From Caldisericia bacterium (GTDB lineage Bacteria; Caldisericota; Caldisericia; JAAYUI01): a stretch of DNA of 64,000 bases. The notes beneath the pieces are model-generated. The model was not told the DNA's origin and ran no database searches. It worked only from the letters and a program-made list of their open reading frames with translations. Below, piece after piece: positions 1-64,000 of this stretch (its first letter is position 1; each line of letters starts with the position of its first letter). A program made the position numbers and the translations under genes. The stretch is taken from NCBI GenBank assembly GCA_963674785.1, contig OY771555.1, forward strand, positions 512,001 through 576,000. The letters are read 5' to 3'.

Positions 1-33
1 AGGAAATACCAGGAAGTTTTCTTCCGGTTCATT

Positions 34-588
34 TCATTCCCAGCCTTTCCCTTTTTCTAGCATAGAAATAGCCTCGGCAAGCCTCTTAAGTTTTGTCTCT
101 TGTTTTTTTGCAGATTGAATCCAACCCAGATATCTTTTTTTATGGCTCTTTGGAATCCCATTAAAATTCTCCCAAGCAACTTTATTACTTTTAAAAACAC
201 TCTCAAGCTCAGGTTCAAGCTGGCTTTCAATTTCGGCTATATCATCATAACTTTTCCTGTTTTGAAATTTCAACAACCCAGCCTCGGTCATTTGCCCCTC
301 TTTTATCATTTTCTCAGCAAGACGAATGTTTAAGTCCGACCAGCGGCTATCGGGTCTTCTTGGTGAAAACCTGTGGGTATAGCGAGAATCATCAATCCGC
401 TTTTTGATGCCGTCAATCCAGCCAAAACAAATCGCCTGCTCAACAGACTCTCGATATGAAACAGAGGGTATTCCTGTGTGTTTTTTGAAATAAACCAACC
501 ACACCTCGGACTGCTTGTCATGGTTTTCAATTAACCATTCCCTCCACTTGCCCACATCGGTAGCACTGTAGCTCGGTTTCAAATCCAT
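34..588 (-). CDS. YdeI/OmpD-associated family protein
   Basis: Motifs WREWL..NH, VEQAICFGWIDG, RFSPRRPDSRWS and C-terminal YLGWIQSAKKQETKLKRL; ATG at 588 preferred. Confidence 0.85.
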   Translation of the reverse strand: MDLKPSYSATDVGKWREWLIENHDKQSEVWLVYFKKHTGIPSVSYRESVEQAICFGWIDGIKKRIDDSRYTHRFSPRRPDSRWSDLNIRLAEKMIKEGQMTEAGLLKFQNRKSYDDIAEIESQLEPELESVFKSNKVAWENFNGIPKSHKKRYLGWIQSAKKQETKLKRLAEAISMLEKGKGWE

Positions 589-671
589 CTTCACCCACAC
601 CTTTCAAAACAAGTGTAGTGATTTTTTCAAAAATTCTCAAACCAACCGGAAGATTTTACACAGGTTTACTG

Positions 672-699
672 TAGACAAACCAATTTGTTTGGTTATAAT
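672..699 (+). promoter_or_regulatory. sigma70-type promoter of tRNA-Thr
   Basis: TAGACA-16nt-TATAAT ending 13 nt upstream of the tRNA. Confidence 0.6.
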
Positions 700-712
700 C
701 AACTCCCTGGAT

Positions 713-788
713 GCCGGGATAGCTCAGTTGGTAGAGCGATAAATTCGTAATTTATAGGTCAGGAGTTCGATTCTCCTTCTCGGCTCCA
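713..788 (+). tRNA. tRNA-Thr (anticodon CGT)
   Basis: Cloverleaf GCCGGGA/TCTCGGC, D arm GCTC-AGTTGGTA-GAGC, anticodon arm ATAAA-TTCGTAA-TTTAT, T arm AGGAG-TTCGATT-CTCCT, encoded CCA; 76 nt. Confidence 0.97.
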
Positions 789-826
789 GTTTAATATTTC
801 CCAGAAAATAATACCTCTTCCTTCAT

Positions 827-986
827 ATAAATTCATAATTTATAAGTCATCTACAGTGTAGCTTTGCGATTCTCCCTCTCGGCTCCAAGTCATTCATCCT
901 CCCTTCATTCTTTATCTGATCGAGAATCTAAATTCGAATTTATAGGTCATCTACAATATAGTTTGCGATTCTCCTTCTCGGCTCAA
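827..986 (+). repeat. Two degenerate tandem copies of the tRNA-Thr 3' half (827-887, 929-986)
   Basis: Both retain AAATTC..AATTTATA.GTCA and CGATTCTCC.TCTCGGCTC; 3' ends at 788, 887 and 986. Confidence 0.85.
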
Positions 987-1014
987 AATAGCATTAACAA
1001 TGCCTTTTCTTCTA

Positions 1015-1243
1015 CGTCATTCCCGTCCCGCATCAAGTGCGGGATGACGGATCGGGAATCCAGGGTTACTCTTGATACATGAATTCTTTATTCAGTAATT
1101 CTTGATGTTGGTCAAATCATTTCAGCAGACAAAAACGAATACGCTTTTTTGTGCCCTAGACCCCGGGTCTTCGCCCGGGGTGACGAAGAGAAGATGCGGG
1201 GTGACGAAGGATGATGTCATTCCCGCGAAGGCGGGAATCCAGG
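1015..1243. repeat. REP-like palindrome cluster with REPIN-like element (copy A)
   Basis: CGTCATTCCCG...CGGGAATCC hairpins, e.g. GTCATTCCCGCGAAGGCGGGAATCC, enclosing a ~100-nt core repeated elsewhere in the window. Confidence 0.85.
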
Positions 1244-1287
1244 AGTTGTCGATTGACCAACAGTTTTATCTCTGTATTATTCAACAT

Positions 1288-2415
1288 ATGGGAATCAGCA
1301 AAAGTATTTATAATTCAATTTCTAATGAGCATCTGTGGAATAGAGTTTTTCCTGAAAGAGATTTATCAAAAGATTATATCCTGCCTGGAACTCCAATTAA
1401 GATAATTCTTTTTGGGAATGGGTTAACATTGAGATTTGATAGAAATTTCCTAAATAAAACGATTGTGTCTTATTCAATGAAGACAGTATTTGAAAAAGAA
1501 TTCTCTGAAAAATTTGGCACTGACATTCAATATATAATCTTAAAAACTCTTGAATCAGGAATAACATCTTTCGAGGAGATCTTCTTCAAACTTGGTACGG
1601 CCTCAAAAGCTCTAAGCCGATTGGGTTTTATACCAAAACAAAATAATTATGATTTGGAAGTTATAATGAAAGCTATAAAGCACATATTAATCATCCATAT
1701 AAACGGCATAATGAGGAATCCAAAGATTCTAAACTTTAGCCAGATAAGGAATTGGTATCTTAGGTTCAACGGAATTTTTACCCTCAATTATGATATATAT
1801 ACGAACTTAGCGTTAGAAGATGATTTCCGGTCAAAGCTATGCTACAATTTTTTTGAAGAACCAAAAAGAAACAAAGGTAATCCAAGATTTCAAAAAGAAA
1901 ATAATAAGAACAGACTCTTTTCGGTAAAAAATAAAAATTGTAGTTTTTTTAACTTACATGGATCATTGTTACATTCTCTCAAAGATAAGCACACTTACTA
2001 CAAACGGACTGATCAATACCTAGAAAAGGATATGCTTATCGACTCAACTGCTGAAACTTGCGTTATAGGTGGAGATGGAGACTCAAAAAGAGAATATATC
2101 TCAAAAAATGACTATTTAGCTTTTTGTTTTGATCAATTTTCGACAGTTCTCCAGAATGACTACAAAAAAGACATATTAATCTTTGGTGCAGGCTTAACAA
2201 GTTATGATTCGCATATTGTTGATGAGCTTAAAAAAGCAAACAATGCAAAAATCTATTTTCAACATATGGAGGCTGACGAACTTGAAATAAGTGATGAGAA
2301 GAGAAACCTATATCACTACATAAATGACAGGGGTAATTCAGAAGCATTTTTTGTGTATATTCCGAGGGATAGAGGATTGCCATTTGAATCAAGTACAAAT
2401 AGTAACGAAACATAA
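1288..2415 (+). CDS. DUF4917/SIR2-like family protein (putative NAD-consuming defence protein)
   Basis: Motifs ILFGNGLT, FTLNYD, NLHGSL, K..YI....YL..C, LIFG.....YDSHI; the upstream ORF extension is translated repeat, so ATG 1288 is preferred. Confidence 0.65.
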   Translation: MGISKSIYNSISNEHLWNRVFPERDLSKDYILPGTPIKIILFGNGLTLRFDRNFLNKTIVSYSMKTVFEKEFSEKFGTDIQYIILKTLESGITSFEEIFFKLGTASKALSRLGFIPKQNNYDLEVIMKAIKHILIIHINGIMRNPKILNFSQIRNWYLRFNGIFTLNYDIYTNLALEDDFRSKLCYNFFEEPKRNKGNPRFQKENNKNRLFSVKNKNCSFFNLHGSLLHSLKDKHTYYKRTDQYLEKDMLIDSTAETCVIGGDGDSKREYISKNDYLAFCFDQFSTVLQNDYKKDILIFGAGLTSYDSHIVDELKKANNAKIYFQHMEADELEISDEKRNLYHYINDRGNSEAFFVYIPRDRGLPFESSTNSNET

Positions 2416-2418
2416 ATT

Positions 2419-2556
2419 CCTGGATTCCCAGTCCGTCATCCCGCACTTGATGAGGGACGGGAATGACAAGAAAAAGCTCAGGATAACAGGGGGCATGTAG
2501 GTATCGTAGAGATTCCAAATCAAAAACCCGGATCCCCGATCGGAGTCGGGGATGAC
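2419..2556. repeat. REP-like palindrome cluster (inverted relative to the 1015 cluster)
   Basis: CCTGGATTCCCAGTCCGTCATCCCGCACTTGATGAGGGACGGGAATGAC is a near-perfect reverse complement of 1016-1063; second hairpin GATCCCCGATCGGAGTCGGGGATGAC. Confidence 0.85.
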
Positions 2557-2595
2557 ATTCTTCCGAATTTCTTCTTTGAAGAAATGGGAATAATC

Positions 2596-3120
2596 TCACT
2601 TTAAGCAGTATTTCTCCCAGTGCACCTTACTCTCATCATACCTGTGTCTTGGCTCTTTTTGTTCCGCTTTGTAACCAACATAGACGATGCCAAGGGGTGT
2701 GACATGCGCAGGGATTTCAAGGATTTCTGTGACTTTGGTGACTCGCTCAGATATTGGATACACACCAAGCCAGACTGTGCCAAGGTTTATGCTAACTGCA
2801 GCCACCATGACGTTTTGAATCGCAGCGCTGCAGTCCTGTGGCCACATCTCGCCTTTCACACGTTCCGCAGCAACAGTTTTGTTCGCACAAACTATGATTG
2901 CCGCAGGGGCATTGTAATTTCCGTATGTCAGACCCTCACGAATTTTGTCCATCTGGGCTTTTTCTGTGACAACAATAAACTCATATGGACGTGAGTCTTT
3001 TGCGGATGGTGCTGCAAACCCAGCCTTGAGTAACCACTCGATTTTTTCTTTTTCAACCGGCTTTTCTTCATATTTTCTGATGCTCCTGCGAGCAAATATT
3101 GTGTTTATAGTTTCATTCAT
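2596..3120 (-). CDS. Nitroreductase family protein
   Basis: IFARRSIRKY, APSAKDSRPYEFIVV, DCSAAIQN, LGTVWLG. Confidence 0.92.
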   Translation of the reverse strand: MNETINTIFARRSIRKYEEKPVEKEKIEWLLKAGFAAPSAKDSRPYEFIVVTEKAQMDKIREGLTYGNYNAPAAIIVCANKTVAAERVKGEMWPQDCSAAIQNVMVAAVSINLGTVWLGVYPISERVTKVTEILEIPAHVTPLGIVYVGYKAEQKEPRHRYDESKVHWEKYCLK

Positions 3121-3295
3121 TTTTCATGTCCTCCTGATTTCCTCTTTATACACCTATACTTTTTAAAGGTCAATACATCCTATATTCCAGTTTTGCCCTT
3201 GAACAGGGTTACTATCGGTTCGCTGATTCATGTTTTGAAATCATTCAGCATCTATGTATAATAACTCCAGAGTAGAAAATCTGTGGAGGAAAAAC

Positions 3296-4768
3296 ATGAA
3301 AAAACCTGATCAGCTTGTTTATCTTATAGTTACTTTCCTTATTTGTCTTGTGATTTTTGCGGGATGCACGCAAAAAAAAGAGATATGTGAATCAAACTTT
3401 GATTCAGAGAATTGGACAGTTTATAACCCAGATGACTATACCGAAAATGACCCATCGATAATCCCAATAACAAAGAATTCTTCCTATACTCCAATATTAA
3501 GATTGGATAGTAAAGGTTTTCCACATATTGTTTGGTGTGAGGCTTACCCAGGCACAATCAAATATATAAGATGGAATGGTGAGAATTGGGTATGTGCAGA
3601 TGGATCAAAGTATGATTCTAGGCTTTCAAAAACTTTGCCGGCAAATGTTAGCAGATCACAGACCGATGCAATCAGGCCATACTTTGAACTCGATTCTAAT
3701 GATAATCCGCACATATCATGGACTGATTTTCGAATTGGTGGTGATGGATACGTTTATTATACTAAGTGGGATGGTGAGAATTGGGTATGCATTGATAACA
3801 CGATTTATGACTACAATGACAATGAGTTAAGTAACCCTTCAAACTTAAAGATAAAAAACGTTGACTCTTTTAAATTCACACTAGACAAAACGGACAACCC
3901 ACACTTTGTTTTTTCAACAGGGTTTAGGAAAAGCGATATATGTTACGTAAGGTGGGATGTAGAAAAGCTGGTTTGTGCCGATGGAACAAAGTTTTCTCAA
4001 CTTCAAAAGGAATCCTATGAAAGTGCTAATGTTTCCAAAAGAGTATGTTCACTAGAACCATCAATAGTTTTAGATTCAAATGATTACCCACATATTGTGT
4101 GGCAGGATACATCAAGAAATGGTTTTTCCATTGGGGATATTTTTTATATTAGATGGAATGGTGAGAAATGGATATGTGCTGATGGAAGTCCTTACGATGA
4201 GAGTGATAATTGTTTTTCAAATCCAGCAAACATTAGCAAAACTAAAAATTGGTCAGAAAAACCCGCTATAATGCTGGCTGAAAATGATTTCCCAATTATC
4301 CTGTTCAGAACTTATTTTTCGAGTGATGAATCAAATCTTATTTTTTGGGATGGAAATGAGTGGATTTGTTTAGATGGATCACCGTATGTACCTGAGAATT
4401 GTAAAACTTCAGAATCTGGTTTTGTTAGAAATTATTTCCAAAAACTTGACAACTTTGAATTTCTTCCACTGCTTTATAAAAAAGAGAAATATATTCACCT
4501 TGCTAGAATTAATGATGAATTTGAAGAGGATAAAGGAAAAATTTGTTTTAACACAATTGGCGAAATGGAATTTCTCACAAGCTCTACGAAAAAGAAACCT
4601 GATTTTATAACCACTATTGGTATTTGTTGGAATTATGATGAGACAACAATCTCGTATGGATTTGATGAATGTGGATATCCCCACATAGTTTGGCTTGTTG
4701 ATGGGTGCGATAATGAAGGTGTTCACTACATAAGGTGGGATGGAAAGAATTGGGTGACTCCGAAGTAG
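3296..4768 (+). CDS. Lipoprotein with internal repeats (PHI.W...Y.RWNGENWVC.DG), probable beta-propeller
   Basis: Lipobox FAGC after hydrophobic stretch; about 6 repeats of LDS.D.PHI.W and YIRW(N/D)G..W.C; GGAGG SD before ATG 3296. Confidence 0.75.
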   Translation: MKKPDQLVYLIVTFLICLVIFAGCTQKKEICESNFDSENWTVYNPDDYTENDPSIIPITKNSSYTPILRLDSKGFPHIVWCEAYPGTIKYIRWNGENWVCADGSKYDSRLSKTLPANVSRSQTDAIRPYFELDSNDNPHISWTDFRIGGDGYVYYTKWDGENWVCIDNTIYDYNDNELSNPSNLKIKNVDSFKFTLDKTDNPHFVFSTGFRKSDICYVRWDVEKLVCADGTKFSQLQKESYESANVSKRVCSLEPSIVLDSNDYPHIVWQDTSRNGFSIGDIFYIRWNGEKWICADGSPYDESDNCFSNPANISKTKNWSEKPAIMLAENDFPIILFRTYFSSDESNLIFWDGNEWICLDGSPYVPENCKTSESGFVRNYFQKLDNFEFLPLLYKKEKYIHLARINDEFEEDKGKICFNTIGEMEFLTSSTKKKPDFITTIGICWNYDETTISYGFDECGYPHIVWLVDGCDNEGVHYIRWDGKNWVTPK

Positions 4769-4845
4769 ATTTGATACTCAATCCTCATGTCATTCACAGC
4801 ATTAACCAGGAATAACGAATAACAGATCACACTTCAAGTAGCCGA

Positions 4846-5393
4846 GATGCCCAGTCAAGCTGGGCATGACTTTATTCCCTGGTGACTTCGTCACCATCCC
4901 TCCCTATCGGGGAGGCTTTTAATAACCCGCCATCCTCTCCTCCTCGTCATTCCGTGCTTGACGCGGAATCCAAGGTTATTTTTGAATCACAAAATATCTT
5001 TTGGGGTATCATTGATGGTAGATTGGTAATTTCTCCCGATAAAAAAATAATACGCTTTTTTGTGCCCTGGTTTCCAGCTTCCGCTGGAAAGTCGTAAAGA
5101 AACCACGTCATTCCAGACTTGATCGGGAATCCAGGGTTACTTTTGATACATGAATTCTTTATTCAATAATTCTTGCTGAAAGAGGGATTGTTTCACCAGA
5201 CAAAAGCAAATACGCTCTTCCATGCCCTAGACCCCCGGTCTTCGCCCGGGGTGACGGAGAGAAAATGCGGGGCAACAGAGAGAGGGTACAGGCAACAGGA
5301 AAGCACATGGTTTCGTGCTGGTTGCTGAGTCTGCATAGGTATATGCGAAAGACTTAACCCTCCCTGGTGACTTCGTCACCATCCCTCCCTATC
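4846..5393. repeat. Large REP-like cluster with two REPIN-like elements (B, C) and two CCCTGGTGACTTCGTCACCATCCCTCCC units
   Basis: Multiple GTCATTCC..GGAATCC hairpins; cores alignable to copy A. Confidence 0.85.
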
Positions 5394-5395
5394 TT

Positions 5396-5806
5396 TCAAT
5401 CATCCAAAATCAAAGTAGATGTTAACTCCCCATTTTTCTCCACTACCTCAAGCCCACCATATGTTGCTGATTTGATACAGTGAAAAAGCTCATGCTTTTC
5501 TTGCTTATATATTTCCCCAGAGGTTTTGCAGAAAACATCATCCCCCGAAACTTCAATATCACAGGTTTTGGGAATAAAACCGGTGGTTTCAAAAAGAAAT
5601 ATCAGCTCATTGATAAGTAGGACAAGTTTTCCTTCAGGGTTATCCGAGCCAATCTTAAACTCCCTCTCCACATCACAAGAGAGGGAATCTGGGTCTGTAA
5701 GAAGTGCTGTGTAACCAAAAACGGCTGACCGCAAAAGCTCCTCCTGGGTTGCACCAGAAAGAGCAAGTGCTAAGTCAGCCGTATGGTCGATTATTTTAAA
5801 ACTCAA
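5396..5806 (-). CDS. Archease
   Basis: [22 protein letters not shown], terminal LDD; overlaps the gyrA stop. Confidence 0.9.
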
Positions 5807-8274
5807 AGTTTAGGGTCTTCTTCTCCATCCCCGTTGTTTCCATTTCTTTCCGGGGTTTCACGGGTGATTGCGTTTACAACATCACCTTCTTTGAGTTTGA
5901 TGAGTCTGACACCAGTTGCGTATCTGCCGCATTCTCTGATGCTGTCAATTGTGATCTTGATTGTCTGTCCACCCTTTGTGATGATGAAGAGATGATCATC
6001 AGGCTGCACAACACGGCAAGTCTGAACTGGGCCAGACTTAACATTGATCTTCATCGCGCGAACGCCTTTTCCGCCACGTTTGATAAGTCTGAATTCATCA
6101 AATCCTGTGCGTTTTCCATAACCTTTTTCGGAAACACAAAGCAGTGAACCACCCTCTTCATAGACTTCCATTCCAACAACCATGTCATCAACACCAAGTC
6201 TGATACCGATGACTCCGCGTGCTGTTCTCCCCATCGTTCGGACGTCAGCTTCATTGAAGCGGATTCCAAGACCATGTTTTGAGACGATGATGATTTCTGT
6301 TTGAGGGTCAACCGCACGGGTTTTTCTGAGCCAGTCATCACCATCGAGAGTGATTGCAATAATACCGGTTCTTCTGACCTTCTGGAATGATTTGAGTGGA
6401 AGTTTTTTTACGATTCCCATCGATGTGACCATGAATAAGAATCTTTCATCCCATTCTTGAACAGGAAGGATTGTTGTAACAAACTCTGATGGAGCAAGTG
6501 GAAGAAGAGTGGTAATTGGAGTGCCTTTTGCGGCTCGACCAACCTCACCAACATCGTAAACCTTGAATTTGTAAACCTTACCGAGGTTTGTAAATGCAAG
6601 CATATCTTGTTTATTGGTGACACTGAAGATATCTTGAGCCTGGTCTTCACCAGCAGTCTGGATACCGGTTACACCAAGTCCACCTCTGCTTTGTGCTCTC
6701 CACTCTTCAGGTTTGACACGTTTGATGTAGCCGTCTTTTGTTGTTGCAATGATCATTGGGTCATCACGGATGAGGTCTTCTGCTGTTATGTCGCCTTCTT
6801 CAATGTTTCCAACCTGAGTTCTTCTCTCATCGCCAAATTCTTTTTTGAGTTCATTAAACTCTTTTTTGATGAGCTTTTTCATCGCCTCTGGGTTTTCAAG
6901 GATTTCACGAAGACGTTTGATTGTTTTGACAAGCTCTGCAATCTCTTTTTCGATCTTACCAACCTCAAGCTTGGTGAGTCTTCCAAGCCTCATTTCAAGG
7001 ATTGCTTTTGCCTGTTTTTCAGAAAGCTCAAAACGTTTCCTGAGTTGTGCCATCGCCTCAGTGTTGCCTGCGGCATTTCTGATAATCTTGATTGTCTCAT
7101 CAATATTTGTGATGGCGATATGGATTCCCTCTAGGATATGTTTACGCTCTTCTGCTTTTCTGAGCTGGAATTTTGTTCTTTTGGTAACAGTTTCGCGTCT
7201 GAAATCGAGGAAGTTGTTGAGCATTCCGATAAGACCAAGTGTCTTTGGCATGCCGTCAATGATTGAGAGCATGTTTCCGCCAAATGTTGTCTGAAGCTGA
7301 GTGTGTTTGAAGAGTTTCTTTTCAATGAATTTCCAGTCAACACCGGACTTCAGCTCAATTACAATCCTCATTCCTTCACGGTCAGATTCGTCTCTGAGGT
7401 CTGTAATTCCAACTATCTTTTTGTCTCGAACATGATCGGCAATTGATTTGATGAGGTTTGACTTGTTTACCAGATATGGGATCTCTGTGATGATATATGA
7501 GGTTTTTCTTCCTTCTGCCTCAACATGACCAATACCTTGAAGGATTATTGAACCACGTCCAGTTTCAAAAAATGATCTGACACCAGCAGGGGATACAATG
7601 CGACCACCTGTCGGGAAGTCTGGACCTGGGATAATCTTCAAGACATCTTCAATATCGGGGTTTGGATTGTCAAGAAGCATAGTCAGACAATCAACAAGCT
7701 CTGTGAGGTTGTGTGGCGGAATGTTTGTTGCCATTCCAACACCGATACCAGATGAACCATTTAGAAGCAGGTATGGGAGTTTTGCAGGAAGTGTGAGTGG
7801 TTCATCGATTGTATTGTCGAAGTTTTTCTGCCAGTCTACTGTATCCTGTTCTATTTCATCAAGCAGATGGGTTGCAATCTTTGTGAGTCTTACCTCAGTA
7901 TAACGCATTGCCGCAGCACCATCACCGTCTACACTACCAAAGTTTCCCTGACCATCAACAAGTGGGTAGCGGAAGGTGAATGGTTGAGCCATTCTGACAA
8001 GTGAATCGTAGATTGCTGTTTCACCGTGCGGATGGAATTTACCAAGAACATCTCCAACAACCCTTGCTGCTTTTTTATATGGTTTTGAAGGGACATTACC
8101 AAGCTCGTGCATCGCAAAAAGGATACGTCTGTGAACTGGTTTCTGTCCATCATATGCAATTGGGATTGATCTACCGATGTTTACAGACATCGCATAATCA
8201 AGATAGTAATCCTTCAACTGCTCATTTATCTGGACAATCTTCATGTTTTCGCCAAGATTTTTACCGTTACTCAT
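5803..8274 (-). CDS. gyrA: DNA gyrase subunit A
   Basis: [30 protein letters not shown], GyrA box QSRGGLG, C-terminal pinwheel repeats. Confidence 0.98.
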
Positions 8275-8281
8275 GTTTCAC

Positions 8282-10174
8282 CTATATATCAAGATTTCTG
8301 ACTTCGTGCGCATGTTCTTCGATGAACTTACGTCTCGGCTCAACTTTATCACCCATAAGAAGTGAGAAGAGTCTCTCAGTTTCAGCTACATCTTCCATGT
8401 CTATCCTTATGATTGTTCTTCTCCATGGGTCGATTGTGGTTTCCCAAAGCTGATTTGCACTCATCTCACCAAGTCCTTTATAGCGCTGGACGTGGCTGCT
8501 TTTTCCTATCTCTTCAAGTGCCTGTTTCAAAGCTTTATCTGTGTACACATATTTTGCCTTCTTACCAGAACCAACTTTATAAAGCGGTGGCTGGGCAAGA
8601 TATATATGTCCATTTTCAATGAGTGGTCTGAAATAGTTATAGAAGAGTGTCAAAAGAAGTGTTGCGATATGAGCACCATCAACATCAGCATCAGCCATAA
8701 TAATAACTTTGTGATAGCGGAGCTTATCGATGTTGAAATCATCACCAATTCCACAACCAAGTGATGTGATAATTGACCTGATTTCTGCATTTGAGAGAAT
8801 CTTGTTGAGGTTTGCTTTTTCAACATTGAGGACTTTACCACGGAGTGGAAGGATTGCCTGGAATTTTCTGTCTCTTCCCTGTTTTGCGTTACCTCCAGCA
8901 GAGTTACCCTCTACAATGAAAAGCTCACAGCGGGATGCATCTTTTTCAGAGCAATCAGCAAGTTTTCCAGGAAGTACTGATGACTCGAGAAGTGTTTTTC
9001 TTCGTACAAGTTCACGAGCTTTTTTGGCTGCCTCTCTTGCTTTTTTGGCCATCAAGCATTTTTCAAGAATAATCTTGAGGGTCGCGGGGTCTCGGTCAAA
9101 ATAGAAAGCAAGTTTTTCTGCAACAAACCTGTCAACTGCAGACTTCGCAGTCATGTTTCCGAGTCTACCTTTTGTTTGACCTTCAAACTGAGGATCTGCA
9201 ATACGGATCGAAAGGATTGCAACAAGCCCGTCTCTGGTATCTTCACCTGCGAGTTTCATGTTAGGATCTTTGATGATTCCGTGCATCTGACCACGATCAT
9301 TTAAAACTCTTGTGAGTGCTGAGTGGAATCCAGTGACATGTGTTCCGCCATCGGTTGTTTGGATTGAGTTGACGAATGAGAAGAGGTCTTCACCATAACC
9401 ATCAGTGTAGTGCATTGCGAAATCTACAAAGATGTCATCCATCTCGTCGCTAAAACTGATGACCTCTTTATGGAGAGCGTTTTTACCCTCTGAGAGGAAC
9501 TCTACGAATTCACCAAGTCCGCCTTCAAACTTGAAATCTTCTTTGTTCCCAGAGATTTCGTCAGCTATTGTTATTCGAAGTCCGGAGTTAAGATATGCAA
9601 GCTCACGTAGTCTGTTTTTGAGAGTCTCATACTTAAACTCAACTGATTCAAAAATCTCTAAATCTGGTTTGAATGTTACAATTGTTCCGGTCGAGTTTGT
9701 CTCACCGGATGTTTCAAGTTCGGTCTCCTGGATACCTCTTCTGAATCGCTGACGATGGATATGTCCATCACGTTTGATTGTTACTGTCAACCACTCTGAA
9801 AGAGCGTTTACACAGGAAACACCGACACCATGAAGACCACCGGATACCTTATAGGTATTCTTATCAAATTTACCACCGGCATTCAGTTTTGTAAGTGCTA
9901 CCGTAACACCAGGGATTCCAAGTTGTGGATGAATATCGATTGGGAAACCTCGACCATCATCTGCAATCGAGATTGAACCATCAAGATGAAGGGTGACATC
10001 AATTCTCTTGCAATGACCTGCCATCGCCTCATCGATTGAGTTATCAACAACTTCATACACCAAATGATGGAGACCGCGTATATCGGTTGTTCCGATATAC
10101 ATCGCTGGTCTGAGCCGAACATGCTCAATTCCATCAAGTACTTTTATGTCTTGTGCTGTATATTCTTTGGACAT
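8282..10174 (-). CDS. gyrB: DNA gyrase subunit B
   Basis: EVVDNSIDE, GGLHGVG, EGNSAGG, PLRGK, MADADVDG, RYKGLGEM. Confidence 0.98.
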   Translation of the reverse strand: MSKEYTAQDIKVLDGIEHVRLRPAMYIGTTDIRGLHHLVYEVVDNSIDEAMAGHCKRIDVTLHLDGSISIADDGRGFPIDIHPQLGIPGVTVALTKLNAGGKFDKNTYKVSGGLHGVGVSCVNALSEWLTVTIKRDGHIHRQRFRRGIQETELETSGETNSTGTIVTFKPDLEIFESVEFKYETLKNRLRELAYLNSGLRITIADEISGNKEDFKFEGGLGEFVEFLSEGKNALHKEVISFSDEMDDIFVDFAMHYTDGYGEDLFSFVNSIQTTDGGTHVTGFHSALTRVLNDRGQMHGIIKDPNMKLAGEDTRDGLVAILSIRIADPQFEGQTKGRLGNMTAKSAVDRFVAEKLAFYFDRDPATLKIILEKCLMAKKAREAAKKARELVRRKTLLESSVLPGKLADCSEKDASRCELFIVEGNSAGGNAKQGRDRKFQAILPLRGKVLNVEKANLNKILSNAEIRSIITSLGCGIGDDFNIDKLRYHKVIIMADADVDGAHIATLLLTLFYNYFRPLIENGHIYLAQPPLYKVGSGKKAKYVYTDKALKQALEEIGKSSHVQRYKGLGEMSANQLWETTIDPWRRTIIRIDMEDVAETERLFSLLMGDKVEPRRKFIEEHAHEVRNLDI

Positions 10175-10293
10175 TTCTACTCCTTGAGATTAACCGAATA
10201 ATTTTAACATCTCTCAACACATAATACAATAAACATGTGGTGGTGTTCACGGAAAAATTTTTCTCCCCATATAAGAGCTAATTCTTTAAAAAA

Positions 10294-11076
10294 TTAATGA
10301 TTCTCTTCAAATTTTTTAAAATATGAATCAATTTCAGGTCTGAGGGTTTTCCCTGCAACCTCAAAGCATTCAAGGACATCGTCGTATGCCCCGATACCAC
10401 CAAGAAAATCCCAAAACTCCTCAGCAACTTTCAATTCATTTTCAATATCTAGCATTCCCTTCATTGTCCATCTTTCATACGGTTTTGGATGATATGGATT
10501 GTAAGGGATCCCGATATATGTAAAAATATTCCCCGAATCTTGATTCTGCCCTTTATAAATAGCAATCCACTCAAGAAGAGTTCTTTTAAAATCTTTGAAA
10601 TTGCTCAGATTTGGTTTGGCAGTTTTAATGTCAAACATATGGACATTCCCGTCAAAATCATCGAGAAAAATATCAGCCTTTACGGCTTTTATTTTATCAG
10701 TTGAACCCATATCAATTGATTTTAAAATTTGTGAGGTCTCTTTTGGTTTATCTGTGTTCGTACCAGAGCTAAGCTGATTGATAATATGCTGAATTTCTGA
10801 CTGAGCTTTGTTGGAGATTTCAGAACCCAGTGAGAATTGCTTTTCAACTCTTTTGAACCTACCCTTGGCTATTATCTCTGCTATTGGCTCAAACAATGAT
10901 GTACCAAAAGTTGTGTTCAATGAGTGGATAAACGAAAACAGATACATCCTGTCTTTGCCAAGTAATCGATAATGAAAAGGCATATGTTTCGACTCAGGGT
11001 TATATTTAATAAGCTTCTGCCTAATCGATGCAATTATAGTTTTCTCAATTTCATCCTTTTGTTCTTTTTTAAGCAC
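10294..11076 (-). CDS. Type II restriction endonuclease, TdeIII/MjaII family
   Basis: MPFHYRLLG, SLNTTFGTS.FE, DIKTAKPN, PYNPY, EFWDFLGG; directly downstream of a DNA MTase. Confidence 0.85.
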   Translation of the reverse strand: MLKKEQKDEIEKTIIASIRQKLIKYNPESKHMPFHYRLLGKDRMYLFSFIHSLNTTFGTSLFEPIAEIIAKGRFKRVEKQFSLGSEISNKAQSEIQHIINQLSSGTNTDKPKETSQILKSIDMGSTDKIKAVKADIFLDDFDGNVHMFDIKTAKPNLSNFKDFKRTLLEWIAIYKGQNQDSGNIFTYIGIPYNPYHPKPYERWTMKGMLDIENELKVAEEFWDFLGGIGAYDDVLECFEVAGKTLRPEIDSYFKKFEENH

Positions 11077-11078
11077 CC

Positions 11079-12671
11079 CTAAATCTCCTTCATATGAAAA
11101 ATGGTTTCTGAATAAAATCCCCTATTCTTTTCAACCCTATTTAACACTGGTCTTTCATATCTATCAACAATCTTTAATCCAGCTTTTTCTGCAATTTTTG
11201 GGTACAGGTTGTATTTGTCATTTGCGACCAAGAAAATATTGAAATCTTTTTTCATATAAGGAATAAAATTCAAAAGAACCGTAGAAATCGAAGAAACATA
11301 TGAAGTCTTTGCTTTCTCACCCTGTCCCTCAAAAAGTGGACCAATTTCAGAGTTATCATTTCTCTTCAAACCAAATAATTCATAAGCGTATGCGTGTTGC
11401 TCATGATAATCTATAAGACCAACATACGGTGGGGATGAAAAAATACCAGAAATACCTTCTCTCTTCAACATCTCCGCAAATTTTGGATTTGATTTTTCCA
11501 ACTCTCTTGTAGTAGAGGTTTTTCTGCTGTCTCCATGAATACAAACCTCCCAAGCACCAGTCTTCAGTTTATCAAACTCCGACAATCGCCTTAAAGTATC
11601 AGATGAGTATCTACGCCACCATTTCTCAATTGAAAATAGTGGTTTGCAAATCCTACCATGTTTCTTGCAGTAATAGGGTTTAAGAGTGGGCTTCACTAAA
11701 GTACCAAGATCAGAATGTGTCGTTGCTCTACATGATCTTGTTGTACGACTCAAGATGACCATCAAGACATGTCTGATCTTCTCGTCTGAAACCTTGTTTA
11801 TTTCGCCTTTTAAAAATTCAATCTCTTCCCTAACTGGTTTTGAATACCATCTACCCATAAAGCTATCATCAGATTTTTGTTTTACCTCAAAACTCTCATC
11901 AGCGACAAGTTTATCAAAATCATATATCACCTGAGATTCAATTTTTTTTGTATAAGATTTCTCATCTATCTGACCAGACCTAACCCTGTACCTGTACTCA
12001 GGCGAAGGGAAATATTTACTGTTATACCCATAAAGAACTTTTTGAAGCTTCTCCTCAAACAAAATGTTTTGCCTGTTTTTTTGAAACTCTGAGAGTTTTT
12101 TTGATAAGTCTGATAAAATTCTCGAAAGCTCAAGTAGGTCATGTTCGCCCACTTTTACTTCACAAATTATCTTGTTGAACTGGGAGATATCGATTCCTAT
12201 CCCGTTTATTCCAAGTTCGTTTGCCTGGATTAGAGTTGTGCCACTCCCGCAAAACGGATCTAGAACAATATCGCCTTTCCCAAAAAAGACTTTCTTCTTG
12301 AAATCATCGGTATGGTTATCCAAGAAGTATTCAACAAGCTGTGGAATAAACTTCCCTTTATATGGGTGAAGTCTATGAACATGTTTTGTTCGTTCGAATT
12401 CTCGGTACTCTTTAAATGAAAGGTTCCAGTTAATATGCTTGCCATTTGACTTTTGCGCACTTTTGAAGTCAGTATGCTGTTTATCAAAATACTCTTTCAG
12501 ATCATCTCTAAAGATTATCGGTCTAGACTTGGTTCCATTGTTTTTTACTCTACCATACGAAACCAGGTAGGAGATGTTTGAAATACTAATTTCCTTTTTA
12601 CAATAACTTGTTGCCCATTCACTTGCCTCTAGGAAACCATGGAATTCCTTTAAATATAGATTCTTTTTCAT
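11079..12671 (-). CDS. Site-specific amino (probably N4-cytosine) DNA methyltransferase, M.MjaII-like
   Basis: HPYKGKFIPQL, VLDPFCGSGTT, SSPPY. Confidence 0.9.
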   Translation of the reverse strand: MKKNLYLKEFHGFLEASEWATSYCKKEISISNISYLVSYGRVKNNGTKSRPIIFRDDLKEYFDKQHTDFKSAQKSNGKHINWNLSFKEYREFERTKHVHRLHPYKGKFIPQLVEYFLDNHTDDFKKKVFFGKGDIVLDPFCGSGTTLIQANELGINGIGIDISQFNKIICEVKVGEHDLLELSRILSDLSKKLSEFQKNRQNILFEEKLQKVLYGYNSKYFPSPEYRYRVRSGQIDEKSYTKKIESQVIYDFDKLVADESFEVKQKSDDSFMGRWYSKPVREEIEFLKGEINKVSDEKIRHVLMVILSRTTRSCRATTHSDLGTLVKPTLKPYYCKKHGRICKPLFSIEKWWRRYSSDTLRRLSEFDKLKTGAWEVCIHGDSRKTSTTRELEKSNPKFAEMLKREGISGIFSSPPYVGLIDYHEQHAYAYELFGLKRNDNSEIGPLFEGQGEKAKTSYVSSISTVLLNFIPYMKKDFNIFLVANDKYNLYPKIAEKAGLKIVDRYERPVLNRVEKNRGFYSETIFHMKEI

Positions 12672-12965
12672 TCCTTCTCTCATACACCACACCTAAAAAA
12701 ATGCTCATCGGATAATCCGATTTTAATCAGATAATGAGTTTACACAATAAACATGCACAGATGTTTTTTTGTCCCACAAATGTGTAATAAACCGAAAACT
12801 GAAGTGTTACAAACATTAGCAATAATGGTTATAGATTCCTTGATGAGAAATATCTGCCCGAATATCTGATGTGCAATATTTTTACAATTTGTGAAAAATA
12901 ATAACAACTTTGAAGAGAATATGTATATAATTGAGTTTTTTAACATAGATAAATCCCCTTTTCAC

Positions 12966-12993
12966 TTGACACAAAGGGTCTGTAGTTTATAAT
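12966..12993 (+). promoter_or_regulatory. sigma70 promoter of the M23-bactofilin operon
   Basis: TTGACA-16nt-TATAAT. Confidence 0.7.
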
Positions 12994-13066
12994 GTTTCCT
13001 TGGTTGGTGATTGGTGTGTTCGCAGGACGACACCAAACATTGTTATATGGAGAATGATATATCTAC

Positions 13067-14068
13067 ATGAACAAGGGCTATGACACCAAAGAAATGAAGG
13101 TGATTCCACTAGGTAATAGTGGGAAGCGACCTTTCACGATAAGATGGGGCTACCTCTACGTCGCAACAATTATTTTTGTGATTCTAGGTTCGTTGCTATT
13201 CAATTTCACCTTTGTCCTGTACCCAGAAAAAGTAGAATCATACAACCTTGCAACCTCAATTGATACAAGCGAACTCATTTCTAGACTAAGCCAGGTCAGG
13301 GCACAGGCCACCCCTGAACTTCGCATATATGATGAATCTTCCAAGCTTGCGCTCGAAAACCTTGAGGTTTTCCATAACTCAAATGTCACACTAAGATCTG
13401 ATAATGATTTATCCGAGCCAATCCTATCTCCCGCCGATGTAACTGATCCTAGCCTTCACAGTGAAAATGCTTCATTTTCTGATCCATCCGAAATTGCTGG
13501 GAAGCTCTCCGCCGAAACATCCGATATGATGGAGAGACAAGAGCTTTTGTCATATGAAATTCCAAAGTTAGAAAGGGATTCTGAGAATATCTCTTGGGTA
13601 AAGGCACATACACCTTCAAGATACCCTGTTCCAGACGGTGTCACCAGAGAGATTAGTTCTGATTATGGCTACAGAATTCATCCAGTCTATGGTTATCCAA
13701 AATTCCATGAGGGAATCGATATGCACGGTGTTTCTGGTGAAGAGATACTCGCAACAGCAGACGGAACGGTTACAAAAGCCGGATGGTTCGGTGGATACGG
13801 TCTCTGTGTAATAATTGTTCACAGAACCGAACCAAAGATAGAATCTAGATATGGTCACCTCATTCGTGGGGGCGTTAAAGTAAAAGTTGGGGATGTTGTA
13901 AAAAGGGGAGATGTTATTGGTCTGATGGGGTCAACTGGTGTTTCAACAGGGACTCATGTTCACTATGAAATCAGAGTTGATGGCAAGCACGTAGATCCAA
14001 AGGATTACACAATGAAAAATTGGTCATGCGGTGGTTTCCCCTGGGAGGAGGAAGCAAGTGCAGAATAG
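13067..14068 (+). CDS. M23 family metallopeptidase with N-terminal TM
   Basis: HEGID, YGHL, GSTGVSTGTHVHYE. Confidence 0.93.
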   Translation: MNKGYDTKEMKVIPLGNSGKRPFTIRWGYLYVATIIFVILGSLLFNFTFVLYPEKVESYNLATSIDTSELISRLSQVRAQATPELRIYDESSKLALENLEVFHNSNVTLRSDNDLSEPILSPADVTDPSLHSENASFSDPSEIAGKLSAETSDMMERQELLSYEIPKLERDSENISWVKAHTPSRYPVPDGVTREISSDYGYRIHPVYGYPKFHEGIDMHGVSGEEILATADGTVTKAGWFGGYGLCVIIVHRTEPKIESRYGHLIRGGVKVKVGDVVKRGDVIGLMGSTGVSTGTHVHYEIRVDGKHVDPKDYTMKNWSCGGFPWEEEASAE

Positions 14069-14666
14069 AAAGTTTTCAATTTTTTTTTCAATTGCGCTTA
14101 CAGTTATTTTTATTTTTTCAATCATGTTGATTCCACATCAAACAAATCTCAAACCAGCGGGAGAAGCCTGCTATTATGAACCGGTAGATTTTGATTTGAT
14201 GGATTATATATATGTCGAGAATCTCCCTGAATACACCTGGGAATTCCCACTTTCAAACTTCTCGGAAAGAGAAATTGATCGCGGATATGGTTGGAAAATT
14301 CACCCAATACATGATTACCCGAAATTCCACGAGGGAATTGATATTAGAGGTATTGTTGGTGAAGAAATCTATGCAATGAGTTCTGGCACCGTGACAAAGG
14401 CCGGTTGGTTCGGTGGATATGGTCTTTGTATTATCATTAAACAAGAAAACGGTGTCGAGACAAGATATGGTCATCTCGCCAGAGGTGGCATCAAGGTAAA
14501 AGTTGGAGACATTGTGACAACGGGTCAGCATATTGCGGGCCTTGGGTCAACAGGTATTGCAACAGGTCCACATCTTCATTTCGAAGTAAGGATTAATAGC
14601 AAACACATAGATCCAATGGATTACCTAATGAAACTCGGAGGAGGAAACTATGCTCCTATCAAGTAA
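14058..14666 (+). CDS. M23 family metallopeptidase
   Basis: HEGID, YGHL, TGPHLHFE; GTG start at 14058 after GGAGG. Confidence 0.92.
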   Translation: MQNRKFSIFFSIALTVIFIFSIMLIPHQTNLKPAGEACYYEPVDFDLMDYIYVENLPEYTWEFPLSNFSEREIDRGYGWKIHPIHDYPKFHEGIDIRGIVGEEIYAMSSGTVTKAGWFGGYGLCIIIKQENGVETRYGHLARGGIKVKVGDIVTTGQHIAGLGSTGIATGPHLHFEVRINSKHIDPMDYLMKLGGGNYAPIK

Positions 14667-15618
14667 GAAAAGAACAAACCACATCAGCTTCATGGTGGTT
14701 CCACACTATGATGCAAAGGTCAGAACAATAAAGATTCCATACGTTTTGATCTATGGACTTGTAATAGTTTTGGTCATGAGTGGTGTTATGCTCTGGCAGC
14801 TCGTCTCAAAGTATGATGCAATGAGCCACGAGATTGCCGTTGCTGAAGAAACCAACAACTCAAGAACAATCGCACTTCTTGAGGAGAGTTTCTACAGGAT
14901 GAGCAATGAGCTTGAAGGAGAACAGAAGAAGGTTTCCGCAATCTCCGAGTGCATGACAGAAATCGAAAGGCTTGATGATGAAATAATGGCTGCTGCTGGA
15001 TTTGACATCAAAGCCAATGATTGGGAAGCAAGCCTTATTGCAAACGGAAGAGCCCCAGAACAAACACTTAAGCCAGCGTCCATAAGCCCAGAGGTAACGG
15101 ACAACATCAATCGTGTTGCAAACTCAATCGTTTCAGAAAGAGACCAGAGAGAACGCTCACTTGCAATCCTCAAAGCCAACTATGAAGAGGCACATGACAG
15201 AATGGATGCCACACCATCAGGACTGCCATGTAAAGGAAGAATTCAGGATGGATTCGGATACTATTCATGGCGTGGAAGATTCCACTATGGAATCGACATC
15301 ATCACCCCAACAGGCACCCCAATTTACGCTCCTGCTGATGGTAAAGTAATCAGAACAGCACCTGGAACATATGGTGCATATGGTAACATGATCGATGTTA
15401 TGCACGATGGTGGAATCATTACCAGATATGGTCACCTCAGCGCATTCTATTGCGAAGAGGGTGATTATGTCTGTAAGGGTCAGCTTATCGGTGCAGTAGG
15501 CAACACCGGAAGATCCGCCGGTTCGCATCTTCACTACGAAATCAGAGTTGGCGCATCCATTTCTGAAAACGGATTCATCCACCAGGGTGAGGCAGTCGAT
15601 CCACTCAACTTCCCATAG
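14650..15618 (+). CDS. M23 metallopeptidase with TM and coiled coil (Csd1/LmdC-like architecture)
   Basis: HYGID, YGHL, GSHLHYE; immediately upstream of a bactofilin. Confidence 0.92.
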   Translation: MLLSSKKRTNHISFMVVPHYDAKVRTIKIPYVLIYGLVIVLVMSGVMLWQLVSKYDAMSHEIAVAEETNNSRTIALLEESFYRMSNELEGEQKKVSAISECMTEIERLDDEIMAAAGFDIKANDWEASLIANGRAPEQTLKPASISPEVTDNINRVANSIVSERDQRERSLAILKANYEEAHDRMDATPSGLPCKGRIQDGFGYYSWRGRFHYGIDIITPTGTPIYAPADGKVIRTAPGTYGAYGNMIDVMHDGGIITRYGHLSAFYCEEGDYVCKGQLIGAVGNTGRSAGSHLHYEIRVGASISENGFIHQGEAVDPLNFP

Positions 15619-15630
15619 GAGATATTCATC

Positions 15631-15999
15631 ATGCTTAAACGAGTCCCTACAGATATTAGAGACAGGTCAGAATCATATATTAGTTCAACAGTCAGAATTG
15701 TCGGAAAATTCATTTGCAACGGTGTTTTAAGGATTGACGGAACACTTGAAGGAGATGTTGAGGGAGAAGGGCATCTTATCGTTGGAAAATCTGGTCATGT
15801 CCAGGGTACAGTAAAAATGAGATCTGTCACAAACCTTGGCACAATTGAAGGTGACCTTTTCTGTACCGAACTGATTGAGCTTCTAGAAGGAAGCAAACTC
15901 CTTGGTGACGTTTCACTCCAGACCTCCAAATTCCGTATCGAGGAAAACGTCACATTCTCCGGAAAATCAAATACCAACCTGGCAACCAAAAAGAAATAG
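15631..15999 (+). CDS. Bactofilin (polymer-forming cytoskeletal protein)
   Basis: LRIDGTLEGDV, LIVGKSGHVQG, G.IEGDL beta-helix pattern. Confidence 0.9.
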   Translation: MLKRVPTDIRDRSESYISSTVRIVGKFICNGVLRIDGTLEGDVEGEGHLIVGKSGHVQGTVKMRSVTNLGTIEGDLFCTELIELLEGSKLLGDVSLQTSKFRIEENVTFSGKSNTNLATKKK

Positions 16000-16036
16000 C
16001 TCAAATAAAACAAACAAATCAGTTTGGGAGGGTTTT

Positions 16037-16618
16037 GTGATGAAAAGGGGTACTTTTTCCTTTGCTTTAATTCTTACTTTTGCTCTCTCATTGGTTTTCA
16101 TGTCCTGCACCGGTACACCGGACTCTGATTCGCAAAACAGGTTTTCTATTGATATTTCAGATAAATGGGAATGCATTGCTGATAATTGGATTTCACACGA
16201 ACAATGTCAAAGAATCGATTTTGAACTACATGAAGGTGATTCTGTAAACGGTTTTTTATACATAGAAATCTATCCTGACTGGGCATATTTTGGTGATGGA
16301 CAGAAGATGAGTTTTAATGATATTGTAGAAGCAACCCACATTGAGCTATCTTTTTTAAACTGCGAAAAATATGACAACATCAAGCTCGGAAGCCATACTT
16401 ACGGTAGATTTTTTACACCTCCACACAATACTCATGATGATTATTGGCACGACATGTTGACACATGTGACGCTTGTTGGTGATGATATGATCAGAATTCG
16501 AACGCTTCTCCCCTCGCTTACAGATGATAATGATAAGCTTTATGATGAGGAGATGCTTCAAATTCTCAAATCACTTAAATTCAAAGATCTGAAAATGAGT
16601 GATTTTCAAGATTATTGA
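16037..16618 (+). CDS. Hypothetical lipoprotein
   Basis: GGAGG SD, signal peptide ending FMSC. Confidence 0.65.
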   Translation: MMKRGTFSFALILTFALSLVFMSCTGTPDSDSQNRFSIDISDKWECIADNWISHEQCQRIDFELHEGDSVNGFLYIEIYPDWAYFGDGQKMSFNDIVEATHIELSFLNCEKYDNIKLGSHTYGRFFTPPHNTHDDYWHDMLTHVTLVGDDMIRIRTLLPSLTDDNDKLYDEEMLQILKSLKFKDLKMSDFQDY

Positions 16619-16699
16619 TTCCTTCAAACCTTGAATAACAATCCATAGACAACGATAATCTACCTGTAAGAAATATCCGGATATTACGGGGGTAGAAAC

Positions 16700-17266
16700 A
16701 TGAAAAACACAACTGTACAAATCACAAGAACCGCATTATTCATTGCACTCGGAGTTGTCATTCCATTGGTAATTCACACCGTTGGTGCAGGAAGATTTGG
16801 AAGAGCACTTCTTCCCATGCACATTCCAATTCTTCTTGCAGGTTTTTATCTTGAACCACTGTATGCAACGTTTGCTGGTCTTGTGACTCCGTTCCTCTCA
16901 TCAATTTTGACAGGGATGCCACCACTCTACCCAACAATGTATATTATGGTTTTTGAACTCGCAGCATATGCTCTCTGTGTGTGTCTATTCTTTAGACTTT
17001 TTTCAAGATATAAAAAGCTCAGAAAGTCAAAACTACATATAATTCTAGCATTAATAATCTCAATGATCATTGGGAGAATTATTTCAAGCGTTGGTTCATG
17101 GATACTTGTAGGCAACAACACACTTGGATTTGGAAGCGCAATGACACAAATTTCAATTATTTTTGCTGGTCTTTTTGTGACAGGATTGTTTGGGATAATC
17201 ATACAACTTATAATCATCCCAACCCTTGTAATCACAACCGAATCATCACTTATAGATTTAAAATGA
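16700..17266 (+). CDS. ECF transporter S component
   Basis: ALFIALGVVIP, LLPMHIP, TP.LSS.LTGMPP, M.FELAAY. Confidence 0.85.
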   Translation: MKNTTVQITRTALFIALGVVIPLVIHTVGAGRFGRALLPMHIPILLAGFYLEPLYATFAGLVTPFLSSILTGMPPLYPTMYIMVFELAAYALCVCLFFRLFSRYKKLRKSKLHIILALIISMIIGRIISSVGSWILVGNNTLGFGSAMTQISIIFAGLFVTGLFGIIIQLIIIPTLVITTESSLIDLK

Positions 17267-17868
17267 GCAATAAAAAAGAGAGGCGAACAGAGTTTTTTAA
17301 TGAGCGTGCTGCCGGGTGGGATGAATATGCGAAACACGATCCGGAAAAAGTCAGATATATCCTTGATAAGCTTTCAATAAAACCTGGACACAAGGTTTTA
17401 GATGTGGGTTGCGGAACTGGAATACTAACCACTTTTATAACAGATTTGATTGGAGACACTGGAAACCTAAAAAGTATAGACATCTCAAAAGAGATGATAA
17501 AAATCGCAAAATCAAAGTTTTCCATGGAAAATGTCGAATTTGTCTGTGACGATATTGCAACGATAAATATACCAGAAAATCATTTTGATGCAGTTGTTTT
17601 CTATTCGGTGTTCCCTCATATTGACGAAAAGGAAGATGTAATCAGAAGGTGTACCGGTTTCCTCAAGCATGGCGGAAAGCTGAGTGTTGCTCACTCTCAA
17701 TCCAGAAAAGATATCATGGCAATCCACAGCAGAGGTGACGACTCCCCAGTTTCAAATGACTATTTCCCGGAAATGACTGAGATTGAAAAAATGTTTACAG
17801 ATTCAGGATTATCTGTTATATTCAACCGAGACGATAGTCAGATATTTATAATCACAGGGGAGAAATGA
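17263..17868 (+). CDS. Class I SAM-dependent methyltransferase
   Basis: VLDVGCGTG, DISKEMI, FPH, LKHGG; ATGA-type coupling. Confidence 0.88.
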   Translation: MSNKKERRTEFFNERAAGWDEYAKHDPEKVRYILDKLSIKPGHKVLDVGCGTGILTTFITDLIGDTGNLKSIDISKEMIKIAKSKFSMENVEFVCDDIATINIPENHFDAVVFYSVFPHIDEKEDVIRRCTGFLKHGGKLSVAHSQSRKDIMAIHSRGDDSPVSNDYFPEMTEIEKMFTDSGLSVIFNRDDSQIFIITGEK

Positions 17869-18317
17869 TGAAGAAGTTTGGAGCATTCATCGGTAGAATC
17901 ACAAGAGATGATTTCAGGGTGAATGCTTTTTATGATGTTGGACTCAAGATTCTTATGTTGATTACTGTTGTATTGGAACTTTTTGGTTTATATAGCTTTT
18001 TTATCAATAATCCCATTTACACACTTTTTGTCATTGACATCATCATTGCGATTCTGCTGTTTTTCATTCTTTTTGTTATTAATCTTATCAAAAGAAAGAG
18101 GAACAAACACACCCAAAACATTTTGAATAGAAATGGGGACATTTCACCACTTCTTTCTACTGCGGGTTCAATTTGCTTTTTGATAGCTATATTTATCAGT
18201 CCCAAAAATGCTCCGCTGTTACTGATTTCAATCATTCTTCTCATCGGCTCAATCGCGTTTTATGTTTTAGGGTATAAACAAGCTCAGAAGGATTTACATT
18301 ATGAAAAAATTGCTTGA
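17865..18317 (+). CDS. Hypothetical 4-TM membrane protein
   Basis: Four hydrophobic segments; N-terminal ITRD..N.FYD shared with the next gene. Confidence 0.65.
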   Translation: MMKKFGAFIGRITRDDFRVNAFYDVGLKILMLITVVLELFGLYSFFINNPIYTLFVIDIIIAILLFFILFVINLIKRKRNKHTQNILNRNGDISPLLSTAGSICFLIAIFISPKNAPLLLISIILLIGSIAFYVLGYKQAQKDLHYEKIA

Positions 18318-18717
18318 ACAAATCACGAGAGATACGCAAAAGAATAACTTTTTCTATGACTTGTCATACAGATTTTTTTGGATACTCACCTTAGTATCAG
18401 GACTGTATCATTTGACTGACATTATCTCAAACTTTTCTTCACTACTTTTGTTTATCATCCCAGGAATACTGGCTGTCTATTTTGTTTTTTTGATAATGAA
18501 TCTTTCCAAACGCACAAAAAATAACACAGTAACGAGTGGTTACAAATACTCAGGATTGAACTCATTTCTTTCAATCATCGGAGCAATGATCAATATCCCA
18601 AACCTGTTCATGAACAAACACATCGCAATACTCTATATTATCGGATTAGTATTCATGATTGCAGCACTATATTTTACCATCAAGGAATATAGATTCATCA
18701 GCAATTCAAATACCTAA
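18301..18717 (+). CDS. Hypothetical 4-TM membrane protein, paralog of upstream gene
   Basis: ITRD...N.FYD motif and same topology. Confidence 0.65.
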   Translation: MKKLLEQITRDTQKNNFFYDLSYRFFWILTLVSGLYHLTDIISNFSSLLLFIIPGILAVYFVFLIMNLSKRTKNNTVTSGYKYSGLNSFLSIIGAMINIPNLFMNKHIAILYIIGLVFMIAALYFTIKEYRFISNSNT

Positions 18718-18779
18718 AGCCAGTTAGATTTGTGTTGATTATCGAGTAAAAAAGGAATATATTTGCTGTGGAGGGAGAT

Positions 18780-20192
18780 ATGAAATCAACCAAAATCATT
18801 GTTGCGGTTCTAGCAGTTTTCATTACTGCATCATGCACCGGTTACAAACTTGCGCCGGGGAGTTACAAGGTAGGAAAATTCACATCAACTCTTCCAAAAG
18901 AAGAGTATATTCTCACATCACCAACAGAGTTTCCAGAAGGTTCGATCTACTCACACACGGATGATTTTGTACTACAAACCAAAAACCTCCCCAAACCAAA
19001 GATAACAAGGGAATATGATGAGTCATTTACCTTCACTCCGTATAAAGATGGAAATTTTGAAAAGAGTGGGGAGCTTGAGGAGGCTTGGAGAGTTGAATTT
19101 GTGAAAGATGTCGTCGAACCTTACAATAAAAGGTTTATGATTTATGTTACACCAAAGTCTAAAGATATTTTCAACATAAAACTTTCATATGACCATAGAG
19201 ATGAAAGAAACAAAGAAAAAAATATTGACCCTAAATCTGGAGAAGAGGCCATAGAGGATAATTCCAAATGGCTAGAAAAAAAGAAGATCTTAAGAAATAC
19301 TGTTTATAATGTTAATCATGATCATTGCCTAGTCATCGACGAGGATAACTTAAGTCTTGTCAACAGCAGAAATGAAATCCTTTGGCACCAAAAAGTTAAA
19401 AACTTCAGTTATTATATTTATAATTTCGATGATCTGATTATGCGAAATAACAATTTAATTTTTCATGATGGGTACAAGATTTATTGTCTGGATTTATCTT
19501 GTGGTGAAGTAAAGTGGATTTTATTTAGTGAGAATAGATTGCTATATAGTCATGTCATAAGGTACTCCCCCGATAATATATGGATGCTATTTGCAGATAT
19601 CTACTCTGAAGACGGGAAAGAGTTAACTCATTGGGAGTATTATAAAACGATGGAGGTTTTTAAGCTTAATCTAGATACATTAGAAATTGTAAATGTGGAT
19701 GTCCCGAGCAAGAATGAAATAAAGTTTGTTGGTGATTATTTTTATAATGAAAAAGATGATACATTAAGGGAATATTTGATAAACACTGGACAGATGGTTT
19801 CAGAGTATACACCTCCTGATGACCTTGAGAATGGGTTTTGGCAATTTGATAGCGCGAATCCGTTCTTTTCATTCTTTATGACGGAGGATAAAGAAAGAGG
19901 ATTCAAATTCTTTAACAAAAAGAATAACACAGCGCTAGATGTAATCGATTATTATTCGGAAAACTCTGAATACACCGACAATTTGAAAAAGAATGTTCGA
20001 ATTCAAATGATTTTTTTTGAAAACAAATACTTTGGTTTTGATGACAAAGAATTCTTCGGCTTTGATCCTGAAACAGCCACTAGAACCTGGACTATCAGCA
20101 AAGAAAAGACTGGTGATGATGCATACATCACATACATTGGAGAAGATGGAGTTTTTATTGTGGATGGAGCAACGCTTTATTGTTATAGGTAG
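18780..20192 (+). CDS. Lipoprotein with PQQ-like beta-propeller repeats
   Basis: Lipobox TASC; YCLDLSCGEVKW and GFDPETATRTW motifs; paralog of 43489-44952. Confidence 0.75.
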   Translation: MKSTKIIVAVLAVFITASCTGYKLAPGSYKVGKFTSTLPKEEYILTSPTEFPEGSIYSHTDDFVLQTKNLPKPKITREYDESFTFTPYKDGNFEKSGELEEAWRVEFVKDVVEPYNKRFMIYVTPKSKDIFNIKLSYDHRDERNKEKNIDPKSGEEAIEDNSKWLEKKKILRNTVYNVNHDHCLVIDEDNLSLVNSRNEILWHQKVKNFSYYIYNFDDLIMRNNNLIFHDGYKIYCLDLSCGEVKWILFSENRLLYSHVIRYSPDNIWMLFADIYSEDGKELTHWEYYKTMEVFKLNLDTLEIVNVDVPSKNEIKFVGDYFYNEKDDTLREYLINTGQMVSEYTPPDDLENGFWQFDSANPFFSFFMTEDKERGFKFFNKKNNTALDVIDYYSENSEYTDNLKKNVRIQMIFFENKYFGFDDKEFFGFDPETATRTWTISKEKTGDDAYITYIGEDGVFIVDGATLYCYR

Positions 20193-20214
20193 AGGTATCT
20201 GCACAAGACCTACC

Positions 20215-20478
20215 CGTCATTCTGTGCGATCGCTGAGCTTGTCGTGAATCACCTTAACCCTCCCTGGTGACTTCGTCACCATCCCTCCCTGACAGGGAGG
20301 GCTTTTAAAATCACATCATCCTCTCCTCCTCGTCATTCCGTGCTTAACACGGAATCCAGGATTACTTTTGATGTATGGATTCTCTACTTAGCAATTCTTG
20401 ATATTGGATAGACAATTTCACCCAAAAAAAAGAGTACACCTTTTTATGCCCTGGTTTCCAGCTTTCGCTGGAAAGACT
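20215..20478. repeat. REP-like cluster with REPIN-like element (copy D)
   Basis: Same unit order as 4877-5095 (CCCTGGTGACTTCGTCACC..., CGTCATTCCGTGCTT..CGGAATCC, core, CTGGTTTCCAGC...GCTGGAAAG). Confidence 0.85.
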
Positions 20479-20485
20479 AAAAAAG

Positions 20486-20887
20486 CTACCTTTCCAAATA
20501 CCTCATCAAAATAATCTGAGCTTCGATTGAATCTTTTGTCTTACGCATGGATTTGTCTTTTTTGCCAAGGGAGTGGCCAATATTTCGGGCTTCAACAGAA
20601 CTGAAGCTTTCATCAACAAGCTCAATCTTGATACCTGTTTTTGTAGCAAGGATTTCTGAAAATTCTCTTGCTTTTTTGGCGGATTCTGTTTCATTGCTTT
20701 GGTTTCCAACAGGGTAACCAAACACAATGAATTCAACACCTTTATCATCAATTACTTTTTGTATCTCAGCAATAGAATTTTCTATACCTGTATTTAAAAT
20801 AGACTCCATGGAAAACGCAAAAATGCCATCTGGAGAGTAGGCAAGGCCGATGTTTTTTGTGCCATAATCTATGGCAAGAATCACCAT
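20486..20887 (-). CDS. ruvX: Holliday junction resolvase-like / pre-16S rRNA nuclease YqgF
   Basis: LAIDYGTKNIGLA, VDESFSS, DSIEAQIIL. Confidence 0.9.
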   Translation of the reverse strand: MVILAIDYGTKNIGLAYSPDGIFAFSMESILNTGIENSIAEIQKVIDDKGVEFIVFGYPVGNQSNETESAKKAREFSEILATKTGIKIELVDESFSSVEARNIGHSLGKKDKSMRKTKDSIEAQIILMRYLER

Positions 20888-21826
20888 TTAAAAAACGCGA
20901 AGGGCAAACGCTGGACAGGCCTGAATGCAGTATGTACAAAGCACACATTCATCCTGATTTATTTTTGCTTTGCCATCGTCACCCATCGAGATCGCATCCT
21001 GAGGACAAGCCTCAACACAGTTTCCGCAACCTTCACACCATGGATAAACATGCATCTTTCTTACAATCATGTCGATCTTAGTTTTTGGTTCTTTTCCTTC
21101 GAAAAGGTCAGCGTTATAGTCAATCTCTCGAACATCCTTCATTCCGATCGCAACAGAGTGTGCATATGGGAAATCACGTGAATACTCAAGGGCTTCACGG
21201 GCACGCTTGATGAGCTTGCCACCACCAAGAGATTTCATCAAATAAACACCAAGTCCGCACTCGTAGTCATCTTTGAGTTCTTTTTCCATGTCGTCACGTG
21301 TTCCATCTTTGATGCCGTGACCTTCAATGTTATGCATTGGGAAAATGACCTCAAGTTCTGGAAATTGTCTTACAACTCGAGTGATTTCAACAGTGTGAGT
21401 GGAGACACCAACAACCTTGATGAGTCCTTTATGTTTATATTCAAGCAAAACATCAAGTGCAGCTCGATGTCCAGTGAGTGTTAACGCGGTTTCTTGTTCA
21501 TGAAGAAGATAGATAGGAATAACATCGAGCTTCATCTCACGAAGTGAGTTTTCAACAGAAGCTCTCATTCGCTCTGCTGTATCTGAGTATGATTTTGTTG
21601 TGATAACCGCTTCATGACGGATATGTGGAGGGAGCGCCCCAAGATAGGGCTGTGTTCCATAAAGCTCAGCACTATCGTAAAAATTGATGCCTCTTTCCCA
21701 GGCATGTTCAACAACTTTGACCGCATCTTGAATCGGAAGTTTGGCTTGTAGTGGTCCAAACGTCATTGTTCCATAACAAAGCTTTGAAACTTCAAGTCCG
21801 GTGTTGCCAAATTTTACTTTCTCCAC
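20888..21826 (-). CDS. Aldo/keto reductase with C-terminal 2x[4Fe-4S] domain
   Basis: FGNTGLEVSKLCYGT, DSAELYG; CxxCxxCxxxCP twice at the C-terminus. Confidence 0.9.
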   Translation of the reverse strand: MEKVKFGNTGLEVSKLCYGTMTFGPLQAKLPIQDAVKVVEHAWERGINFYDSAELYGTQPYLGALPPHIRHEAVITTKSYSDTAERMRASVENSLREMKLDVIPIYLLHEQETALTLTGHRAALDVLLEYKHKGLIKVVGVSTHTVEITRVVRQFPELEVIFPMHNIEGHGIKDGTRDDMEKELKDDYECGLGVYLMKSLGGGKLIKRAREALEYSRDFPYAHSVAIGMKDVREIDYNADLFEGKEPKTKIDMIVRKMHVYPWCEGCGNCVEACPQDAISMGDDGKAKINQDECVLCTYCIQACPAFALRVF

Positions 21827-21841
21827 AGTTTAATTATCCTT

Positions 21842-24445
21842 TCATTTTGTAAGCTGTTCTGCAAGCTCTGATTCGATCGTTGTTAAAACCTGATCAGCAC
21901 GTGATGGATCGATTCCACCAGCCTGACCCATCTCAGATCTTCCGCCACCTTTGAATCCGACTATTCCACCAACTTTTCCAACAAGTTTACCACAATGGAC
22001 AACATTTGAGGGAAGACCCTTTGATATAACGACAAGAAGAATTTTGCCAGCGTTTTTTCCAAGCAAAACTGCAACCCCGTGATCAAAAGCATCGAGTGTG
22101 AAATCAGCAAGCATTCGAAGTCCTTGCATATCAAAGTTATCCTGTCTTGCAATGACAACGTGTGTTGCTCCAACTTTCCTTGCTTGATCTTTTAAAACCT
22201 CTGCTTGATTTTTTGCAATGGTTGTTGTCAGAGACATGATTGTTTTGTTGGCAGTGGAAAGATTTTCAGTCAAAGATTCAGCTTTATCTATTGTCTCTGA
22301 AACCGATGAGCCAAGAGCTTTTGCTGTCGATTTGAGTGCATCTTCCTTTTCCTGGAGATACTCAAGGACTTTTTTATTTGTGACAGCTGTGATTCGTCTG
22401 AGGTTTGAGCCAATCGATGATTCAGAGGTGATTTTGAAAATCCCGATTTTCGATGTGTTTTCAACATGGCATCCACCGCAAAGCTCCATCGACTCATCAC
22501 CAACCGTTACAACCCTTACAGTATCACCATATTTTTCACCAAAGAGTGCAACAGCACCTTTTTTCTTTGCATCTTTAATTGACATCTCTTCAGTGTCAAC
22601 GGTATGACCAGCCCAGATGATACTGTTTACCTGATTTTCGATCCTTTTTATCTGATCATCTGTAAGAGCACCAAGTGTGGTTGTGAAATCAAATCGAAGT
22701 TCATCCTCGCCAACCCACGAACCTGCTTGGTTTGCATGGTCTCCAAGTTCAGCCTTTAGAGCTGCGTGAAGAAGATGTGTTGCAGTATGTGCATGTGTTA
22801 TATTATCTCGTTTTCCACAATTGATTTTGAGAGTAAGAACATCGCCGACCCTCAATTCACCAGAAATAATCTTTGCTTTGTGGAGGATAAGTTCATCAAT
22901 TGGTGATCTTGTGTCTTCAATTTCAAGTTTGACATGGTCATTGAACGCAGTCCCCTGGTCACCAATCTGACCACCCTTTTCTGGATAGAAAGGTGTAATG
23001 TCTGTGTTGAAGTAAACGGTTTCCCCTTCTGTTCCAGTAGACACAGGAAGCTTATCCTTCATGATTCCGACAACTTTTACATCCTTTATTTCAAAGTTTG
23101 AAAAACCATCGAAGTTTGATTTACCTGTTTGGTCTCTGAAGGTAAGCAGAGTTGTTGCTCTTTCAAATTCCTTTTGTCCAGAATATGATCTTCTACCACG
23201 TTCACGTTGTGCTTCAAGTTCAGCATTGAATCCATCAAAATCAACCGAGATTCCTTTTTCCCTTGAATACTCATCTGTAAGCTCAACCGGGAATCCATAG
23301 GTATCATAAAGCTTGAAGGCAGTTTTTCCATCGAGTGTTCCGCCACTGCCTATTTTTGCAAGCTCAGAGTTAATGAGGTCAAGTCCAACCTGAAGAGTAG
23401 AGATAAACTGTTTTTCTTCGTTACCAATTATCTTTGTGATGGCATCACGTCTCTCATCAAGGAATGGATACGGTGCCTTGTAGAAATCGATTACACTATT
23501 TGCAAGATTTGAAATAAATGCTCCATCAATTCCTAGATTTCTTCCAGCAAGAAGTGATCTTCTGATGAGTCTTTTCATAACATAACCACGACCATCATTT
23601 GCTGGGAAGACACCATCACCGATGAGGAAAGTCACAGCTCTTGTATGATCGGCAATCATTCGCTTTCGACCCTTATCATCAGAGTCTGTCAAAGCGTTTA
23701 TTGCCTTCAAAACCGATCCAAACAGGTCAGTATCGAAACTTGATCTGACTCCCTGTGATACTGCGGTAATTCTTTCAAGCCCTGCACCAGTATCGATATT
23801 TTTTCTTGGAAGTGGTTCTTGCGAACCATCTTTTTTCAGATTGAATTGAGTAAAAACAACATTCCAAAGCTCAACAAACCTTGGATGGTCAAGGTCAACT
23901 CCGCCATCTTTCATCGGGAATGGAGTATTAACCTCCCAATCAAAATGAATTTCAGAATCAGGTCCACAGGGACCGACATCACCCATTGTCCAGAAATTTG
24001 ATTTTTCTGGAATAATCTTACCCTCAGGGATGCCGACCTTTTTCCAGAGAGAAACACTTTCCTCATCATCAGGGTAAACTGTTACAACGAGTCTGTCTTT
24101 TGGTATACCTACGACTTTGACGAGATATTCAAGTGCCCAAGGGATAGCTTCATTTTTGAAATAGTCACCAATTGAAAAGTTACCAAGCATCTCAAAGAGA
24201 GTATGGTGAAAATTTGTTTTCCCAACATTTTCAATGTCGTTTGTCCTGAAGCACCTTTGGCAACTTGTGAGTCTATTTGAAACAGGGGTTCTCTCACCTG
24301 TAAAAAATGGTTTCAATGGAAGCATTCCAGCAAGCGTGAAAAGCACAGTTGGGTCTGACGGAATCAGTGATGCACCCTCTAAAACATAGTGGTCATTGCC
24401 AGAAAAAAAGGATAGGAAGCTTTCCCTTATCTCGTGTGATTTCAT
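21842..24445 (-). CDS. alaS: Alanine--tRNA ligase
   Basis: FEMLGNFSIGDYFK, GPCGPDSEI, DTGAGLER, HTATHLL, ELCGGCH. Confidence 0.98.
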   Translation of the reverse strand: MKSHEIRESFLSFFSGNDHYVLEGASLIPSDPTVLFTLAGMLPLKPFFTGERTPVSNRLTSCQRCFRTNDIENVGKTNFHHTLFEMLGNFSIGDYFKNEAIPWALEYLVKVVGIPKDRLVVTVYPDDEESVSLWKKVGIPEGKIIPEKSNFWTMGDVGPCGPDSEIHFDWEVNTPFPMKDGGVDLDHPRFVELWNVVFTQFNLKKDGSQEPLPRKNIDTGAGLERITAVSQGVRSSFDTDLFGSVLKAINALTDSDDKGRKRMIADHTRAVTFLIGDGVFPANDGRGYVMKRLIRRSLLAGRNLGIDGAFISNLANSVIDFYKAPYPFLDERRDAITKIIGNEEKQFISTLQVGLDLINSELAKIGSGGTLDGKTAFKLYDTYGFPVELTDEYSREKGISVDFDGFNAELEAQRERGRRSYSGQKEFERATTLLTFRDQTGKSNFDGFSNFEIKDVKVVGIMKDKLPVSTGTEGETVYFNTDITPFYPEKGGQIGDQGTAFNDHVKLEIEDTRSPIDELILHKAKIISGELRVGDVLTLKINCGKRDNITHAHTATHLLHAALKAELGDHANQAGSWVGEDELRFDFTTTLGALTDDQIKRIENQVNSIIWAGHTVDTEEMSIKDAKKKGAVALFGEKYGDTVRVVTVGDESMELCGGCHVENTSKIGIFKITSESSIGSNLRRITAVTNKKVLEYLQEKEDALKSTAKALGSSVSETIDKAESLTENLSTANKTIMSLTTTIAKNQAEVLKDQARKVGATHVVIARQDNFDMQGLRMLADFTLDAFDHGVAVLLGKNAGKILLVVISKGLPSNVVHCGKLVGKVGGIVGFKGGGRSEMGQAGGIDPSRADQVLTTIESELAEQLTK

Positions 24446-24468
24446 AAAAATTTCCTTACAACTTGTAT

Positions 24469-24894
24469 TTACTCAAACGAACCAAAGTCATTTGAGGATT
24501 TTTTGGGTGTATCATCCCACATTCGAAGCTTCTCAGATGAAACTGCGATATTTTTTGTAGCGAAAAGAAAAACGTTTTTTCCGATTTTTTCGACCATACC
24601 ATCAAGCGCGTAACAAGCACCTGAAACAAAATCAATAAACCTTCTTGCAATTCCAGATTCAGTTTCTTCAAAGTTTGCCATTATAGGTTTTCCATGTTTC
24701 AATGAATCAACTGATTTACGGGCTTCTTCAAAGGAAGTTGGATTCATTACAACAACGGTCATTTTAGACAAAGCAGATTTTATTTCAGGGTTAATCTTTC
24801 TTTCAGTGCTTTCAACCTCTTCTGCTCCATCATAGAGTTCTCCTCCGTCTTCATCCATACCAACAAGAGACTTAAACCAATCACCTATACCCAT
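24469..24894 (-). CDS. sepF: Cell division protein SepF
   Basis: P.SFEEA..VD.LK, ARRFIDFVSGACYALDG; position after yggS. Confidence 0.92.
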   Translation of the reverse strand: MGIGDWFKSLVGMDEDGGELYDGAEEVESTERKINPEIKSALSKMTVVVMNPTSFEEARKSVDSLKHGKPIMANFEETESGIARRFIDFVSGACYALDGMVEKIGKNVFLFATKNIAVSSEKLRMWDDTPKKSSNDFGSFE

Positions 24895-24897
24895 AAT

Positions 24898-25569
24898 CTA
24901 CCTTCCTTCAGAAAACAGCGCCCTTCCAATTCGAACCTGTGTTGCGCCGCATTTTATTGCGAGTTCAAAATCCCCGCTCATTCCATACGATCTTTCTATC
25001 TTTCTTCCGAGCGTCTGTTCAAGACCATACGCCAGCTCTGATGCTTTATTATAAATAGTTTCTCTGAATTTGCTAGTAGCATCAATCGGACACATTGTAA
25101 AAACTCCTGTGAGCCTCAAATGGTTCAGAGATATGATTCTATCAGATAGTGACGCAAACTCAGTAATACTGCATCCATGTTTGACTTCTTCACCAGAAAT
25201 GTTTACTTCAATCATCACGTCAACAAGCTTTTCTGAGATGATGTCTATTCTTTCTGCAAGTTTTGTGGTGTCGACAGTATCTATTGAATCAAAAATTGTA
25301 AGAGCCGGTCGAACCTTGTTGCGTTGAAGATTTCCAATCATATGGAGTTTTATCGAGTCACGACCTTCATATGTCTTCCATCTTTGTGCATTTGCAACCC
25401 TATTTTCGCCAACATGCACAATATCTCCCGCGGTAATAACTGGGATGACATCTGCAAGTTCAGAATATTTTGTAACAGCCATAAGGGCAATAGACTGTGG
25501 GTCTCTTCCAACCTTATCTGCTGCCTCCCTTATTCTGTTTTTTATGTTTGAAAGAGAACTAGGCTCCAC
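24898..25569 (-). CDS. yggS: PLP homeostasis protein YggS
   Basis: AVTKY, GENR, HMIGNLQRNK, GMSGDFELAI.CGAT.VRIGR; GTG start 25569. Confidence 0.92.
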   Translation of the reverse strand: MEPSSLSNIKNRIREAADKVGRDPQSIALMAVTKYSELADVIPVITAGDIVHVGENRVANAQRWKTYEGRDSIKLHMIGNLQRNKVRPALTIFDSIDTVDTTKLAERIDIISEKLVDVMIEVNISGEEVKHGCSITEFASLSDRIISLNHLRLTGVFTMCPIDATSKFRETIYNKASELAYGLEQTLGRKIERSYGMSGDFELAIKCGATQVRIGRALFSEGR

Positions 25570-26647
25570 CAGAGCCTTTCTTTTTCTGCAGGAATGGTGG
25601 AATGTCAAGCTCTTTACCAGAGACTAGTTCATCCAGATCACCCCTGTTGATTTTCGGTTTTATTTTAATTCCGGTACTGTCTGCTGATTGTTTGGCTTCA
25701 AAACCAGTTGCGATGACAATTACGCGGAGTTCATTTTCAAGGGCTTTATCAATTACAGCACCCCAAACAATATTTGCCTGTGAGTCAACCATCCTGGTGA
25801 TATATCTTGAAACCTCATTTGCTTCAGATATTTTGAAGTCTTTGCCGCCAATACAGTTGACAAGGAGTCCTTCTGAACCCTTGAGTGAAGCATCAAGAAG
25901 TGGTGAGCTGATAGCCTGGTTTGCAGCTTCTTCGGCTCTGTTTTCACCTTTCGCCTGACCAATACCCATCCAGGCAGTTCCAGCGTTACTCATGATTGTG
26001 CGGACATCTGCAAAGTCAACATTGACAAGACCAGGAACAGTTATGATTGTTGTGATTCCCTCAACGGCCTGCCTCAAAACATCATCAACCATGAAGAATG
26101 CTTCTGTGAGTGGAGTGTTTTTGTTTGTCGCTTCAAACAATCTGTCGTTGCTGATTGTTATCATCGCATCGACTTTTTCCTGGAGTTTTTCAATACCCTT
26201 ATCGGCAAGGATCATTCTTTTTTCGCCCTCAAAACTGAATGGTCTTGTTACAATGGCGATTGTAAGGGCTCCTAGTTCTTTTGCGATCTCGGCAATGACT
26301 GGAATTGCACCTGTGCCTGTTCCTCCGCCCATGCCACATGCAAGGAAAATCAGGTTTGCACCAGAAAGCATTTCTGCGATGATATCTTTGCTCTCCTCTG
26401 CAGATTTTTCTCCCAATTCAGGCATAGCACCTGCACCCAAACCTCTTGTTGTTTTCGGTCCAATCTGAACTTTATTTGGAGCAAGAGACATACGTAACGT
26501 CTGAGTGTCAGTATTCATTGCAATATATTCAACATTGTCGAGACCGTATTCGATCATACGGTTGACGGCGTTGTTCCCTCCACCACCGATTCCGACAACT
26601 TTTATTACGGCGTTTGTGCCTTCCCATACATCAAAAGCATTTGACAT
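25559..26647 (-). CDS. ftsZ: Cell division protein FtsZ
   Basis: GIGGGGNNAV, GMGGGTGTG, NVDFAD, C-terminal LDIPPFL. Confidence 0.98.
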   Translation of the reverse strand: MSNAFDVWEGTNAVIKVVGIGGGGNNAVNRMIEYGLDNVEYIAMNTDTQTLRMSLAPNKVQIGPKTTRGLGAGAMPELGEKSAEESKDIIAEMLSGANLIFLACGMGGGTGTGAIPVIAEIAKELGALTIAIVTRPFSFEGEKRMILADKGIEKLQEKVDAMITISNDRLFEATNKNTPLTEAFFMVDDVLRQAVEGITTIITVPGLVNVDFADVRTIMSNAGTAWMGIGQAKGENRAEEAANQAISSPLLDASLKGSEGLLVNCIGGKDFKISEANEVSRYITRMVDSQANIVWGAVIDKALENELRVIVIATGFEAKQSADSTGIKIKPKINRGDLDELVSGKELDIPPFLQKKKGSGGA

Positions 26648-26713
26648 ACCGAGTTCCTTTCTATATCCTAACCTCTTTCAAGCCAACCATAATAACAGGT
26701 AAACATACCAGAA

Positions 26714-27721
26714 TCAACTACCAACCGTACTTTTTCTGGGAACTGTTGTCACCTGATGGGGAATATCGAGTTTAATCATCAGAGGAAGTGTTTCACCTTT
26801 ACTAAACTCTGTATCCATCAAATGTCCCAGTGCACCAAACTTTGTTTCAAGACCGGTTGATGTTCCAAAATATATAAGCATACCTTGGTTAGTCTCACCA
26901 AATAACCCTCTTGCAGTCTCAAGGTTCACTTTATTATAAAAGATTTGTTTTGGTTTTTCGTCAGGATTTGCAGATTTTAAATCATCCGCATCATCTATAC
27001 TTTCGAGTTGATGTATTTCTCCACCAAACTCAACAAATACAGGGTTTAAATTGTTTACAGCATAGGGAGCAACGAGAATATACTCCCCCCTAATGTTTTG
27101 ATAAATGAAGTAAGTAGCTTCATTTCTAAGAACCCTAAAAAAATTCAGATTTAACGCTGATCGGTACTGGAGGATCATCCCGATAAGTGGACGAAGATAC
27201 AAATTCTCACTTGCGTTTTCATCCTCCTTGGATAAATCAAAAGGATACATCGAAGGGCTGGGTTCATTAAAACCTGAAATATTACCAGCGTTTTTTGAGA
27301 GTATCTCAAATTCAACTTTCTTTGTGTTGTCCGGGGTTATATCCTCAATGAAGTTTCCTTCAATATCAACTGCGATCCTTCCACTGAGCCTTCCCCAAGC
27401 AAGAGCAAAAGTGTCTTGTTTCTCATAAATATTAACGGTTGCCCTAAAAAAGAATCTTGGTTTAATTGTGACTTTTTCCACCAATGGCCCGAGTATGTCC
27501 TGTGCATCACTTAGTTTTTTGTTTGATGTCGAAATCAAACCCATATTGGATTTTGCCTCGATGTACCTTTCAACTTTCACAATCTCCAACCTTTGTATCC
27601 CCTCATAATCCACTCTCGAAATCGGAATCATGGGCGATGCAAAGGAGAGAAAAACGAAAATCAGGAACAGCGCCAATACCACCAAAAGCAGTACTCGTAG
27701 AGGTGAATTCCCCGCCTTCAT
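26714..27721 (-). CDS. Divergent FtsQ/DivIB-like bitopic membrane protein
   Basis: N-terminal TM then POTRA-like segment (ISRVDYEG...VEKVTIK...VNIYEK); directly upstream of ftsZ. Confidence 0.55.
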   Translation of the reverse strand: MKAGNSPLRVLLLVVLALFLIFVFLSFASPMIPISRVDYEGIQRLEIVKVERYIEAKSNMGLISTSNKKLSDAQDILGPLVEKVTIKPRFFFRATVNIYEKQDTFALAWGRLSGRIAVDIEGNFIEDITPDNTKKVEFEILSKNAGNISGFNEPSPSMYPFDLSKEDENASENLYLRPLIGMILQYRSALNLNFFRVLRNEATYFIYQNIRGEYILVAPYAVNNLNPVFVEFGGEIHQLESIDDADDLKSANPDEKPKQIFYNKVNLETARGLFGETNQGMLIYFGTSTGLETKFGALGHLMDTEFSKGETLPLMIKLDIPHQVTTVPRKSTVGS

Positions 27722-27728
27722 GACAACA

Positions 27729-27757
27729 ATGTTAATAACTTAATTTCTCATTGTCAA
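27729..27757 (-). promoter_or_regulatory. Promoter for leaderless ftsQ-like/ftsZ operon
   Basis: TTGACA-17-TAACAT-7nt-ATG, no SD. Confidence 0.65.
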
Positions 27758-27969
27758 TCGGAAAAATCATTTTACAGAGGTGGTTTCTTCAGATGTTACC
27801 AAATTGTTTCAATATTATCAATTATTGTTAACAAGCAAAATATATGAACCGCTGGATTACACAGTGTTAGGTCGATTTATATAACCTGATTTTTACAACA
27901 ACCAAGCTCTCGAATATATGTCGAATACGATTTGTTGATAAATACCGAAAATCTTTTCGGTATAATTTG

Positions 27970-28698
27970 CTATGGAACTCCAATCGTAATCCTTTTTGTA
28001 CTGCCGTCCCAAGATACACCTCCACCAATCATTTCAGAGAAAAATCTCGACGGAACATAGGAGGCTCCGTAAATCGATGTAGCAGGCGGGTCACATGTAA
28101 CAGTTTGTCCATTGATAACACCGATATCTGCTCCGAGCTTTATGCTCGAACTCAACTTACCAAGAGTAACAACTATCTCTCTATTCTCTTCATCCCATGA
28201 AACTTCAGCTCCAAAAAAACCAGCAAACTCACGAAGAGGAACCATCGATCTACCTGAAATTATCTTTACAGGATGTGCGAGGCTTCTCGTATCCATGTTT
28301 ACAAACGCAACTCTATCATCGATTGCTGCTGAAACACTGCAATCCCTAAACACAACAATTCCACTCTCAACATATGTGTCAGAGACCTTTGCCTGTAATG
28401 AAATGGAAGTTTTTCCGGCACCAAGAGAGATATTTGAATCGAAATATCCACCGACACAGGGAATTGTTTGTCTGCCAACAGTTGCTCCATCGAGGATTAC
28501 ATCGATGTTTGATATGGACTTATCTGAGATAGAACCTTTTATATAAAGGTTTTCTGATCTGACATGTATCCCTGAGGGTGGGGAATCTATCTTTATCGTC
28601 ACTTCAAATGTCATAGCAACAAACAATAACGCAGCTATCAACAACAGCAGGGTTTTGTGAACAAAGCATGAATTTTTTGTCATTACTTCCCCCTTCAT
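27970..28698 (-). CDS. Secreted protein with Ig-like and copper amine oxidase N-terminal (stalk) domains
   Basis: GRSMVPLREFAGFFGAEVSWD and YVPSRFFSEMIGGGVSWD repeats. Confidence 0.85.
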   Translation of the reverse strand: MKGEVMTKNSCFVHKTLLLLIAALLFVAMTFEVTIKIDSPPSGIHVRSENLYIKGSISDKSISNIDVILDGATVGRQTIPCVGGYFDSNISLGAGKTSISLQAKVSDTYVESGIVVFRDCSVSAAIDDRVAFVNMDTRSLAHPVKIISGRSMVPLREFAGFFGAEVSWDEENREIVVTLGKLSSSIKLGADIGVINGQTVTCDPPATSIYGASYVPSRFFSEMIGGGVSWDGSTKRITIGVP

Positions 28699-28729
28699 TT
28701 ATTTCCTTTTTCCTATATGATAGTTACAA

Positions 28730-29038
28730 ATGAAGAATGTGATAGGTTCAAGTTTTCAAGGTGGATTAAAAGCTCTTGCTGAAACAACACGTCTTAGTAT
28801 TGTGATTTTACTCTCAAAAAATAAAGAATTATCCGTCAAGAAGATAATGGAGGTACTTGGACTCACACAGGTCAAGGCATCTCAGCACTTAAAAGTCCTA
28901 AAATTTCAAGAGATCGTAAACAGCAGAAAAAGCGGTAACAGCACACTTTACTCCATCAATTCAGAGAGGGTACAAGCATTGATTACTGAGTTTCAATCAA
29001 TATTTGATAACACATCTGATTTTCCATTTAAAGAATGA
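28730..29038 (+). CDS. ArsR/SmtB family transcriptional regulator
   Basis: KALAETTRLSI..LL, SQHLKVLK, RKSG...YS. Confidence 0.88.
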   Translation: MKNVIGSSFQGGLKALAETTRLSIVILLSKNKELSVKKIMEVLGLTQVKASQHLKVLKFQEIVNSRKSGNSTLYSINSERVQALITEFQSIFDNTSDFPFKE

Positions 29039-29097
29039 CACCAAATTGAGAAGTCAAAAACCAATTCAATCGAGTCATAATCGAGAGAAATTGAACT

Positions 29098-29150
29098 TGC
29101 TTTTTACTTAAAATGTAGTTATATTGGACTATTGACCCACATGGGGTCAA
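29098..29150 (+). promoter_or_regulatory. Promoter plus palindrome TTGACCC-ACATG-GGGTCAA upstream of the TGA-containing gene
   Basis: TTGCTT...TATATT followed by a 7-bp inverted repeat at 29132-29150. Confidence 0.5.
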
Positions 29151-29214
29151 ATGAAATACTTATGTTAAGAAAATGCTCAGAGATGAGATTCAAAGAGCGG
29201 AAAGGAGCAAGACA

Positions 29215-29736
29215 ATGAAGAAATTTGCAGTATTTGCACTAGTATTTGTCTTTGCGTTAAGCCTCGTTGCTGCCTCTCTCGCCCTTGCCGGTACATACGG
29301 TTGAGGAAGCGGCGGCGGTTGCGTTGCAGCCCCACCACCCCCACCACCAGCAGCGGCTGGAGGAAGCGGAAGTGATGTAGATTTGGCTTCTGACCCAACA
29401 CCAAGTTCATGGTTCAACAATGTGCTTGATGGTGACACAATCACCACCCCATTCACAATCCTTGGTGAGTATAAAGCTGAAGCTCGAATCGACACAATCC
29501 AGGTCTCCCCAGATGGCGGAGAAACATGGCTTACAGCAGAAGTTGACAAAGACACAAGAGAATGGTCACTACACATTGCTTCACCTCCAGGTGAAAATGG
29601 TGTTTACCACCTCATTTCTAGAGCAGTTGACAAAAACGGCAGAATGGAAAGAACAGTCAATCCTAACGTCGATGTCAGTCTCAGAAAAAAGCCAGTCGAA
29701 GCATATATTGTTAGAGCTGGAGCAGGCAGAGAGTAA
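29215..29736 (+). CDS. Secreted Ig-like domain protein with in-frame TGA at codon 30 (candidate selenoprotein)
   Basis: AAGGAG SD; signal peptide MKKFAVFALVFVFALSLVAASLALA; GTYG-TGA(29302)-GSGGGC-PPPPPP in frame with track ORF 29383-29736; domain VSPDGGETW...YHLISRAVD.NG. Confidence 0.7.
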
Positions 29737-29760
29737 AAGTAAAATACTAGCCGCAAACGA

Positions 29761-29791
29761 AAAAAGCCACCCGATGAGGGGTGGCTTTTTT
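29761..29791 (+). terminator. Intrinsic terminator
   Basis: AAAAAGCCACCC-GATGAG-GGGTGGCTTTTTT. Confidence 0.85.
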
Positions 29792-30002
29792 ACATTCTAG
29801 AGAGCTTTGGGAGTCTTTTTTCTTATTTGGCACAAAAGAAGCTTCGATCGATTATAGAGGTAGGAACCACACAATAATTGAAGTTAATAATGATTAATTC
29901 AATATTCATAATCGATTGATTTTTCCATAATAGGCTGTATACTTGTAGCGTAACTCGAATGTTCTCGTAAACCTTTGTATAAAAAACATAGGAGGTTCTG
30001 AC

Positions 30003-30404
30003 ATGGATATGAAATATAGCTACGACAAATCGAATAATATCATGTTTGTAAGTTACAACGGTTTGATCAGTACCACTGATGATTTAAAACAAATGAGAGA
30101 ACTCACCGACCAGATTTATAATGACGTTGCAACAAAAATATGGCTGATTGTTAACATCGCTGAGTACAAGGTGAAAAACCCGATGCTTGTTAAGGAATGG
30201 CAAAAGAGCGGCAAAAAGACCATGGACAAATACGTTATCGACGAAGTGATGATTTGTAAGAATCCCATTCAAAAAGCGATGTCTCTTCTCTTCAACACAA
30301 TTAGAGGCAAAAAGAGTCCTATCTTTAAGTCAAAAGAGGAAGCTGTTGAACACGTTTTAAAGCTACAGGAAACGGTGGGAAAGTCGAAACCTATTATTGA
30401 TTGA
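30003..30404 (+). CDS. Hypothetical protein (STAS/SpoIIAA-like), paralog 1
   Basis: GGAGG SD; YD...NI, WL..N, C-terminal IFKSKEEA.E..L. Confidence 0.65.
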   Translation: MDMKYSYDKSNNIMFVSYNGLISTTDDLKQMRELTDQIYNDVATKIWLIVNIAEYKVKNPMLVKEWQKSGKKTMDKYVIDEVMICKNPIQKAMSLLFNTIRGKKSPIFKSKEEAVEHVLKLQETVGKSKPIID

Positions 30405-30493
30405 AACATACAAAGCTTCATAGAGCAAAGGTTATCTTTGATAAGATAAAAGGTTTAAATTGTAAGCCCTAAAAACATAGAAAAGGAGTAATC

Positions 30494-30889
30494 ATGGAAC
30501 ATAAAGCAGAATACGATCCAATAAAAAATATCCAATTCTTTGAGTTTATTGGGACACCGAGAGACTCAAATGATATTGATTTTCTAGTCAAAAAAAACAT
30601 CGAGGCACTCGAAAAACTAACATCAAGGGTTTGGCTTGTCACAAACTTAGGAAGTATGTCAGCCGCAAGCCCCCCATTACTTGCTGAGTTTGGTCAAAAA
30701 AGCGTGCCTATGGTTGAGAAATATGGAATAGAAGAATTTGTTCACACACACAAAAGCATCCAGAGACTTATGATTCAGATATACAACAATATCTCTGGTT
30801 CAAAAGTCAAGGTATTCAAATCAAAAGAAGAGGCGATAGAATACATACTTGAACGACAAAAAACTGTCGGAGTGATGCTCCCATTCTGA
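30494..30889 (+). CDS. Hypothetical protein (STAS/SpoIIAA-like), paralog 2
   Basis: AAGGAG SD; VFKSKEEAIEYILERQKTVG mirrors paralog 1. Confidence 0.65.
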   Translation: MEHKAEYDPIKNIQFFEFIGTPRDSNDIDFLVKKNIEALEKLTSRVWLVTNLGSMSAASPPLLAEFGQKSVPMVEKYGIEEFVHTHKSIQRLMIQIYNNISGSKVKVFKSKEEAIEYILERQKTVGVMLPF

Positions 30890-31058
30890 TTCCGTATAAC
30901 ATTTAAAATACACAAAACAGCAAAAGAAACTTTGATTCAGAAGATTCTAGTTTCAATGTTTTGAGCTTAAACCAATACTCATTCTCGGAAATTCGTGATT
31001 CGATAGAGGTGGGTGTTTTACGTTTGATAACTTATAAATAACAGCTATAATAGCTTGT

Positions 31059-31796
31059 ATGTTGATGGCAGACAAAAGCAGGTGGGGAATTGAGGTTGGT
31101 ATGGGTAGATACCTTAAACCCGACATGTTTTGTGACTCTAACGCAAAAAATATAAGCAGAATAGTCTCATCATTGGTTGACAAGGACAGACCGTTTACAG
31201 AGGCTGTAAAAATCATATACCACTTTGTAAAAAATAATATCTGGTTCTGTGGACCCCCTGGCACATTAATCCCTTCATCTAAAACACTTTCTGCAGGCAA
31301 GGGTTGTGCAAACAGCAAATCGGCTCTGCTCGTCTCCATGTTTAGAAGTCTAGGAATACCCGCATATTTTCAGGCATTCCTTATAAGCGGGACTGTCTTT
31401 TCAGAATACATCCCCAGTTATCTAAAAAACTATAAGGAAAAATACTATCTTCATCTAAGACCACTCGTTCGAATAAAAAAGAAATGGATTAGTGTTGAGG
31501 GTGTAATCCCTGATGATAAGTTTCTTGAAACAATAATGAAAAAGCGTTCACTCTCCCACCCAGCAAAAGGAATTGGAATATCTTCCCAGCATTCACTTAG
31601 TAAACTGAAGGCAATTCTTGATTCGTGGGATGGAGAGTCCGAAACTTTCTGTATGGATAGTTCTGTAACAACTTCGCTAGGTGAGGTTATCGATGTTTCA
31701 AATCTATACCTGAAATACAGAAAAAACAGCATTGTAAGTAGAATCGTAAGCTCTATGATAGAGAAGAAAATGGAAGCTATCAGAACAAGCTTATGA
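31059..31796 (+). CDS. Transglutaminase-like domain protein
   Basis: IYHFVKNNI, G.GCANSKSALLVSMFRSLGIPA, H..P.V....KW..VE; start 31059 or 31101. Confidence 0.78.
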   Translation: MLMADKSRWGIEVGMGRYLKPDMFCDSNAKNISRIVSSLVDKDRPFTEAVKIIYHFVKNNIWFCGPPGTLIPSSKTLSAGKGCANSKSALLVSMFRSLGIPAYFQAFLISGTVFSEYIPSYLKNYKEKYYLHLRPLVRIKKKWISVEGVIPDDKFLETIMKKRSLSHPAKGIGISSQHSLSKLKAILDSWDGESETFCMDSSVTTSLGEVIDVSNLYLKYRKNSIVSRIVSSMIEKKMEAIRTSL

Positions 31797-32692
31797 AAAA
31801 CAAAGACAATCCAACAAAACCTGAAGGATACAGGTCGGCAACGGCGGTATCAAGCATCTCAGTTCTCCCTTGGGAGGTTTGGTCTCTGCTTACAGACCCA
31901 AGTAAACTTTCCGCCATAACAGGCTCTCTTGTAAATATCCCAGTCGATATGGGGGCTGAGGGATTCATTAGATTCAAAAACAACGACACTCAGACCGAGT
32001 GGAAGATAAAAACCGAGACAGTCAAAGAAAACGAATTTCTCGATCTGAAAGTTGAAAAAACTGATTGGAGTAACGTTGAAGCTGACCCGAGAATAGAGAT
32101 TGAGATTTCAGATAAACTCATAATCACATTGTCAGGCTTTGGGCTTACAAGCATGCACGATGCCACATTTTTCAATGCCTGCAATTGGCTCTGGGTTTTC
32201 ATGCACAGAATAACCGAAAACCTTGGTGGTGACCCAGAAAAATGTCTCGAGCTTCACACAGAGATAGTCTGCTCAAAAGAGATTGAAGGTTCACCGGAAG
32301 TAATCAGGGATTTGATTTTGACCCCAGAAAAAGCTGTCACATGGCTAGCAGAAGAGGTCAGCATTGAGACACGTGAGGGTGGAAAGTTTCGGCTCAGATG
32401 GGAACGAAACTGGGGAGAGTTTGCCCTCAGGGGAACACTAACCAGATTTGGAGCCGATGAACTCTTCATCAACATCAAAGAGAATCCATTTGATAACAAG
32501 AAGAACATGACCATCAGGTTTGGAATCATACAAACAAACGAAGCAAATACTGAGCTTGAGATCTCGGTTACTGGCATCCCCTTTGATGCGAATTCAACCT
32601 TTGCAATCCTGCTTGTTTCAGACCTTCTGCTCCAAGCCCTTCTGAGTATTTCGATTGTTGGAGCTGAGATAAAGAAAAATACTGAACATTAG
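31793..32692 (+). CDS. Tandem SRPBCC/AHSA1-like domain protein
   Basis: P.EVWSLLTDP and SPEVIRDLILTPE..TW...EGGKFRL.W. Confidence 0.65.
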   Translation: MKNKDNPTKPEGYRSATAVSSISVLPWEVWSLLTDPSKLSAITGSLVNIPVDMGAEGFIRFKNNDTQTEWKIKTETVKENEFLDLKVEKTDWSNVEADPRIEIEISDKLIITLSGFGLTSMHDATFFNACNWLWVFMHRITENLGGDPEKCLELHTEIVCSKEIEGSPEVIRDLILTPEKAVTWLAEEVSIETREGGKFRLRWERNWGEFALRGTLTRFGADELFINIKENPFDNKKNMTIRFGIIQTNEANTELEISVTGIPFDANSTFAILLVSDLLLQALLSISIVGAEIKKNTEH

Positions 32693-32801
32693 CAAGATGT
32701 GATATTTTCTCTTCTTGACTTGACATTTTGATATTCATTGCTAAAATTTCTTTTATTAAAGAGAAAAGTTCTCATGAATAAAAATGCAAGGATGTGGAGA
32801 G

Positions 32802-34103
32802 ATGTTGATAAATTTCACTGTTAAAAACTGGAAATCTTTTAAAAATGTAACTTCTCTTTCAATGATCAAAACACGGGAGCAGCAGCACAAAAATCGAATT
32901 CCTGAGTCAAAAAACGCAGGTTTAAAGATTTTACCAGCAGCAGCAATTTATGGTGCAAATGCTTCCGGAAAATCGAATCTTTTCGAGGCAATAAGGTTCT
33001 CGAGAAAACATATTATTGATGGGGTGGGTGTGGATGAAGAAATAGAGAACAATCCTTTCAAACTCGATAATAAAATGAAAGCTAGCCCAACAGAATTCGA
33101 GTATAACGTTCTTATTAACGAGAGACATATTAAATATTTCTTTGCGCTCAATTCAAAAGAAGTTGTTGAAGAGAAATTATCTGAATTCAATTCATCGGGA
33201 ACGGAAATAGTTTTTTTTCATCGATCAAAACTAAACCAGGGAATTCTTGTTAATGATAAATTTGAAGATAAAAAAGCTTTGGAAAATACATTCGATAGAA
33301 CAAGGCCACAGATTCTCTTCTTAACAAGAACTATTGAGGATAATTTCAATGAATTCAGATTTTTATATGACTGGTTCAGATACAATCTTTCTATCATATC
33401 AGATGATCAAAAATTCAATTTCAAAAGGCTAGAGGATAAAAAATCAAAATCCTTGTTAGAAAAAGTTGGGAAGATACTAAAATTAGCTGATACAGGAATA
33501 TCAAGTATTGAAATAGTAGAGAAGGATTTGCCAGAGAATCTTGTTGACGATCTAAAAGAAAACTTTAAGAATAGGATCTGGCTTGATCGAATTTTGAATG
33601 ACTTCCGAAAAGATATTGTAATATATCACACGGATGGTCGAGGTTCTAATATTGGATTTTTTGAAAATGAGGAATCAAAAGGCACAATCAGACTAATGCA
33701 TTTGTTACCATCAATTCTCAATCTTCAGGAACTAGAAATCTCTACTGGCAAAACAACAATTATTGATGAGATCGATACAAGTCTTCACTCACTCTTAGTA
33801 AAAAAACTCATTGAAACATTCTTTGAAAGCAGCGGTGCTGATTCAAGAAACCAGTTAATTTTTACTTCCCACGACAGCTCTCTGCTTGACCAAGATTTGT
33901 TCAGAAGAGATGAAATGTGGTTTACGAAGAAGAATGAGTTTGGAGAATCTGAACTATATTCATTAGCTGAGTATGAAGGCGTTAGATATGACATGGATAT
34001 TAGAAGGAATTACCTAATCGGGAGGTTTGATGGGATTCCAAAGTTTGGTGACATATCAGGTGAAATTGAAAAAATGAAGGAAGAGACGTTGTTCAACCAA
34101 TAA
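32802..34103 (+). CDS. AAA_21 ABC-type ATPase, RloA-like
   Basis: VKNWKSF, YGANASGKSN, ESKGT.RL, IDEIDTSLH, QLIFTSHD, FRRDE.WF, YLIGRFDGIP. Confidence 0.88.
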   Translation: MLINFTVKNWKSFKNVTSLSMIKTREQQHKNRIPESKNAGLKILPAAAIYGANASGKSNLFEAIRFSRKHIIDGVGVDEEIENNPFKLDNKMKASPTEFEYNVLINERHIKYFFALNSKEVVEEKLSEFNSSGTEIVFFHRSKLNQGILVNDKFEDKKALENTFDRTRPQILFLTRTIEDNFNEFRFLYDWFRYNLSIISDDQKFNFKRLEDKKSKSLLEKVGKILKLADTGISSIEIVEKDLPENLVDDLKENFKNRIWLDRILNDFRKDIVIYHTDGRGSNIGFFENEESKGTIRLMHLLPSILNLQELEISTGKTTIIDEIDTSLHSLLVKKLIETFFESSGADSRNQLIFTSHDSSLLDQDLFRRDEMWFTKKNEFGESELYSLAEYEGVRYDMDIRRNYLIGRFDGIPKFGDISGEIEKMKEETLFNQ

Positions 34104-34738
34104 TGAATGAATCTCTAAAAAGAAAGACAAAAACCCGGAAGCTTAAAAAGGTTTTTGTAATTGCGACCGAGGGTGAAAAAACTGAAAAGTGCTATTTTGA
34201 GCATGTTCAATCAATAATCCCTTCAAACAATCCAGACATAATTATTGATGTAAAGCCTTCACCAAACGGGTTATCGGCTCCAAATCATGTTCTTGAAAGA
34301 ATACAAAAATTTCTTACAGATCAAGAAAACAAGACTCTGACAAAAGGAGATGAAGCTTGGATTGTTATTGATAGAGACAAATGGAGAGATGATCAAATCA
34401 AACCATGCTATGATTGGTCAAAACTGAGCAAGGAATATGGATTTGCCCTTAGTAATCCCTTGTTTGAATTCTGGCTACTTTTACATTTCTTTTTGCTTGA
34501 CTATACAAACCCAACAAGTGATGGAGTTCTGCAGGAACTCAAGAAACATATTCCTGGATATAACAAAAATCTTAAGAGATGTTGCTTAGTCAGTCTTTCA
34601 AAAGAGAGAATTCAGATTGCTATTGATAACGCTAAAAAACTAGACACTCCACCCTGTAAAGATTGGCCAAAGAAACCTGGTTCAACCATCTACCACCTTG
34701 TAGAAAATATTTTGAATTCTGCACAAATCACCGAATAA
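34103..34738 (+). CDS. RloB family (TOPRIM-like) protein
   Basis: IATEGEKTEKCYF, WIVIDRD, SNPLFEFWLLLHF; TAATG coupling. Confidence 0.88.
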   Translation: MNESLKRKTKTRKLKKVFVIATEGEKTEKCYFEHVQSIIPSNNPDIIIDVKPSPNGLSAPNHVLERIQKFLTDQENKTLTKGDEAWIVIDRDKWRDDQIKPCYDWSKLSKEYGFALSNPLFEFWLLLHFFLLDYTNPTSDGVLQELKKHIPGYNKNLKRCCLVSLSKERIQIAIDNAKKLDTPPCKDWPKKPGSTIYHLVENILNSAQITE

Positions 34739-34883
34739 ATAAGAGCTCATCAGACTAATAAATACATATAAACAAGTAAACCCGATTAATTCAACATTTT
34801 TAACAATTATTTCTGCAAATCCAGACTTGACAAAACTTGGATTTTGAGTAAAATTATGAAATCTCGTATATAAAGGATAACAA

Positions 34884-36257
34884 ATGAAAATAGATGTAAA
34901 AGAGTATCTAACTGGGAAATCCTGCGATTATATCGAAATCAGACTTGAAGACTCAATCAGGACTGAGATTCAAATTGCGGGAAAAGACATTGAAAAATCG
35001 ATCACAAAAAGAGAATATGGGGGAAATGTCAGAGCCTGCCACAATGGGGGGTGGAGTTTTGTTTCCTTTAATTCACTTGATGATCTTGAAAATCGTGTGA
35101 ATCTTGCCATCACACAAGCAAAAGAAATTGGCAACCGTTTGGGTGGAAAAACTCAGTTGGCACCAGCTGAGGCAATTGTTGATGATGTGCTGCTTGAGGC
35201 AAAAACCGATCTCAGAGAAATCAACATGAAAAAAAAGATGGACACATTACTCGGATACAACGACATCCTTCTTTCAATCTCACCAGAGATCAAAACTACA
35301 TCAGTCACATATCGCGACGCATACACAGAACTTCTGTTTGCAAACTCCGAAGGCACAAAAATCACACAGCAAAAAATGGACATGGGTTGTAATCTATACG
35401 CTATCGCAAACAAAGACGGTCAGACCAAGTATGGCGGAACATCAGTTGGTTCTTCAAATGACTGGGCAGATCTGCTTGGACTCGAAGAAAAGTTGAAAGA
35501 AAGAGGAGAACTTGCAGTAAAACTCCTCACTGCCCCACTTCCAAAGAGTGGAAAATACACAGTCATCCTTGACCCAAATCTTGCTGGAACATTTATCCAT
35601 GAAGCATTTGGTCATCTTTCGGAGGGTGATAATGTTTATGAAAACCCAGAACTCGCTAAAGTCATGACAATGGGTAGACAGTTTGGAAGACCACTACTCA
35701 ATGTTTACGACACAGGTCGTGACGAAGGTGTAAGAGGATACCTCAAGTATGATGATGAGGGAGTGCCAACCGAAAAAACATGGCTCATCCGTGAAGGAAA
35801 GCTTTCCGGAAGACTTCACAGCAGAGAAACTGCAGGCAAGATGGGTGAGCGAGCAACCGGTTCAGCTCGAGCAATCAATTACAAACATCCACCAATCCCA
35901 CGTATGAGAAACACATGTATCCAGAAGGGTGATACCAAACTTGACGACATGATTGCAGATATCAAAGATGGAATCCTTTGCATGAGTGTCTTTGGTGGTC
36001 AGACAAACGGTGAGATGTTCACATTCAAATCCGGATATGCTTATAGAATCAAGGACGGCAAAAAGACAGAGCTTCTCTCTGGCCCAATGCTTCAGGGTAA
36101 CGTCTTTGATACACTTGGCAATATCACAGCAATCGGTGATGACTACATCGATCCAGATTCGGCAGGCGGATGCGGAAAAGGTGGACAGATGCCACTTCCA
36201 ACAACACACGGCTCACCATCCATCACCATCCAAGACGTGATTGTTTCAGGAGACTAG
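34884..36257 (+). CDS. tldD: TldD metalloprotease
   Basis: HEAFGH, YDDEG, PRMRNT, GCGKGGQ. Confidence 0.92.
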   Translation: MKIDVKEYLTGKSCDYIEIRLEDSIRTEIQIAGKDIEKSITKREYGGNVRACHNGGWSFVSFNSLDDLENRVNLAITQAKEIGNRLGGKTQLAPAEAIVDDVLLEAKTDLREINMKKKMDTLLGYNDILLSISPEIKTTSVTYRDAYTELLFANSEGTKITQQKMDMGCNLYAIANKDGQTKYGGTSVGSSNDWADLLGLEEKLKERGELAVKLLTAPLPKSGKYTVILDPNLAGTFIHEAFGHLSEGDNVYENPELAKVMTMGRQFGRPLLNVYDTGRDEGVRGYLKYDDEGVPTEKTWLIREGKLSGRLHSRETAGKMGERATGSARAINYKHPPIPRMRNTCIQKGDTKLDDMIADIKDGILCMSVFGGQTNGEMFTFKSGYAYRIKDGKKTELLSGPMLQGNVFDTLGNITAIGDDYIDPDSAGGCGKGGQMPLPTTHGSPSITIQDVIVSGD

Positions 36258-36268
36258 GAGGAAATATC

Positions 36269-37612
36269 ATGATAGATAAAATAAAAGAACTCGCTTCAAA
36301 GAAATTTGACAGCTTCGAGATTGTCGAAATAAAAACTGAGTCAACTCCTGTCTCATACTCAGCAGGAAAACTTAAATCCGTCAACGCAACAGAAAAACAT
36401 GGTTTTGCGCTCCGTGCGATAAAAGACGGAAAAATCGCATTTTCATCAACAACAAAACCTGAGGATGCTGAAGGCTTAGTGAATCAGACACTGGCTGCAA
36501 TTCCATACTCCCCAAAAGCAGAGATTGAATTTGCAGGCGAAACAGGCGCACTTCCAAACCCCTCAATCGAAGACGACAAAATCAAAAAACTTGGAACCGA
36601 GGAGATGATTGAGATGGGTGGAATACTTGTCGAAAAACTCAAGCCTCTTCACGAAAAAGGTAAGATTGGTGGTGGAGTTTCAAAAGACAGCTCGACCATG
36701 AGAATCGTCACAAGTAATGGATTTGACAAGACTTACAGCAAAGATGAGATGGGAATGGGTGCAGCAATTGGTGTTGTTGATGGCGAGAACATGCTCTCCT
36801 GCTGGAATTCAATTGATGGTACAACATACAATGACGACACCAACAGCATCATCAAAAGAGTATCGACATTCTTCAACTGGGGAATGAAAAATGTTCCAGT
36901 GAAGTCTGGAAAATACAAAGTTCTCTTCACCCCAAATGCCGTTGGCGACATCATCGGAATCCTTAAGGCAAGCTGGATGGGAACAACAGTTTACAAAAAA
37001 GTCAGCCCATGGAAGGATAAAGTAGGACAAAAAATCGCAGACGAGAAACTTACGATATATGATGACGGCACAATCGATGGACTCGGTGTTTCATCACCAT
37101 TTGACTGCGAAGGAATCCCCTCTCAGAAAACTGCAATCATTGAAAAGGGTGTTTTGAAAGGTTTCATTGCCGACAAAGTTACAGCAAAAAGGCTTGGTAT
37201 CGATCCAACCGGAAACGGCTTCAAACGCGGTGGTGGATTTGATTCATCAAACAATATCGATGCAACCCCAATAACTGCATCATCAAACAATGTCATCTTG
37301 CCTGGAACAAAAAAATCAGACGATATTTTGGCAGGAATGGATGAAGGAATCCTTGTTGATTCACTTCTTGGCACCATGATGGGCAACGCACTTTCAGGGA
37401 TGCTCTCCGGTAATATCGGTCTCGGTTTCCATGTGAAAGATGGAAAGGTTCTCGGTCGTGTCAAAGACGCAATGCTTACCTTCAATCTCTTTGCAGCTAT
37501 TCAGGATTCAATTCTTGAGATAAGCTCAGATGTTGAAAACATCACAAGCTGGGCTGGCAACTGCCTCAATCCATGGATGCTCTTTGATAACGGTGTGCTT
37601 GCCACAAAGTAA
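36269..37612 (+). CDS. pmbA: TldE/PmbA family protein
   Basis: PFDCEG, STGNG-like PTGNG, lacks HExxxH; follows tldD; GGAGG SD before ATG 36269. Confidence 0.88.
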   Translation: MIDKIKELASKKFDSFEIVEIKTESTPVSYSAGKLKSVNATEKHGFALRAIKDGKIAFSSTTKPEDAEGLVNQTLAAIPYSPKAEIEFAGETGALPNPSIEDDKIKKLGTEEMIEMGGILVEKLKPLHEKGKIGGGVSKDSSTMRIVTSNGFDKTYSKDEMGMGAAIGVVDGENMLSCWNSIDGTTYNDDTNSIIKRVSTFFNWGMKNVPVKSGKYKVLFTPNAVGDIIGILKASWMGTTVYKKVSPWKDKVGQKIADEKLTIYDDGTIDGLGVSSPFDCEGIPSQKTAIIEKGVLKGFIADKVTAKRLGIDPTGNGFKRGGGFDSSNNIDATPITASSNNVILPGTKKSDDILAGMDEGILVDSLLGTMMGNALSGMLSGNIGLGFHVKDGKVLGRVKDAMLTFNLFAAIQDSILEISSDVENITSWAGNCLNPWMLFDNGVLATK

Positions 37613-37644
37613 GTAGTTTGTGATTTCTTAGATATGATATTTTC

Positions 37645-37680
37645 AAAATAGCGACCTGGTTCAGGCTGGGTCGCTATTTT
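37645..37680. terminator. Bidirectional intrinsic terminator between convergent genes
   Basis: AAAATAGCGACC...GGTCGCTATTTT, overlapping the ATPase stop codon. Confidence 0.8.
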
Positions 37681-39142
37681 TATTGATATCCATCTGTTTT
37701 GCAAATTCCCCAGCTTCCATTAATCCTATTGTGATCATCCCTTGAGCAAGTATTTCAACTGCAGCAGGAATAAAATGTGTCATCACACTCTGTATAAAAT
37801 CAACTTTGTTTGTTGTTTTTGTAGTGACCTTTGCGAATAGTAGATTATGTTTATGAGCGAATTTTATAAGATTTTCAATGTCTTCATAATGAGTTGCAAC
37901 TCTATCAGACCATTTAATCTCAGTTGCACTACTCACTTTAAAATCATAATCCCTGGTAACAATATCTATTTCTTTATTCCCATCACGCATATAATAAACT
38001 TGTTTTTTTGGATTATGAAAGTGTTGAGCAAAAAGGGCTGTTTCGATCATATTTGACATAAATGGATCATTTTCAGTAATTGGTTTATATTTGGCGGTTC
38101 TTACAGCTGAATTCGTAAGATATATCTTAAAATTGCTACGTCTCTGATAGTTTTTTGCGTCAAGATTTACCTTATCTACAATTTTTATTAAAAATGCAGC
38201 TTCAAGATACTCCAAATATTTCTTCACTTGTTGCTTGTCGATTTTTGTATCTTGTGATAGATTTTCATACGAAGTCTGCTCACCGGTTCTTATTGCAAGA
38301 CGTGTAAAAAAGCTATCAAGCTCAAGTGGATTTGATATTCCATAGATACTTGGAAGGTCTTTCATTAAAACCTTATCAACAGCATCTTGAAGAACCAATT
38401 TTATATCAGTCTCATTATCCTTGTCAATTGATATTGTTTGTGGAAAACCACCATAATTAATATAATCAACTAGGTGCTTGTTATAGTTTTTTTTGTGGTA
38501 TTTTTCTGGAAGCTGAACAAGTGCATTTTTACCTAGACTGGGGACAACCTTGAAAGGTTCAACCTCACCAATTAATAACAAATATTCATAAAATGAAAGG
38601 GGCGGAAGAAGAAAGTCTCTAAATCTCCCGGCACCAGATTCCTCACTTTTTCTTTTGAGAGCAGCAGCGGCAGAGCCTGATGCGACAATCTTCAACTTTG
38701 GATAATTGTCAACAAGCACCTTTATAAATCGTTCCCAATCTTTTAGGTACTGAATCTCGTCAAAAAAAGCAAATACTTTTTCTTTTCTATAATCAATCCC
38801 TGTAACTTCTTTATAATATTCAAGAATAACATCTGGAGGCAAAAAGCTTAAATAAGGATTATCATGTGATGCGTAGAGAATATTTTTGGGATTAACCCCA
38901 TCATCAATCAGCTTTTGAATGGTATGATTAATCAACCATGTTTTGCCGACCCTTCTTGGCCCCATAAGTATTACTGCAAAATTATTATTTTTTATATCTG
39001 ATACAACATGTGGGTAAAACAAGTTCAGATAAGGTCTCGGCTCCACATCAAGCATTCTATTTTGAATTCTGTACGGAGCTCTCCACCATGGATTTATTTC
39101 TGACAACTGAAATAGAATATATTCTTTCTCATCGATAACCAT
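37661..39142 (-). CDS. AAA_14 ATPase with DUF4143-like C-terminus
   Basis: NPWW, GPRRVGKT, FFDEIQ, SGS, GR, YGGFP, EIDIV..EIKW. Confidence 0.88.
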   Translation of the reverse strand: MVIDEKEYILFQLSEINPWWRAPYRIQNRMLDVEPRPYLNLFYPHVVSDIKNNNFAVILMGPRRVGKTWLINHTIQKLIDDGVNPKNILYASHDNPYLSFLPPDVILEYYKEVTGIDYRKEKVFAFFDEIQYLKDWERFIKVLVDNYPKLKIVASGSAAAALKRKSEESGAGRFRDFLLPPLSFYEYLLLIGEVEPFKVVPSLGKNALVQLPEKYHKKNYNKHLVDYINYGGFPQTISIDKDNETDIKLVLQDAVDKVLMKDLPSIYGISNPLELDSFFTRLAIRTGEQTSYENLSQDTKIDKQQVKKYLEYLEAAFLIKIVDKVNLDAKNYQRRSNFKIYLTNSAVRTAKYKPITENDPFMSNMIETALFAQHFHNPKKQVYYMRDGNKEIDIVTRDYDFKVSSATEIKWSDRVATHYEDIENLIKFAHKHNLLFAKVTTKTTNKVDFIQSVMTHFIPAAVEILAQGMITIGLMEAGEFAKQMDINKNSDPA

Positions 39143-39264
39143 AGAACTCCTTTCAACATATTGAATACTACTATTATATTAAGAATCAGATTAGAGTCAA
39201 TATGAACTATCTAATAGCACATTTTTCTATTAGATATATAGTAGTAAATCTATAATAAAGTCTA

Positions 39265-39296
39265 TAAAAAACCCAGATTTCTCCGGGTTTTTTTTG
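39265..39296 (-). terminator. Probable intrinsic terminator
   Basis: AAAAAACCC...GGGTTTTTT downstream of the gene ending at 39333. Confidence 0.6.
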
Positions 39297-39332
39297 GTCA
39301 TACTAGATAGTAAAAAATGTCAGTGCGTTTGA

Positions 39333-40493
39333 CTACTTTACCTCACTGACAAAAACGTCGCTTTTGAATCCGTTTGGTGTCCATGACTTTTCGTACCAGG
39401 CAACAGTCTTATCATGAATCATGAGACCCAATGGGTAGGTATTTTGATCGGCAATTCCCTTGACCATTGTCTCCTGACCGGTTTCAAGATTTCTTTTCAT
39501 GATGAACTTGAAGGAATTGACAAGTTTGACATAAACAAGGTTTTTGCCATATGTGCAATTGTCAGTAATCTTTGTGCCGCGTGCAATTGTTATAATCTCT
39601 TTTGGAGCTTTTTCACCTGGCATGTAAGAGTAAAGCTTGCTTCCACCAGTTCCCCATGCTTCAAAGAGGAGATAATCAGAATCGGGGTTTGAGATAAGTG
39701 GATAAACCTCAGAAGTACTTGCTTCCTTGATAATCTTTTTTACAAATCCATCAAGACTCAATGAACAAATATTTGAAAGTCCATCAACATAGAAGATATA
39801 CTCAGAATTCATTACAACATTTGAGTTTGTCTCGTGTGCGTCACTGCAAGCGACAGAAACAGAACCCTGGTTCAAATCATAATATTTGATCTGACTTGCG
39901 TTTGTCCAGACAGCTTTACCATGGAAGAACTGAAGGTTTGCAAATCCATTCTGACCATCATCTGCCTCAAGAAGTTTTGTCGAGCCGACATCTGTCAAAT
40001 CACAAAAGTATAGACCAGAAGTATTTCCGCTACCTTCAAAAAACTGTGTGAAGACAGCGTAGTTTTTCCAGACACAAACATCAAAACAATCCAGTGCGGC
40101 GGGATCACTCACAAGGAATTCATCTCCACCAGATGTTTCACAAGCATAAATCTGTCTAAAGGAATTTCCACCATTGCTGATGCTTCTCTCATCAAACCAG
40201 AGAACAAACTCATCGCTCATCCAGTTGCAGTTGAGATATGTCGCGTTTACACTTCCTTCAGAATTGAGGGTTACTTTTTCCTCTGTTTTCCTATCCATTG
40301 AGATTATCTTGCTATTTCCACCGTTTGTTCTCCAAATAGCATAGCTATCTGTCAAAACTGGGAAATATGAGCTGTCGATTGAATTTGATAACTGGGAAAT
40401 TGCAGTCTCAGCGGGAACCTGACTGCTTGCATAAACGGGTGTAAAAACTGAGACAACCATCAAAAACACTATAGCAAATCTAAGGAGTTTCAT
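39333..40493 (-). CDS. Secreted beta-propeller-like protein
   Basis: Signal peptide ..VYA; repeated (V/A)VW..D and IY..DL..G patterns. Confidence 0.65.
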   Translation of the reverse strand: MKLLRFAIVFLMVVSVFTPVYASSQVPAETAISQLSNSIDSSYFPVLTDSYAIWRTNGGNSKIISMDRKTEEKVTLNSEGSVNATYLNCNWMSDEFVLWFDERSISNGGNSFRQIYACETSGGDEFLVSDPAALDCFDVCVWKNYAVFTQFFEGSGNTSGLYFCDLTDVGSTKLLEADDGQNGFANLQFFHGKAVWTNASQIKYYDLNQGSVSVACSDAHETNSNVVMNSEYIFYVDGLSNICSLSLDGFVKKIIKEASTSEVYPLISNPDSDYLLFEAWGTGGSKLYSYMPGEKAPKEIITIARGTKITDNCTYGKNLVYVKLVNSFKFIMKRNLETGQETMVKGIADQNTYPLGLMIHDKTVAWYEKSWTPNGFKSDVFVSEVK

Positions 40494-40593
40494 ATTTTTC
40501 AACCCCTCCTTTGTTTCTAATTTTTTCATGAACCACATTTGCTAAGTGATGTTATAGGAAAAACCTGATTATTCAAGTATGATTTTAGGTTTT

Positions 40594-40619
40594 GGAGTGG
40601 AGAAATCCTCTCCACTCCG
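40594..40619 (-). terminator. Hairpin after the ABC operon
   Basis: GGAGTGGAG-AAATCCT-CTCCACTCC. Confidence 0.65.
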
Positions 40620-40628
40620 TTATGTAAG

Positions 40629-41354
40629 TTAACTTGGGTTGATCTTTGCCGAAAATACTTTCGCAAGAAACCATACCAGAATCAGCTGAAAAACAAATCC
40701 CACAGTGATATAAAGCCACAGTCTAGGGTCACCTTTTATACAAAAATCAAAGGCAAACATTGACCAATAGGTTGGAACGATGGCAAAAGCATAGTGCCAT
40801 AAATTAGTGATAAAAAACGCCGCAACTGGTGCCATCGTAAAAAACCCTGATGCCTTCATCATCGCGAATCCTTCAACCTTGTTGCCTGCAAATGATGCTA
40901 TAAACAGAGCAGTAAAAGGCATGAGAAGTGATGTCATCAAAACGGTGGGGATCATGGAAAGGGAGAATGGCACAAGCCCACACACCGGAATTGCAAGAAG
41001 TACAACAACAAATGAGAGCAGGGTGAGGAATGTGAGTCTGAACACAAGATAGGTGCTTGTCTTAAGAGGGGTAACCTTCAATGTTTTAAGAATTCCCTGG
41101 TCTCTGTCATCAAGAATGAGAAATCCTCCAGCAGTACCCATCAACATCGGTGACACTATGATTAACATCAAACTCATCAAAAGACCGTATTCAGCTGAAA
41201 GTCCACCTGGAACACCCATGTTTTTTTCGATGAAATAAACCATCACACGGAGGATAAGTGCCATGAAAAAAGGACTCACCAACCCAAAGATCACAAACGA
41301 TTCTCTCCAGATTGTTTTGATGTCCCTCCTAAAAAGTGTCCAAATCATGTTCAT
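40629..41354 (-). CDS. ABC-2 type exporter permease
   Basis: Multi-TM, LDDRDQG....KVTPL, NKVEGFA.MK (fluoroquinolone-export permease-like). Confidence 0.8.
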   Translation of the reverse strand: MNMIWTLFRRDIKTIWRESFVIFGLVSPFFMALILRVMVYFIEKNMGVPGGLSAEYGLLMSLMLIIVSPMLMGTAGGFLILDDRDQGILKTLKVTPLKTSTYLVFRLTFLTLLSFVVVLLAIPVCGLVPFSLSMIPTVLMTSLLMPFTALFIASFAGNKVEGFAMMKASGFFTMAPVAAFFITNLWHYAFAIVPTYWSMFAFDFCIKGDPRLWLYITVGFVFQLILVWFLAKVFSAKINPS

Positions 41355-42073
41355 GACGATACCCCCCTTCTGACCATATAGGTCTCATATGTTTTTTTGG
41401 CAAACAAGAATGCAATAGTTATGGAAATAGCGATGTAACCGAGGCTATACAGTATCTGCCAGGTTTCAATCCCCACAAATGGAGCTTGCATCAGCAGCGC
41501 AAATGGCCACACCGGATGAAGGTATATTGTAAATCCTTTCCAGACATCATATATTCCAAGTATTGGTAGATTGAAAAACACAAAATAGAGTGAACCAACA
41601 AAGAGATACTTTGTGATATTGTCAATCTTTGCAACACTTATGAACCCAACAAGTGAATAAAAAACAGCTATCAGGAAAAGCCCAACAACTGCCCAGAACA
41701 TATTTATCCCTCGCCCCCAGACAGAAACAATTGCAATCACTCCACCAGATAGAGCAGTAAGCAAACCCATCGATACTACCTTTGACCAGATATACTCACT
41801 TGATTTCAAAGGCGAGACAACAAGTCCTGAAATGACGTTCTGATCTTTTTCAAACAAAACCATTCCGGCCAAGAAGTAGAAACCCATTGTTGATGTATCG
41901 GTCAGAAGTATAACGGGCAAAATGTATTCAAGCACGTATTTGTCAGGGAATGATGCAAGTGCAAGTATGAACAAAACCCCCCAGAACACAGTCATGAAAA
42001 CTGTTGCATTTACAAGGTTGTGCCTGACAAGAAGCCTGAAGTCATTCTTCAGTTGAACAAGTAGTCTGCTCAT
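41351..42073 (-). CDS. ABC-2 type exporter permease
   Basis: Multi-TM, MVLFEKDQ......VSPL..EY..SK. Confidence 0.8.
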   Translation of the reverse strand: MSRLLVQLKNDFRLLVRHNLVNATVFMTVFWGVLFILALASFPDKYVLEYILPVILLTDTSTMGFYFLAGMVLFEKDQNVISGLVVSPLKSSEYIWSKVVSMGLLTALSGGVIAIVSVWGRGINMFWAVVGLFLIAVFYSLVGFISVAKIDNITKYLFVGSLYFVFFNLPILGIYDVWKGFTIYLHPVWPFALLMQAPFVGIETWQILYSLGYIAISITIAFLFAKKTYETYMVRRGVSS

Positions 42074-42960
42074 ATCAAACCTCTGCCGGTGACTTTGATG
42101 AACACCTCCTCGAGAGTTGGTTCAAGACTATGAATAGTCTGGATGTCACCTTTGATAATCTTCATGAAATCGGAATTGTTACCAAGCCCATCAAGATCAA
42201 ACTCTTTTGTTTCAGTTTTTGTCTCAACACGGACTCTTCTTTTTCCATACTGAAGCTTCAGGTCGTGTGGAGTGTCTACAACTTTCAACTTACCATCATG
42301 GATGAGTCCGATTCTATCACAAAGCTCATCTGCAACATTCATGTTGTGTGTTGTAAGGAAAATTGTCTTGCCTTCATTTTTCTTCTGTAGGATGATGTCC
42401 TTTATGAGCCTTGCATTGATTGGGTCAAGCCCAATTGTTGGCTCATCAAGAAAGAAAATCTCAGGATCGTGAAGAAGAGTTCTTGCAAAATTCAACCTCA
42501 TCTTCATTCCCTTAGAAAAATCTGAAACTTTCTTGTCTGCATCTGCAGCAAGCCCCACCATATCAAGTGCCTCAAGTGGTTTGACCTTCTTTTCTTTGTA
42601 GAGACTTGAGAAGAAATCAAGATTTTCCTTTGCCGTCATCCTTAAATAATGTGATGGAAGCTCAAAGCTGACTCCAATATTTTCGAAGTAGTTATTGTCA
42701 ATCTCTGATAAATCCTTACCCATCACATGCACGCTTCCGGCATAGTTTTTCAGGAGACCGATGAGGATTGAAACAGTTGTTGTTTTTCCAGCACCAGATG
42801 GCCCCAAAAAACCGAAGATCTCACCTTTTGAAATCTCAAAAGATACGTCATCAACAGCACGCTTGATGGCAAATGCTTCTGTGACTCCGGGTGGGAGATC
42901 GGAAACCGCTACCTTTTTAGCATTTTTGTACGCAAAACCGAGATTCTTTACTTCAATCAT
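42070..42960 (-). CDS. ABC transporter ATP-binding protein
   Basis: GPSGAGKT, FSKGM, LDEPT, TTH. Confidence 0.95.
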   Translation of the reverse strand: MIEVKNLGFAYKNAKKVAVSDLPPGVTEAFAIKRAVDDVSFEISKGEIFGFLGPSGAGKTTTVSILIGLLKNYAGSVHVMGKDLSEIDNNYFENIGVSFELPSHYLRMTAKENLDFFSSLYKEKKVKPLEALDMVGLAADADKKVSDFSKGMKMRLNFARTLLHDPEIFFLDEPTIGLDPINARLIKDIILQKKNEGKTIFLTTHNMNVADELCDRIGLIHDGKLKVVDTPHDLKLQYGKRRVRVETKTETKEFDLDGLGNNSDFMKIIKGDIQTIHSLEPTLEEVFIKVTGRGLI

Positions 42961-43078
42961 TTCACCGCTCCTTTTTTTAGTGATACAGATATGACACTCG
43001 ATGTTTGATTTTGTTTATGTTTTGAATTAATTATATAGTTTTTGTTCATAATTTTCAATATCTGCAATCACCCTCCTC

Positions 43079-43390
43079 CGTCATTCCCGGCTTGACCGGG
43101 AATCCAGGTCATACGAAACGTTTGCTGAGTTCGGTTTATCCTGTGCAAGTCTTCGGGTCAAAGCATGATTGGCTTCCCCTCTTCGTCATTCCCGGCTTGA
43201 CCGGGAATCCAGGATCATTGATGGTTCGAAAGTTTTCATTTTATTAATTCTTTTTGATGGACGGGCAATGTCACCTAACAAAAAAAACGCATTTTTGTCC
43301 CCTGGTTTCCAGCAGAAGCTGTGAAAGACAATCCATTACTACGTCATTCCCGTCCCGCATCAAGTGCGGGATGACGGATCGGGAATCTCC
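43079..43390. repeat. REP-like cluster with REPIN-like element (copy E) and nested hairpin identical to 1015-1058
   Basis: CGTCATTCCCGGCTTGACCGGGAATCC twice; CGTCATTCCCGTCCCGCATCAAGTGCGGGATGACGGATCGGGAATC. Confidence 0.85.
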
Positions 43391-43488
43391 GATGCTTGGA
43401 GTTGAAATCCTTTTTTTCTTGCAAAGCTAATTGAACAAACGCAAAAAAATGATAAGCTGGGAGAGATGCTTTATTTGGGGAGACAGAT

Positions 43489-44952
43489 ATGAAAAAGTGG
43501 ATAGTTATTTCCAGTGTCGTTGTGCTTCTTGGTGGTTTGTTTTTCTTTTTTACATTCAGGCTTGCACCCGGTAGCTATTACACATTTCTTTCATCGAAGA
43601 AATCAACCATTCCACAGAAAACTTATGAATTATGCAAAGAATTCAACTATCCGGAAGGTTCCATCTATAAACCAACAGATGATTTTGAATTGATTACCGA
43701 GGATTTGCCAAAACCAATAATCAAAAGGGACTATGACCCAGATTTTGAGTTTGAGAAATGGGAAAACACTGGGTATGAAGAATCTGGAAGGCTTCAGAGG
43801 GTTTGGGGCTTTGATGCCGCCAAAGAAGGTTTTGAGCTGAATGATGTATACAAATCTTCATCGATTCCTGGCAATATTTGGATGTTTCCAACCACAGATA
43901 GGGATAAGAAAAGTTTTAGAATCAAAGATATTTTTTTTGATCCAATAAGTGGGACTTACATGGATAACTACAAACCACCATACTTTATTGATAATTATTG
44001 GTACCATCCACGCTCTGGGTTTTGTGATAGAAACGCAGAACTACATCTCGACAACCTAAACAACATGGTCTCCTTAAAAGACAAAAATGGAAGGATTTTT
44101 TGGCTTCATAGGTTCAAAAAGGTAAGTGGTGTAAACGATTATAGTCCGCATATTGTCGAAATCATAGAGGAGAAGGCGATTGTTCATTGGCACGACAAAT
44201 TTTACTGTATAGATATTTCAAGTGGAGATATAAACTGGATTCTCAAGAACAAAATAAAAGATGTTTATAATGGATCAAAAAAAGCTAGTGGATACCTTTG
44301 GATATATATGTCAAATGCATTTTATGAAGGAGTAAGTGTTAAACCGATCCCCGCCAGTAAACAATACAGAATTGTTTGTTATAGGATTAGTTTATCAAAT
44401 CTTGAAGTTATAAAAATTGGAATCGATCCAATTTATTATTCAGATAAATTTGACTTTTTTGGGGACAGTCTCTATTTCAGAGAAAATGATTCCATAATGG
44501 AACATGATATAAAGACAGGACTGAATATAAGAATAATAGATGATAAGGACTATGATATTGGTTCTTTAAGCAAAGTCTTTTCAAATGGATCACCATATAT
44601 CCAATATCGCTCGGAATTATCAAAAGAAGGGGATTATTTAAGAGAAAAATACATCTATACAGATGATGAGTTCCAAGAGAGGTGGGTAATTGCAAAACGT
44701 ATCAGAAGCATAGAATCTGAGGATGAAAATGTCACAGCTGACGCCAAACTATTTGGGAAAATCAGATTCAGCTCGTACTCTGGTGTAGGGTTTGATGATG
44801 ATACCGTCTTCGGCATTGACACCACCACAGGTCAAAAAACCTGGTGGATAGATAGATCAGAATTATCTGATGATGCCCTGATTCAGATTGTTGATAGAAA
44901 TGGAGTTTGTATCTCTGAAGGGTCTGTGATTAGTTGTTATAGGAAACCGTAA
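43489..44952 (+). CDS. Membrane-anchored PQQ-like beta-propeller protein, paralog of 18780-20192
   Basis: LAPGSY, PEGSIY..TDDF, YCIDISSGDINW, GFDD...FG.D, CYR C-terminus. Confidence 0.75.
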   Translation: MKKWIVISSVVVLLGGLFFFFTFRLAPGSYYTFLSSKKSTIPQKTYELCKEFNYPEGSIYKPTDDFELITEDLPKPIIKRDYDPDFEFEKWENTGYEESGRLQRVWGFDAAKEGFELNDVYKSSSIPGNIWMFPTTDRDKKSFRIKDIFFDPISGTYMDNYKPPYFIDNYWYHPRSGFCDRNAELHLDNLNNMVSLKDKNGRIFWLHRFKKVSGVNDYSPHIVEIIEEKAIVHWHDKFYCIDISSGDINWILKNKIKDVYNGSKKASGYLWIYMSNAFYEGVSVKPIPASKQYRIVCYRISLSNLEVIKIGIDPIYYSDKFDFFGDSLYFRENDSIMEHDIKTGLNIRIIDDKDYDIGSLSKVFSNGSPYIQYRSELSKEGDYLREKYIYTDDEFQERWVIAKRIRSIESEDENVTADAKLFGKIRFSSYSGVGFDDDTVFGIDTTTGQKTWWIDRSELSDDALIQIVDRNGVCISEGSVISCYRKP

Positions 44953-45284
44953 CCTCCGTCATTTTCAACCTGATTGGGAATCTGAAATAACAGATCATAG
45001 CAGGACAGATAATCCAATAGCATCGATACAAGATGAATTCGTCATCATCAATCAAAGATTTGGCGCTAATAATCTGTTAACATTGAAGAAGATAATAAAA
45101 TTGTAAAAATAATAACAGGTGTTAGACTTGGAAAGTGATGGACAGAATGAGTAGAAAAATTTCTTACATATGCATCTTTTCACTTCTTTTTGGGTTGGCT
45201 TTTTTAATTACTCGCGAACAGACATCCACCTCTATTCTCAGAGATATGGATGGTTCAATCAGCTCACTTTAAACAGACTTTTTA

Positions 45285-45665
45285 TTATTCCCTGATCTGA
45301 TCAACAAAAAGCGGTGCAACGAAAAGAAAAACGACATAGATTGCCATCCATGGTTGGAATGACCAAAAATACCAGCTTAATGAGAACCCTGCAATGGCAA
45401 CATATGAAACTATATCAAAAATCACAAAAAGTGGAGTCCAGATAAGTGTGATTCTCCTTGCTTCACGTTTTCCATGTTCCATCGAATAGTATTTGAGTGT
45501 GAATAAAAAAGAAAAAACGGGCGATATTACCAACTTTACAACCCAGTGTGCAAGCTCCGAACCCGTAAGCAGAAGTATTATGATTGCAATCATGGATGAG
45601 AGAACATAGCTTAGAAAAAAGCATTCAATGAGTGTCCACCAGTTTGTGATAAATTTTTTTGCCAT
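45285..45665 (-). CDS. Hypothetical 4-TM membrane protein
   Basis: Hydrophobic segments; ATG 45665 preferred because the track's TTG start is the -35 box TTGACA. Confidence 0.6.
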   Translation of the reverse strand: MAKKFITNWWTLIECFFLSYVLSSMIAIIILLLTGSELAHWVVKLVISPVFSFLFTLKYYSMEHGKREARRITLIWTPLFVIFDIVSYVAIAGFSLSWYFWSFQPWMAIYVVFLFVAPLFVDQIRE

Positions 45666-45744
45666 GACTTTTATGATGGTTATTTGGATGATTGTTGTCA
45701 AGTGAGATAACTCCCATTTTTACGAAGTGAAAATACGGAGGTAT

Positions 45745-46050
45745 GCCATCCTCGCGAACGCGGGGATCTAGGTCGATATTCGAATTCTCCAGAGGAGAAT
45801 TTCTGGAGAACGTCATTCCGGGCTTGACCCGGGGTCTAGCGCTTTTGGTCGCATAAATTTGTGTTATAGAAATTTGATAGTATCTCGTCCCCGGCCCTTC
45901 CGTCATTCCGCACTTGATGCGGAATCTAGGGTTATGTTTGTTTCAATAGACATCACTCAACGTTTCTTAGTACCGGACAATTGATTTCTCCAGACAAAAA
46001 CACATGCAATGTTTTATGCCCTAGATTCCCGTTTTCACTGGAATGACGTA
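45745..46050. repeat. REP-like cluster with REPIN-like element (copy F)
   Basis: CGTCATTCCGGGCTTGACCCGG, CGTCATTCCGCACTTGATGCGGAATC, core, GATTCCCC...GGAATGACG. Confidence 0.8.
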
Positions 46051-46141
46051 GAAAAAACAGAAGAAACGCAGAGATAATCCTACATCACTATTTTTGATGG
46101 TCACGGAACCAGTCAAAGCATCGCTGGAATGAAGTGGAAAC

Positions 46142-48649
46142 CTACCCCTCCAAACTCACACAAACAACCATACCACCATCCATATCAAGGAAGTAGTATT
46201 TTCCTGTTGTTTCGCTGTAGCGTTGCAGGTGGTAAGTATTTGGTAGGTCGATGTATTCACCCGAGGGAACTTTGAAGAAGTATCCACCCATTTCGAGGAT
46301 TTCAGATCGAGTATTATAATACAGCCTTGTATCTCCGCTATAATATAAACCATTTTTAGAAACCTGATTTTTTAGAATATTGATATCACCTGTCAAAGGT
46401 TGACCAAAAATTGATGCAACCTGTTCTCCCGATTTTGCATTGTGTACAATCATACCAGTATCCCAAACAGCTTCATCTCCACATTTTCCATTAATAATAT
46501 ACAACCCATTTCTTGACAAATACCCGTCAAAAGATTCATAAATTGAGAAAATTACTTGGTTCAAACCGGTACATATTTCATTTAATTGATGGTCTTTATT
46601 GTTGATATAATCATTTGACACAGGCCTAAGTGGTTTATCAAAAAGAGAGGTATTTAAATAATTCTCAACTCTTTTTGGAGGATTATCTGCAGTAAAAACA
46701 CCCTTATAAAATGATCCACCAGGTGGATCATAGTGCCCAGAAAAATATGCATATTCATTATTTGAAAAGGAAAAATTCTCAAAATCTAGACACTCTGCCC
46801 AGACAACTTCGCCTGTTGAAATCTTTCTGCATTCATAATACCTGCAAAATTCGTGAGAGTAATATGTCTCACCATTATCTGTTCCTGCAATAAGGCATTT
46901 ATCAGTATCACCAAAAACAGATAAGAAATGAAATGATTCAGTTCTCCAGTCTTCAAGTCCAGTTTCTCCATCCAAACAGCAGAATATATTTTCATTTGTG
47001 TCAGAAAATAATTCTAATGGATTCTTTTTGTATTGAACAAACACTTTATCAAAGCTAGTTGAAGCATCTTTCAATTGAAGAGTTTTTATGATTTTATCAT
47101 AATCAGGATCACCTTTTTTTGGATATTCCCACAAACACAATCCACTTTCAAGATCATAACATTCCAATTTCCTGTTACCCAAATCATCACTTACTAATGC
47201 AAAAAGATGATTCCTGGAGTATTGCGTGAAAATACAGTTTTTTGAAGCTTTCCAGTCTATGGATGTTTTGATATTACTTTTGGGTTTCTTGATGATTTCT
47301 TTGACTTTCAGATCAGAATTATCAACAAAAGAATCAAAACTCTCGTAAATCTTTGGTTCAAAGCTTTTGATCAACACAGGCAACACTCCGGTTTCACCAA
47401 TCGCAAGTTCACCTCTTGAGCTTCCAATAAATATGGGCATATCCATTTTGTTTATCACTTTAACGTTTTTTTTAACATACTCATACGGATATCTCTCAAT
47501 TGTTACAGTATCAGTGCCTGTCTCTTCCCACACGATTTCTAGATATGATTTCTTCCTGACTATGTCAAGTTTCAAGGTTTTTTGTTCTTCCGATTCCTGA
47601 ACCATCTCAATCTGAGAATCATCATTTTCATCTTTGAGTCTTTTTGCAGAAATTGTGATTTCCTCATGAACCATCGAGTCTTCATCTTTTTTTTCAACAT
47701 CCCCAAGTCTCGCCCAGATGAGAAATGATTCTGATTTTCCAGGTTTCACAGATAGTGGCTTGATGGCATCTATTGTGATACTTGTGTTTGAAACCTCAAA
47801 TTCAAAATCGGCCTCTTCTTTTGAATTGTTTTTTACCAACATCTCAAGCTGCTTTGGTTTGTTTTCATAAAGATTCACAACCAAACTATCACTCCCGCTG
47901 GCGACCCAACTCACACTCCACCAATCGGCTTCGGTGATGTGAATGGTTAGGGTCTGGAGTTCTCCCTTTGACGGGGTGATTTTGATTTCTGCATCAACCG
48001 GGAATTCAACTTCTTCAGGCAGTTTGATGGTCACAGGAACATTGACTGCATCATCTAAGTTTCTGATAAAATCAGATGTGATGGTTGTCATGTCTGAGCG
48101 AACCCAACCGGTTCTTCCGTCTTCAAGCTCAATCTCAATCCAGGTTTTATCATCTTCTTCACCTGGGGCTTGAGAAATATAGGTATATTCCTTTTGTTCA
48201 GTTGTATTGAGTAATATTTCTGAACTTGTTGTTGGTTTTTTTCTGATGTTTACAAGCACACCAACCATTACAGTGATATTGTGTTCATCTTCTGCTGAGA
48301 CTATTTCAATTCGGCTGTTTGGAAATGATATGAAATCTGAGTCGGATGTGAGTTTGAAGGTGGACTTTATTCCGGGTGTTTTGTGTTTGTTCCAGATTGT
48401 GAAATCCACGGTTTTTTCTTCACCAGGGGACATTTCAAGGGACAGGGTGTTTAGAGGATTTATGTCATCGGTATTATTTATGACTCCCTCAATCTCATGC
48501 AGCATATATGAGTTCTCAGAATCTGAGTTATCCCAAAAAACGGAGTAGTCTGCTTTCTCTTCTCCACAGCCAGCCATAAGAAACACTGGGGTAATAAGCA
48601 ACACACAAACACAGAAAGCAACAATCTTTTTTAGTGGCTTACCCATCAT
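46142..48649 (-). CDS. Large lipoprotein: SH3b + Ig-like + PQQ-like propeller
   Basis: Lipobox MAGC; VNIRKKP...W.EI....G..GWVRSD (SH3b); CYDLESG..LW and CLDGETG..DW. Confidence 0.75.
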   Translation of the reverse strand: MMGKPLKKIVAFCVCVLLITPVFLMAGCGEEKADYSVFWDNSDSENSYMLHEIEGVINNTDDINPLNTLSLEMSPGEEKTVDFTIWNKHKTPGIKSTFKLTSDSDFISFPNSRIEIVSAEDEHNITVMVGVLVNIRKKPTTSSEILLNTTEQKEYTYISQAPGEEDDKTWIEIELEDGRTGWVRSDMTTITSDFIRNLDDAVNVPVTIKLPEEVEFPVDAEIKITPSKGELQTLTIHITEADWWSVSWVASGSDSLVVNLYENKPKQLEMLVKNNSKEEADFEFEVSNTSITIDAIKPLSVKPGKSESFLIWARLGDVEKKDEDSMVHEEITISAKRLKDENDDSQIEMVQESEEQKTLKLDIVRKKSYLEIVWEETGTDTVTIERYPYEYVKKNVKVINKMDMPIFIGSSRGELAIGETGVLPVLIKSFEPKIYESFDSFVDNSDLKVKEIIKKPKSNIKTSIDWKASKNCIFTQYSRNHLFALVSDDLGNRKLECYDLESGLCLWEYPKKGDPDYDKIIKTLQLKDASTSFDKVFVQYKKNPLELFSDTNENIFCCLDGETGLEDWRTESFHFLSVFGDTDKCLIAGTDNGETYYSHEFCRYYECRKISTGEVVWAECLDFENFSFSNNEYAYFSGHYDPPGGSFYKGVFTADNPPKRVENYLNTSLFDKPLRPVSNDYINNKDHQLNEICTGLNQVIFSIYESFDGYLSRNGLYIINGKCGDEAVWDTGMIVHNAKSGEQVASIFGQPLTGDINILKNQVSKNGLYYSGDTRLYYNTRSEILEMGGYFFKVPSGEYIDLPNTYHLQRYSETTGKYYFLDMDGGMVVCVSLEG

Positions 48650-48798
48650 CGACCTCCTAAAAGCTTCACAATAAGTATAGTGATTACAGCATAAAATCAA
48701 AATATCACACATCTAGCAGAGTCTTGATATGCATTTTTCTGGGATTTATCGAGAGGTTTAAAACTCAAGCCAGAGGGCAGAAATAGAAAACAAGTTTT

Positions 48799-51255
48799 CT
48801 ATTTCTGCAAACTCACACAAACAACCTGTCCACCATCCATATCAAGGAAATAGTATTTTCCTGTTGTTTCGCTGTAGTGTTGCAGGTGGTAAGTATTTGG
48901 AAGGTCGATGTATTCTTTTTCTGGGAGCTTGAAGAAATATCCACCCATTTCGAGGATTTCTCCTTCGATGTTGTAGTAGGAAACATTTTTATTGTAATAA
49001 TAGTTGGATTCCCATTCTCTAAAACTTCCCTCACCAAAATCTATGTCACCATTTTTTGGCATATTTCCAAATGCAGCAATTGTTTCACCGCTATCTTTAT
49101 CAAAAAGAAACATTTCTGTAGAATAGTAATCACTGATAGCAACAACTAATCCATTTTCTGTAACAAATGTTTGATGTTCAGTTGCAGAACCAAAAAAAGA
49201 TTCTATGAGTTTATCAAATTCTTTTTTAGACTCCTCAGGCCACTTCATAGTGGTTTCATTCGCAGAAGACACCCAGGGAAATTCACTATGCAGATAAGAA
49301 CCAGGCCAATAGAGACATGTTTCATGTGTTATTTCTGGTGGAGTATCTGCTGTGATTCTGCCTCCTTTTGTTCCCTCTTCGGAGCTGAAGAAATAGGCAT
49401 AATCGTTGTCTGCATAACCAAAACTCTCAAGTTCGCTATAGTTTTTTTCCCAAAGAACTTCATTTGTTGTTAATTTTCTACATTCAAAATGTTTGCATTG
49501 GTTACCACATTCATCTCTGTACCCACAATCAACGACAAACCTATCAGTGCTCCCAAAAACTGATAAAAAATTATTACCTTTCAAATACCAATCCATCTCT
49601 CCGTTTTTCACATCAAGACAAACCGAAACATTTTTTTCAATTTCAGGATACTTGCTCTCTTCAAGATTATATTGCACAATAACTTTGTCAAATGCAGTCG
49701 AAACATCTTTCAAAAGCAGAGTTTTAGAAATTATATCATACTCAGGGTGATCTTTCTTTGGGTATACCCACAAGAGTTCACCAGAGATGATATCAAAACA
49801 TTCGATTTTCCTGTTCCCCATATTATCATTTATAAGTGTGAATAGATTTTTATCAGAATATTGTGTAAAAATACAATTTTTAGATATCTTCCGGTCAGTT
49901 TTTGATTTTACATTGCTAACAGGTTTTTTGATGACGTGATTTATCTTTAGAGGAAAACTTCTTCCTGAAATCTCAACTTGTGTTTCTGACTTTGAATTCA
50001 GAATTAAGGTTGGAATCAAAAGTGTTTGACTAGCTTCTAACCATTTTGAATTTCCAACATCAATTGTTTGATCAGTATGATTTACAATTTTGATGTTTTT
50101 CAAAACAAATTCATATGGAAGAAGCTCAACAGTTATCGTATCTGTTCCAGTCTCATCCCAAAAAACATCCACATCAAGCTTTTTATGTATGGCACTCAGG
50201 TGTATCTTTTTAAAATCAGAAGTTTGTTCCTCTTCATCATCCTTGTAATTATCAATTCCTTTGATTGTTATAGTCTCTTTGAATTTTGTGTTTTCATCAA
50301 TTCCATCCTTATGCAAAGTATATATCGTGGCACAGACTTTAGTCTTTTTTCCTGCTGAAACCTTCACCTTATCTCGGGTATCAATACGTAAGCTTTTATC
50401 ACTTGTAAAAATATGGAACATTGAAGTTGTGTCTGAATGATTTGTTATTTCAAATTCCACACCAGTACGTTTCCATTCATATAGATCGATCTCTTGTCTA
50501 ACAGTTCCACTGGCAACCCAATTCACACTCCACCAGTCAGCTTCGGTAATCATAAGATTTAAAATCTGCGATTCTCCGTTTGATGGAGTGATTTTAACTT
50601 TTACTTCAACAGGAAGAGTAATTTCTTTTGGAAGCTTGATATTCACTGGGATATCTACAGTATTATCGTCATCTAAATCAAAATCTAGATTTAGTGTTGC
50701 TAGATCTGATCGAACCCAACCAGTTCCTCCATCTTCAAGCTCAATCTCAATCCATGTTCTGCTATCATGATCACTAACTTTTTGTGATCTGATCAAAAAA
50801 CCATAACTTTCAATAGTTTTATATAGTATCTCAGACTCGGTTGTTGGGTTTGATCTTATGTTTACTCCAGATTCAACATATGCAATTCCCGGTTTCCTTT
50901 TTTTAGAGATTGTTTCTATTTTGTCTTTTGGAAATGTAACATATTCTGAGTTTGAAGAGATTCTATAAGTTGTCTTTATTCCAGGTGTTTCATGCCTATT
51001 CCAGATTTTGAGTATAATTGTTTTTTCAGAATCTGGAGCCACCTCTACATAAGAGTTTTTAAGGAGATTACCGGTTCCTTGGTTTTGATATAAGTTCAAG
51101 ATCTTATGTGCTTTATGTGGTCCAGGTGACTCTAGCTCCCAAAACGCTAAGTATTCTGCTTTCTCCTCTCCACAACCAGTGACAAAAATTACGGGACATA
51201 CAAGAATAAAACAGATAACAACTGTTAGAAGCTTTTTTACAGATAAACCCATCAC
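48799..51255 (-). CDS. Large lipoprotein, tandem paralog of 46142-48649
   Basis: Lipobox VTGC; same SH3b and propeller motifs; near-identical C-terminus. Confidence 0.75.
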   Translation of the reverse strand: MMGLSVKKLLTVVICFILVCPVIFVTGCGEEKAEYLAFWELESPGPHKAHKILNLYQNQGTGNLLKNSYVEVAPDSEKTIILKIWNRHETPGIKTTYRISSNSEYVTFPKDKIETISKKRKPGIAYVESGVNIRSNPTTESEILYKTIESYGFLIRSQKVSDHDSRTWIEIELEDGGTGWVRSDLATLNLDFDLDDDNTVDIPVNIKLPKEITLPVEVKVKITPSNGESQILNLMITEADWWSVNWVASGTVRQEIDLYEWKRTGVEFEITNHSDTTSMFHIFTSDKSLRIDTRDKVKVSAGKKTKVCATIYTLHKDGIDENTKFKETITIKGIDNYKDDEEEQTSDFKKIHLSAIHKKLDVDVFWDETGTDTITVELLPYEFVLKNIKIVNHTDQTIDVGNSKWLEASQTLLIPTLILNSKSETQVEISGRSFPLKINHVIKKPVSNVKSKTDRKISKNCIFTQYSDKNLFTLINDNMGNRKIECFDIISGELLWVYPKKDHPEYDIISKTLLLKDVSTAFDKVIVQYNLEESKYPEIEKNVSVCLDVKNGEMDWYLKGNNFLSVFGSTDRFVVDCGYRDECGNQCKHFECRKLTTNEVLWEKNYSELESFGYADNDYAYFFSSEEGTKGGRITADTPPEITHETCLYWPGSYLHSEFPWVSSANETTMKWPEESKKEFDKLIESFFGSATEHQTFVTENGLVVAISDYYSTEMFLFDKDSGETIAAFGNMPKNGDIDFGEGSFREWESNYYYNKNVSYYNIEGEILEMGGYFFKLPEKEYIDLPNTYHLQHYSETTGKYYFLDMDGGQVVCVSLQK

Positions 51256-51326
51256 ACACCTCCAAAGAAACTAAAGACAAGTGTAATGAAATGAGATGAA
51301 AATTGCAAAGGGCTATTTTTGAGATG

Positions 51327-51580
51327 TTCGATGGATACTGAGCCTATCAAAGCATCAATGGAAAGTCGATCTTTCACTACGTCATTCCCGGCGATCCCCT
51401 CGTCGTTCCGGGCTTGACCCGGAATCCAGGGTTACTTTTGATTCATGAATTCTCTATTTTAATAATTCTTGATGTTGGAAATGCAGTTTCACCCGATAAA
51501 AAAGCACGCCTTTTTATGCCCTGGTTTCCAGCGTTCGCTGGAAAGACAATCTATTACTACGTTGCTAAGCTTGTCGAAGT
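51327..51580. repeat. REP-like cluster with REPIN-like element (copy G)
   Basis: CGTCGTTCCGGGCTTGACCCGGAATCCAGGGTTAC...TGCCCTGGTTTCCAGCGTTCGCTGGAAAG. Confidence 0.85.
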
Positions 51581-51664
51581 ATGACCGAGAATCTCTAGTT
51601 TTTCAATATATGAGAATTAGGCTGATTCATAAACACAGGAACAACCGAGGTTCGAAACTTCCTG

Positions 51665-52606
51665 CTACTCATCAAGTGGCTTTTTAATAAGCTCAAGGTT
51701 GTACCTGTTTTCATCCTTAAGTGAGGTATCTGAATGGTTCCAACCGTGAGAATCTCTTATCTGTTCTGCTTTCAGGTCGAGACCAAAATAATACCAGATG
51801 TCATCACATACGCCAAACGCATGTGTAAAATTGTCCCGCCAAAACTGTCCATGTCGGCACTGCTCAAACCCTGTTCCCTCACGACAGCTTGGATTATAAA
51901 GATACAAGGCAATCGCAAGGTCTCGAAGTTTCAGTTTTTCATCAGGATGGACAAAGCTGCTTTTGACCTGTGACAAAAGCACAGAAACCCAGGAAACACC
52001 AACCCCAAGACCTTCAAAGTTTCCGAGCCTCTGTTTGTCAAAGCTGAATCCTAAATCATCATTCATAAAATCGATGTGGTAGGAAAACACATCCATCGCA
52101 TTATTCTGCGGGAGGGATTTTGCGTCCTTTGATGCAGGAGTTCCATTTGTTCGACCTTCACGGCTCTCCCAAATCCAGATTCCAAGTGAGGTGAGAGCAA
52201 CATCAGACAAAGAAACCTCTTTTTCCCAGAAGCCAGGTTTGGTTTTAATTGGTAAATCCAGGCTTAGTTTGCTACTGGCAACCGATGCCCAAAATCCTGC
52301 AACCATGGTGAAATCATCAGGATTGTATTCAAAGCCATCATTCCAATTCGCATTGAATCTTTGTGTCATCTCATCTGTTACCGGATTTCGGTCGAGGTTT
52401 TTGATATTTTCAGAAACCGCGATTCCTCTGATGACATGGAAGATAAAACCTGGGATTTCAAGGGCTTCGGCAAAAGATGCGGAGAAGGGTTTGATTGTGG
52501 AGAGTTCGGTATCTACTAATTCAGTCTGTCCCCTACAACCAAGACACAATAAAATAAGGCAAATACAAACTATAGTTATTCTTTTAAATTGTGACCAATG
52601 TATCAC
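51665..52606 (-). CDS. Lipoprotein, possible divergent SLT-like lytic transglycosylase
   Basis: Lipobox CLGC; IWESREG...PAS..AKSLPQ and LAIALYLYNP resemble SLT motifs. Confidence 0.5.
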   Translation of the reverse strand: MIHWSQFKRITIVCICLILLCLGCRGQTELVDTELSTIKPFSASFAEALEIPGFIFHVIRGIAVSENIKNLDRNPVTDEMTQRFNANWNDGFEYNPDDFTMVAGFWASVASSKLSLDLPIKTKPGFWEKEVSLSDVALTSLGIWIWESREGRTNGTPASKDAKSLPQNNAMDVFSYHIDFMNDDLGFSFDKQRLGNFEGLGVGVSWVSVLLSQVKSSFVHPDEKLKLRDLAIALYLYNPSCREGTGFEQCRHGQFWRDNFTHAFGVCDDIWYYFGLDLKAEQIRDSHGWNHSDTSLKDENRYNLELIKKPLDE

Positions 52607-53922
52607 AACGCCTTATACTCTATACCCTTGCCCTCAACCTTGGTTTTTTCAAACAGGAATCTTGTATCAATGAGGAGCGATTTGTCCTTCATTCCCTTAA
52701 GGATTTCAACATCATTGAAGGTTCCAGGAAGAAGTGGGTCTTGCCTTGCACCAGTGATGACAATAAAGGCATTTTTCACTGCTTCATCAATTGATTCAAT
52801 ATAATTGAGCTCTACACCAACATGTTTACGATCAACATTATTGTCCCAGACCACAAGCTCTCCGTCATGGTTCTCTTTCAGGTATTTTGCAATTGCAGCT
52901 GCCGGTGACCATCTGGCATCGGTGCTATAGTCTTTCATGGCAATGCCGATGATTGCGATTTTTCCATGCTTTATATTATTCTCAGATAACCAATCCACCG
53001 CTAGTTTTGCGATGTGTTCTGGTTGATAGAAGTTTGCTTTTCTTGAGGTTTCAATAATTGGGAGGCTAGCCCCGACCTCATCTGCTGCTGGTTTTAGGTA
53101 GTACATGGCTTGCGGTAGACAGTGACCACCAACACCTGGACCCGGATGATGAAGGAAACCCACACGCTTGTGTGTGCGAACAAGGTCAAGTACTTCCTTG
53201 GTATCGAGGTTGTATGCGGTGCAGAAATTTGCATATTCATTGGCAAGCGCGATGTTTACATCTCGGGCGATGTTTTCAAAAACCTTTGCAGTTTCTACTG
53301 CCTCAGGGCAGCTTGCACGGACAACATTACTGACACCCATCTGCTCAAGAAGTGACGCTGCTTTTTCTGTTGCCACGGGTGTGAGTCCAGCAACAGGAGT
53401 TGTCATTCCGGTAAGTTCAGCAAATGCTGCACCCTCGGCCATTCGCTCTGATGAGAATGCAAGGTCAAAATCATCGGGCACCTTAAGCCCTGAATATTTT
53501 TCAAGTCTTGGTGCAATGAAGTTTCTGGTTTGCCCAACAATGAGTGTCGACCTTGCGATGACCAAAGCACCTTTTTTCAGTCTTGTTCCAAGAGTCTCGA
53601 GTGCTGATGAAAGGTCAGCCGGGTCAGCTCTATTGTCAACAAGTGGAATTCCCACTGTAAGAATTATTTTCTGATCATCATAACCCAAGGCTTCATCAGG
53701 ATTTGTTGTTGGATGATATCTGCCAGTGTCCATTGCTTTTTTCAAGATGCTCTGGATTGATTCACCATCTTTTTCTTCAAACATGGTGACTGTGCCAGAC
53801 TTGACCTGCTCGATGTAATCTGCTCTAACATCAAGCCCAAACACCTCGAACCCCGCATCAAGAAGGGTGAGTGAGAGCGGTAAACCAACGTATCCAAGAC
53901 CAATGACTGTTACTTTGTCCAT
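52603..53922 (-). CDS. Nucleotide-sugar dehydrogenase (UDP-GlcNAc/ManNAc DH family)
   Basis: VIGLGYVG, K.FEN..RDVNIALANE, GPGVGGHCL. Confidence 0.92.
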   Translation of the reverse strand: MDKVTVIGLGYVGLPLSLTLLDAGFEVFGLDVRADYIEQVKSGTVTMFEEKDGESIQSILKKAMDTGRYHPTTNPDEALGYDDQKIILTVGIPLVDNRADPADLSSALETLGTRLKKGALVIARSTLIVGQTRNFIAPRLEKYSGLKVPDDFDLAFSSERMAEGAAFAELTGMTTPVAGLTPVATEKAASLLEQMGVSNVVRASCPEAVETAKVFENIARDVNIALANEYANFCTAYNLDTKEVLDLVRTHKRVGFLHHPGPGVGGHCLPQAMYYLKPAADEVGASLPIIETSRKANFYQPEHIAKLAVDWLSENNIKHGKIAIIGIAMKDYSTDARWSPAAAIAKYLKENHDGELVVWDNNVDRKHVGVELNYIESIDEAVKNAFIVITGARQDPLLPGTFNDVEILKGMKDKSLLIDTRFLFEKTKVEGKGIEYKAL

Positions 53923-54130
53923 GGGTGGGATTGTAACGCTGTGGGTTTGTTATTCAAGAATGGTTATACTGAAAAAATGTTCATTATAAAAATTGGTGAT
54001 TTTTTATAATGCAGGCACCTGCGTTATAAAAAGTTTTGCACAATAACGAATATCTTGCTGGTTTATTCTATGTCACTTCAATATAATAGAACTAGATATT
54101 ATAGTAAATAACAATAATATATAATACTTC

Positions 54131-55321
54131 CTACTGACTCTCCATTAATCTAATCACATCTAAACAACAGAAAATTTTAGTGTTTCTGATACTTTCAATT
54201 TCAGAAACGATTCCCAAATCAAGTAACTTTTTGACAATAATCCTTGTTGTTTGGTAACTCACTTTCGACTCTTCCGATAGATTTTTCCATGAAAAGAAAG
54301 GAAGCCCAAGAATAACATTGATTATATCACGATAATTGTTATTAATCTTTACATCATTCTGTTCAAGAAGATTCATCCATTTCAACTTGAGCTCCAAAAG
54401 GTTGAAAAGTAACAACATTGATTCATTTGTTTGTAAAGAAACACCTTCAAGAAAAAACTTTATCCATGGTGATAATTCAGATGTTTTTGATGTATGAAGC
54501 AATAAATCATAATATTCTTGTCTGTTCTTCTCAAAATAAGATGCAAGGTTTATTTGATATTTAGAACCCAGGAATTCCTGAGAAATCAGCTTTTGGATAA
54601 TCATCCTTCCGATTCTTCCATTACCATCTCCGAAAGGATGGATTGTCTCAAACTGATAATGTGAGATTGCAATCTTAATAAGCATTGGGGTTCTATCATC
54701 AACAATATAATTCAACAGATTATCCATTAACTCATCAATATGTATGAATCTAACTGGAATAAACCGAGCATCTTTCGCTTGGCCACCTCTTTTTCCGATC
54801 CAAACATCATGATCCCTGAACTTGCCAGGGTTTTTTTCTACATTTTTTGATGAACTGCACATCAGAATCTCATGGGAATCGAGAATCGATTTTTTACAAA
54901 GATCAACATTCAAAAGAAAACTTGAAGCCTGGATATTATCAAATGCTTCCCTGACAGAATCCATTGTTGTTTTTCCTGTAATTACTCCCATAAACTCTGA
55001 GTCATCAAGTAAACCCCTTAGATAAATATCTTTTAATGTAACGAAGTTGTTTTCTATTCTCTGGGAACTTGTCACCTCAGCATTAAGAATTGCTCTGGAG
55101 GTGAGTGCTAATGACAATTTTGGGAGCTCAGTTCCCTTAAAAAAATAGAGCTCCTTGAGTTTTTGCAAAGCAGTAAGCGCGGAAGTATAGATACTGAGCA
55201 AATCAACATCCATTTCAAATGGAATTGGAAGCATTGAAGGCTTAAAAGAATCAAAAAATTCGCCTTGCAATAAAACTTCCTCGAACTCTCCAAGTGGATT
55301 CGTAAATTCATTAATATCCAT
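54131..55321 (-). CDS. Fic family protein
   Basis: HYQFETIHPFGDGNGRIGR; E...S..IE N-terminal motif; C-terminal HTH. Confidence 0.93.
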   Translation of the reverse strand: MDINEFTNPLGEFEEVLLQGEFFDSFKPSMLPIPFEMDVDLLSIYTSALTALQKLKELYFFKGTELPKLSLALTSRAILNAEVTSSQRIENNFVTLKDIYLRGLLDDSEFMGVITGKTTMDSVREAFDNIQASSFLLNVDLCKKSILDSHEILMCSSSKNVEKNPGKFRDHDVWIGKRGGQAKDARFIPVRFIHIDELMDNLLNYIVDDRTPMLIKIAISHYQFETIHPFGDGNGRIGRMIIQKLISQEFLGSKYQINLASYFEKNRQEYYDLLLHTSKTSELSPWIKFFLEGVSLQTNESMLLLFNLLELKLKWMNLLEQNDVKINNNYRDIINVILGLPFFSWKNLSEESKVSYQTTRIIVKKLLDLGIVSEIESIRNTKIFCCLDVIRLMESQ

Positions 55322-55454
55322 CAGCGCAATAATAAACCATCATGAAACCAATAGCAAGCATAGGTGATGATTTCTTGATCAAAAATAAGCATGATTGCCA
55401 CAAACCTCTATCAATCTATAAATAACTAGATAGAAAAATTAGAACATCCTTTCA

Positions 55455-55730
55455 TTATCTTGGGACAAAATCTAGAGCATCATAAAGCTCATTAGCTGAG
55501 CTGAGTACATCAATATTTTTCTCAAGTGTTCTGGCTTGTTGCTCTAACATTTCAATATGTTTTTCTATTGGTGTCGCCAGATCAACCCCAATATCTAAAT
55601 TTCTGAGTTTTGGTAGAACACTCTTTAGTCCATCAGCATTCTCCCTGTCAGCCTTGATACACCCTCGCATATTTTTTTCAAGATATGTGGAAATCTCTTT
55701 CAGTTTCTCTCTTACCAATTCAGAACTCAT
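55455..55730 (-). CDS. Hypothetical coiled-coil phage protein
   Basis: SD GAGGGGG; helical, charged. Confidence 0.6.
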   Translation of the reverse strand: MSSELVREKLKEISTYLEKNMRGCIKADRENADGLKSVLPKLRNLDIGVDLATPIEKHIEMLEQQARTLEKNIDVLSSANELYDALDFVPR

Positions 55731-55762
55731 AACACCCCCTCACAAGTAATAATAACATATTT

Positions 55763-56095
55763 CTATGAATTGCAAATTTCTTTTGAGCTTATGTTACTCC
55801 TCCCAAACACAATCTTACTCTTCGTATTCTCCTTCACACCTTTCAGAAGCTCCAGTACATCATGGAGTGCTCCTGATGGCAGGCTGACCAAAGCACCGGC
55901 GACAAAACACGAAACAAGGTTCAAGTCACCATGTAGCCACCAGAGGAGTGGGGCAAGGGCAAGCCCCGAGAGTGTCGCAAGGATTCTCCTGTCGACATTT
56001 GGTAAAAGCCCTTTTACAAGCTCAACAACTCTTTCAGAAATTGGTGTCATAAGTCCAACTACAAGCAAAATTTCACTGATCATTTTTTCCTCCAA
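55763..56095 (-). CDS. Holin-like membrane protein
   Basis: 110 aa, 2-3 hydrophobic segments, ERVVELVK and SGALHDVL, basic tail. Confidence 0.6.
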   Translation of the reverse strand: MEEKMISEILLVVGLMTPISERVVELVKGLLPNVDRRILATLSGLALAPLLWWLHGDLNLVSCFVAGALVSLPSGALHDVLELLKGVKENTKSKIVFGRSNISSKEICNS

Positions 56096-56589
56096 AATTT
56101 CAAATAATTGTCTTTTTCGTAATTTTCAAATCCCAAAACATTCATCAGCCAGAAAAGTGGTGCAAAAAGGATCCCTTTCCTTTCAATCATCATCTCTGGT
56201 AGTTTTCTTGGTTTATCATCTACATGTGCTACATCAGAATCTTTCCAAAACTCAATTTGTCTTGAATCAATTGATGTATAAACATTTGCCAAAGTTTGAT
56301 GATTATGCCCATCATTTTCAAAAGAAATAACCTGCGAATTGAGGTTATGTCTTGTGCTCAAAATCCTGATAAGTTCAGAAAGTCCGGAATCTTGTGCTCC
56401 ACAGAAAAGCTCCCCTTGATTATTTCTGACACAACCAATGATGATTTTTTCAGTTTCCTTATCGTCCAAGAATTGAATCCAAGAACCATCAGGTCTTATG
56501 ACATAATGAAAATGGTTCTTCACAAAATCCTTTTTTGAAGTAAGGTCGCTATTGTTCAGATATTTCAGTACAATTTTTTTCTCAGACAT
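56080..56589 (-). CDS. Endolysin-like protein: degenerate Amidase_2-like domain + copper-amine-oxidase N-terminal-like domain
   Basis: FHYVIRPDGSWIQ...AQ..GL..L...L; C-terminal IEFWKDS..A.VD...L.....G..FAPL.W....LG. Confidence 0.5.
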   Translation of the reverse strand: MSEKKIVLKYLNNSDLTSKKDFVKNHFHYVIRPDGSWIQFLDDKETEKIIIGCVRNNQGELFCGAQDSGLSELIRILSTRHNLNSQVISFENDGHNHQTLANVYTSIDSRQIEFWKDSDVAHVDDKPRKLPEMMIERKGILFAPLFWLMNVLGFENYEKDNYLKFWRKK

Positions 56590-56594
56590 AAAAA

Positions 56595-56876
56595 TTAACC
56601 CAATCCAAACTTTAACAGAATCCAAGAAACAAGTACGGAACCAGCAATTGTAAGGGTTGATTTAAGTATCTCCATAATAAATTCCCATCTTCTTTTACCT
56701 GCAGTTTTTCCTCTTTCATCCAGACATTTTTCAATTTTTGACATTCTTTTGCTGCAGTCTTCAGGGTTATGCAAAGTTTTTCTGATCTGCCTAAACTCAG
56801 CTTGAATTGATTTGCCCATCTGCTCAATCCGATCGGACAAATCAGACATCCACATCCTTAAAGTCTCATCACTCAT
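56595..56876 (-). CDS. Holin/XhlA-like protein
   Basis: N-terminal coiled coil plus a single C-terminal TM. Confidence 0.55.
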   Translation of the reverse strand: MSDETLRMWMSDLSDRIEQMGKSIQAEFRQIRKTLHNPEDCSKRMSKIEKCLDERGKTAGKRRWEFIMEILKSTLTIAGSVLVSWILLKFGLG

Positions 56877-57388
56877 TTGACCACATCCAGAATGTTTTTT
56901 GGAATATCTGATAACTCAGGCCAGCTTTTATTTTTCTCAAATGAAATTGCTAAATCTCTCATATGGATATAACCCTCCTCCCACCTGTGAAACCAGCAGT
57001 CAGAGTATTTTGAGGTTTCAGTGTAGAGGCAGGCTACATCAATGTTGAACGCTGAAATCGGTGGCTGGTGGTATGTCCTCCAGATAGTGGTCGCAATCAC
57101 CGGCACAAGGGCAAAATCTTCATGATTCCACGAATCAACATAAATCCAAACTGTTTCTCTATTGATCTGATTATTTCCTGGAATCTCAGGGTCAAGCACA
57201 TCAAGAGTGTCCCTCACAGATTTCAGTTTTGTTACCTTTCCATCGGTGATTTTTATGTGCGCAGGATACTTATCACAGACATGCACATATACGCGTCTGA
57301 TGAGCCTTGGTCTTGCAAACACAAAACCAGAGCAGACAATCAAAACAGCAGCCGTAAACAAAAGTATTATTCTTCTCCCAATTTTCAT
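56873..57388 (-). CDS. Hypothetical phage protein with N-terminal signal/TM
   Basis: GGAGGGG SD before ATG 57388; MKIGRRIILLFTAAVLIVCSGFVFA. Confidence 0.6.
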   Translation of the reverse strand: MKIGRRIILLFTAAVLIVCSGFVFARPRLIRRVYVHVCDKYPAHIKITDGKVTKLKSVRDTLDVLDPEIPGNNQINRETVWIYVDSWNHEDFALVPVIATTIWRTYHQPPISAFNIDVACLYTETSKYSDCWFHRWEEGYIHMRDLAISFEKNKSWPELSDIPKNILDVVK

Positions 57389-57407
57389 TCTTCCCCTCCA
57401 AAAAAAA

Positions 57408-58112
57408 TTATGGTGCAGTAATGAGTTGAACAGATAAACTCGGTGTTGATAGAGAGTTCCAGAAACACCACACTCCGATGCCAACAGATGGGACAATATG
57501 TTTTGCAATCGGAATATTGACACTCCAAATCTCTGTTTCAAGCTGGTTTGGTGATACATAAGTATCTAACCCAAGCTGCCAGGGAGATGCCATCGGTGTT
57601 ACTGGTTTATCAGACCACCCGTACCAATTTGTATGTGTAAAATCAAACCTGGGTGCGCCAATATCTGTCACAGAATAATATGGTTGATCGGGTTCATACA
57701 TGGCTGTTGTTAAAACAACAGAACCCATAATTCCAGGATCAGAAGTCGGAGGAACAGGTGGTGTGATTGGGTCTGGCATTGAGGTGATTGAAATTCCATA
57801 TATCTGAGCGAAACCCATAATTGAGATCACTTTCTGCCACTGCTGACAGATTGTTGTGTTACCCGAGACATTTGGTGTTGGTACATACTCAATTCCATCT
57901 ACACCAGAGTTTGTACCTTCAATAAAAACTTCTGTCATTTGCTCAACTGAGTTTTTGACCGTTCCTTTTACATTTTGCACCCATGTTGTTGCATGTTCTT
58001 CTGCTCCTGCAAATGTTGCAAGCGATAGGTCTTCGACAAATCCAACAAAGTTTTTCAGTTCACCATTTGCAGCTCTGCACTGGGACCACGCCACTATCTC
58101 CTGTCCACGCAT
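57408..58112 (-). CDS. Hypothetical phage structural protein
   Basis: Coupled to neighbours in the tail region; Pro/Thr/Trp-rich. Confidence 0.55.
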   Translation of the reverse strand: MRGQEIVAWSQCRAANGELKNFVGFVEDLSLATFAGAEEHATTWVQNVKGTVKNSVEQMTEVFIEGTNSGVDGIEYVPTPNVSGNTTICQQWQKVISIMGFAQIYGISITSMPDPITPPVPPTSDPGIMGSVVLTTAMYEPDQPYYSVTDIGAPRFDFTHTNWYGWSDKPVTPMASPWQLGLDTYVSPNQLETEIWSVNIPIAKHIVPSVGIGVWCFWNSLSTPSLSVQLITAP

Positions 58113-58843
58113 TATGATTGCCCCTTTTCAAATGAAATTGACTCATGTGGAGTATTTGATTCCCATGCGATTGCGGTTGAATGGAAGATATCTGAGGGTT
58201 CTCCCTTCACAAGAAACTGCAATCTTTTTGAGTTTTCCGTGTAACCGTATCTTTCAAAATAGTAGAATTTTCCTGTGGCATGAGATGCCCTTTTGATATC
58301 TGTTAAATCAGAGAAAAAATTGTAGGCCTGCCAGAATGGGAATCCGTTTGTGTAAATCATTCCTGGGTTTCCGCTGTGGGCAATCGGCAGGGAATAAAGT
58401 GTTTTGTCTCTTGTCTCGATATATTCATTCGTATACATCTTCAACTTCATATCAAGACTCTGGAAATGGTATGAGCCTGATAATCCAATGCAATGTATAC
58501 GACCTTTATCCTGAAAATACCCTTCGTACGAAAGCTGATTCAACTGATTCGGATGGACTACCTGCCAATCTGCGTTTGATCTCCTGGGAACAGATGCCTG
58601 GATATGCAAATACATCGGACTAAAATTTGTATCTGATAGCCCACTTATCTCAGAAACATAGTTATCAATGGCACTTTGAAGTTCATCTAAAAGATCAATC
58701 ATTTTTAATCCAAAGGCTTGATAGGCATCAGTCATCTTCCATGAGAGGCTGTCTTCATCGGATAAATCAGTGTTTTTCATGCACTCATAATAAAGCCTGT
58801 TTGCCTCAGCAAGAATTGCAGAAACCACTGGTGGCATAGACAT
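58112..58843 (-). CDS. Hypothetical phage protein
   Basis: One-base stop/start overlaps on both sides. Confidence 0.6.
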   Translation of the reverse strand: MSMPPVVSAILAEANRLYYECMKNTDLSDEDSLSWKMTDAYQAFGLKMIDLLDELQSAIDNYVSEISGLSDTNFSPMYLHIQASVPRRSNADWQVVHPNQLNQLSYEGYFQDKGRIHCIGLSGSYHFQSLDMKLKMYTNEYIETRDKTLYSLPIAHSGNPGMIYTNGFPFWQAYNFFSDLTDIKRASHATGKFYYFERYGYTENSKRLQFLVKGEPSDIFHSTAIAWESNTPHESISFEKGQS

Positions 58844-59133
58844 CAGACCAACCTGCTTTCAATTTCTGTATTTGCGTCAATGACGGTCAAATCTTCAAGA
58901 ATTACTCTTTCAGATTTTGGTTTACCATCAAGATCAAGCCAGGTCTCAGTTGTCATCACCTTCCAACCAGTAACTGTATCAAACCAGATCTGAATATTTT
59001 TTTGTCCCTCATTTTTGTCTGATACCCCAGAAAGATTCAAAAGTTGTGTTACTTGTGGCCAACCGTAATCAGGAATTGTTGAAAGTATCATTGCGGCTGA
59101 TTCATAAGCTTGAAGTTTTTCTAAAATTGTCAT
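58843..59133 (-). CDS. Hypothetical phage protein
   Basis: SD AAGGGG; coupled to the downstream gene. Confidence 0.6.
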   Translation of the reverse strand: MTILEKLQAYESAAMILSTIPDYGWPQVTQLLNLSGVSDKNEGQKNIQIWFDTVTGWKVMTTETWLDLDGKPKSERVILEDLTVIDANTEIESRLV

Positions 59134-59155
59134 GTTATCCCCTTATTAATTCTAA

Positions 59156-60472
59156 TTAAAGTTGCACAAGCGACGCCCCATCAAACATCGCCACCCCACC
59201 ATCGGTTGAGTTGATCTGTCCATAAAGTCTCACTTCAATTGGGTTTACTCCACTTGCTGTAACAACAGATACCCTAACCCATTTATTTTTGAATGATGTC
59301 ATGCAAGAGGAGGCACAATCGAGTGTTGTTGTCACAGATGAGTATCCAGTTGGGATTATCTCAATCATCGCTTTGCTGTCTGTTTTTACCCAACATGAAA
59401 ATTCAACATATCCACTTGACACACCGGTATATGTCTGTGAATAATAACTCCAATTTGTATCGGGAGTGGTTTCAAGTTGAAGACATGAATCACCGAGAAT
59501 CCCGCTTCCCTCTGTGGTAACTGATGTACCATCTCCACCTTTTGTCCATCCCTCTGGTTCGCCATTATTCCAGTTGGAAAAAATCGGATTTTTAAGCCTC
59601 AGTATACCAGAGCTTTCATCCCTCCTCTCTGAGTAATCGCAAAAACTCGCGGGGAGTAGTGGGGGTTGAGGATTCGAGTTTGCAGGCAAAAACTCATATT
59701 TGCTTATGTGCTGTTCAATGTACCTGTATGTGGCTTTTACAACAGGAGAGTTTTCAACAACTATTGCCCCTGCTGTATGTGAATACTCAAGCGATGAAGA
59801 CAATGTAACTGATCCTGTTGAAACCGATGATACTGTTTTTATTTCATCTTCAAGTGAAGTGTCCCCGGCAACAACAATCAAATCACCCTCTTCAAACCCA
59901 GTTTCAGAAACAACAGATATTGTTGATGCTCCGGCTGAAATATCAGATGAAAGTGTCGTATCCCCCTTGATCACTTCATTGAAAACCACCTTGCCATTTA
60001 CATAATCAATGTAGTAATCGGCAGCAAGGGTTTTCTCCTCACCGTTTACTGTCACATATGGTTCAGGGTCCCTGAGCCAGTCCCCAGTACTTAAACCGTG
60101 GCTCCCGTGCACAGACTGGTAGTTTTTGAAATCTGCAGTTTCAAGTATCTCATCCTCAACAAGAAAGGCGTAATAAACATCACTCACAAACTTTGTCTGT
60201 TGAGGAAGATATGGGTCAAGCCCATCAAAGATATTGCCTGTTGCAAAACATGTGTTTGGTCCAGTCGATGATTCAATTTTGCCAAATATGTCATAATACC
60301 TTATCGTTTCACCCGTCTCTTCATTTGTGATTGAGGTGTCCTGGTAGACATAGGCACCCTCCTCGGATGGCAGGAAGTTTTGAGAGATTATCCCATTGCC
60401 CCATCCGCTTGTTATCTGATCTCTTCCAGCTCCACCCTTAACAGGCTGGATTTTTGGTTTTGATGGTAACAT
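59156..60472 (-). CDS. Phage tail/receptor-binding-like protein with C-terminal carbohydrate-binding-like domain
   Basis: DYYIDYVNGKVVF, TTLSSDISAGASTISV, NP.F..W....GW and FSCWVK...W.RVSV...FDG. Confidence 0.6.
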   Translation of the reverse strand: MLPSKPKIQPVKGGAGRDQITSGWGNGIISQNFLPSEEGAYVYQDTSITNEETGETIRYYDIFGKIESSTGPNTCFATGNIFDGLDPYLPQQTKFVSDVYYAFLVEDEILETADFKNYQSVHGSHGLSTGDWLRDPEPYVTVNGEEKTLAADYYIDYVNGKVVFNEVIKGDTTLSSDISAGASTISVVSETGFEEGDLIVVAGDTSLEDEIKTVSSVSTGSVTLSSSLEYSHTAGAIVVENSPVVKATYRYIEQHISKYEFLPANSNPQPPLLPASFCDYSERRDESSGILRLKNPIFSNWNNGEPEGWTKGGDGTSVTTEGSGILGDSCLQLETTPDTNWSYYSQTYTGVSSGYVEFSCWVKTDSKAMIEIIPTGYSSVTTTLDCASSCMTSFKNKWVRVSVVTASGVNPIEVRLYGQINSTDGGVAMFDGASLVQL

Positions 60473-60486
60473 TTTTCTTATCCTCC

Positions 60487-60978
60487 TTATTCCCAGACAA
60501 TTTCCCAACAAACAGTTTTTGATACTTCATTTGTTTTTGGTTCATTACATTGTGCAATAGAAAAAAGTGTTCCATCTGAAAGGAACAATCCCACTTTTCT
60601 CCAGTTAAAATTCATCTCGGGTGTACCCACAAAATTTGTTATAATCAATTTATCACCAACAGGGTCAACCTGCTCAATCACTCTTTTTGATGTGGTTCTT
60701 CCAAGCGATGTGTCAAATTGTGTTGGAGTTTCTGTTGATGTTGATGCCCCAAATTTCAAAATCTTGAACCTTGGAACAATGCTTCCATTATGGTTTTTCT
60801 GCGGATTTGAGAGAGCAGAAATCACAGCCCTTCTTCCTGCAGATGTTATCAAATTCCTGGTTTCAAAATCATCAATTATCACCTTCCCAAAAAGATGATC
60901 TTTGATGAACATATCCATCTGGGTTTCATTCATCCCCTCAGGAATCTTTCCTTTTATCATCATAAGCCAATTCTTCAT
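60487..60978 (-). CDS. Phage tail protein
   Basis: RNLITSAGR, FG....PT..DTSL, W..VGLF..DGTLFS. Confidence 0.6.
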   Translation of the reverse strand: MKNWLMMIKGKIPEGMNETQMDMFIKDHLFGKVIIDDFETRNLITSAGRRAVISALSNPQKNHNGSIVPRFKILKFGASTSTETPTQFDTSLGRTTSKRVIEQVDPVGDKLIITNFVGTPEMNFNWRKVGLFLSDGTLFSIAQCNEPKTNEVSKTVCWEIVWE

Positions 60979-62696
60979 CAGTTTCCCTCCCATTCGCTTG
61001 CACCAAAAAAACTCAAGCTGAATCCATAGTCTTCATCCGGATTGAGATTTCCAATCTCAGCAACTCCATCGCTTACACCCAGACTCGAACTGATTGTTGA
61101 TATTGAATTTACAAGGTCTCCACCATTGTCTGTATTTTCAAGTTGATGAATCCTCCTCATCACATCTGCCATTAGTGATGAATACAAGTATGGATCGAGT
61201 GTAGAATCAGCAAGGATTCTCCAGGATTCAGGTGTTATTTCGTGAGTAACTTTTGTCAGTTTGACATTATTATGTGTGCCAAATCTGCTCAAGTTTATAT
61301 CAACAAGTTGTCCTGATTTCAGATTTGTACTGTAAACCTCATCACCATTTTTGAACCTATAGACTGTGACCTTGCCCTTAAGTGGTGGATTTTTGTGTTT
61401 TTCCAGAAGGTAGTCAGCATATTTATAAAGCACACTCCAGTCAGTGATAGAAGGCCTATTAACCTTCGGAAGGTCAATCTGCACCCCATATTCAGAAACG
61501 GATTCTTCAGATACCTCTGTTATATAGGATATCTGCATCTTCCTTTTATATCTTATCATGTAACCAAGAAGGACATCCTCCACTGTGGGTGATTCATCTG
61601 GGTCAACCTGATTTCTGAGTCTGTTGCCAATAAACCCGGCATTGGAAGCTACAGCCTGAGATTTCACATAGACATATCCACCATCAGAAAGGTCGTCTGC
61701 TTCATCAACATAGATGGCATCAAAATCTGTTATTATGTTGTGACTTGTGATGGCAAGAGTTTTTGACCCAAGGGTTACCCCAGAACTGGTTCCAACTGTG
61801 GCTGCTAGACTTTCAGTAGATGAAGCCGCCATCCATACACTCTGCCCTGCAATGTCTTCGCTTTTTCCACAGTCGACCTGAACAATACGACCGTTTTCTA
61901 AAACCCCATCACCTCTATCAAAAACCTTGAAAACTTTGACACCATCATTTTTATACCAAATAGGTATCTGCAGTGGATAGTTATCAGAGAAAAACAGCTG
62001 CGTTGTTTCTTCAAGATCATCAACTGAAACATACTGCTCTGTGAAATTCTTGGCATCACCGACCCCACCTTCAACCCAGACTCTATTTGCAAGAGTTGTA
62101 TAGTCCCTTGCAAACGCTGTTGTTTTGCCCTTTGAAGTATCAACCACATCATCCGTGATATCTTCCATGACTTTCTCAATGAAAACCGGGCCAAAATAGT
62201 GGTCTCGTTCCGAAGAAACACTCCATGACCAGCCCATTAAATCAGCAAGCGTTGATAGACACTGATTCAAACTTGTTCCATTGAATCTGAGTGTTGCTGT
62301 TTCTGTAGTTTCTGTAACTGCATTTACTGTATGTTCTGGCAAATATTTCTGAATAAGCGATTTGTAGATTTCTGAAATCTGCCAGTCTTTGAAATGTTCT
62401 TTTACTTGCCTGTATCCGCATTCTATTGACCAATCACGGGCAATGATTTTTTGGCTTGTTCCAGTGAGTTCCTCAGTGTTACCGGGATAACCCTCAACCC
62501 TCCCGCCAAAAATCAAAGCGTCTTCCACATCCCTTATCTCAACAACCTCAAAGGCTGGAATCTCAAGTTTTTCACCGACCTTTAAAAAAAGCTGAGCTGT
62601 TGTTGCCTCAGAAATCGCATCAATAATCATCACACGCTCAACCCTTGCTGTAACATCAACAGAACCGAGGGTAATGCTTCCTAGTCCGCAAAACAT
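60978..62696 (-). CDS. Phage tail hub/Tal-like protein
   Basis: IFGGRV, ARDWS, L..LA...GWSW.V, NRVWVEG, S..EYG, LKSGQLV. Confidence 0.6.
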   Translation of the reverse strand: MFCGLGSITLGSVDVTARVERVMIIDAISEATTAQLFLKVGEKLEIPAFEVVEIRDVEDALIFGGRVEGYPGNTEELTGTSQKIIARDWSIECGYRQVKEHFKDWQISEIYKSLIQKYLPEHTVNAVTETTETATLRFNGTSLNQCLSTLADLMGWSWSVSSERDHYFGPVFIEKVMEDITDDVVDTSKGKTTAFARDYTTLANRVWVEGGVGDAKNFTEQYVSVDDLEETTQLFFSDNYPLQIPIWYKNDGVKVFKVFDRGDGVLENGRIVQVDCGKSEDIAGQSVWMAASSTESLAATVGTSSGVTLGSKTLAITSHNIITDFDAIYVDEADDLSDGGYVYVKSQAVASNAGFIGNRLRNQVDPDESPTVEDVLLGYMIRYKRKMQISYITEVSEESVSEYGVQIDLPKVNRPSITDWSVLYKYADYLLEKHKNPPLKGKVTVYRFKNGDEVYSTNLKSGQLVDINLSRFGTHNNVKLTKVTHEITPESWRILADSTLDPYLYSSLMADVMRRIHQLENTDNGGDLVNSISTISSSLGVSDGVAEIGNLNPDEDYGFSLSFFGASEWEGN

Positions 62697-62701
62697 CAGT
62701 C

Positions 62702-64000
62702 CTAAACTCCCCTGAATTCTACAAGCTCAAGAATGGCTTTCTGTGCTTCGATGGCTGCATCCTGGGCAAGTGTGGAAACCAGCTCCTGAATTGAGCCATT
62801 GTATCCACCAAGGTCAAGATTGAATGTTTGATTTACTTGGACAGCACCAACCGAGAGACTTGTTGAATCTCCGCCCGAAGTGGTTGGAATTTTATCAGCC
62901 CATTTGTTGCTTGAAGCTGGAAGACCCATGCTTGACCTGTCGTATCCCCAATCAGACATCCTCTGTTTTTGTTGGGCAAGCACCGCACTTGTTGGGTCTG
63001 TTTCAATCCAGTTTTCATTTTCAGACCTCATCGCATCAGCCATCTCCTGTGGCATGTAGAGGTCATTTCCATACTGGTCTCTTCCGTGGAAGTATTCATA
63101 TGGACTTTTGTATGTTGAGCTACTTCCCGATGCTCCGGCAAATGTCTGACTGAAACCAAACATTGTGGGTGATGAGAAAGTTGAATTTTCAATCCCACCT
63201 GTTCCACCTGAAAATGTTTGTGAAAATCCACTTGACCAATAATTGCTGCTACCTGATAAAATACCACTAGCATAATCACTTGAAAAAGAATCGGTCATTC
63301 TAGAAAGAAGACTCACCAAAAGCTTTGCAGACTCATCCTCAGAACTCTGTGTCCACGCTGAATTTGCAAGCTTCCAGGTATCGTAATCTCCACCCTGAAT
63401 ATCTGAAAGTCGCTGTTTTTTCCACTCATCAGCTATTGTTTTTGCGAGAGTTTCAGCTGACTCTTCCTCGCTTCCATTTGTTGTGTTTATAACGGTTTCG
63501 AGTCTTTCAAGTAGGCTGAGGTCGAGTTTATCCCAATCTCCGCCCTCCCATGATGCAGCATATCTCTGGTAACCAACCCCTCCACCTTCAGTGAAGGATA
63601 CACCCAAAACATCGGCAATTTTTGTCAGATGCTCATTTATGTCGTTACCAAACCACCCTCTTGTCTGCCCACCTGAAAATGCTATCTCTTCACCTTGAAG
63701 TGATTTTGTAAGATTGAAAATCTTGCCGAAAATATTACCAGCAGAATCGTCATCATCAGCACTATCAAGCATCTTTATTGCTGATTCAATATCCCATTGC
63801 CCGGAAAGACCAAGCCTTTCTTGCCAGCTTTCGGGCAGGTCTTCAATACCCATATTTGCAGGAAGATGACCAAAACCAAGTTTTTCAGCACTCTCGATAC
63901 TCCCCTGTTTTCTAACAAAGGCATCCCACCATTCCGTGTTTACAAGGTCGACAGGAAGCCCTGTTTCTGAATCAATCTCTGAGTCTCTAAGGTTTTGTGC
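62702..64000 (-). CDS. Tape-measure-like protein, C-terminal part (5' truncated by the window)
   Basis: Frame is open to position 64000; Ser/Gly-rich low-complexity C-terminus ending VQVNQTFN..., directly upstream of tail genes. Confidence 0.55.
   Translation of the reverse strand, partial: AQNLRDSEIDSETGLPVDLVNTEWWDAFVRKQGSIESAEKLGFGHLPANMGIEDLPESWQERLGLSGQWDIESAIKMLDSADDDDSAGNIFGKIFNLTKSLQGEEIAFSGGQTRGWFGNDINEHLTKIADVLGVSFTEGGGVGYQRYAASWEGGDWDKLDLSLLERLETVINTTNGSEEESAETLAKTIADEWKKQRLSDIQGGDYDTWKLANSAWTQSSEDESAKLLVSLLSRMTDSFSSDYASGILSGSSNYWSSGFSQTFSGGTGGIENSTFSSPTMFGFSQTFAGASGSSSTYKSPYEYFHGRDQYGNDLYMPQEMADAMRSENENWIETDPTSAVLAQQKQRMSDWGYDRSSMGLPASSNKWADKIPTTSGGDSTSLSVGAVQVNQTFNLDLGGYNGSIQELVSTLAQDAAIEAQKAILELVEFRGV

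Follow-up and report, generated by a model that had tools for sequence, protein, structure and literature searches.

The stretch between positions 29215 and 29736 of the analysed window (64,000 nucleotides of a Caldisericia genome) is, with a probability of roughly 0.85, a selenoprotein gene, a figure that refers to the reading of an in-frame UGA as selenocysteine (Sec, U) and to the architecture of the gene, and does not cover the function of its product. This reading is built on observed features: the organisation of the gene, its conserved UGA, a SECIS-type hairpin, the Sec machinery of the genome and the fold of the C-terminal domain. The coding sequence, which like every other feature described here lies on the forward (+) strand, comprises 173 codons followed by a TAA stop (29734-29736), with the TGA at 29302 read as Sec, and the resulting 173-aa product can be written as MKK...ALA-GTYG-U-GSGGGCVAAPPPPPPAAAGGSGS-domain. 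Its signal peptide (29215-29289) is formed by MKK, a hydrophobic core and ALA, and appears as a helix at residues 3-28 in the AF2 model; both the export through the Sec pathway and the cleavage before GTYG are predicted from sequence, and the positions -1 and -3 of the predicted site are, by eye, small residues in every homologue. The Sec codon (29302-29304, residue 30) is the sole in-frame TGA and an invariant column of the alignment. It is followed by a low-complexity arm and linker, GSGGGCVAAPPPPPPAAAGGSGS (29305-29373), which includes a partner Cys (TGC, 29320-29322) and in whose codons the SECIS-like hairpin lies (29305-29342); residues 24-70 are modelled with a pLDDT below 50. The rest of the protein (29374-29733) is an Ig-like β-sandwich domain with the Asp-box SPDGGETW. 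Only a truncated hypothetical protein is found in public and local annotation, and the 117-aa ORF predicted with table 11 (29383-29736, with a TTG start) is the C-terminal portion of the 173-aa protein. The coordinates that the initial annotation had given for the Shine-Dalgarno (SD) sequence, the ATG, the TGA, the hairpin, the offset of its loop and the frame were all reproduced.

Does the TGA belong to the coding sequence, or does it end it? The gene is present in the 11 genomes of one Caldisericia family, distributed over three genera with 48-73% identity; being related to one another, these genomes count as a single origin. Comparing the homologous codons, as the initial annotation had proposed, returned exactly one TGA at the same aligned place in 11/11 genomes, and never GGA, TGG or TGC; TGA stands at the aligned codon in the 10 rows that cover the position (10/10) and is invariant in the aligned sequences (9/9). 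The alternative that survives best, which we nonetheless consider very improbable, is that this TGA is a true stop, in which case the locus would have two products, a 29-residue peptide made of the signal peptide and GTYG, and an Ig-like domain in the cytoplasm, translated from an internal start, e.g., the TTG at 29383. Gene callers do annotate the downstream ORF alone, but the ORFs shortened in this way start at differing places among the homologues (117, 137, 119, 91 and 53 aa), and no conserved internal start or SD was found among them downstream of the TGA. A single frame is preserved instead, leading from GAAAGGAG and the ATG through the MKK signal peptide to the TGA and then to the domain, and it remains intact even though the distance from U to DPTP takes three values (29, 28 and 27 residues). 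Moreover, the differences between genus mates concentrate at the third codon position, both before the TGA (e.g., 7/4/13 by codon position) and in the linker right after it (3/3/12), which thus evolves as in-frame coding sequence; the substitution patterns on both sides of the TGA are purifying-selection-like. It is also true that this genome uses TGA regularly as a stop, at the end of 230 of the 871 ORFs of at least 300 aa (26%), and that the hairpin alone is not beyond chance; yet the TGA is kept in 11/11 genomes although the terminal stop of the same gene alternates (5 TAA and 3 TAG in the eight homologues with a 3' end), and the gene is restricted to genomes with selA. Finally, the domain has its relatives among the repeats of large surface proteins, which would make a cytoplasmic form unexpected.

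The reading of the UGA as Sec requires the corresponding machinery, which the initial annotation had proposed to look for, and the genome contains all of it: selA (533 bits), selB (317 bits), selD (261 bits, carrying its own in-frame TGA) and a tRNA-Sec with the anticodon TCA that adjoins selB. Within the phylum, selA exceeds the cut-off in every one of the family's 11 genomes but in no genome among the other 82, and the selenoprotein gene has the same distribution (11/11 and 0/82). This full machinery, confined to the family that bears the gene, is difficult to reconcile with a second and very improbable alternative, namely that the UGA is read through without Sec, be it by a near-cognate tRNA inserting Trp, Cys or Arg or under another genetic code. 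Leaky read-through of UGA does occur in bacteria, and the identity of the inserted residue is deduced here from sequence; however, the hairpin agrees with the requirements of the SECIS model both in position and in the G of its loop, a partner Cys lies beside or near U in all the aligned sequences, and the genetic codes 4 and 25 are ruled out by the 26% of long ORFs that end in TGA. Regarding that partner, the U-x5-C pair described by the initial annotation is valid for the genus of the window, to which this spacing is confined, but not for the two other genera, where U and C are adjacent.

The apical part of the hairpin (29317-29331) is made of the stem GGUUGC/GCAGCC closed by the loop GUU (in the DNA, GGTTGC at 29317-29322, GTT at 29323-29325 and GCAGCC at 29326-29331), with the loop starting 18 nt after the TGA; it rests on an interrupted lower stem, formed by pairing between Gly (GGN) and Pro (CCN) codons. 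The rules for bacterial SECIS elements (bSECIS), as laid down in the portion of a review used here (PMC13188914), establish a loop of 3-9 nt, an upper stem of 4-16 bp, a G as first or second nucleotide of the loop, a distance of 16-37 nt from the UGA and an MFE of -7.5 kcal/mol or lower. All 10 sequences that were folded agree with them, with loops GUU, CGUGU, GUG or GGC, uninterrupted stems of 5-7 bp, gaps of 16-19 nt between UGA and loop, and MFE values from -15 to -21 kcal/mol, whereas the sequence of the apical stem depends on the genus (the encoded residues being GCVAA, GGGAP and GAAAPP). The SECIS-like hairpin put forward from the first inspection of the DNA is consequently in agreement with the published rules, as a hairpin that is no more stable than shuffled sequences: it has a z of -1.22 against dinucleotide shuffles, 26 out of 200 of which folded at least as well. 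Likewise, when nine of the sequences were recoded synonymously (1000 recodings each), between 28 and 92% of the recodings were at least as stable as the native sequence, which means that a Gly run followed by a Pro run gives a hairpin whatever the codons; no synonymous-site signal for the hairpin emerged from this test of nine sequences. Because there is no excess over either shuffles or recodings, the hairpin energy is not used here as evidence. Strict compensatory changes were not found in the sequence-based alignment, which misaligns the stems across genera, and within the genus the changes in the stem are one-sided only; a scan of 29150-29850 gave no match to a SECIS family in Rfam. In a genome-wide scan, 12 of 555 read-through candidates passed the SECIS-type filter, the present gene being the third by energy. 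What goes beyond chance is the combination, since an identical TGA recurs, together with the signal-peptide ORF ahead of it and a hairpin behind it, in 11/11 genomes of the family. The poly-Gly/poly-Pro stretch that the initial annotation had taken for a linker does exist, but it also encodes the SECIS stem and is, therefore, not merely a linker.

The gene is flanked by its own transcription signals, as had been anticipated. Upstream, a promoter-like site (29132-29160; TTGACC-17 nt-AATACT, with TG ahead of the -10 box) has 9 of 12 matches to the consensus, three such sites having been found in the region for 1.7 expected. Its -35 box sits inside the motif TTGGACTATTGACC, common to the genus, and TTGG[AT]C[TC][AG]TTGAC occurs upstream of the gene in the four homologues of genus g1 (4/4). 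The SD sequence AAGGAG (29202-29207) ends 7 nt before the ATG (29215-29217); GAAAGGAG precedes the ATG in eight of the nine listed homologues, and in the split copy of genome G005 too, while the remaining one, of genus g1, has GAAAGGAA instead. Downstream, an intrinsic terminator (29760-29791), consisting of a GCCACCC/GGGTGGC stem plus A/U pairs and then a T-run, reaches -22 kcal/mol with a z of -4.41 (1 of 200 shuffles being equally stable), and a downstream hairpin with a T-run is recognizable by eye in seven of the eight homologues with a 3' flank; the matches of the Rfam scan of 29150-29850 were limited to weak terminator-like ones at 29753-29794. Contigs from three RNA libraries of different studies, which may include DNA and cannot demonstrate translation, have their coverage confined to 29184-29758, starting at 29184 and stopping at 29752-29758. 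The unit 29215-29736 is most probably monocistronic. The run labels of the contig matches correspond to wetland and crude-oil metagenomes. Regarding the base call, which the initial annotation had wanted verified, the TGA is unchanged in the two RNA-library contigs that bridge it and in one independent DNA contig. A nonsense pseudogene or a sequencing error at the TGA, which has nothing in its favour beyond the in-frame stop itself, can practically be discarded in view of the identical TGA in 11/11 genomes of three genera and in independent DNA and RNA-library contigs, and of the purifying-selection-like substitutions on either side of it.

The C-terminal domain appears to have its relatives among Big_13/Asp-box repeats and the C-terminal domains of sulfite dehydrogenases, in line with the Ig-like, sulfite oxidase-like assignment of the initial annotation. 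By Pfam, the scores stay below the gathering cut-offs, both for Big_13 (PF19077, 16.3 bits, cut-off 27) and for Mo-co_dimer (PF03404, 15 bits, cut-off 22.7). The structure model is middling (mean pLDDT 57, and 70-80 in the domain), and the best Foldseek matches of the domain are sulfite dehydrogenases/oxidases (E 2e-5), with VIA aligning 87 residues to 2blf at Z 9.2 and rmsd 2.0; in the search of the profile against the PDB, SorT was matched with E 2.8e-6. Together, the structure and profile matches point to homology to the Mo-co_dimer domain only. The family profile also retrieves giant multi-repeat Big_13/BNR surface proteins, four of the five scanned being Big_13 over the cut-off. A split sulfite oxidase was considered and ruled out, because the single PF00174 protein in the genome is a 190-aa ORF with no signal peptide located 1.68 Mb away.

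Cys/Sec pairs among homologues constitute the main route to finding bacterial selenoproteins, according to the part of the deep-Sep work used here (PMC12013277). For the present protein, no Cys-containing full-length homologue was found in searches of proteins, metagenome contigs or genome contigs. The protein search gave three matches, all beginning after the TGA, and among the best 150 of 565 profile matches there were five shorter than 300 aa, again all starting after the TGA. In metagenome contigs, at least 593 pattern matches led to 16 relatives, all of which cover the Asp-box domain only (query residues 59 onward) and none of which is an orthologue. Genome contigs searched with the alignment provided 23 relatives, two of them full-length (from the same class) and 21 domain-only, such as L063, an 835-aa multi-repeat surface protein; the scan of genome contigs with P0092, a divergent short relative, gave no match. 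Detection methods based on Cys/Sec pairs cannot see a family that lacks Cys forms altogether, and the deep-Sep authors themselves, in the same part of their article, indicate that families of this kind escape their method (PMC12013277).

Neither did comparisons with described families reveal a counterpart. Three family members scanned against NCBIfam (E up to 10) matched no selenoprotein model, giving only weak matches to the C-terminal regions of SorA/SorT/SoxC; among the models scanned, there was no match to the UGSC-containing NF041046 or to the hypothetical protein DG NF049953 ("GUxG"), nor was there one to PF07610 (the DUF1573 "UGC" selenoproteins) at E up to 1. A matching entry is absent from the portion covered of a 2026 catalogue of 119 families, and Table 1 of the review, within the portion considered, lists no family with a comparable domain or arm (PMC13188914). 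As the initial annotation had supposed, no described family with this architecture was found in the literature, including the sections considered of PMC13188914, PMC13326102, PMC12013277 and PMC1976440, although the supplementary tables of BSepDB/deep-Sep could include one. The gene very probably encodes a secreted protein with Sec on a flexible arm joined to an Ig-like domain, and a selenoprotein of this type was not found among the described ones covered here.

How could such a protein be made and what could it do? In the proposed mechanism, translation would start at the ATG at 29215 and end at the TAA at 29734, and the UGA at 29302 would be decoded as Sec by SelB and tRNA-Sec, recruited by the hairpin that starts 12 nt downstream and that the linker codons (Gly run, Cys/Ala, Pro run) encode. 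After export through the Sec pathway and removal of the signal peptide, the mature N-terminus would be a short disordered arm with Sec and one Cys, reading G-T-Y-G-U-G-S-G-G-G-C in the protein of the window, whereas the sister genera have R-P-Y-G-U-C-P. Between this arm and the Ig-like Asp-box domain, of a kind known from bacterial surface proteins, there would be a Pro/Gly/Ala spacer, and the domain may act as an anchor or docking module. Judging from the motif, the selenolate/thiol pair might provide an extracytoplasmic, flexible site for the capture or transfer of a soft electrophile (polysulfide, elemental sulfur, selenium species or a thiophilic metal), an idea held with low confidence and somewhat short of even odds; a selenenylsulfide redox couple, suggested by the same reasoning, is a more doubtful option. 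Without selenium, termination at the UGA would leave only the signal peptide and four residues, so that the amount of protein would depend on how much selenium is available. The neighbouring genes differ between genera. An ArsR-type regulator lies upstream in two of the four genus mates and a MerR-like gene in a third, with none in the other genera, and the inverted repeat at 29132-29150 is missing from the closest homologue; metal sensing via the upstream ArsR-type gene is unsupported, since the ArsR-type protein has no Cys and gives no hint of a metal.

[quoted passage not shown] FdhA (TIGR01553) and PF00384 (molybdopterin oxidoreductase) had no match in the genome, their controls being detected; GrdA and GrdB had none either, which is weak because their controls were likewise undetected, and the MvhD matches in the genome lack a TGA. 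A second candidate of the lineage, likewise an exported protein, has a conserved TGA with a hairpin 20 nt after it, which suggests that the SelB of the lineage serves extracytoplasmic proteins. Tentatively, the family may even retain its whole Sec machinery chiefly for a set of extracytoplasmic selenoproteins peculiar to it, formed by this tethered Sec/Cys arm protein, with the SECIS in the codons of the tether and capturing or transferring S, Se or thiophilic metals, and by PQQ-like β-propeller proteins with a conserved UGA, but this is a doubtful extension. If confirmed, the selenoprotein would be an extracytoplasmic one that bears Sec on a disordered arm at its N-terminus, and it would be an example of a coding-region SECIS housed in a Gly/Pro linker. 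Together with the β-propeller candidates, which lie at G000:C1:1492973-1495000 and 1075355-1076506, it is relevant to the question of why a lineage in which no formate dehydrogenase or glycine reductase selenoproteins were found retains such a costly machinery. The Sec reading is directly testable by means of the short N-terminal peptide, in metaproteomes from habitats of the wetland or crude-oil type.

Compared with known systems, and within the portion of the review used here, most characterised selenoproteins have a thioredoxin-like fold with a redox motif, and many have a partner Cys near Sec (PMC13188914). The same portion describes SaoC, MbdU, SaoL, HgcA ("CU"), the CopZ family ("GxUC"), DUF1573 ("UGC") and the UGSC-containing proteins as having Cys/Sec pairs presumed to bind metals or organometals, and some of these families as transport-associated or exported (PMC13188914). 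That group shares with the protein studied here a Cys neighbouring Sec (U-C or U-x5-C), but the Pfam and NCBIfam searches described above showed no sequence relationship with it, and the pair is located here in a disordered N-terminal arm rather than in a folded site. Regarding residues 64-171, their best matches in structure and sequence are the C-terminal domains of SorT, SorA, SoxC and chicken sulfite oxidase (SO), and they have the Asp-box S-x-D-G-G-x-T-W in common with the Big_13/Asp-box Ig-like repeats; unlike sulfite oxidases and dehydrogenases, however, the 173-aa protein has no Moco-binding domain (no PF00174 by Pfam). With bacterial genes that have an in-ORF SECIS of the E. coli fdhF type, it shares the UGA, a small loop 16-19 nt further on with a G in position 1 or 2, a stem of 5-7 bp and the accompanying Sec machinery; a putative likeness in sequence to the fdhF hairpin itself was put forward by the initial annotation. 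In contrast to that type, it is Gly (GGN) and Pro (CCN) codons in a low-complexity linker that make up the stem here, which leaves peptide and RNA structure indistinguishable. As an analogy only, animal thioredoxin reductase has a C-terminal Gly-Cys-Sec-Gly arm, whose vicinal pair shuttles redox equivalents, and thus combines, as here, a vicinal Cys/Sec pair with a flexible terminal arm, although in the reductase the arm lies in the cytosol, at the C-terminus of a flavoenzyme, whereas the one presented here is N-terminal and predicted to be exported.

The gene at 29215-29736 of the window (forward strand) is real and conserved, and very probably encodes a selenoprotein of an undescribed family; to the decoding of its UGA (29302-29304) as selenocysteine (Sec, U) we assign a probability of about 0.85. 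The overall interpretation of the initial annotation is supported, with corrections, and the positions it gave for the Shine-Dalgarno sequence, ATG, TGA and hairpin proved exact when the sequence was re-read. The Shine-Dalgarno sequence AAGGAG (29202-29207) lies 7 nt before the ATG at 29215, which opens a frame with that single in-frame TGA and the terminal stop TAA at 29734-29736. Read through, it yields 173 residues, namely a signal-peptide-like start (MKKFAVFALVFVFALSLVAASLALA), GTYG-U-GSGGGC, VAAPPPPPPAAAGGSGS and a domain of about 120 residues; table 11 recovers just two ORFs here, one of 43 aa that stops at the TGA and one of 117 aa that starts at TTG 29383. The gene is bracketed, on its own strand, by a promoter-like site at 29132-29160 (a sequence match) and a strong intrinsic terminator at 29760-29791 (z -4.41, with 1 of 200 shuffles equally stable). 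A perfect inverted repeat, TTGACCC-ACATG-GGGTCAA (29132-29150), overlaps the -35 box and could be an operator; it is missing in the closest homologue, where an ArsR-type gene also stands upstream.

Of 41 related genomes searched, 10 carry the gene, with a single in-frame TGA in every row that spans the position; a profile search of 93 genomes of the phylum placed it in all 11 genomes of one Caldisericia family, comprising three genera, and in none of the 82 that belong to the six remaining families. Contig ends cut the gene in two genomes. The TGA column is invariant in the nine aligned sequences, some of which are only 48-50% identical overall to the protein encoded in the window, and the aligned codon, which the initial annotation had singled out as the point to check, is TGA in all 11 family genomes. 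The terminal stop varies (TAA in five and TAG in three of the eight homologues with a 3' end), and a changing terminal stop together with a constant internal TGA is what a Sec codon should show. A TGA that merely ended a small upstream ORF does not fit this pattern. The residues from U to the DPTP motif number 29, 28 or 27, so that indels have kept the frame, and differences between genus-mates pile up at codon position 3 in the three regions compared (7/4/13 before the TGA for the closest pair, 3/3/12 in the linker right after it and 27/16/60 in the domain). GAAAGGAG, ATG and MKK recur 5' of or at the signal peptide in eight of nine listed homologues and in the split copy of one related genome (G005), one homologue of the window's genus having GAAAGGAA in place of GAAAGGAG. 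In that genome the gene is broken over contig ends, and the first 600 bases of one contig (locus L041, G005:C111) carry its 3' end about three times in tandem (...NPNIDLRYRKKSTVVTFVNPGSDNE plus flank); a local duplication or a fault of assembly could account for this. A Sec/Cys pair is found in every aligned homologue, with a spacing of 5 or 0 residues. The U-x5-C pair originally described therefore holds for the window's genus (G-T-[YF]-[GA]-U-G-[SG]-G-G-G-C) and fails in the other two, where U and C are adjacent (F-R-P-Y-G-U-C-P).

The organism can make selenoproteins: its single-contig genome (G000, 2.23 Mb) contains all of the Sec machinery on which the proposal depended, i.e., selA (533 bits), selB (317 bits), selD (261 bits, with an in-frame TGA of its own) and, directly after selB, a tRNA-Sec with anticodon TCA (69.5 bits). 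A reassigned genetic code is excluded, because TGA is an ordinary stop ending 230 of the 871 ORFs of at least 300 aa. Across the 93 phylum genomes, selA exceeds its curated cut-off in 11, exactly those of the studied gene's family, with two weak sub-threshold matches elsewhere; as these genomes are kin, the co-occurrence counts as one evolutionary event and not as 11 independent ones. Among the common families searched in the window's genome, selD is the only selenoprotein found so far: FdhA (TIGR01553) and any PF00384 molybdopterin oxidoreductase gave no match, the MvhD matches carry no TGA, and GrdA and GrdB gave none in searches whose controls were silent as well.

Part of 28700-30000 is contained in 20 sequencing runs, four of which were compared. 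An independent DNA contig (run X3) spans 28976-29985 with the TGA unchanged, which answers the concern about a base-call error at 29302. Contigs of three RNA libraries from different studies cover 29184-29758 only, the flanks being absent, and two of them (29184-29347 and 29266-29353) bridge the TGA without difference. Contigs reveal neither the ends of transcripts nor their translation, and DNA may be present in RNA libraries, so these data support the base call and give a weak hint that the gene is a monocistronic, expressed unit.

The hairpin GGTTGC/GTT/GCAGCC (29317-29331, forward strand), whose loop begins 18 nt after the TGA, had been proposed as SECIS-like, SECIS elements in bacteria lying just 3' of the UGA. 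The consensus bacterial model given by Zhang and co-workers (2026, PMC13188914) comprises an apical loop of 3-9 nt with G in one of its first two positions, an upper stem of 4-16 bp, a UGA-to-loop distance of 16-37 nt and a minimum free energy (MFE) no higher than -7.5 kcal/mol. The 10 sequences folded all conform to it, with gaps of 16-19 nt, uninterrupted apical stems of 5-7 bp and MFEs of -15 to -21 kcal/mol. The loops are GUU (three of four) and CGUGU (one) in the window's genus, GUG in all four of the second and GGC in both of the third; the apical stems differ by genus (GGUUGC/GCAGCC, GGAGGCG/CGCCUCC and GGAGCGGC/GCCGCCUCC) and encode different residues. The energy of the hairpin is no evidence for a SECIS here. 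The window's hairpin has no extra stability over dinucleotide shuffles (z -1.22), and in nine sequences recoded synonymously with the genome's codon usage 28-92% of 1000 recodings were at least as stable, so that a stretch of Gly codons with a stretch of Pro codons after it is enough for a hairpin of this kind; in the MFE structure Gly codons pair with Pro codons, prolonging the stem downwards with regular 1x1 mismatches. The peptide may serve the RNA, or the RNA may be a by-product of the peptide. Rfam holds no family matching the hairpin. A crude genome-wide scan left 555 TGA read-through candidates past a coding-score filter, of which 12, the studied gene included, also passed a SECIS-type filter; selD is not among them, so this filter is not fully sensitive.

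Two beta-propellers encoded outside the window are further candidates. The first, a second candidate family (G000:C1:1492973-1495000, forward strand, TGA at 1493975; loci L087 and L089), is a 676-aa PQQ-like/BamB-like propeller (Pfam PF13570 and PF13360) whose N-terminus includes a hydrophobic stretch and whose gene has one in-frame TGA (VGT-U-DKHIYCLSG), the U occupying the place of W, Y or F in other blades. Its best homologues in all 10 other family genomes (11 rows) have one in-frame TGA each, one row with a TAA in addition, and in the five homologue loci compared the codon is flanked alike (VGT-U-D..YCL[SD]G), with a conserved hairpin, UACUGCC-loop-GGCAGUA, some 20 nt 3' of it; no such family figures in Table 1 of PMC13188914. 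The other is a smaller, 384-aa paralogue (G000:C1:1075355-1076506, forward strand, TGA at 1075718; loci L088 and L095) whose TGA occupies the corresponding position (VNS-U-TTFKMLCLSG) and precedes a hairpin of 8 bp with the loop GUC; it has one TGA-bearing orthologue, in the related genome G009.

The domain is an Asp-box Ig-like module of the bacterial surface-protein kind, which agrees with the predicted export of the protein. Pfam gives sub-threshold matches to Big_13 (16.3 bits) and Mo-co_dimer (15 bits), and NCBIfam weak ones to C-terminal parts of SorA, SorT and SoxC. An AlphaFold2 model from the nine-sequence alignment is a beta-sandwich, in which the domain has a pLDDT of 70-80 and residues 24-70 stay below 50. 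The likeness to sulfite-oxidase dimerisation domains noted at the outset is supported by Foldseek (best matches sulfite dehydrogenases/oxidases, E 2e-5), by VIA-align to 2blf (Z 9.2, rmsd 2.0 over 87 residues; domains of Ig-like and FN3-like type that are unrelated come next, at Z 8-9) and by the family profile against the PDB (SorT, E 2.8e-6, across the Asp-box region). Run against 1.84 billion representatives, HMMER yielded 565 matches; 145 of the best 150 are long proteins, each matched in 2-37 stretches, and in five of these scanned with Pfam, Big_13 and Mo-co_dimer each exceeded the cut-off in four and BNR/Asp-box was found in two. The remaining five are 53-119 aa fragments of orthologues starting after the TGA. 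A divergent relative of the domain, P0092 (86 aa, from a metagenome source, 5 contigs), has FDGNVFYP in place of the Asp-box.

The gene neighbourhood tells little about function. An ArsR/SmtB-type HTH protein (28730-29038, PF01022, E 3e-9) is encoded on the same strand 176 nt upstream; lacking cysteine entirely, it does not qualify as a classical thiolate metal sensor. This gene is present in two of four genus-mates, a MerR-like gene takes its place in a third, and in the other two genera the neighbours are unrelated. Divergent from it, 27970-28698 (reverse strand) encodes a 242-aa exported protein that combines an Ig-like part with a domain like the copper amine oxidase N-terminal one (PF07833, E 6e-33). 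Downstream, two small forward-strand genes (30003-30404 and 30494-30889; 133 and 131 aa) with weak DUF7793-like matches look by eye mutually paralogous, and in the related genome G001 the homologue is preceded by two ORFs that resemble them in size and appearance (L024 395-775 and 831-1226). The window's genome also encodes a stand-alone 190-aa sulfite-oxidase-type Moco domain (L101 3393-3965, G000:C1:2216892-2217464, forward strand; PF00174, 124.8 bits) with an HCVTGWS motif and with neither signal peptide nor dimerisation domain. As this only such domain lies 1.68 Mb from the studied gene and is not exported by a signal peptide, a split sulfite oxidase is unlikely. The Sec protein would carry a selenolate and a thiol, at variable spacing, on a disordered arm at its mature N-terminus, which a Pro-rich spacer would hold on the Ig-like module outside the cytoplasm. 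That the spacing varies speaks against a rigid catalytic site and would favour a putative role in capturing or transferring a soft electrophile (sulfur, selenium or thiophilic metals) or, as an alternative, a simple selenenylsulfide couple.

Among the matches listed (best 150 of 565, and the contig scans), no full-length homologue has Cys or another residue at the U column. The authors of deep-Sep (PMC12013277) state that their pipeline may miss selenoproteins without Cys homologues, which would explain why this family was overlooked. Full-text literature searches on selenoproteins or selenocysteine in the phylum gave nothing relevant. No selenoprotein model of NCBIfam matched, and none of the 119 families and subfamilies in Table 1 of PMC13188914 has an Ig-like, Big_13 or Mo-co_dimer domain, in line with the original remark that no described selenoprotein family with this architecture was recognised. 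The nearest to it by motif in that table, none of which matched the studied protein in the Pfam and NCBIfam scans, are DUF1573 (UGC), the UGSC-containing protein and hypothetical protein DG (GUxG), together with several 'CU' metal-linked families, adjacent Cys/Sec motifs being common, according to the same source, in families linked to metals.
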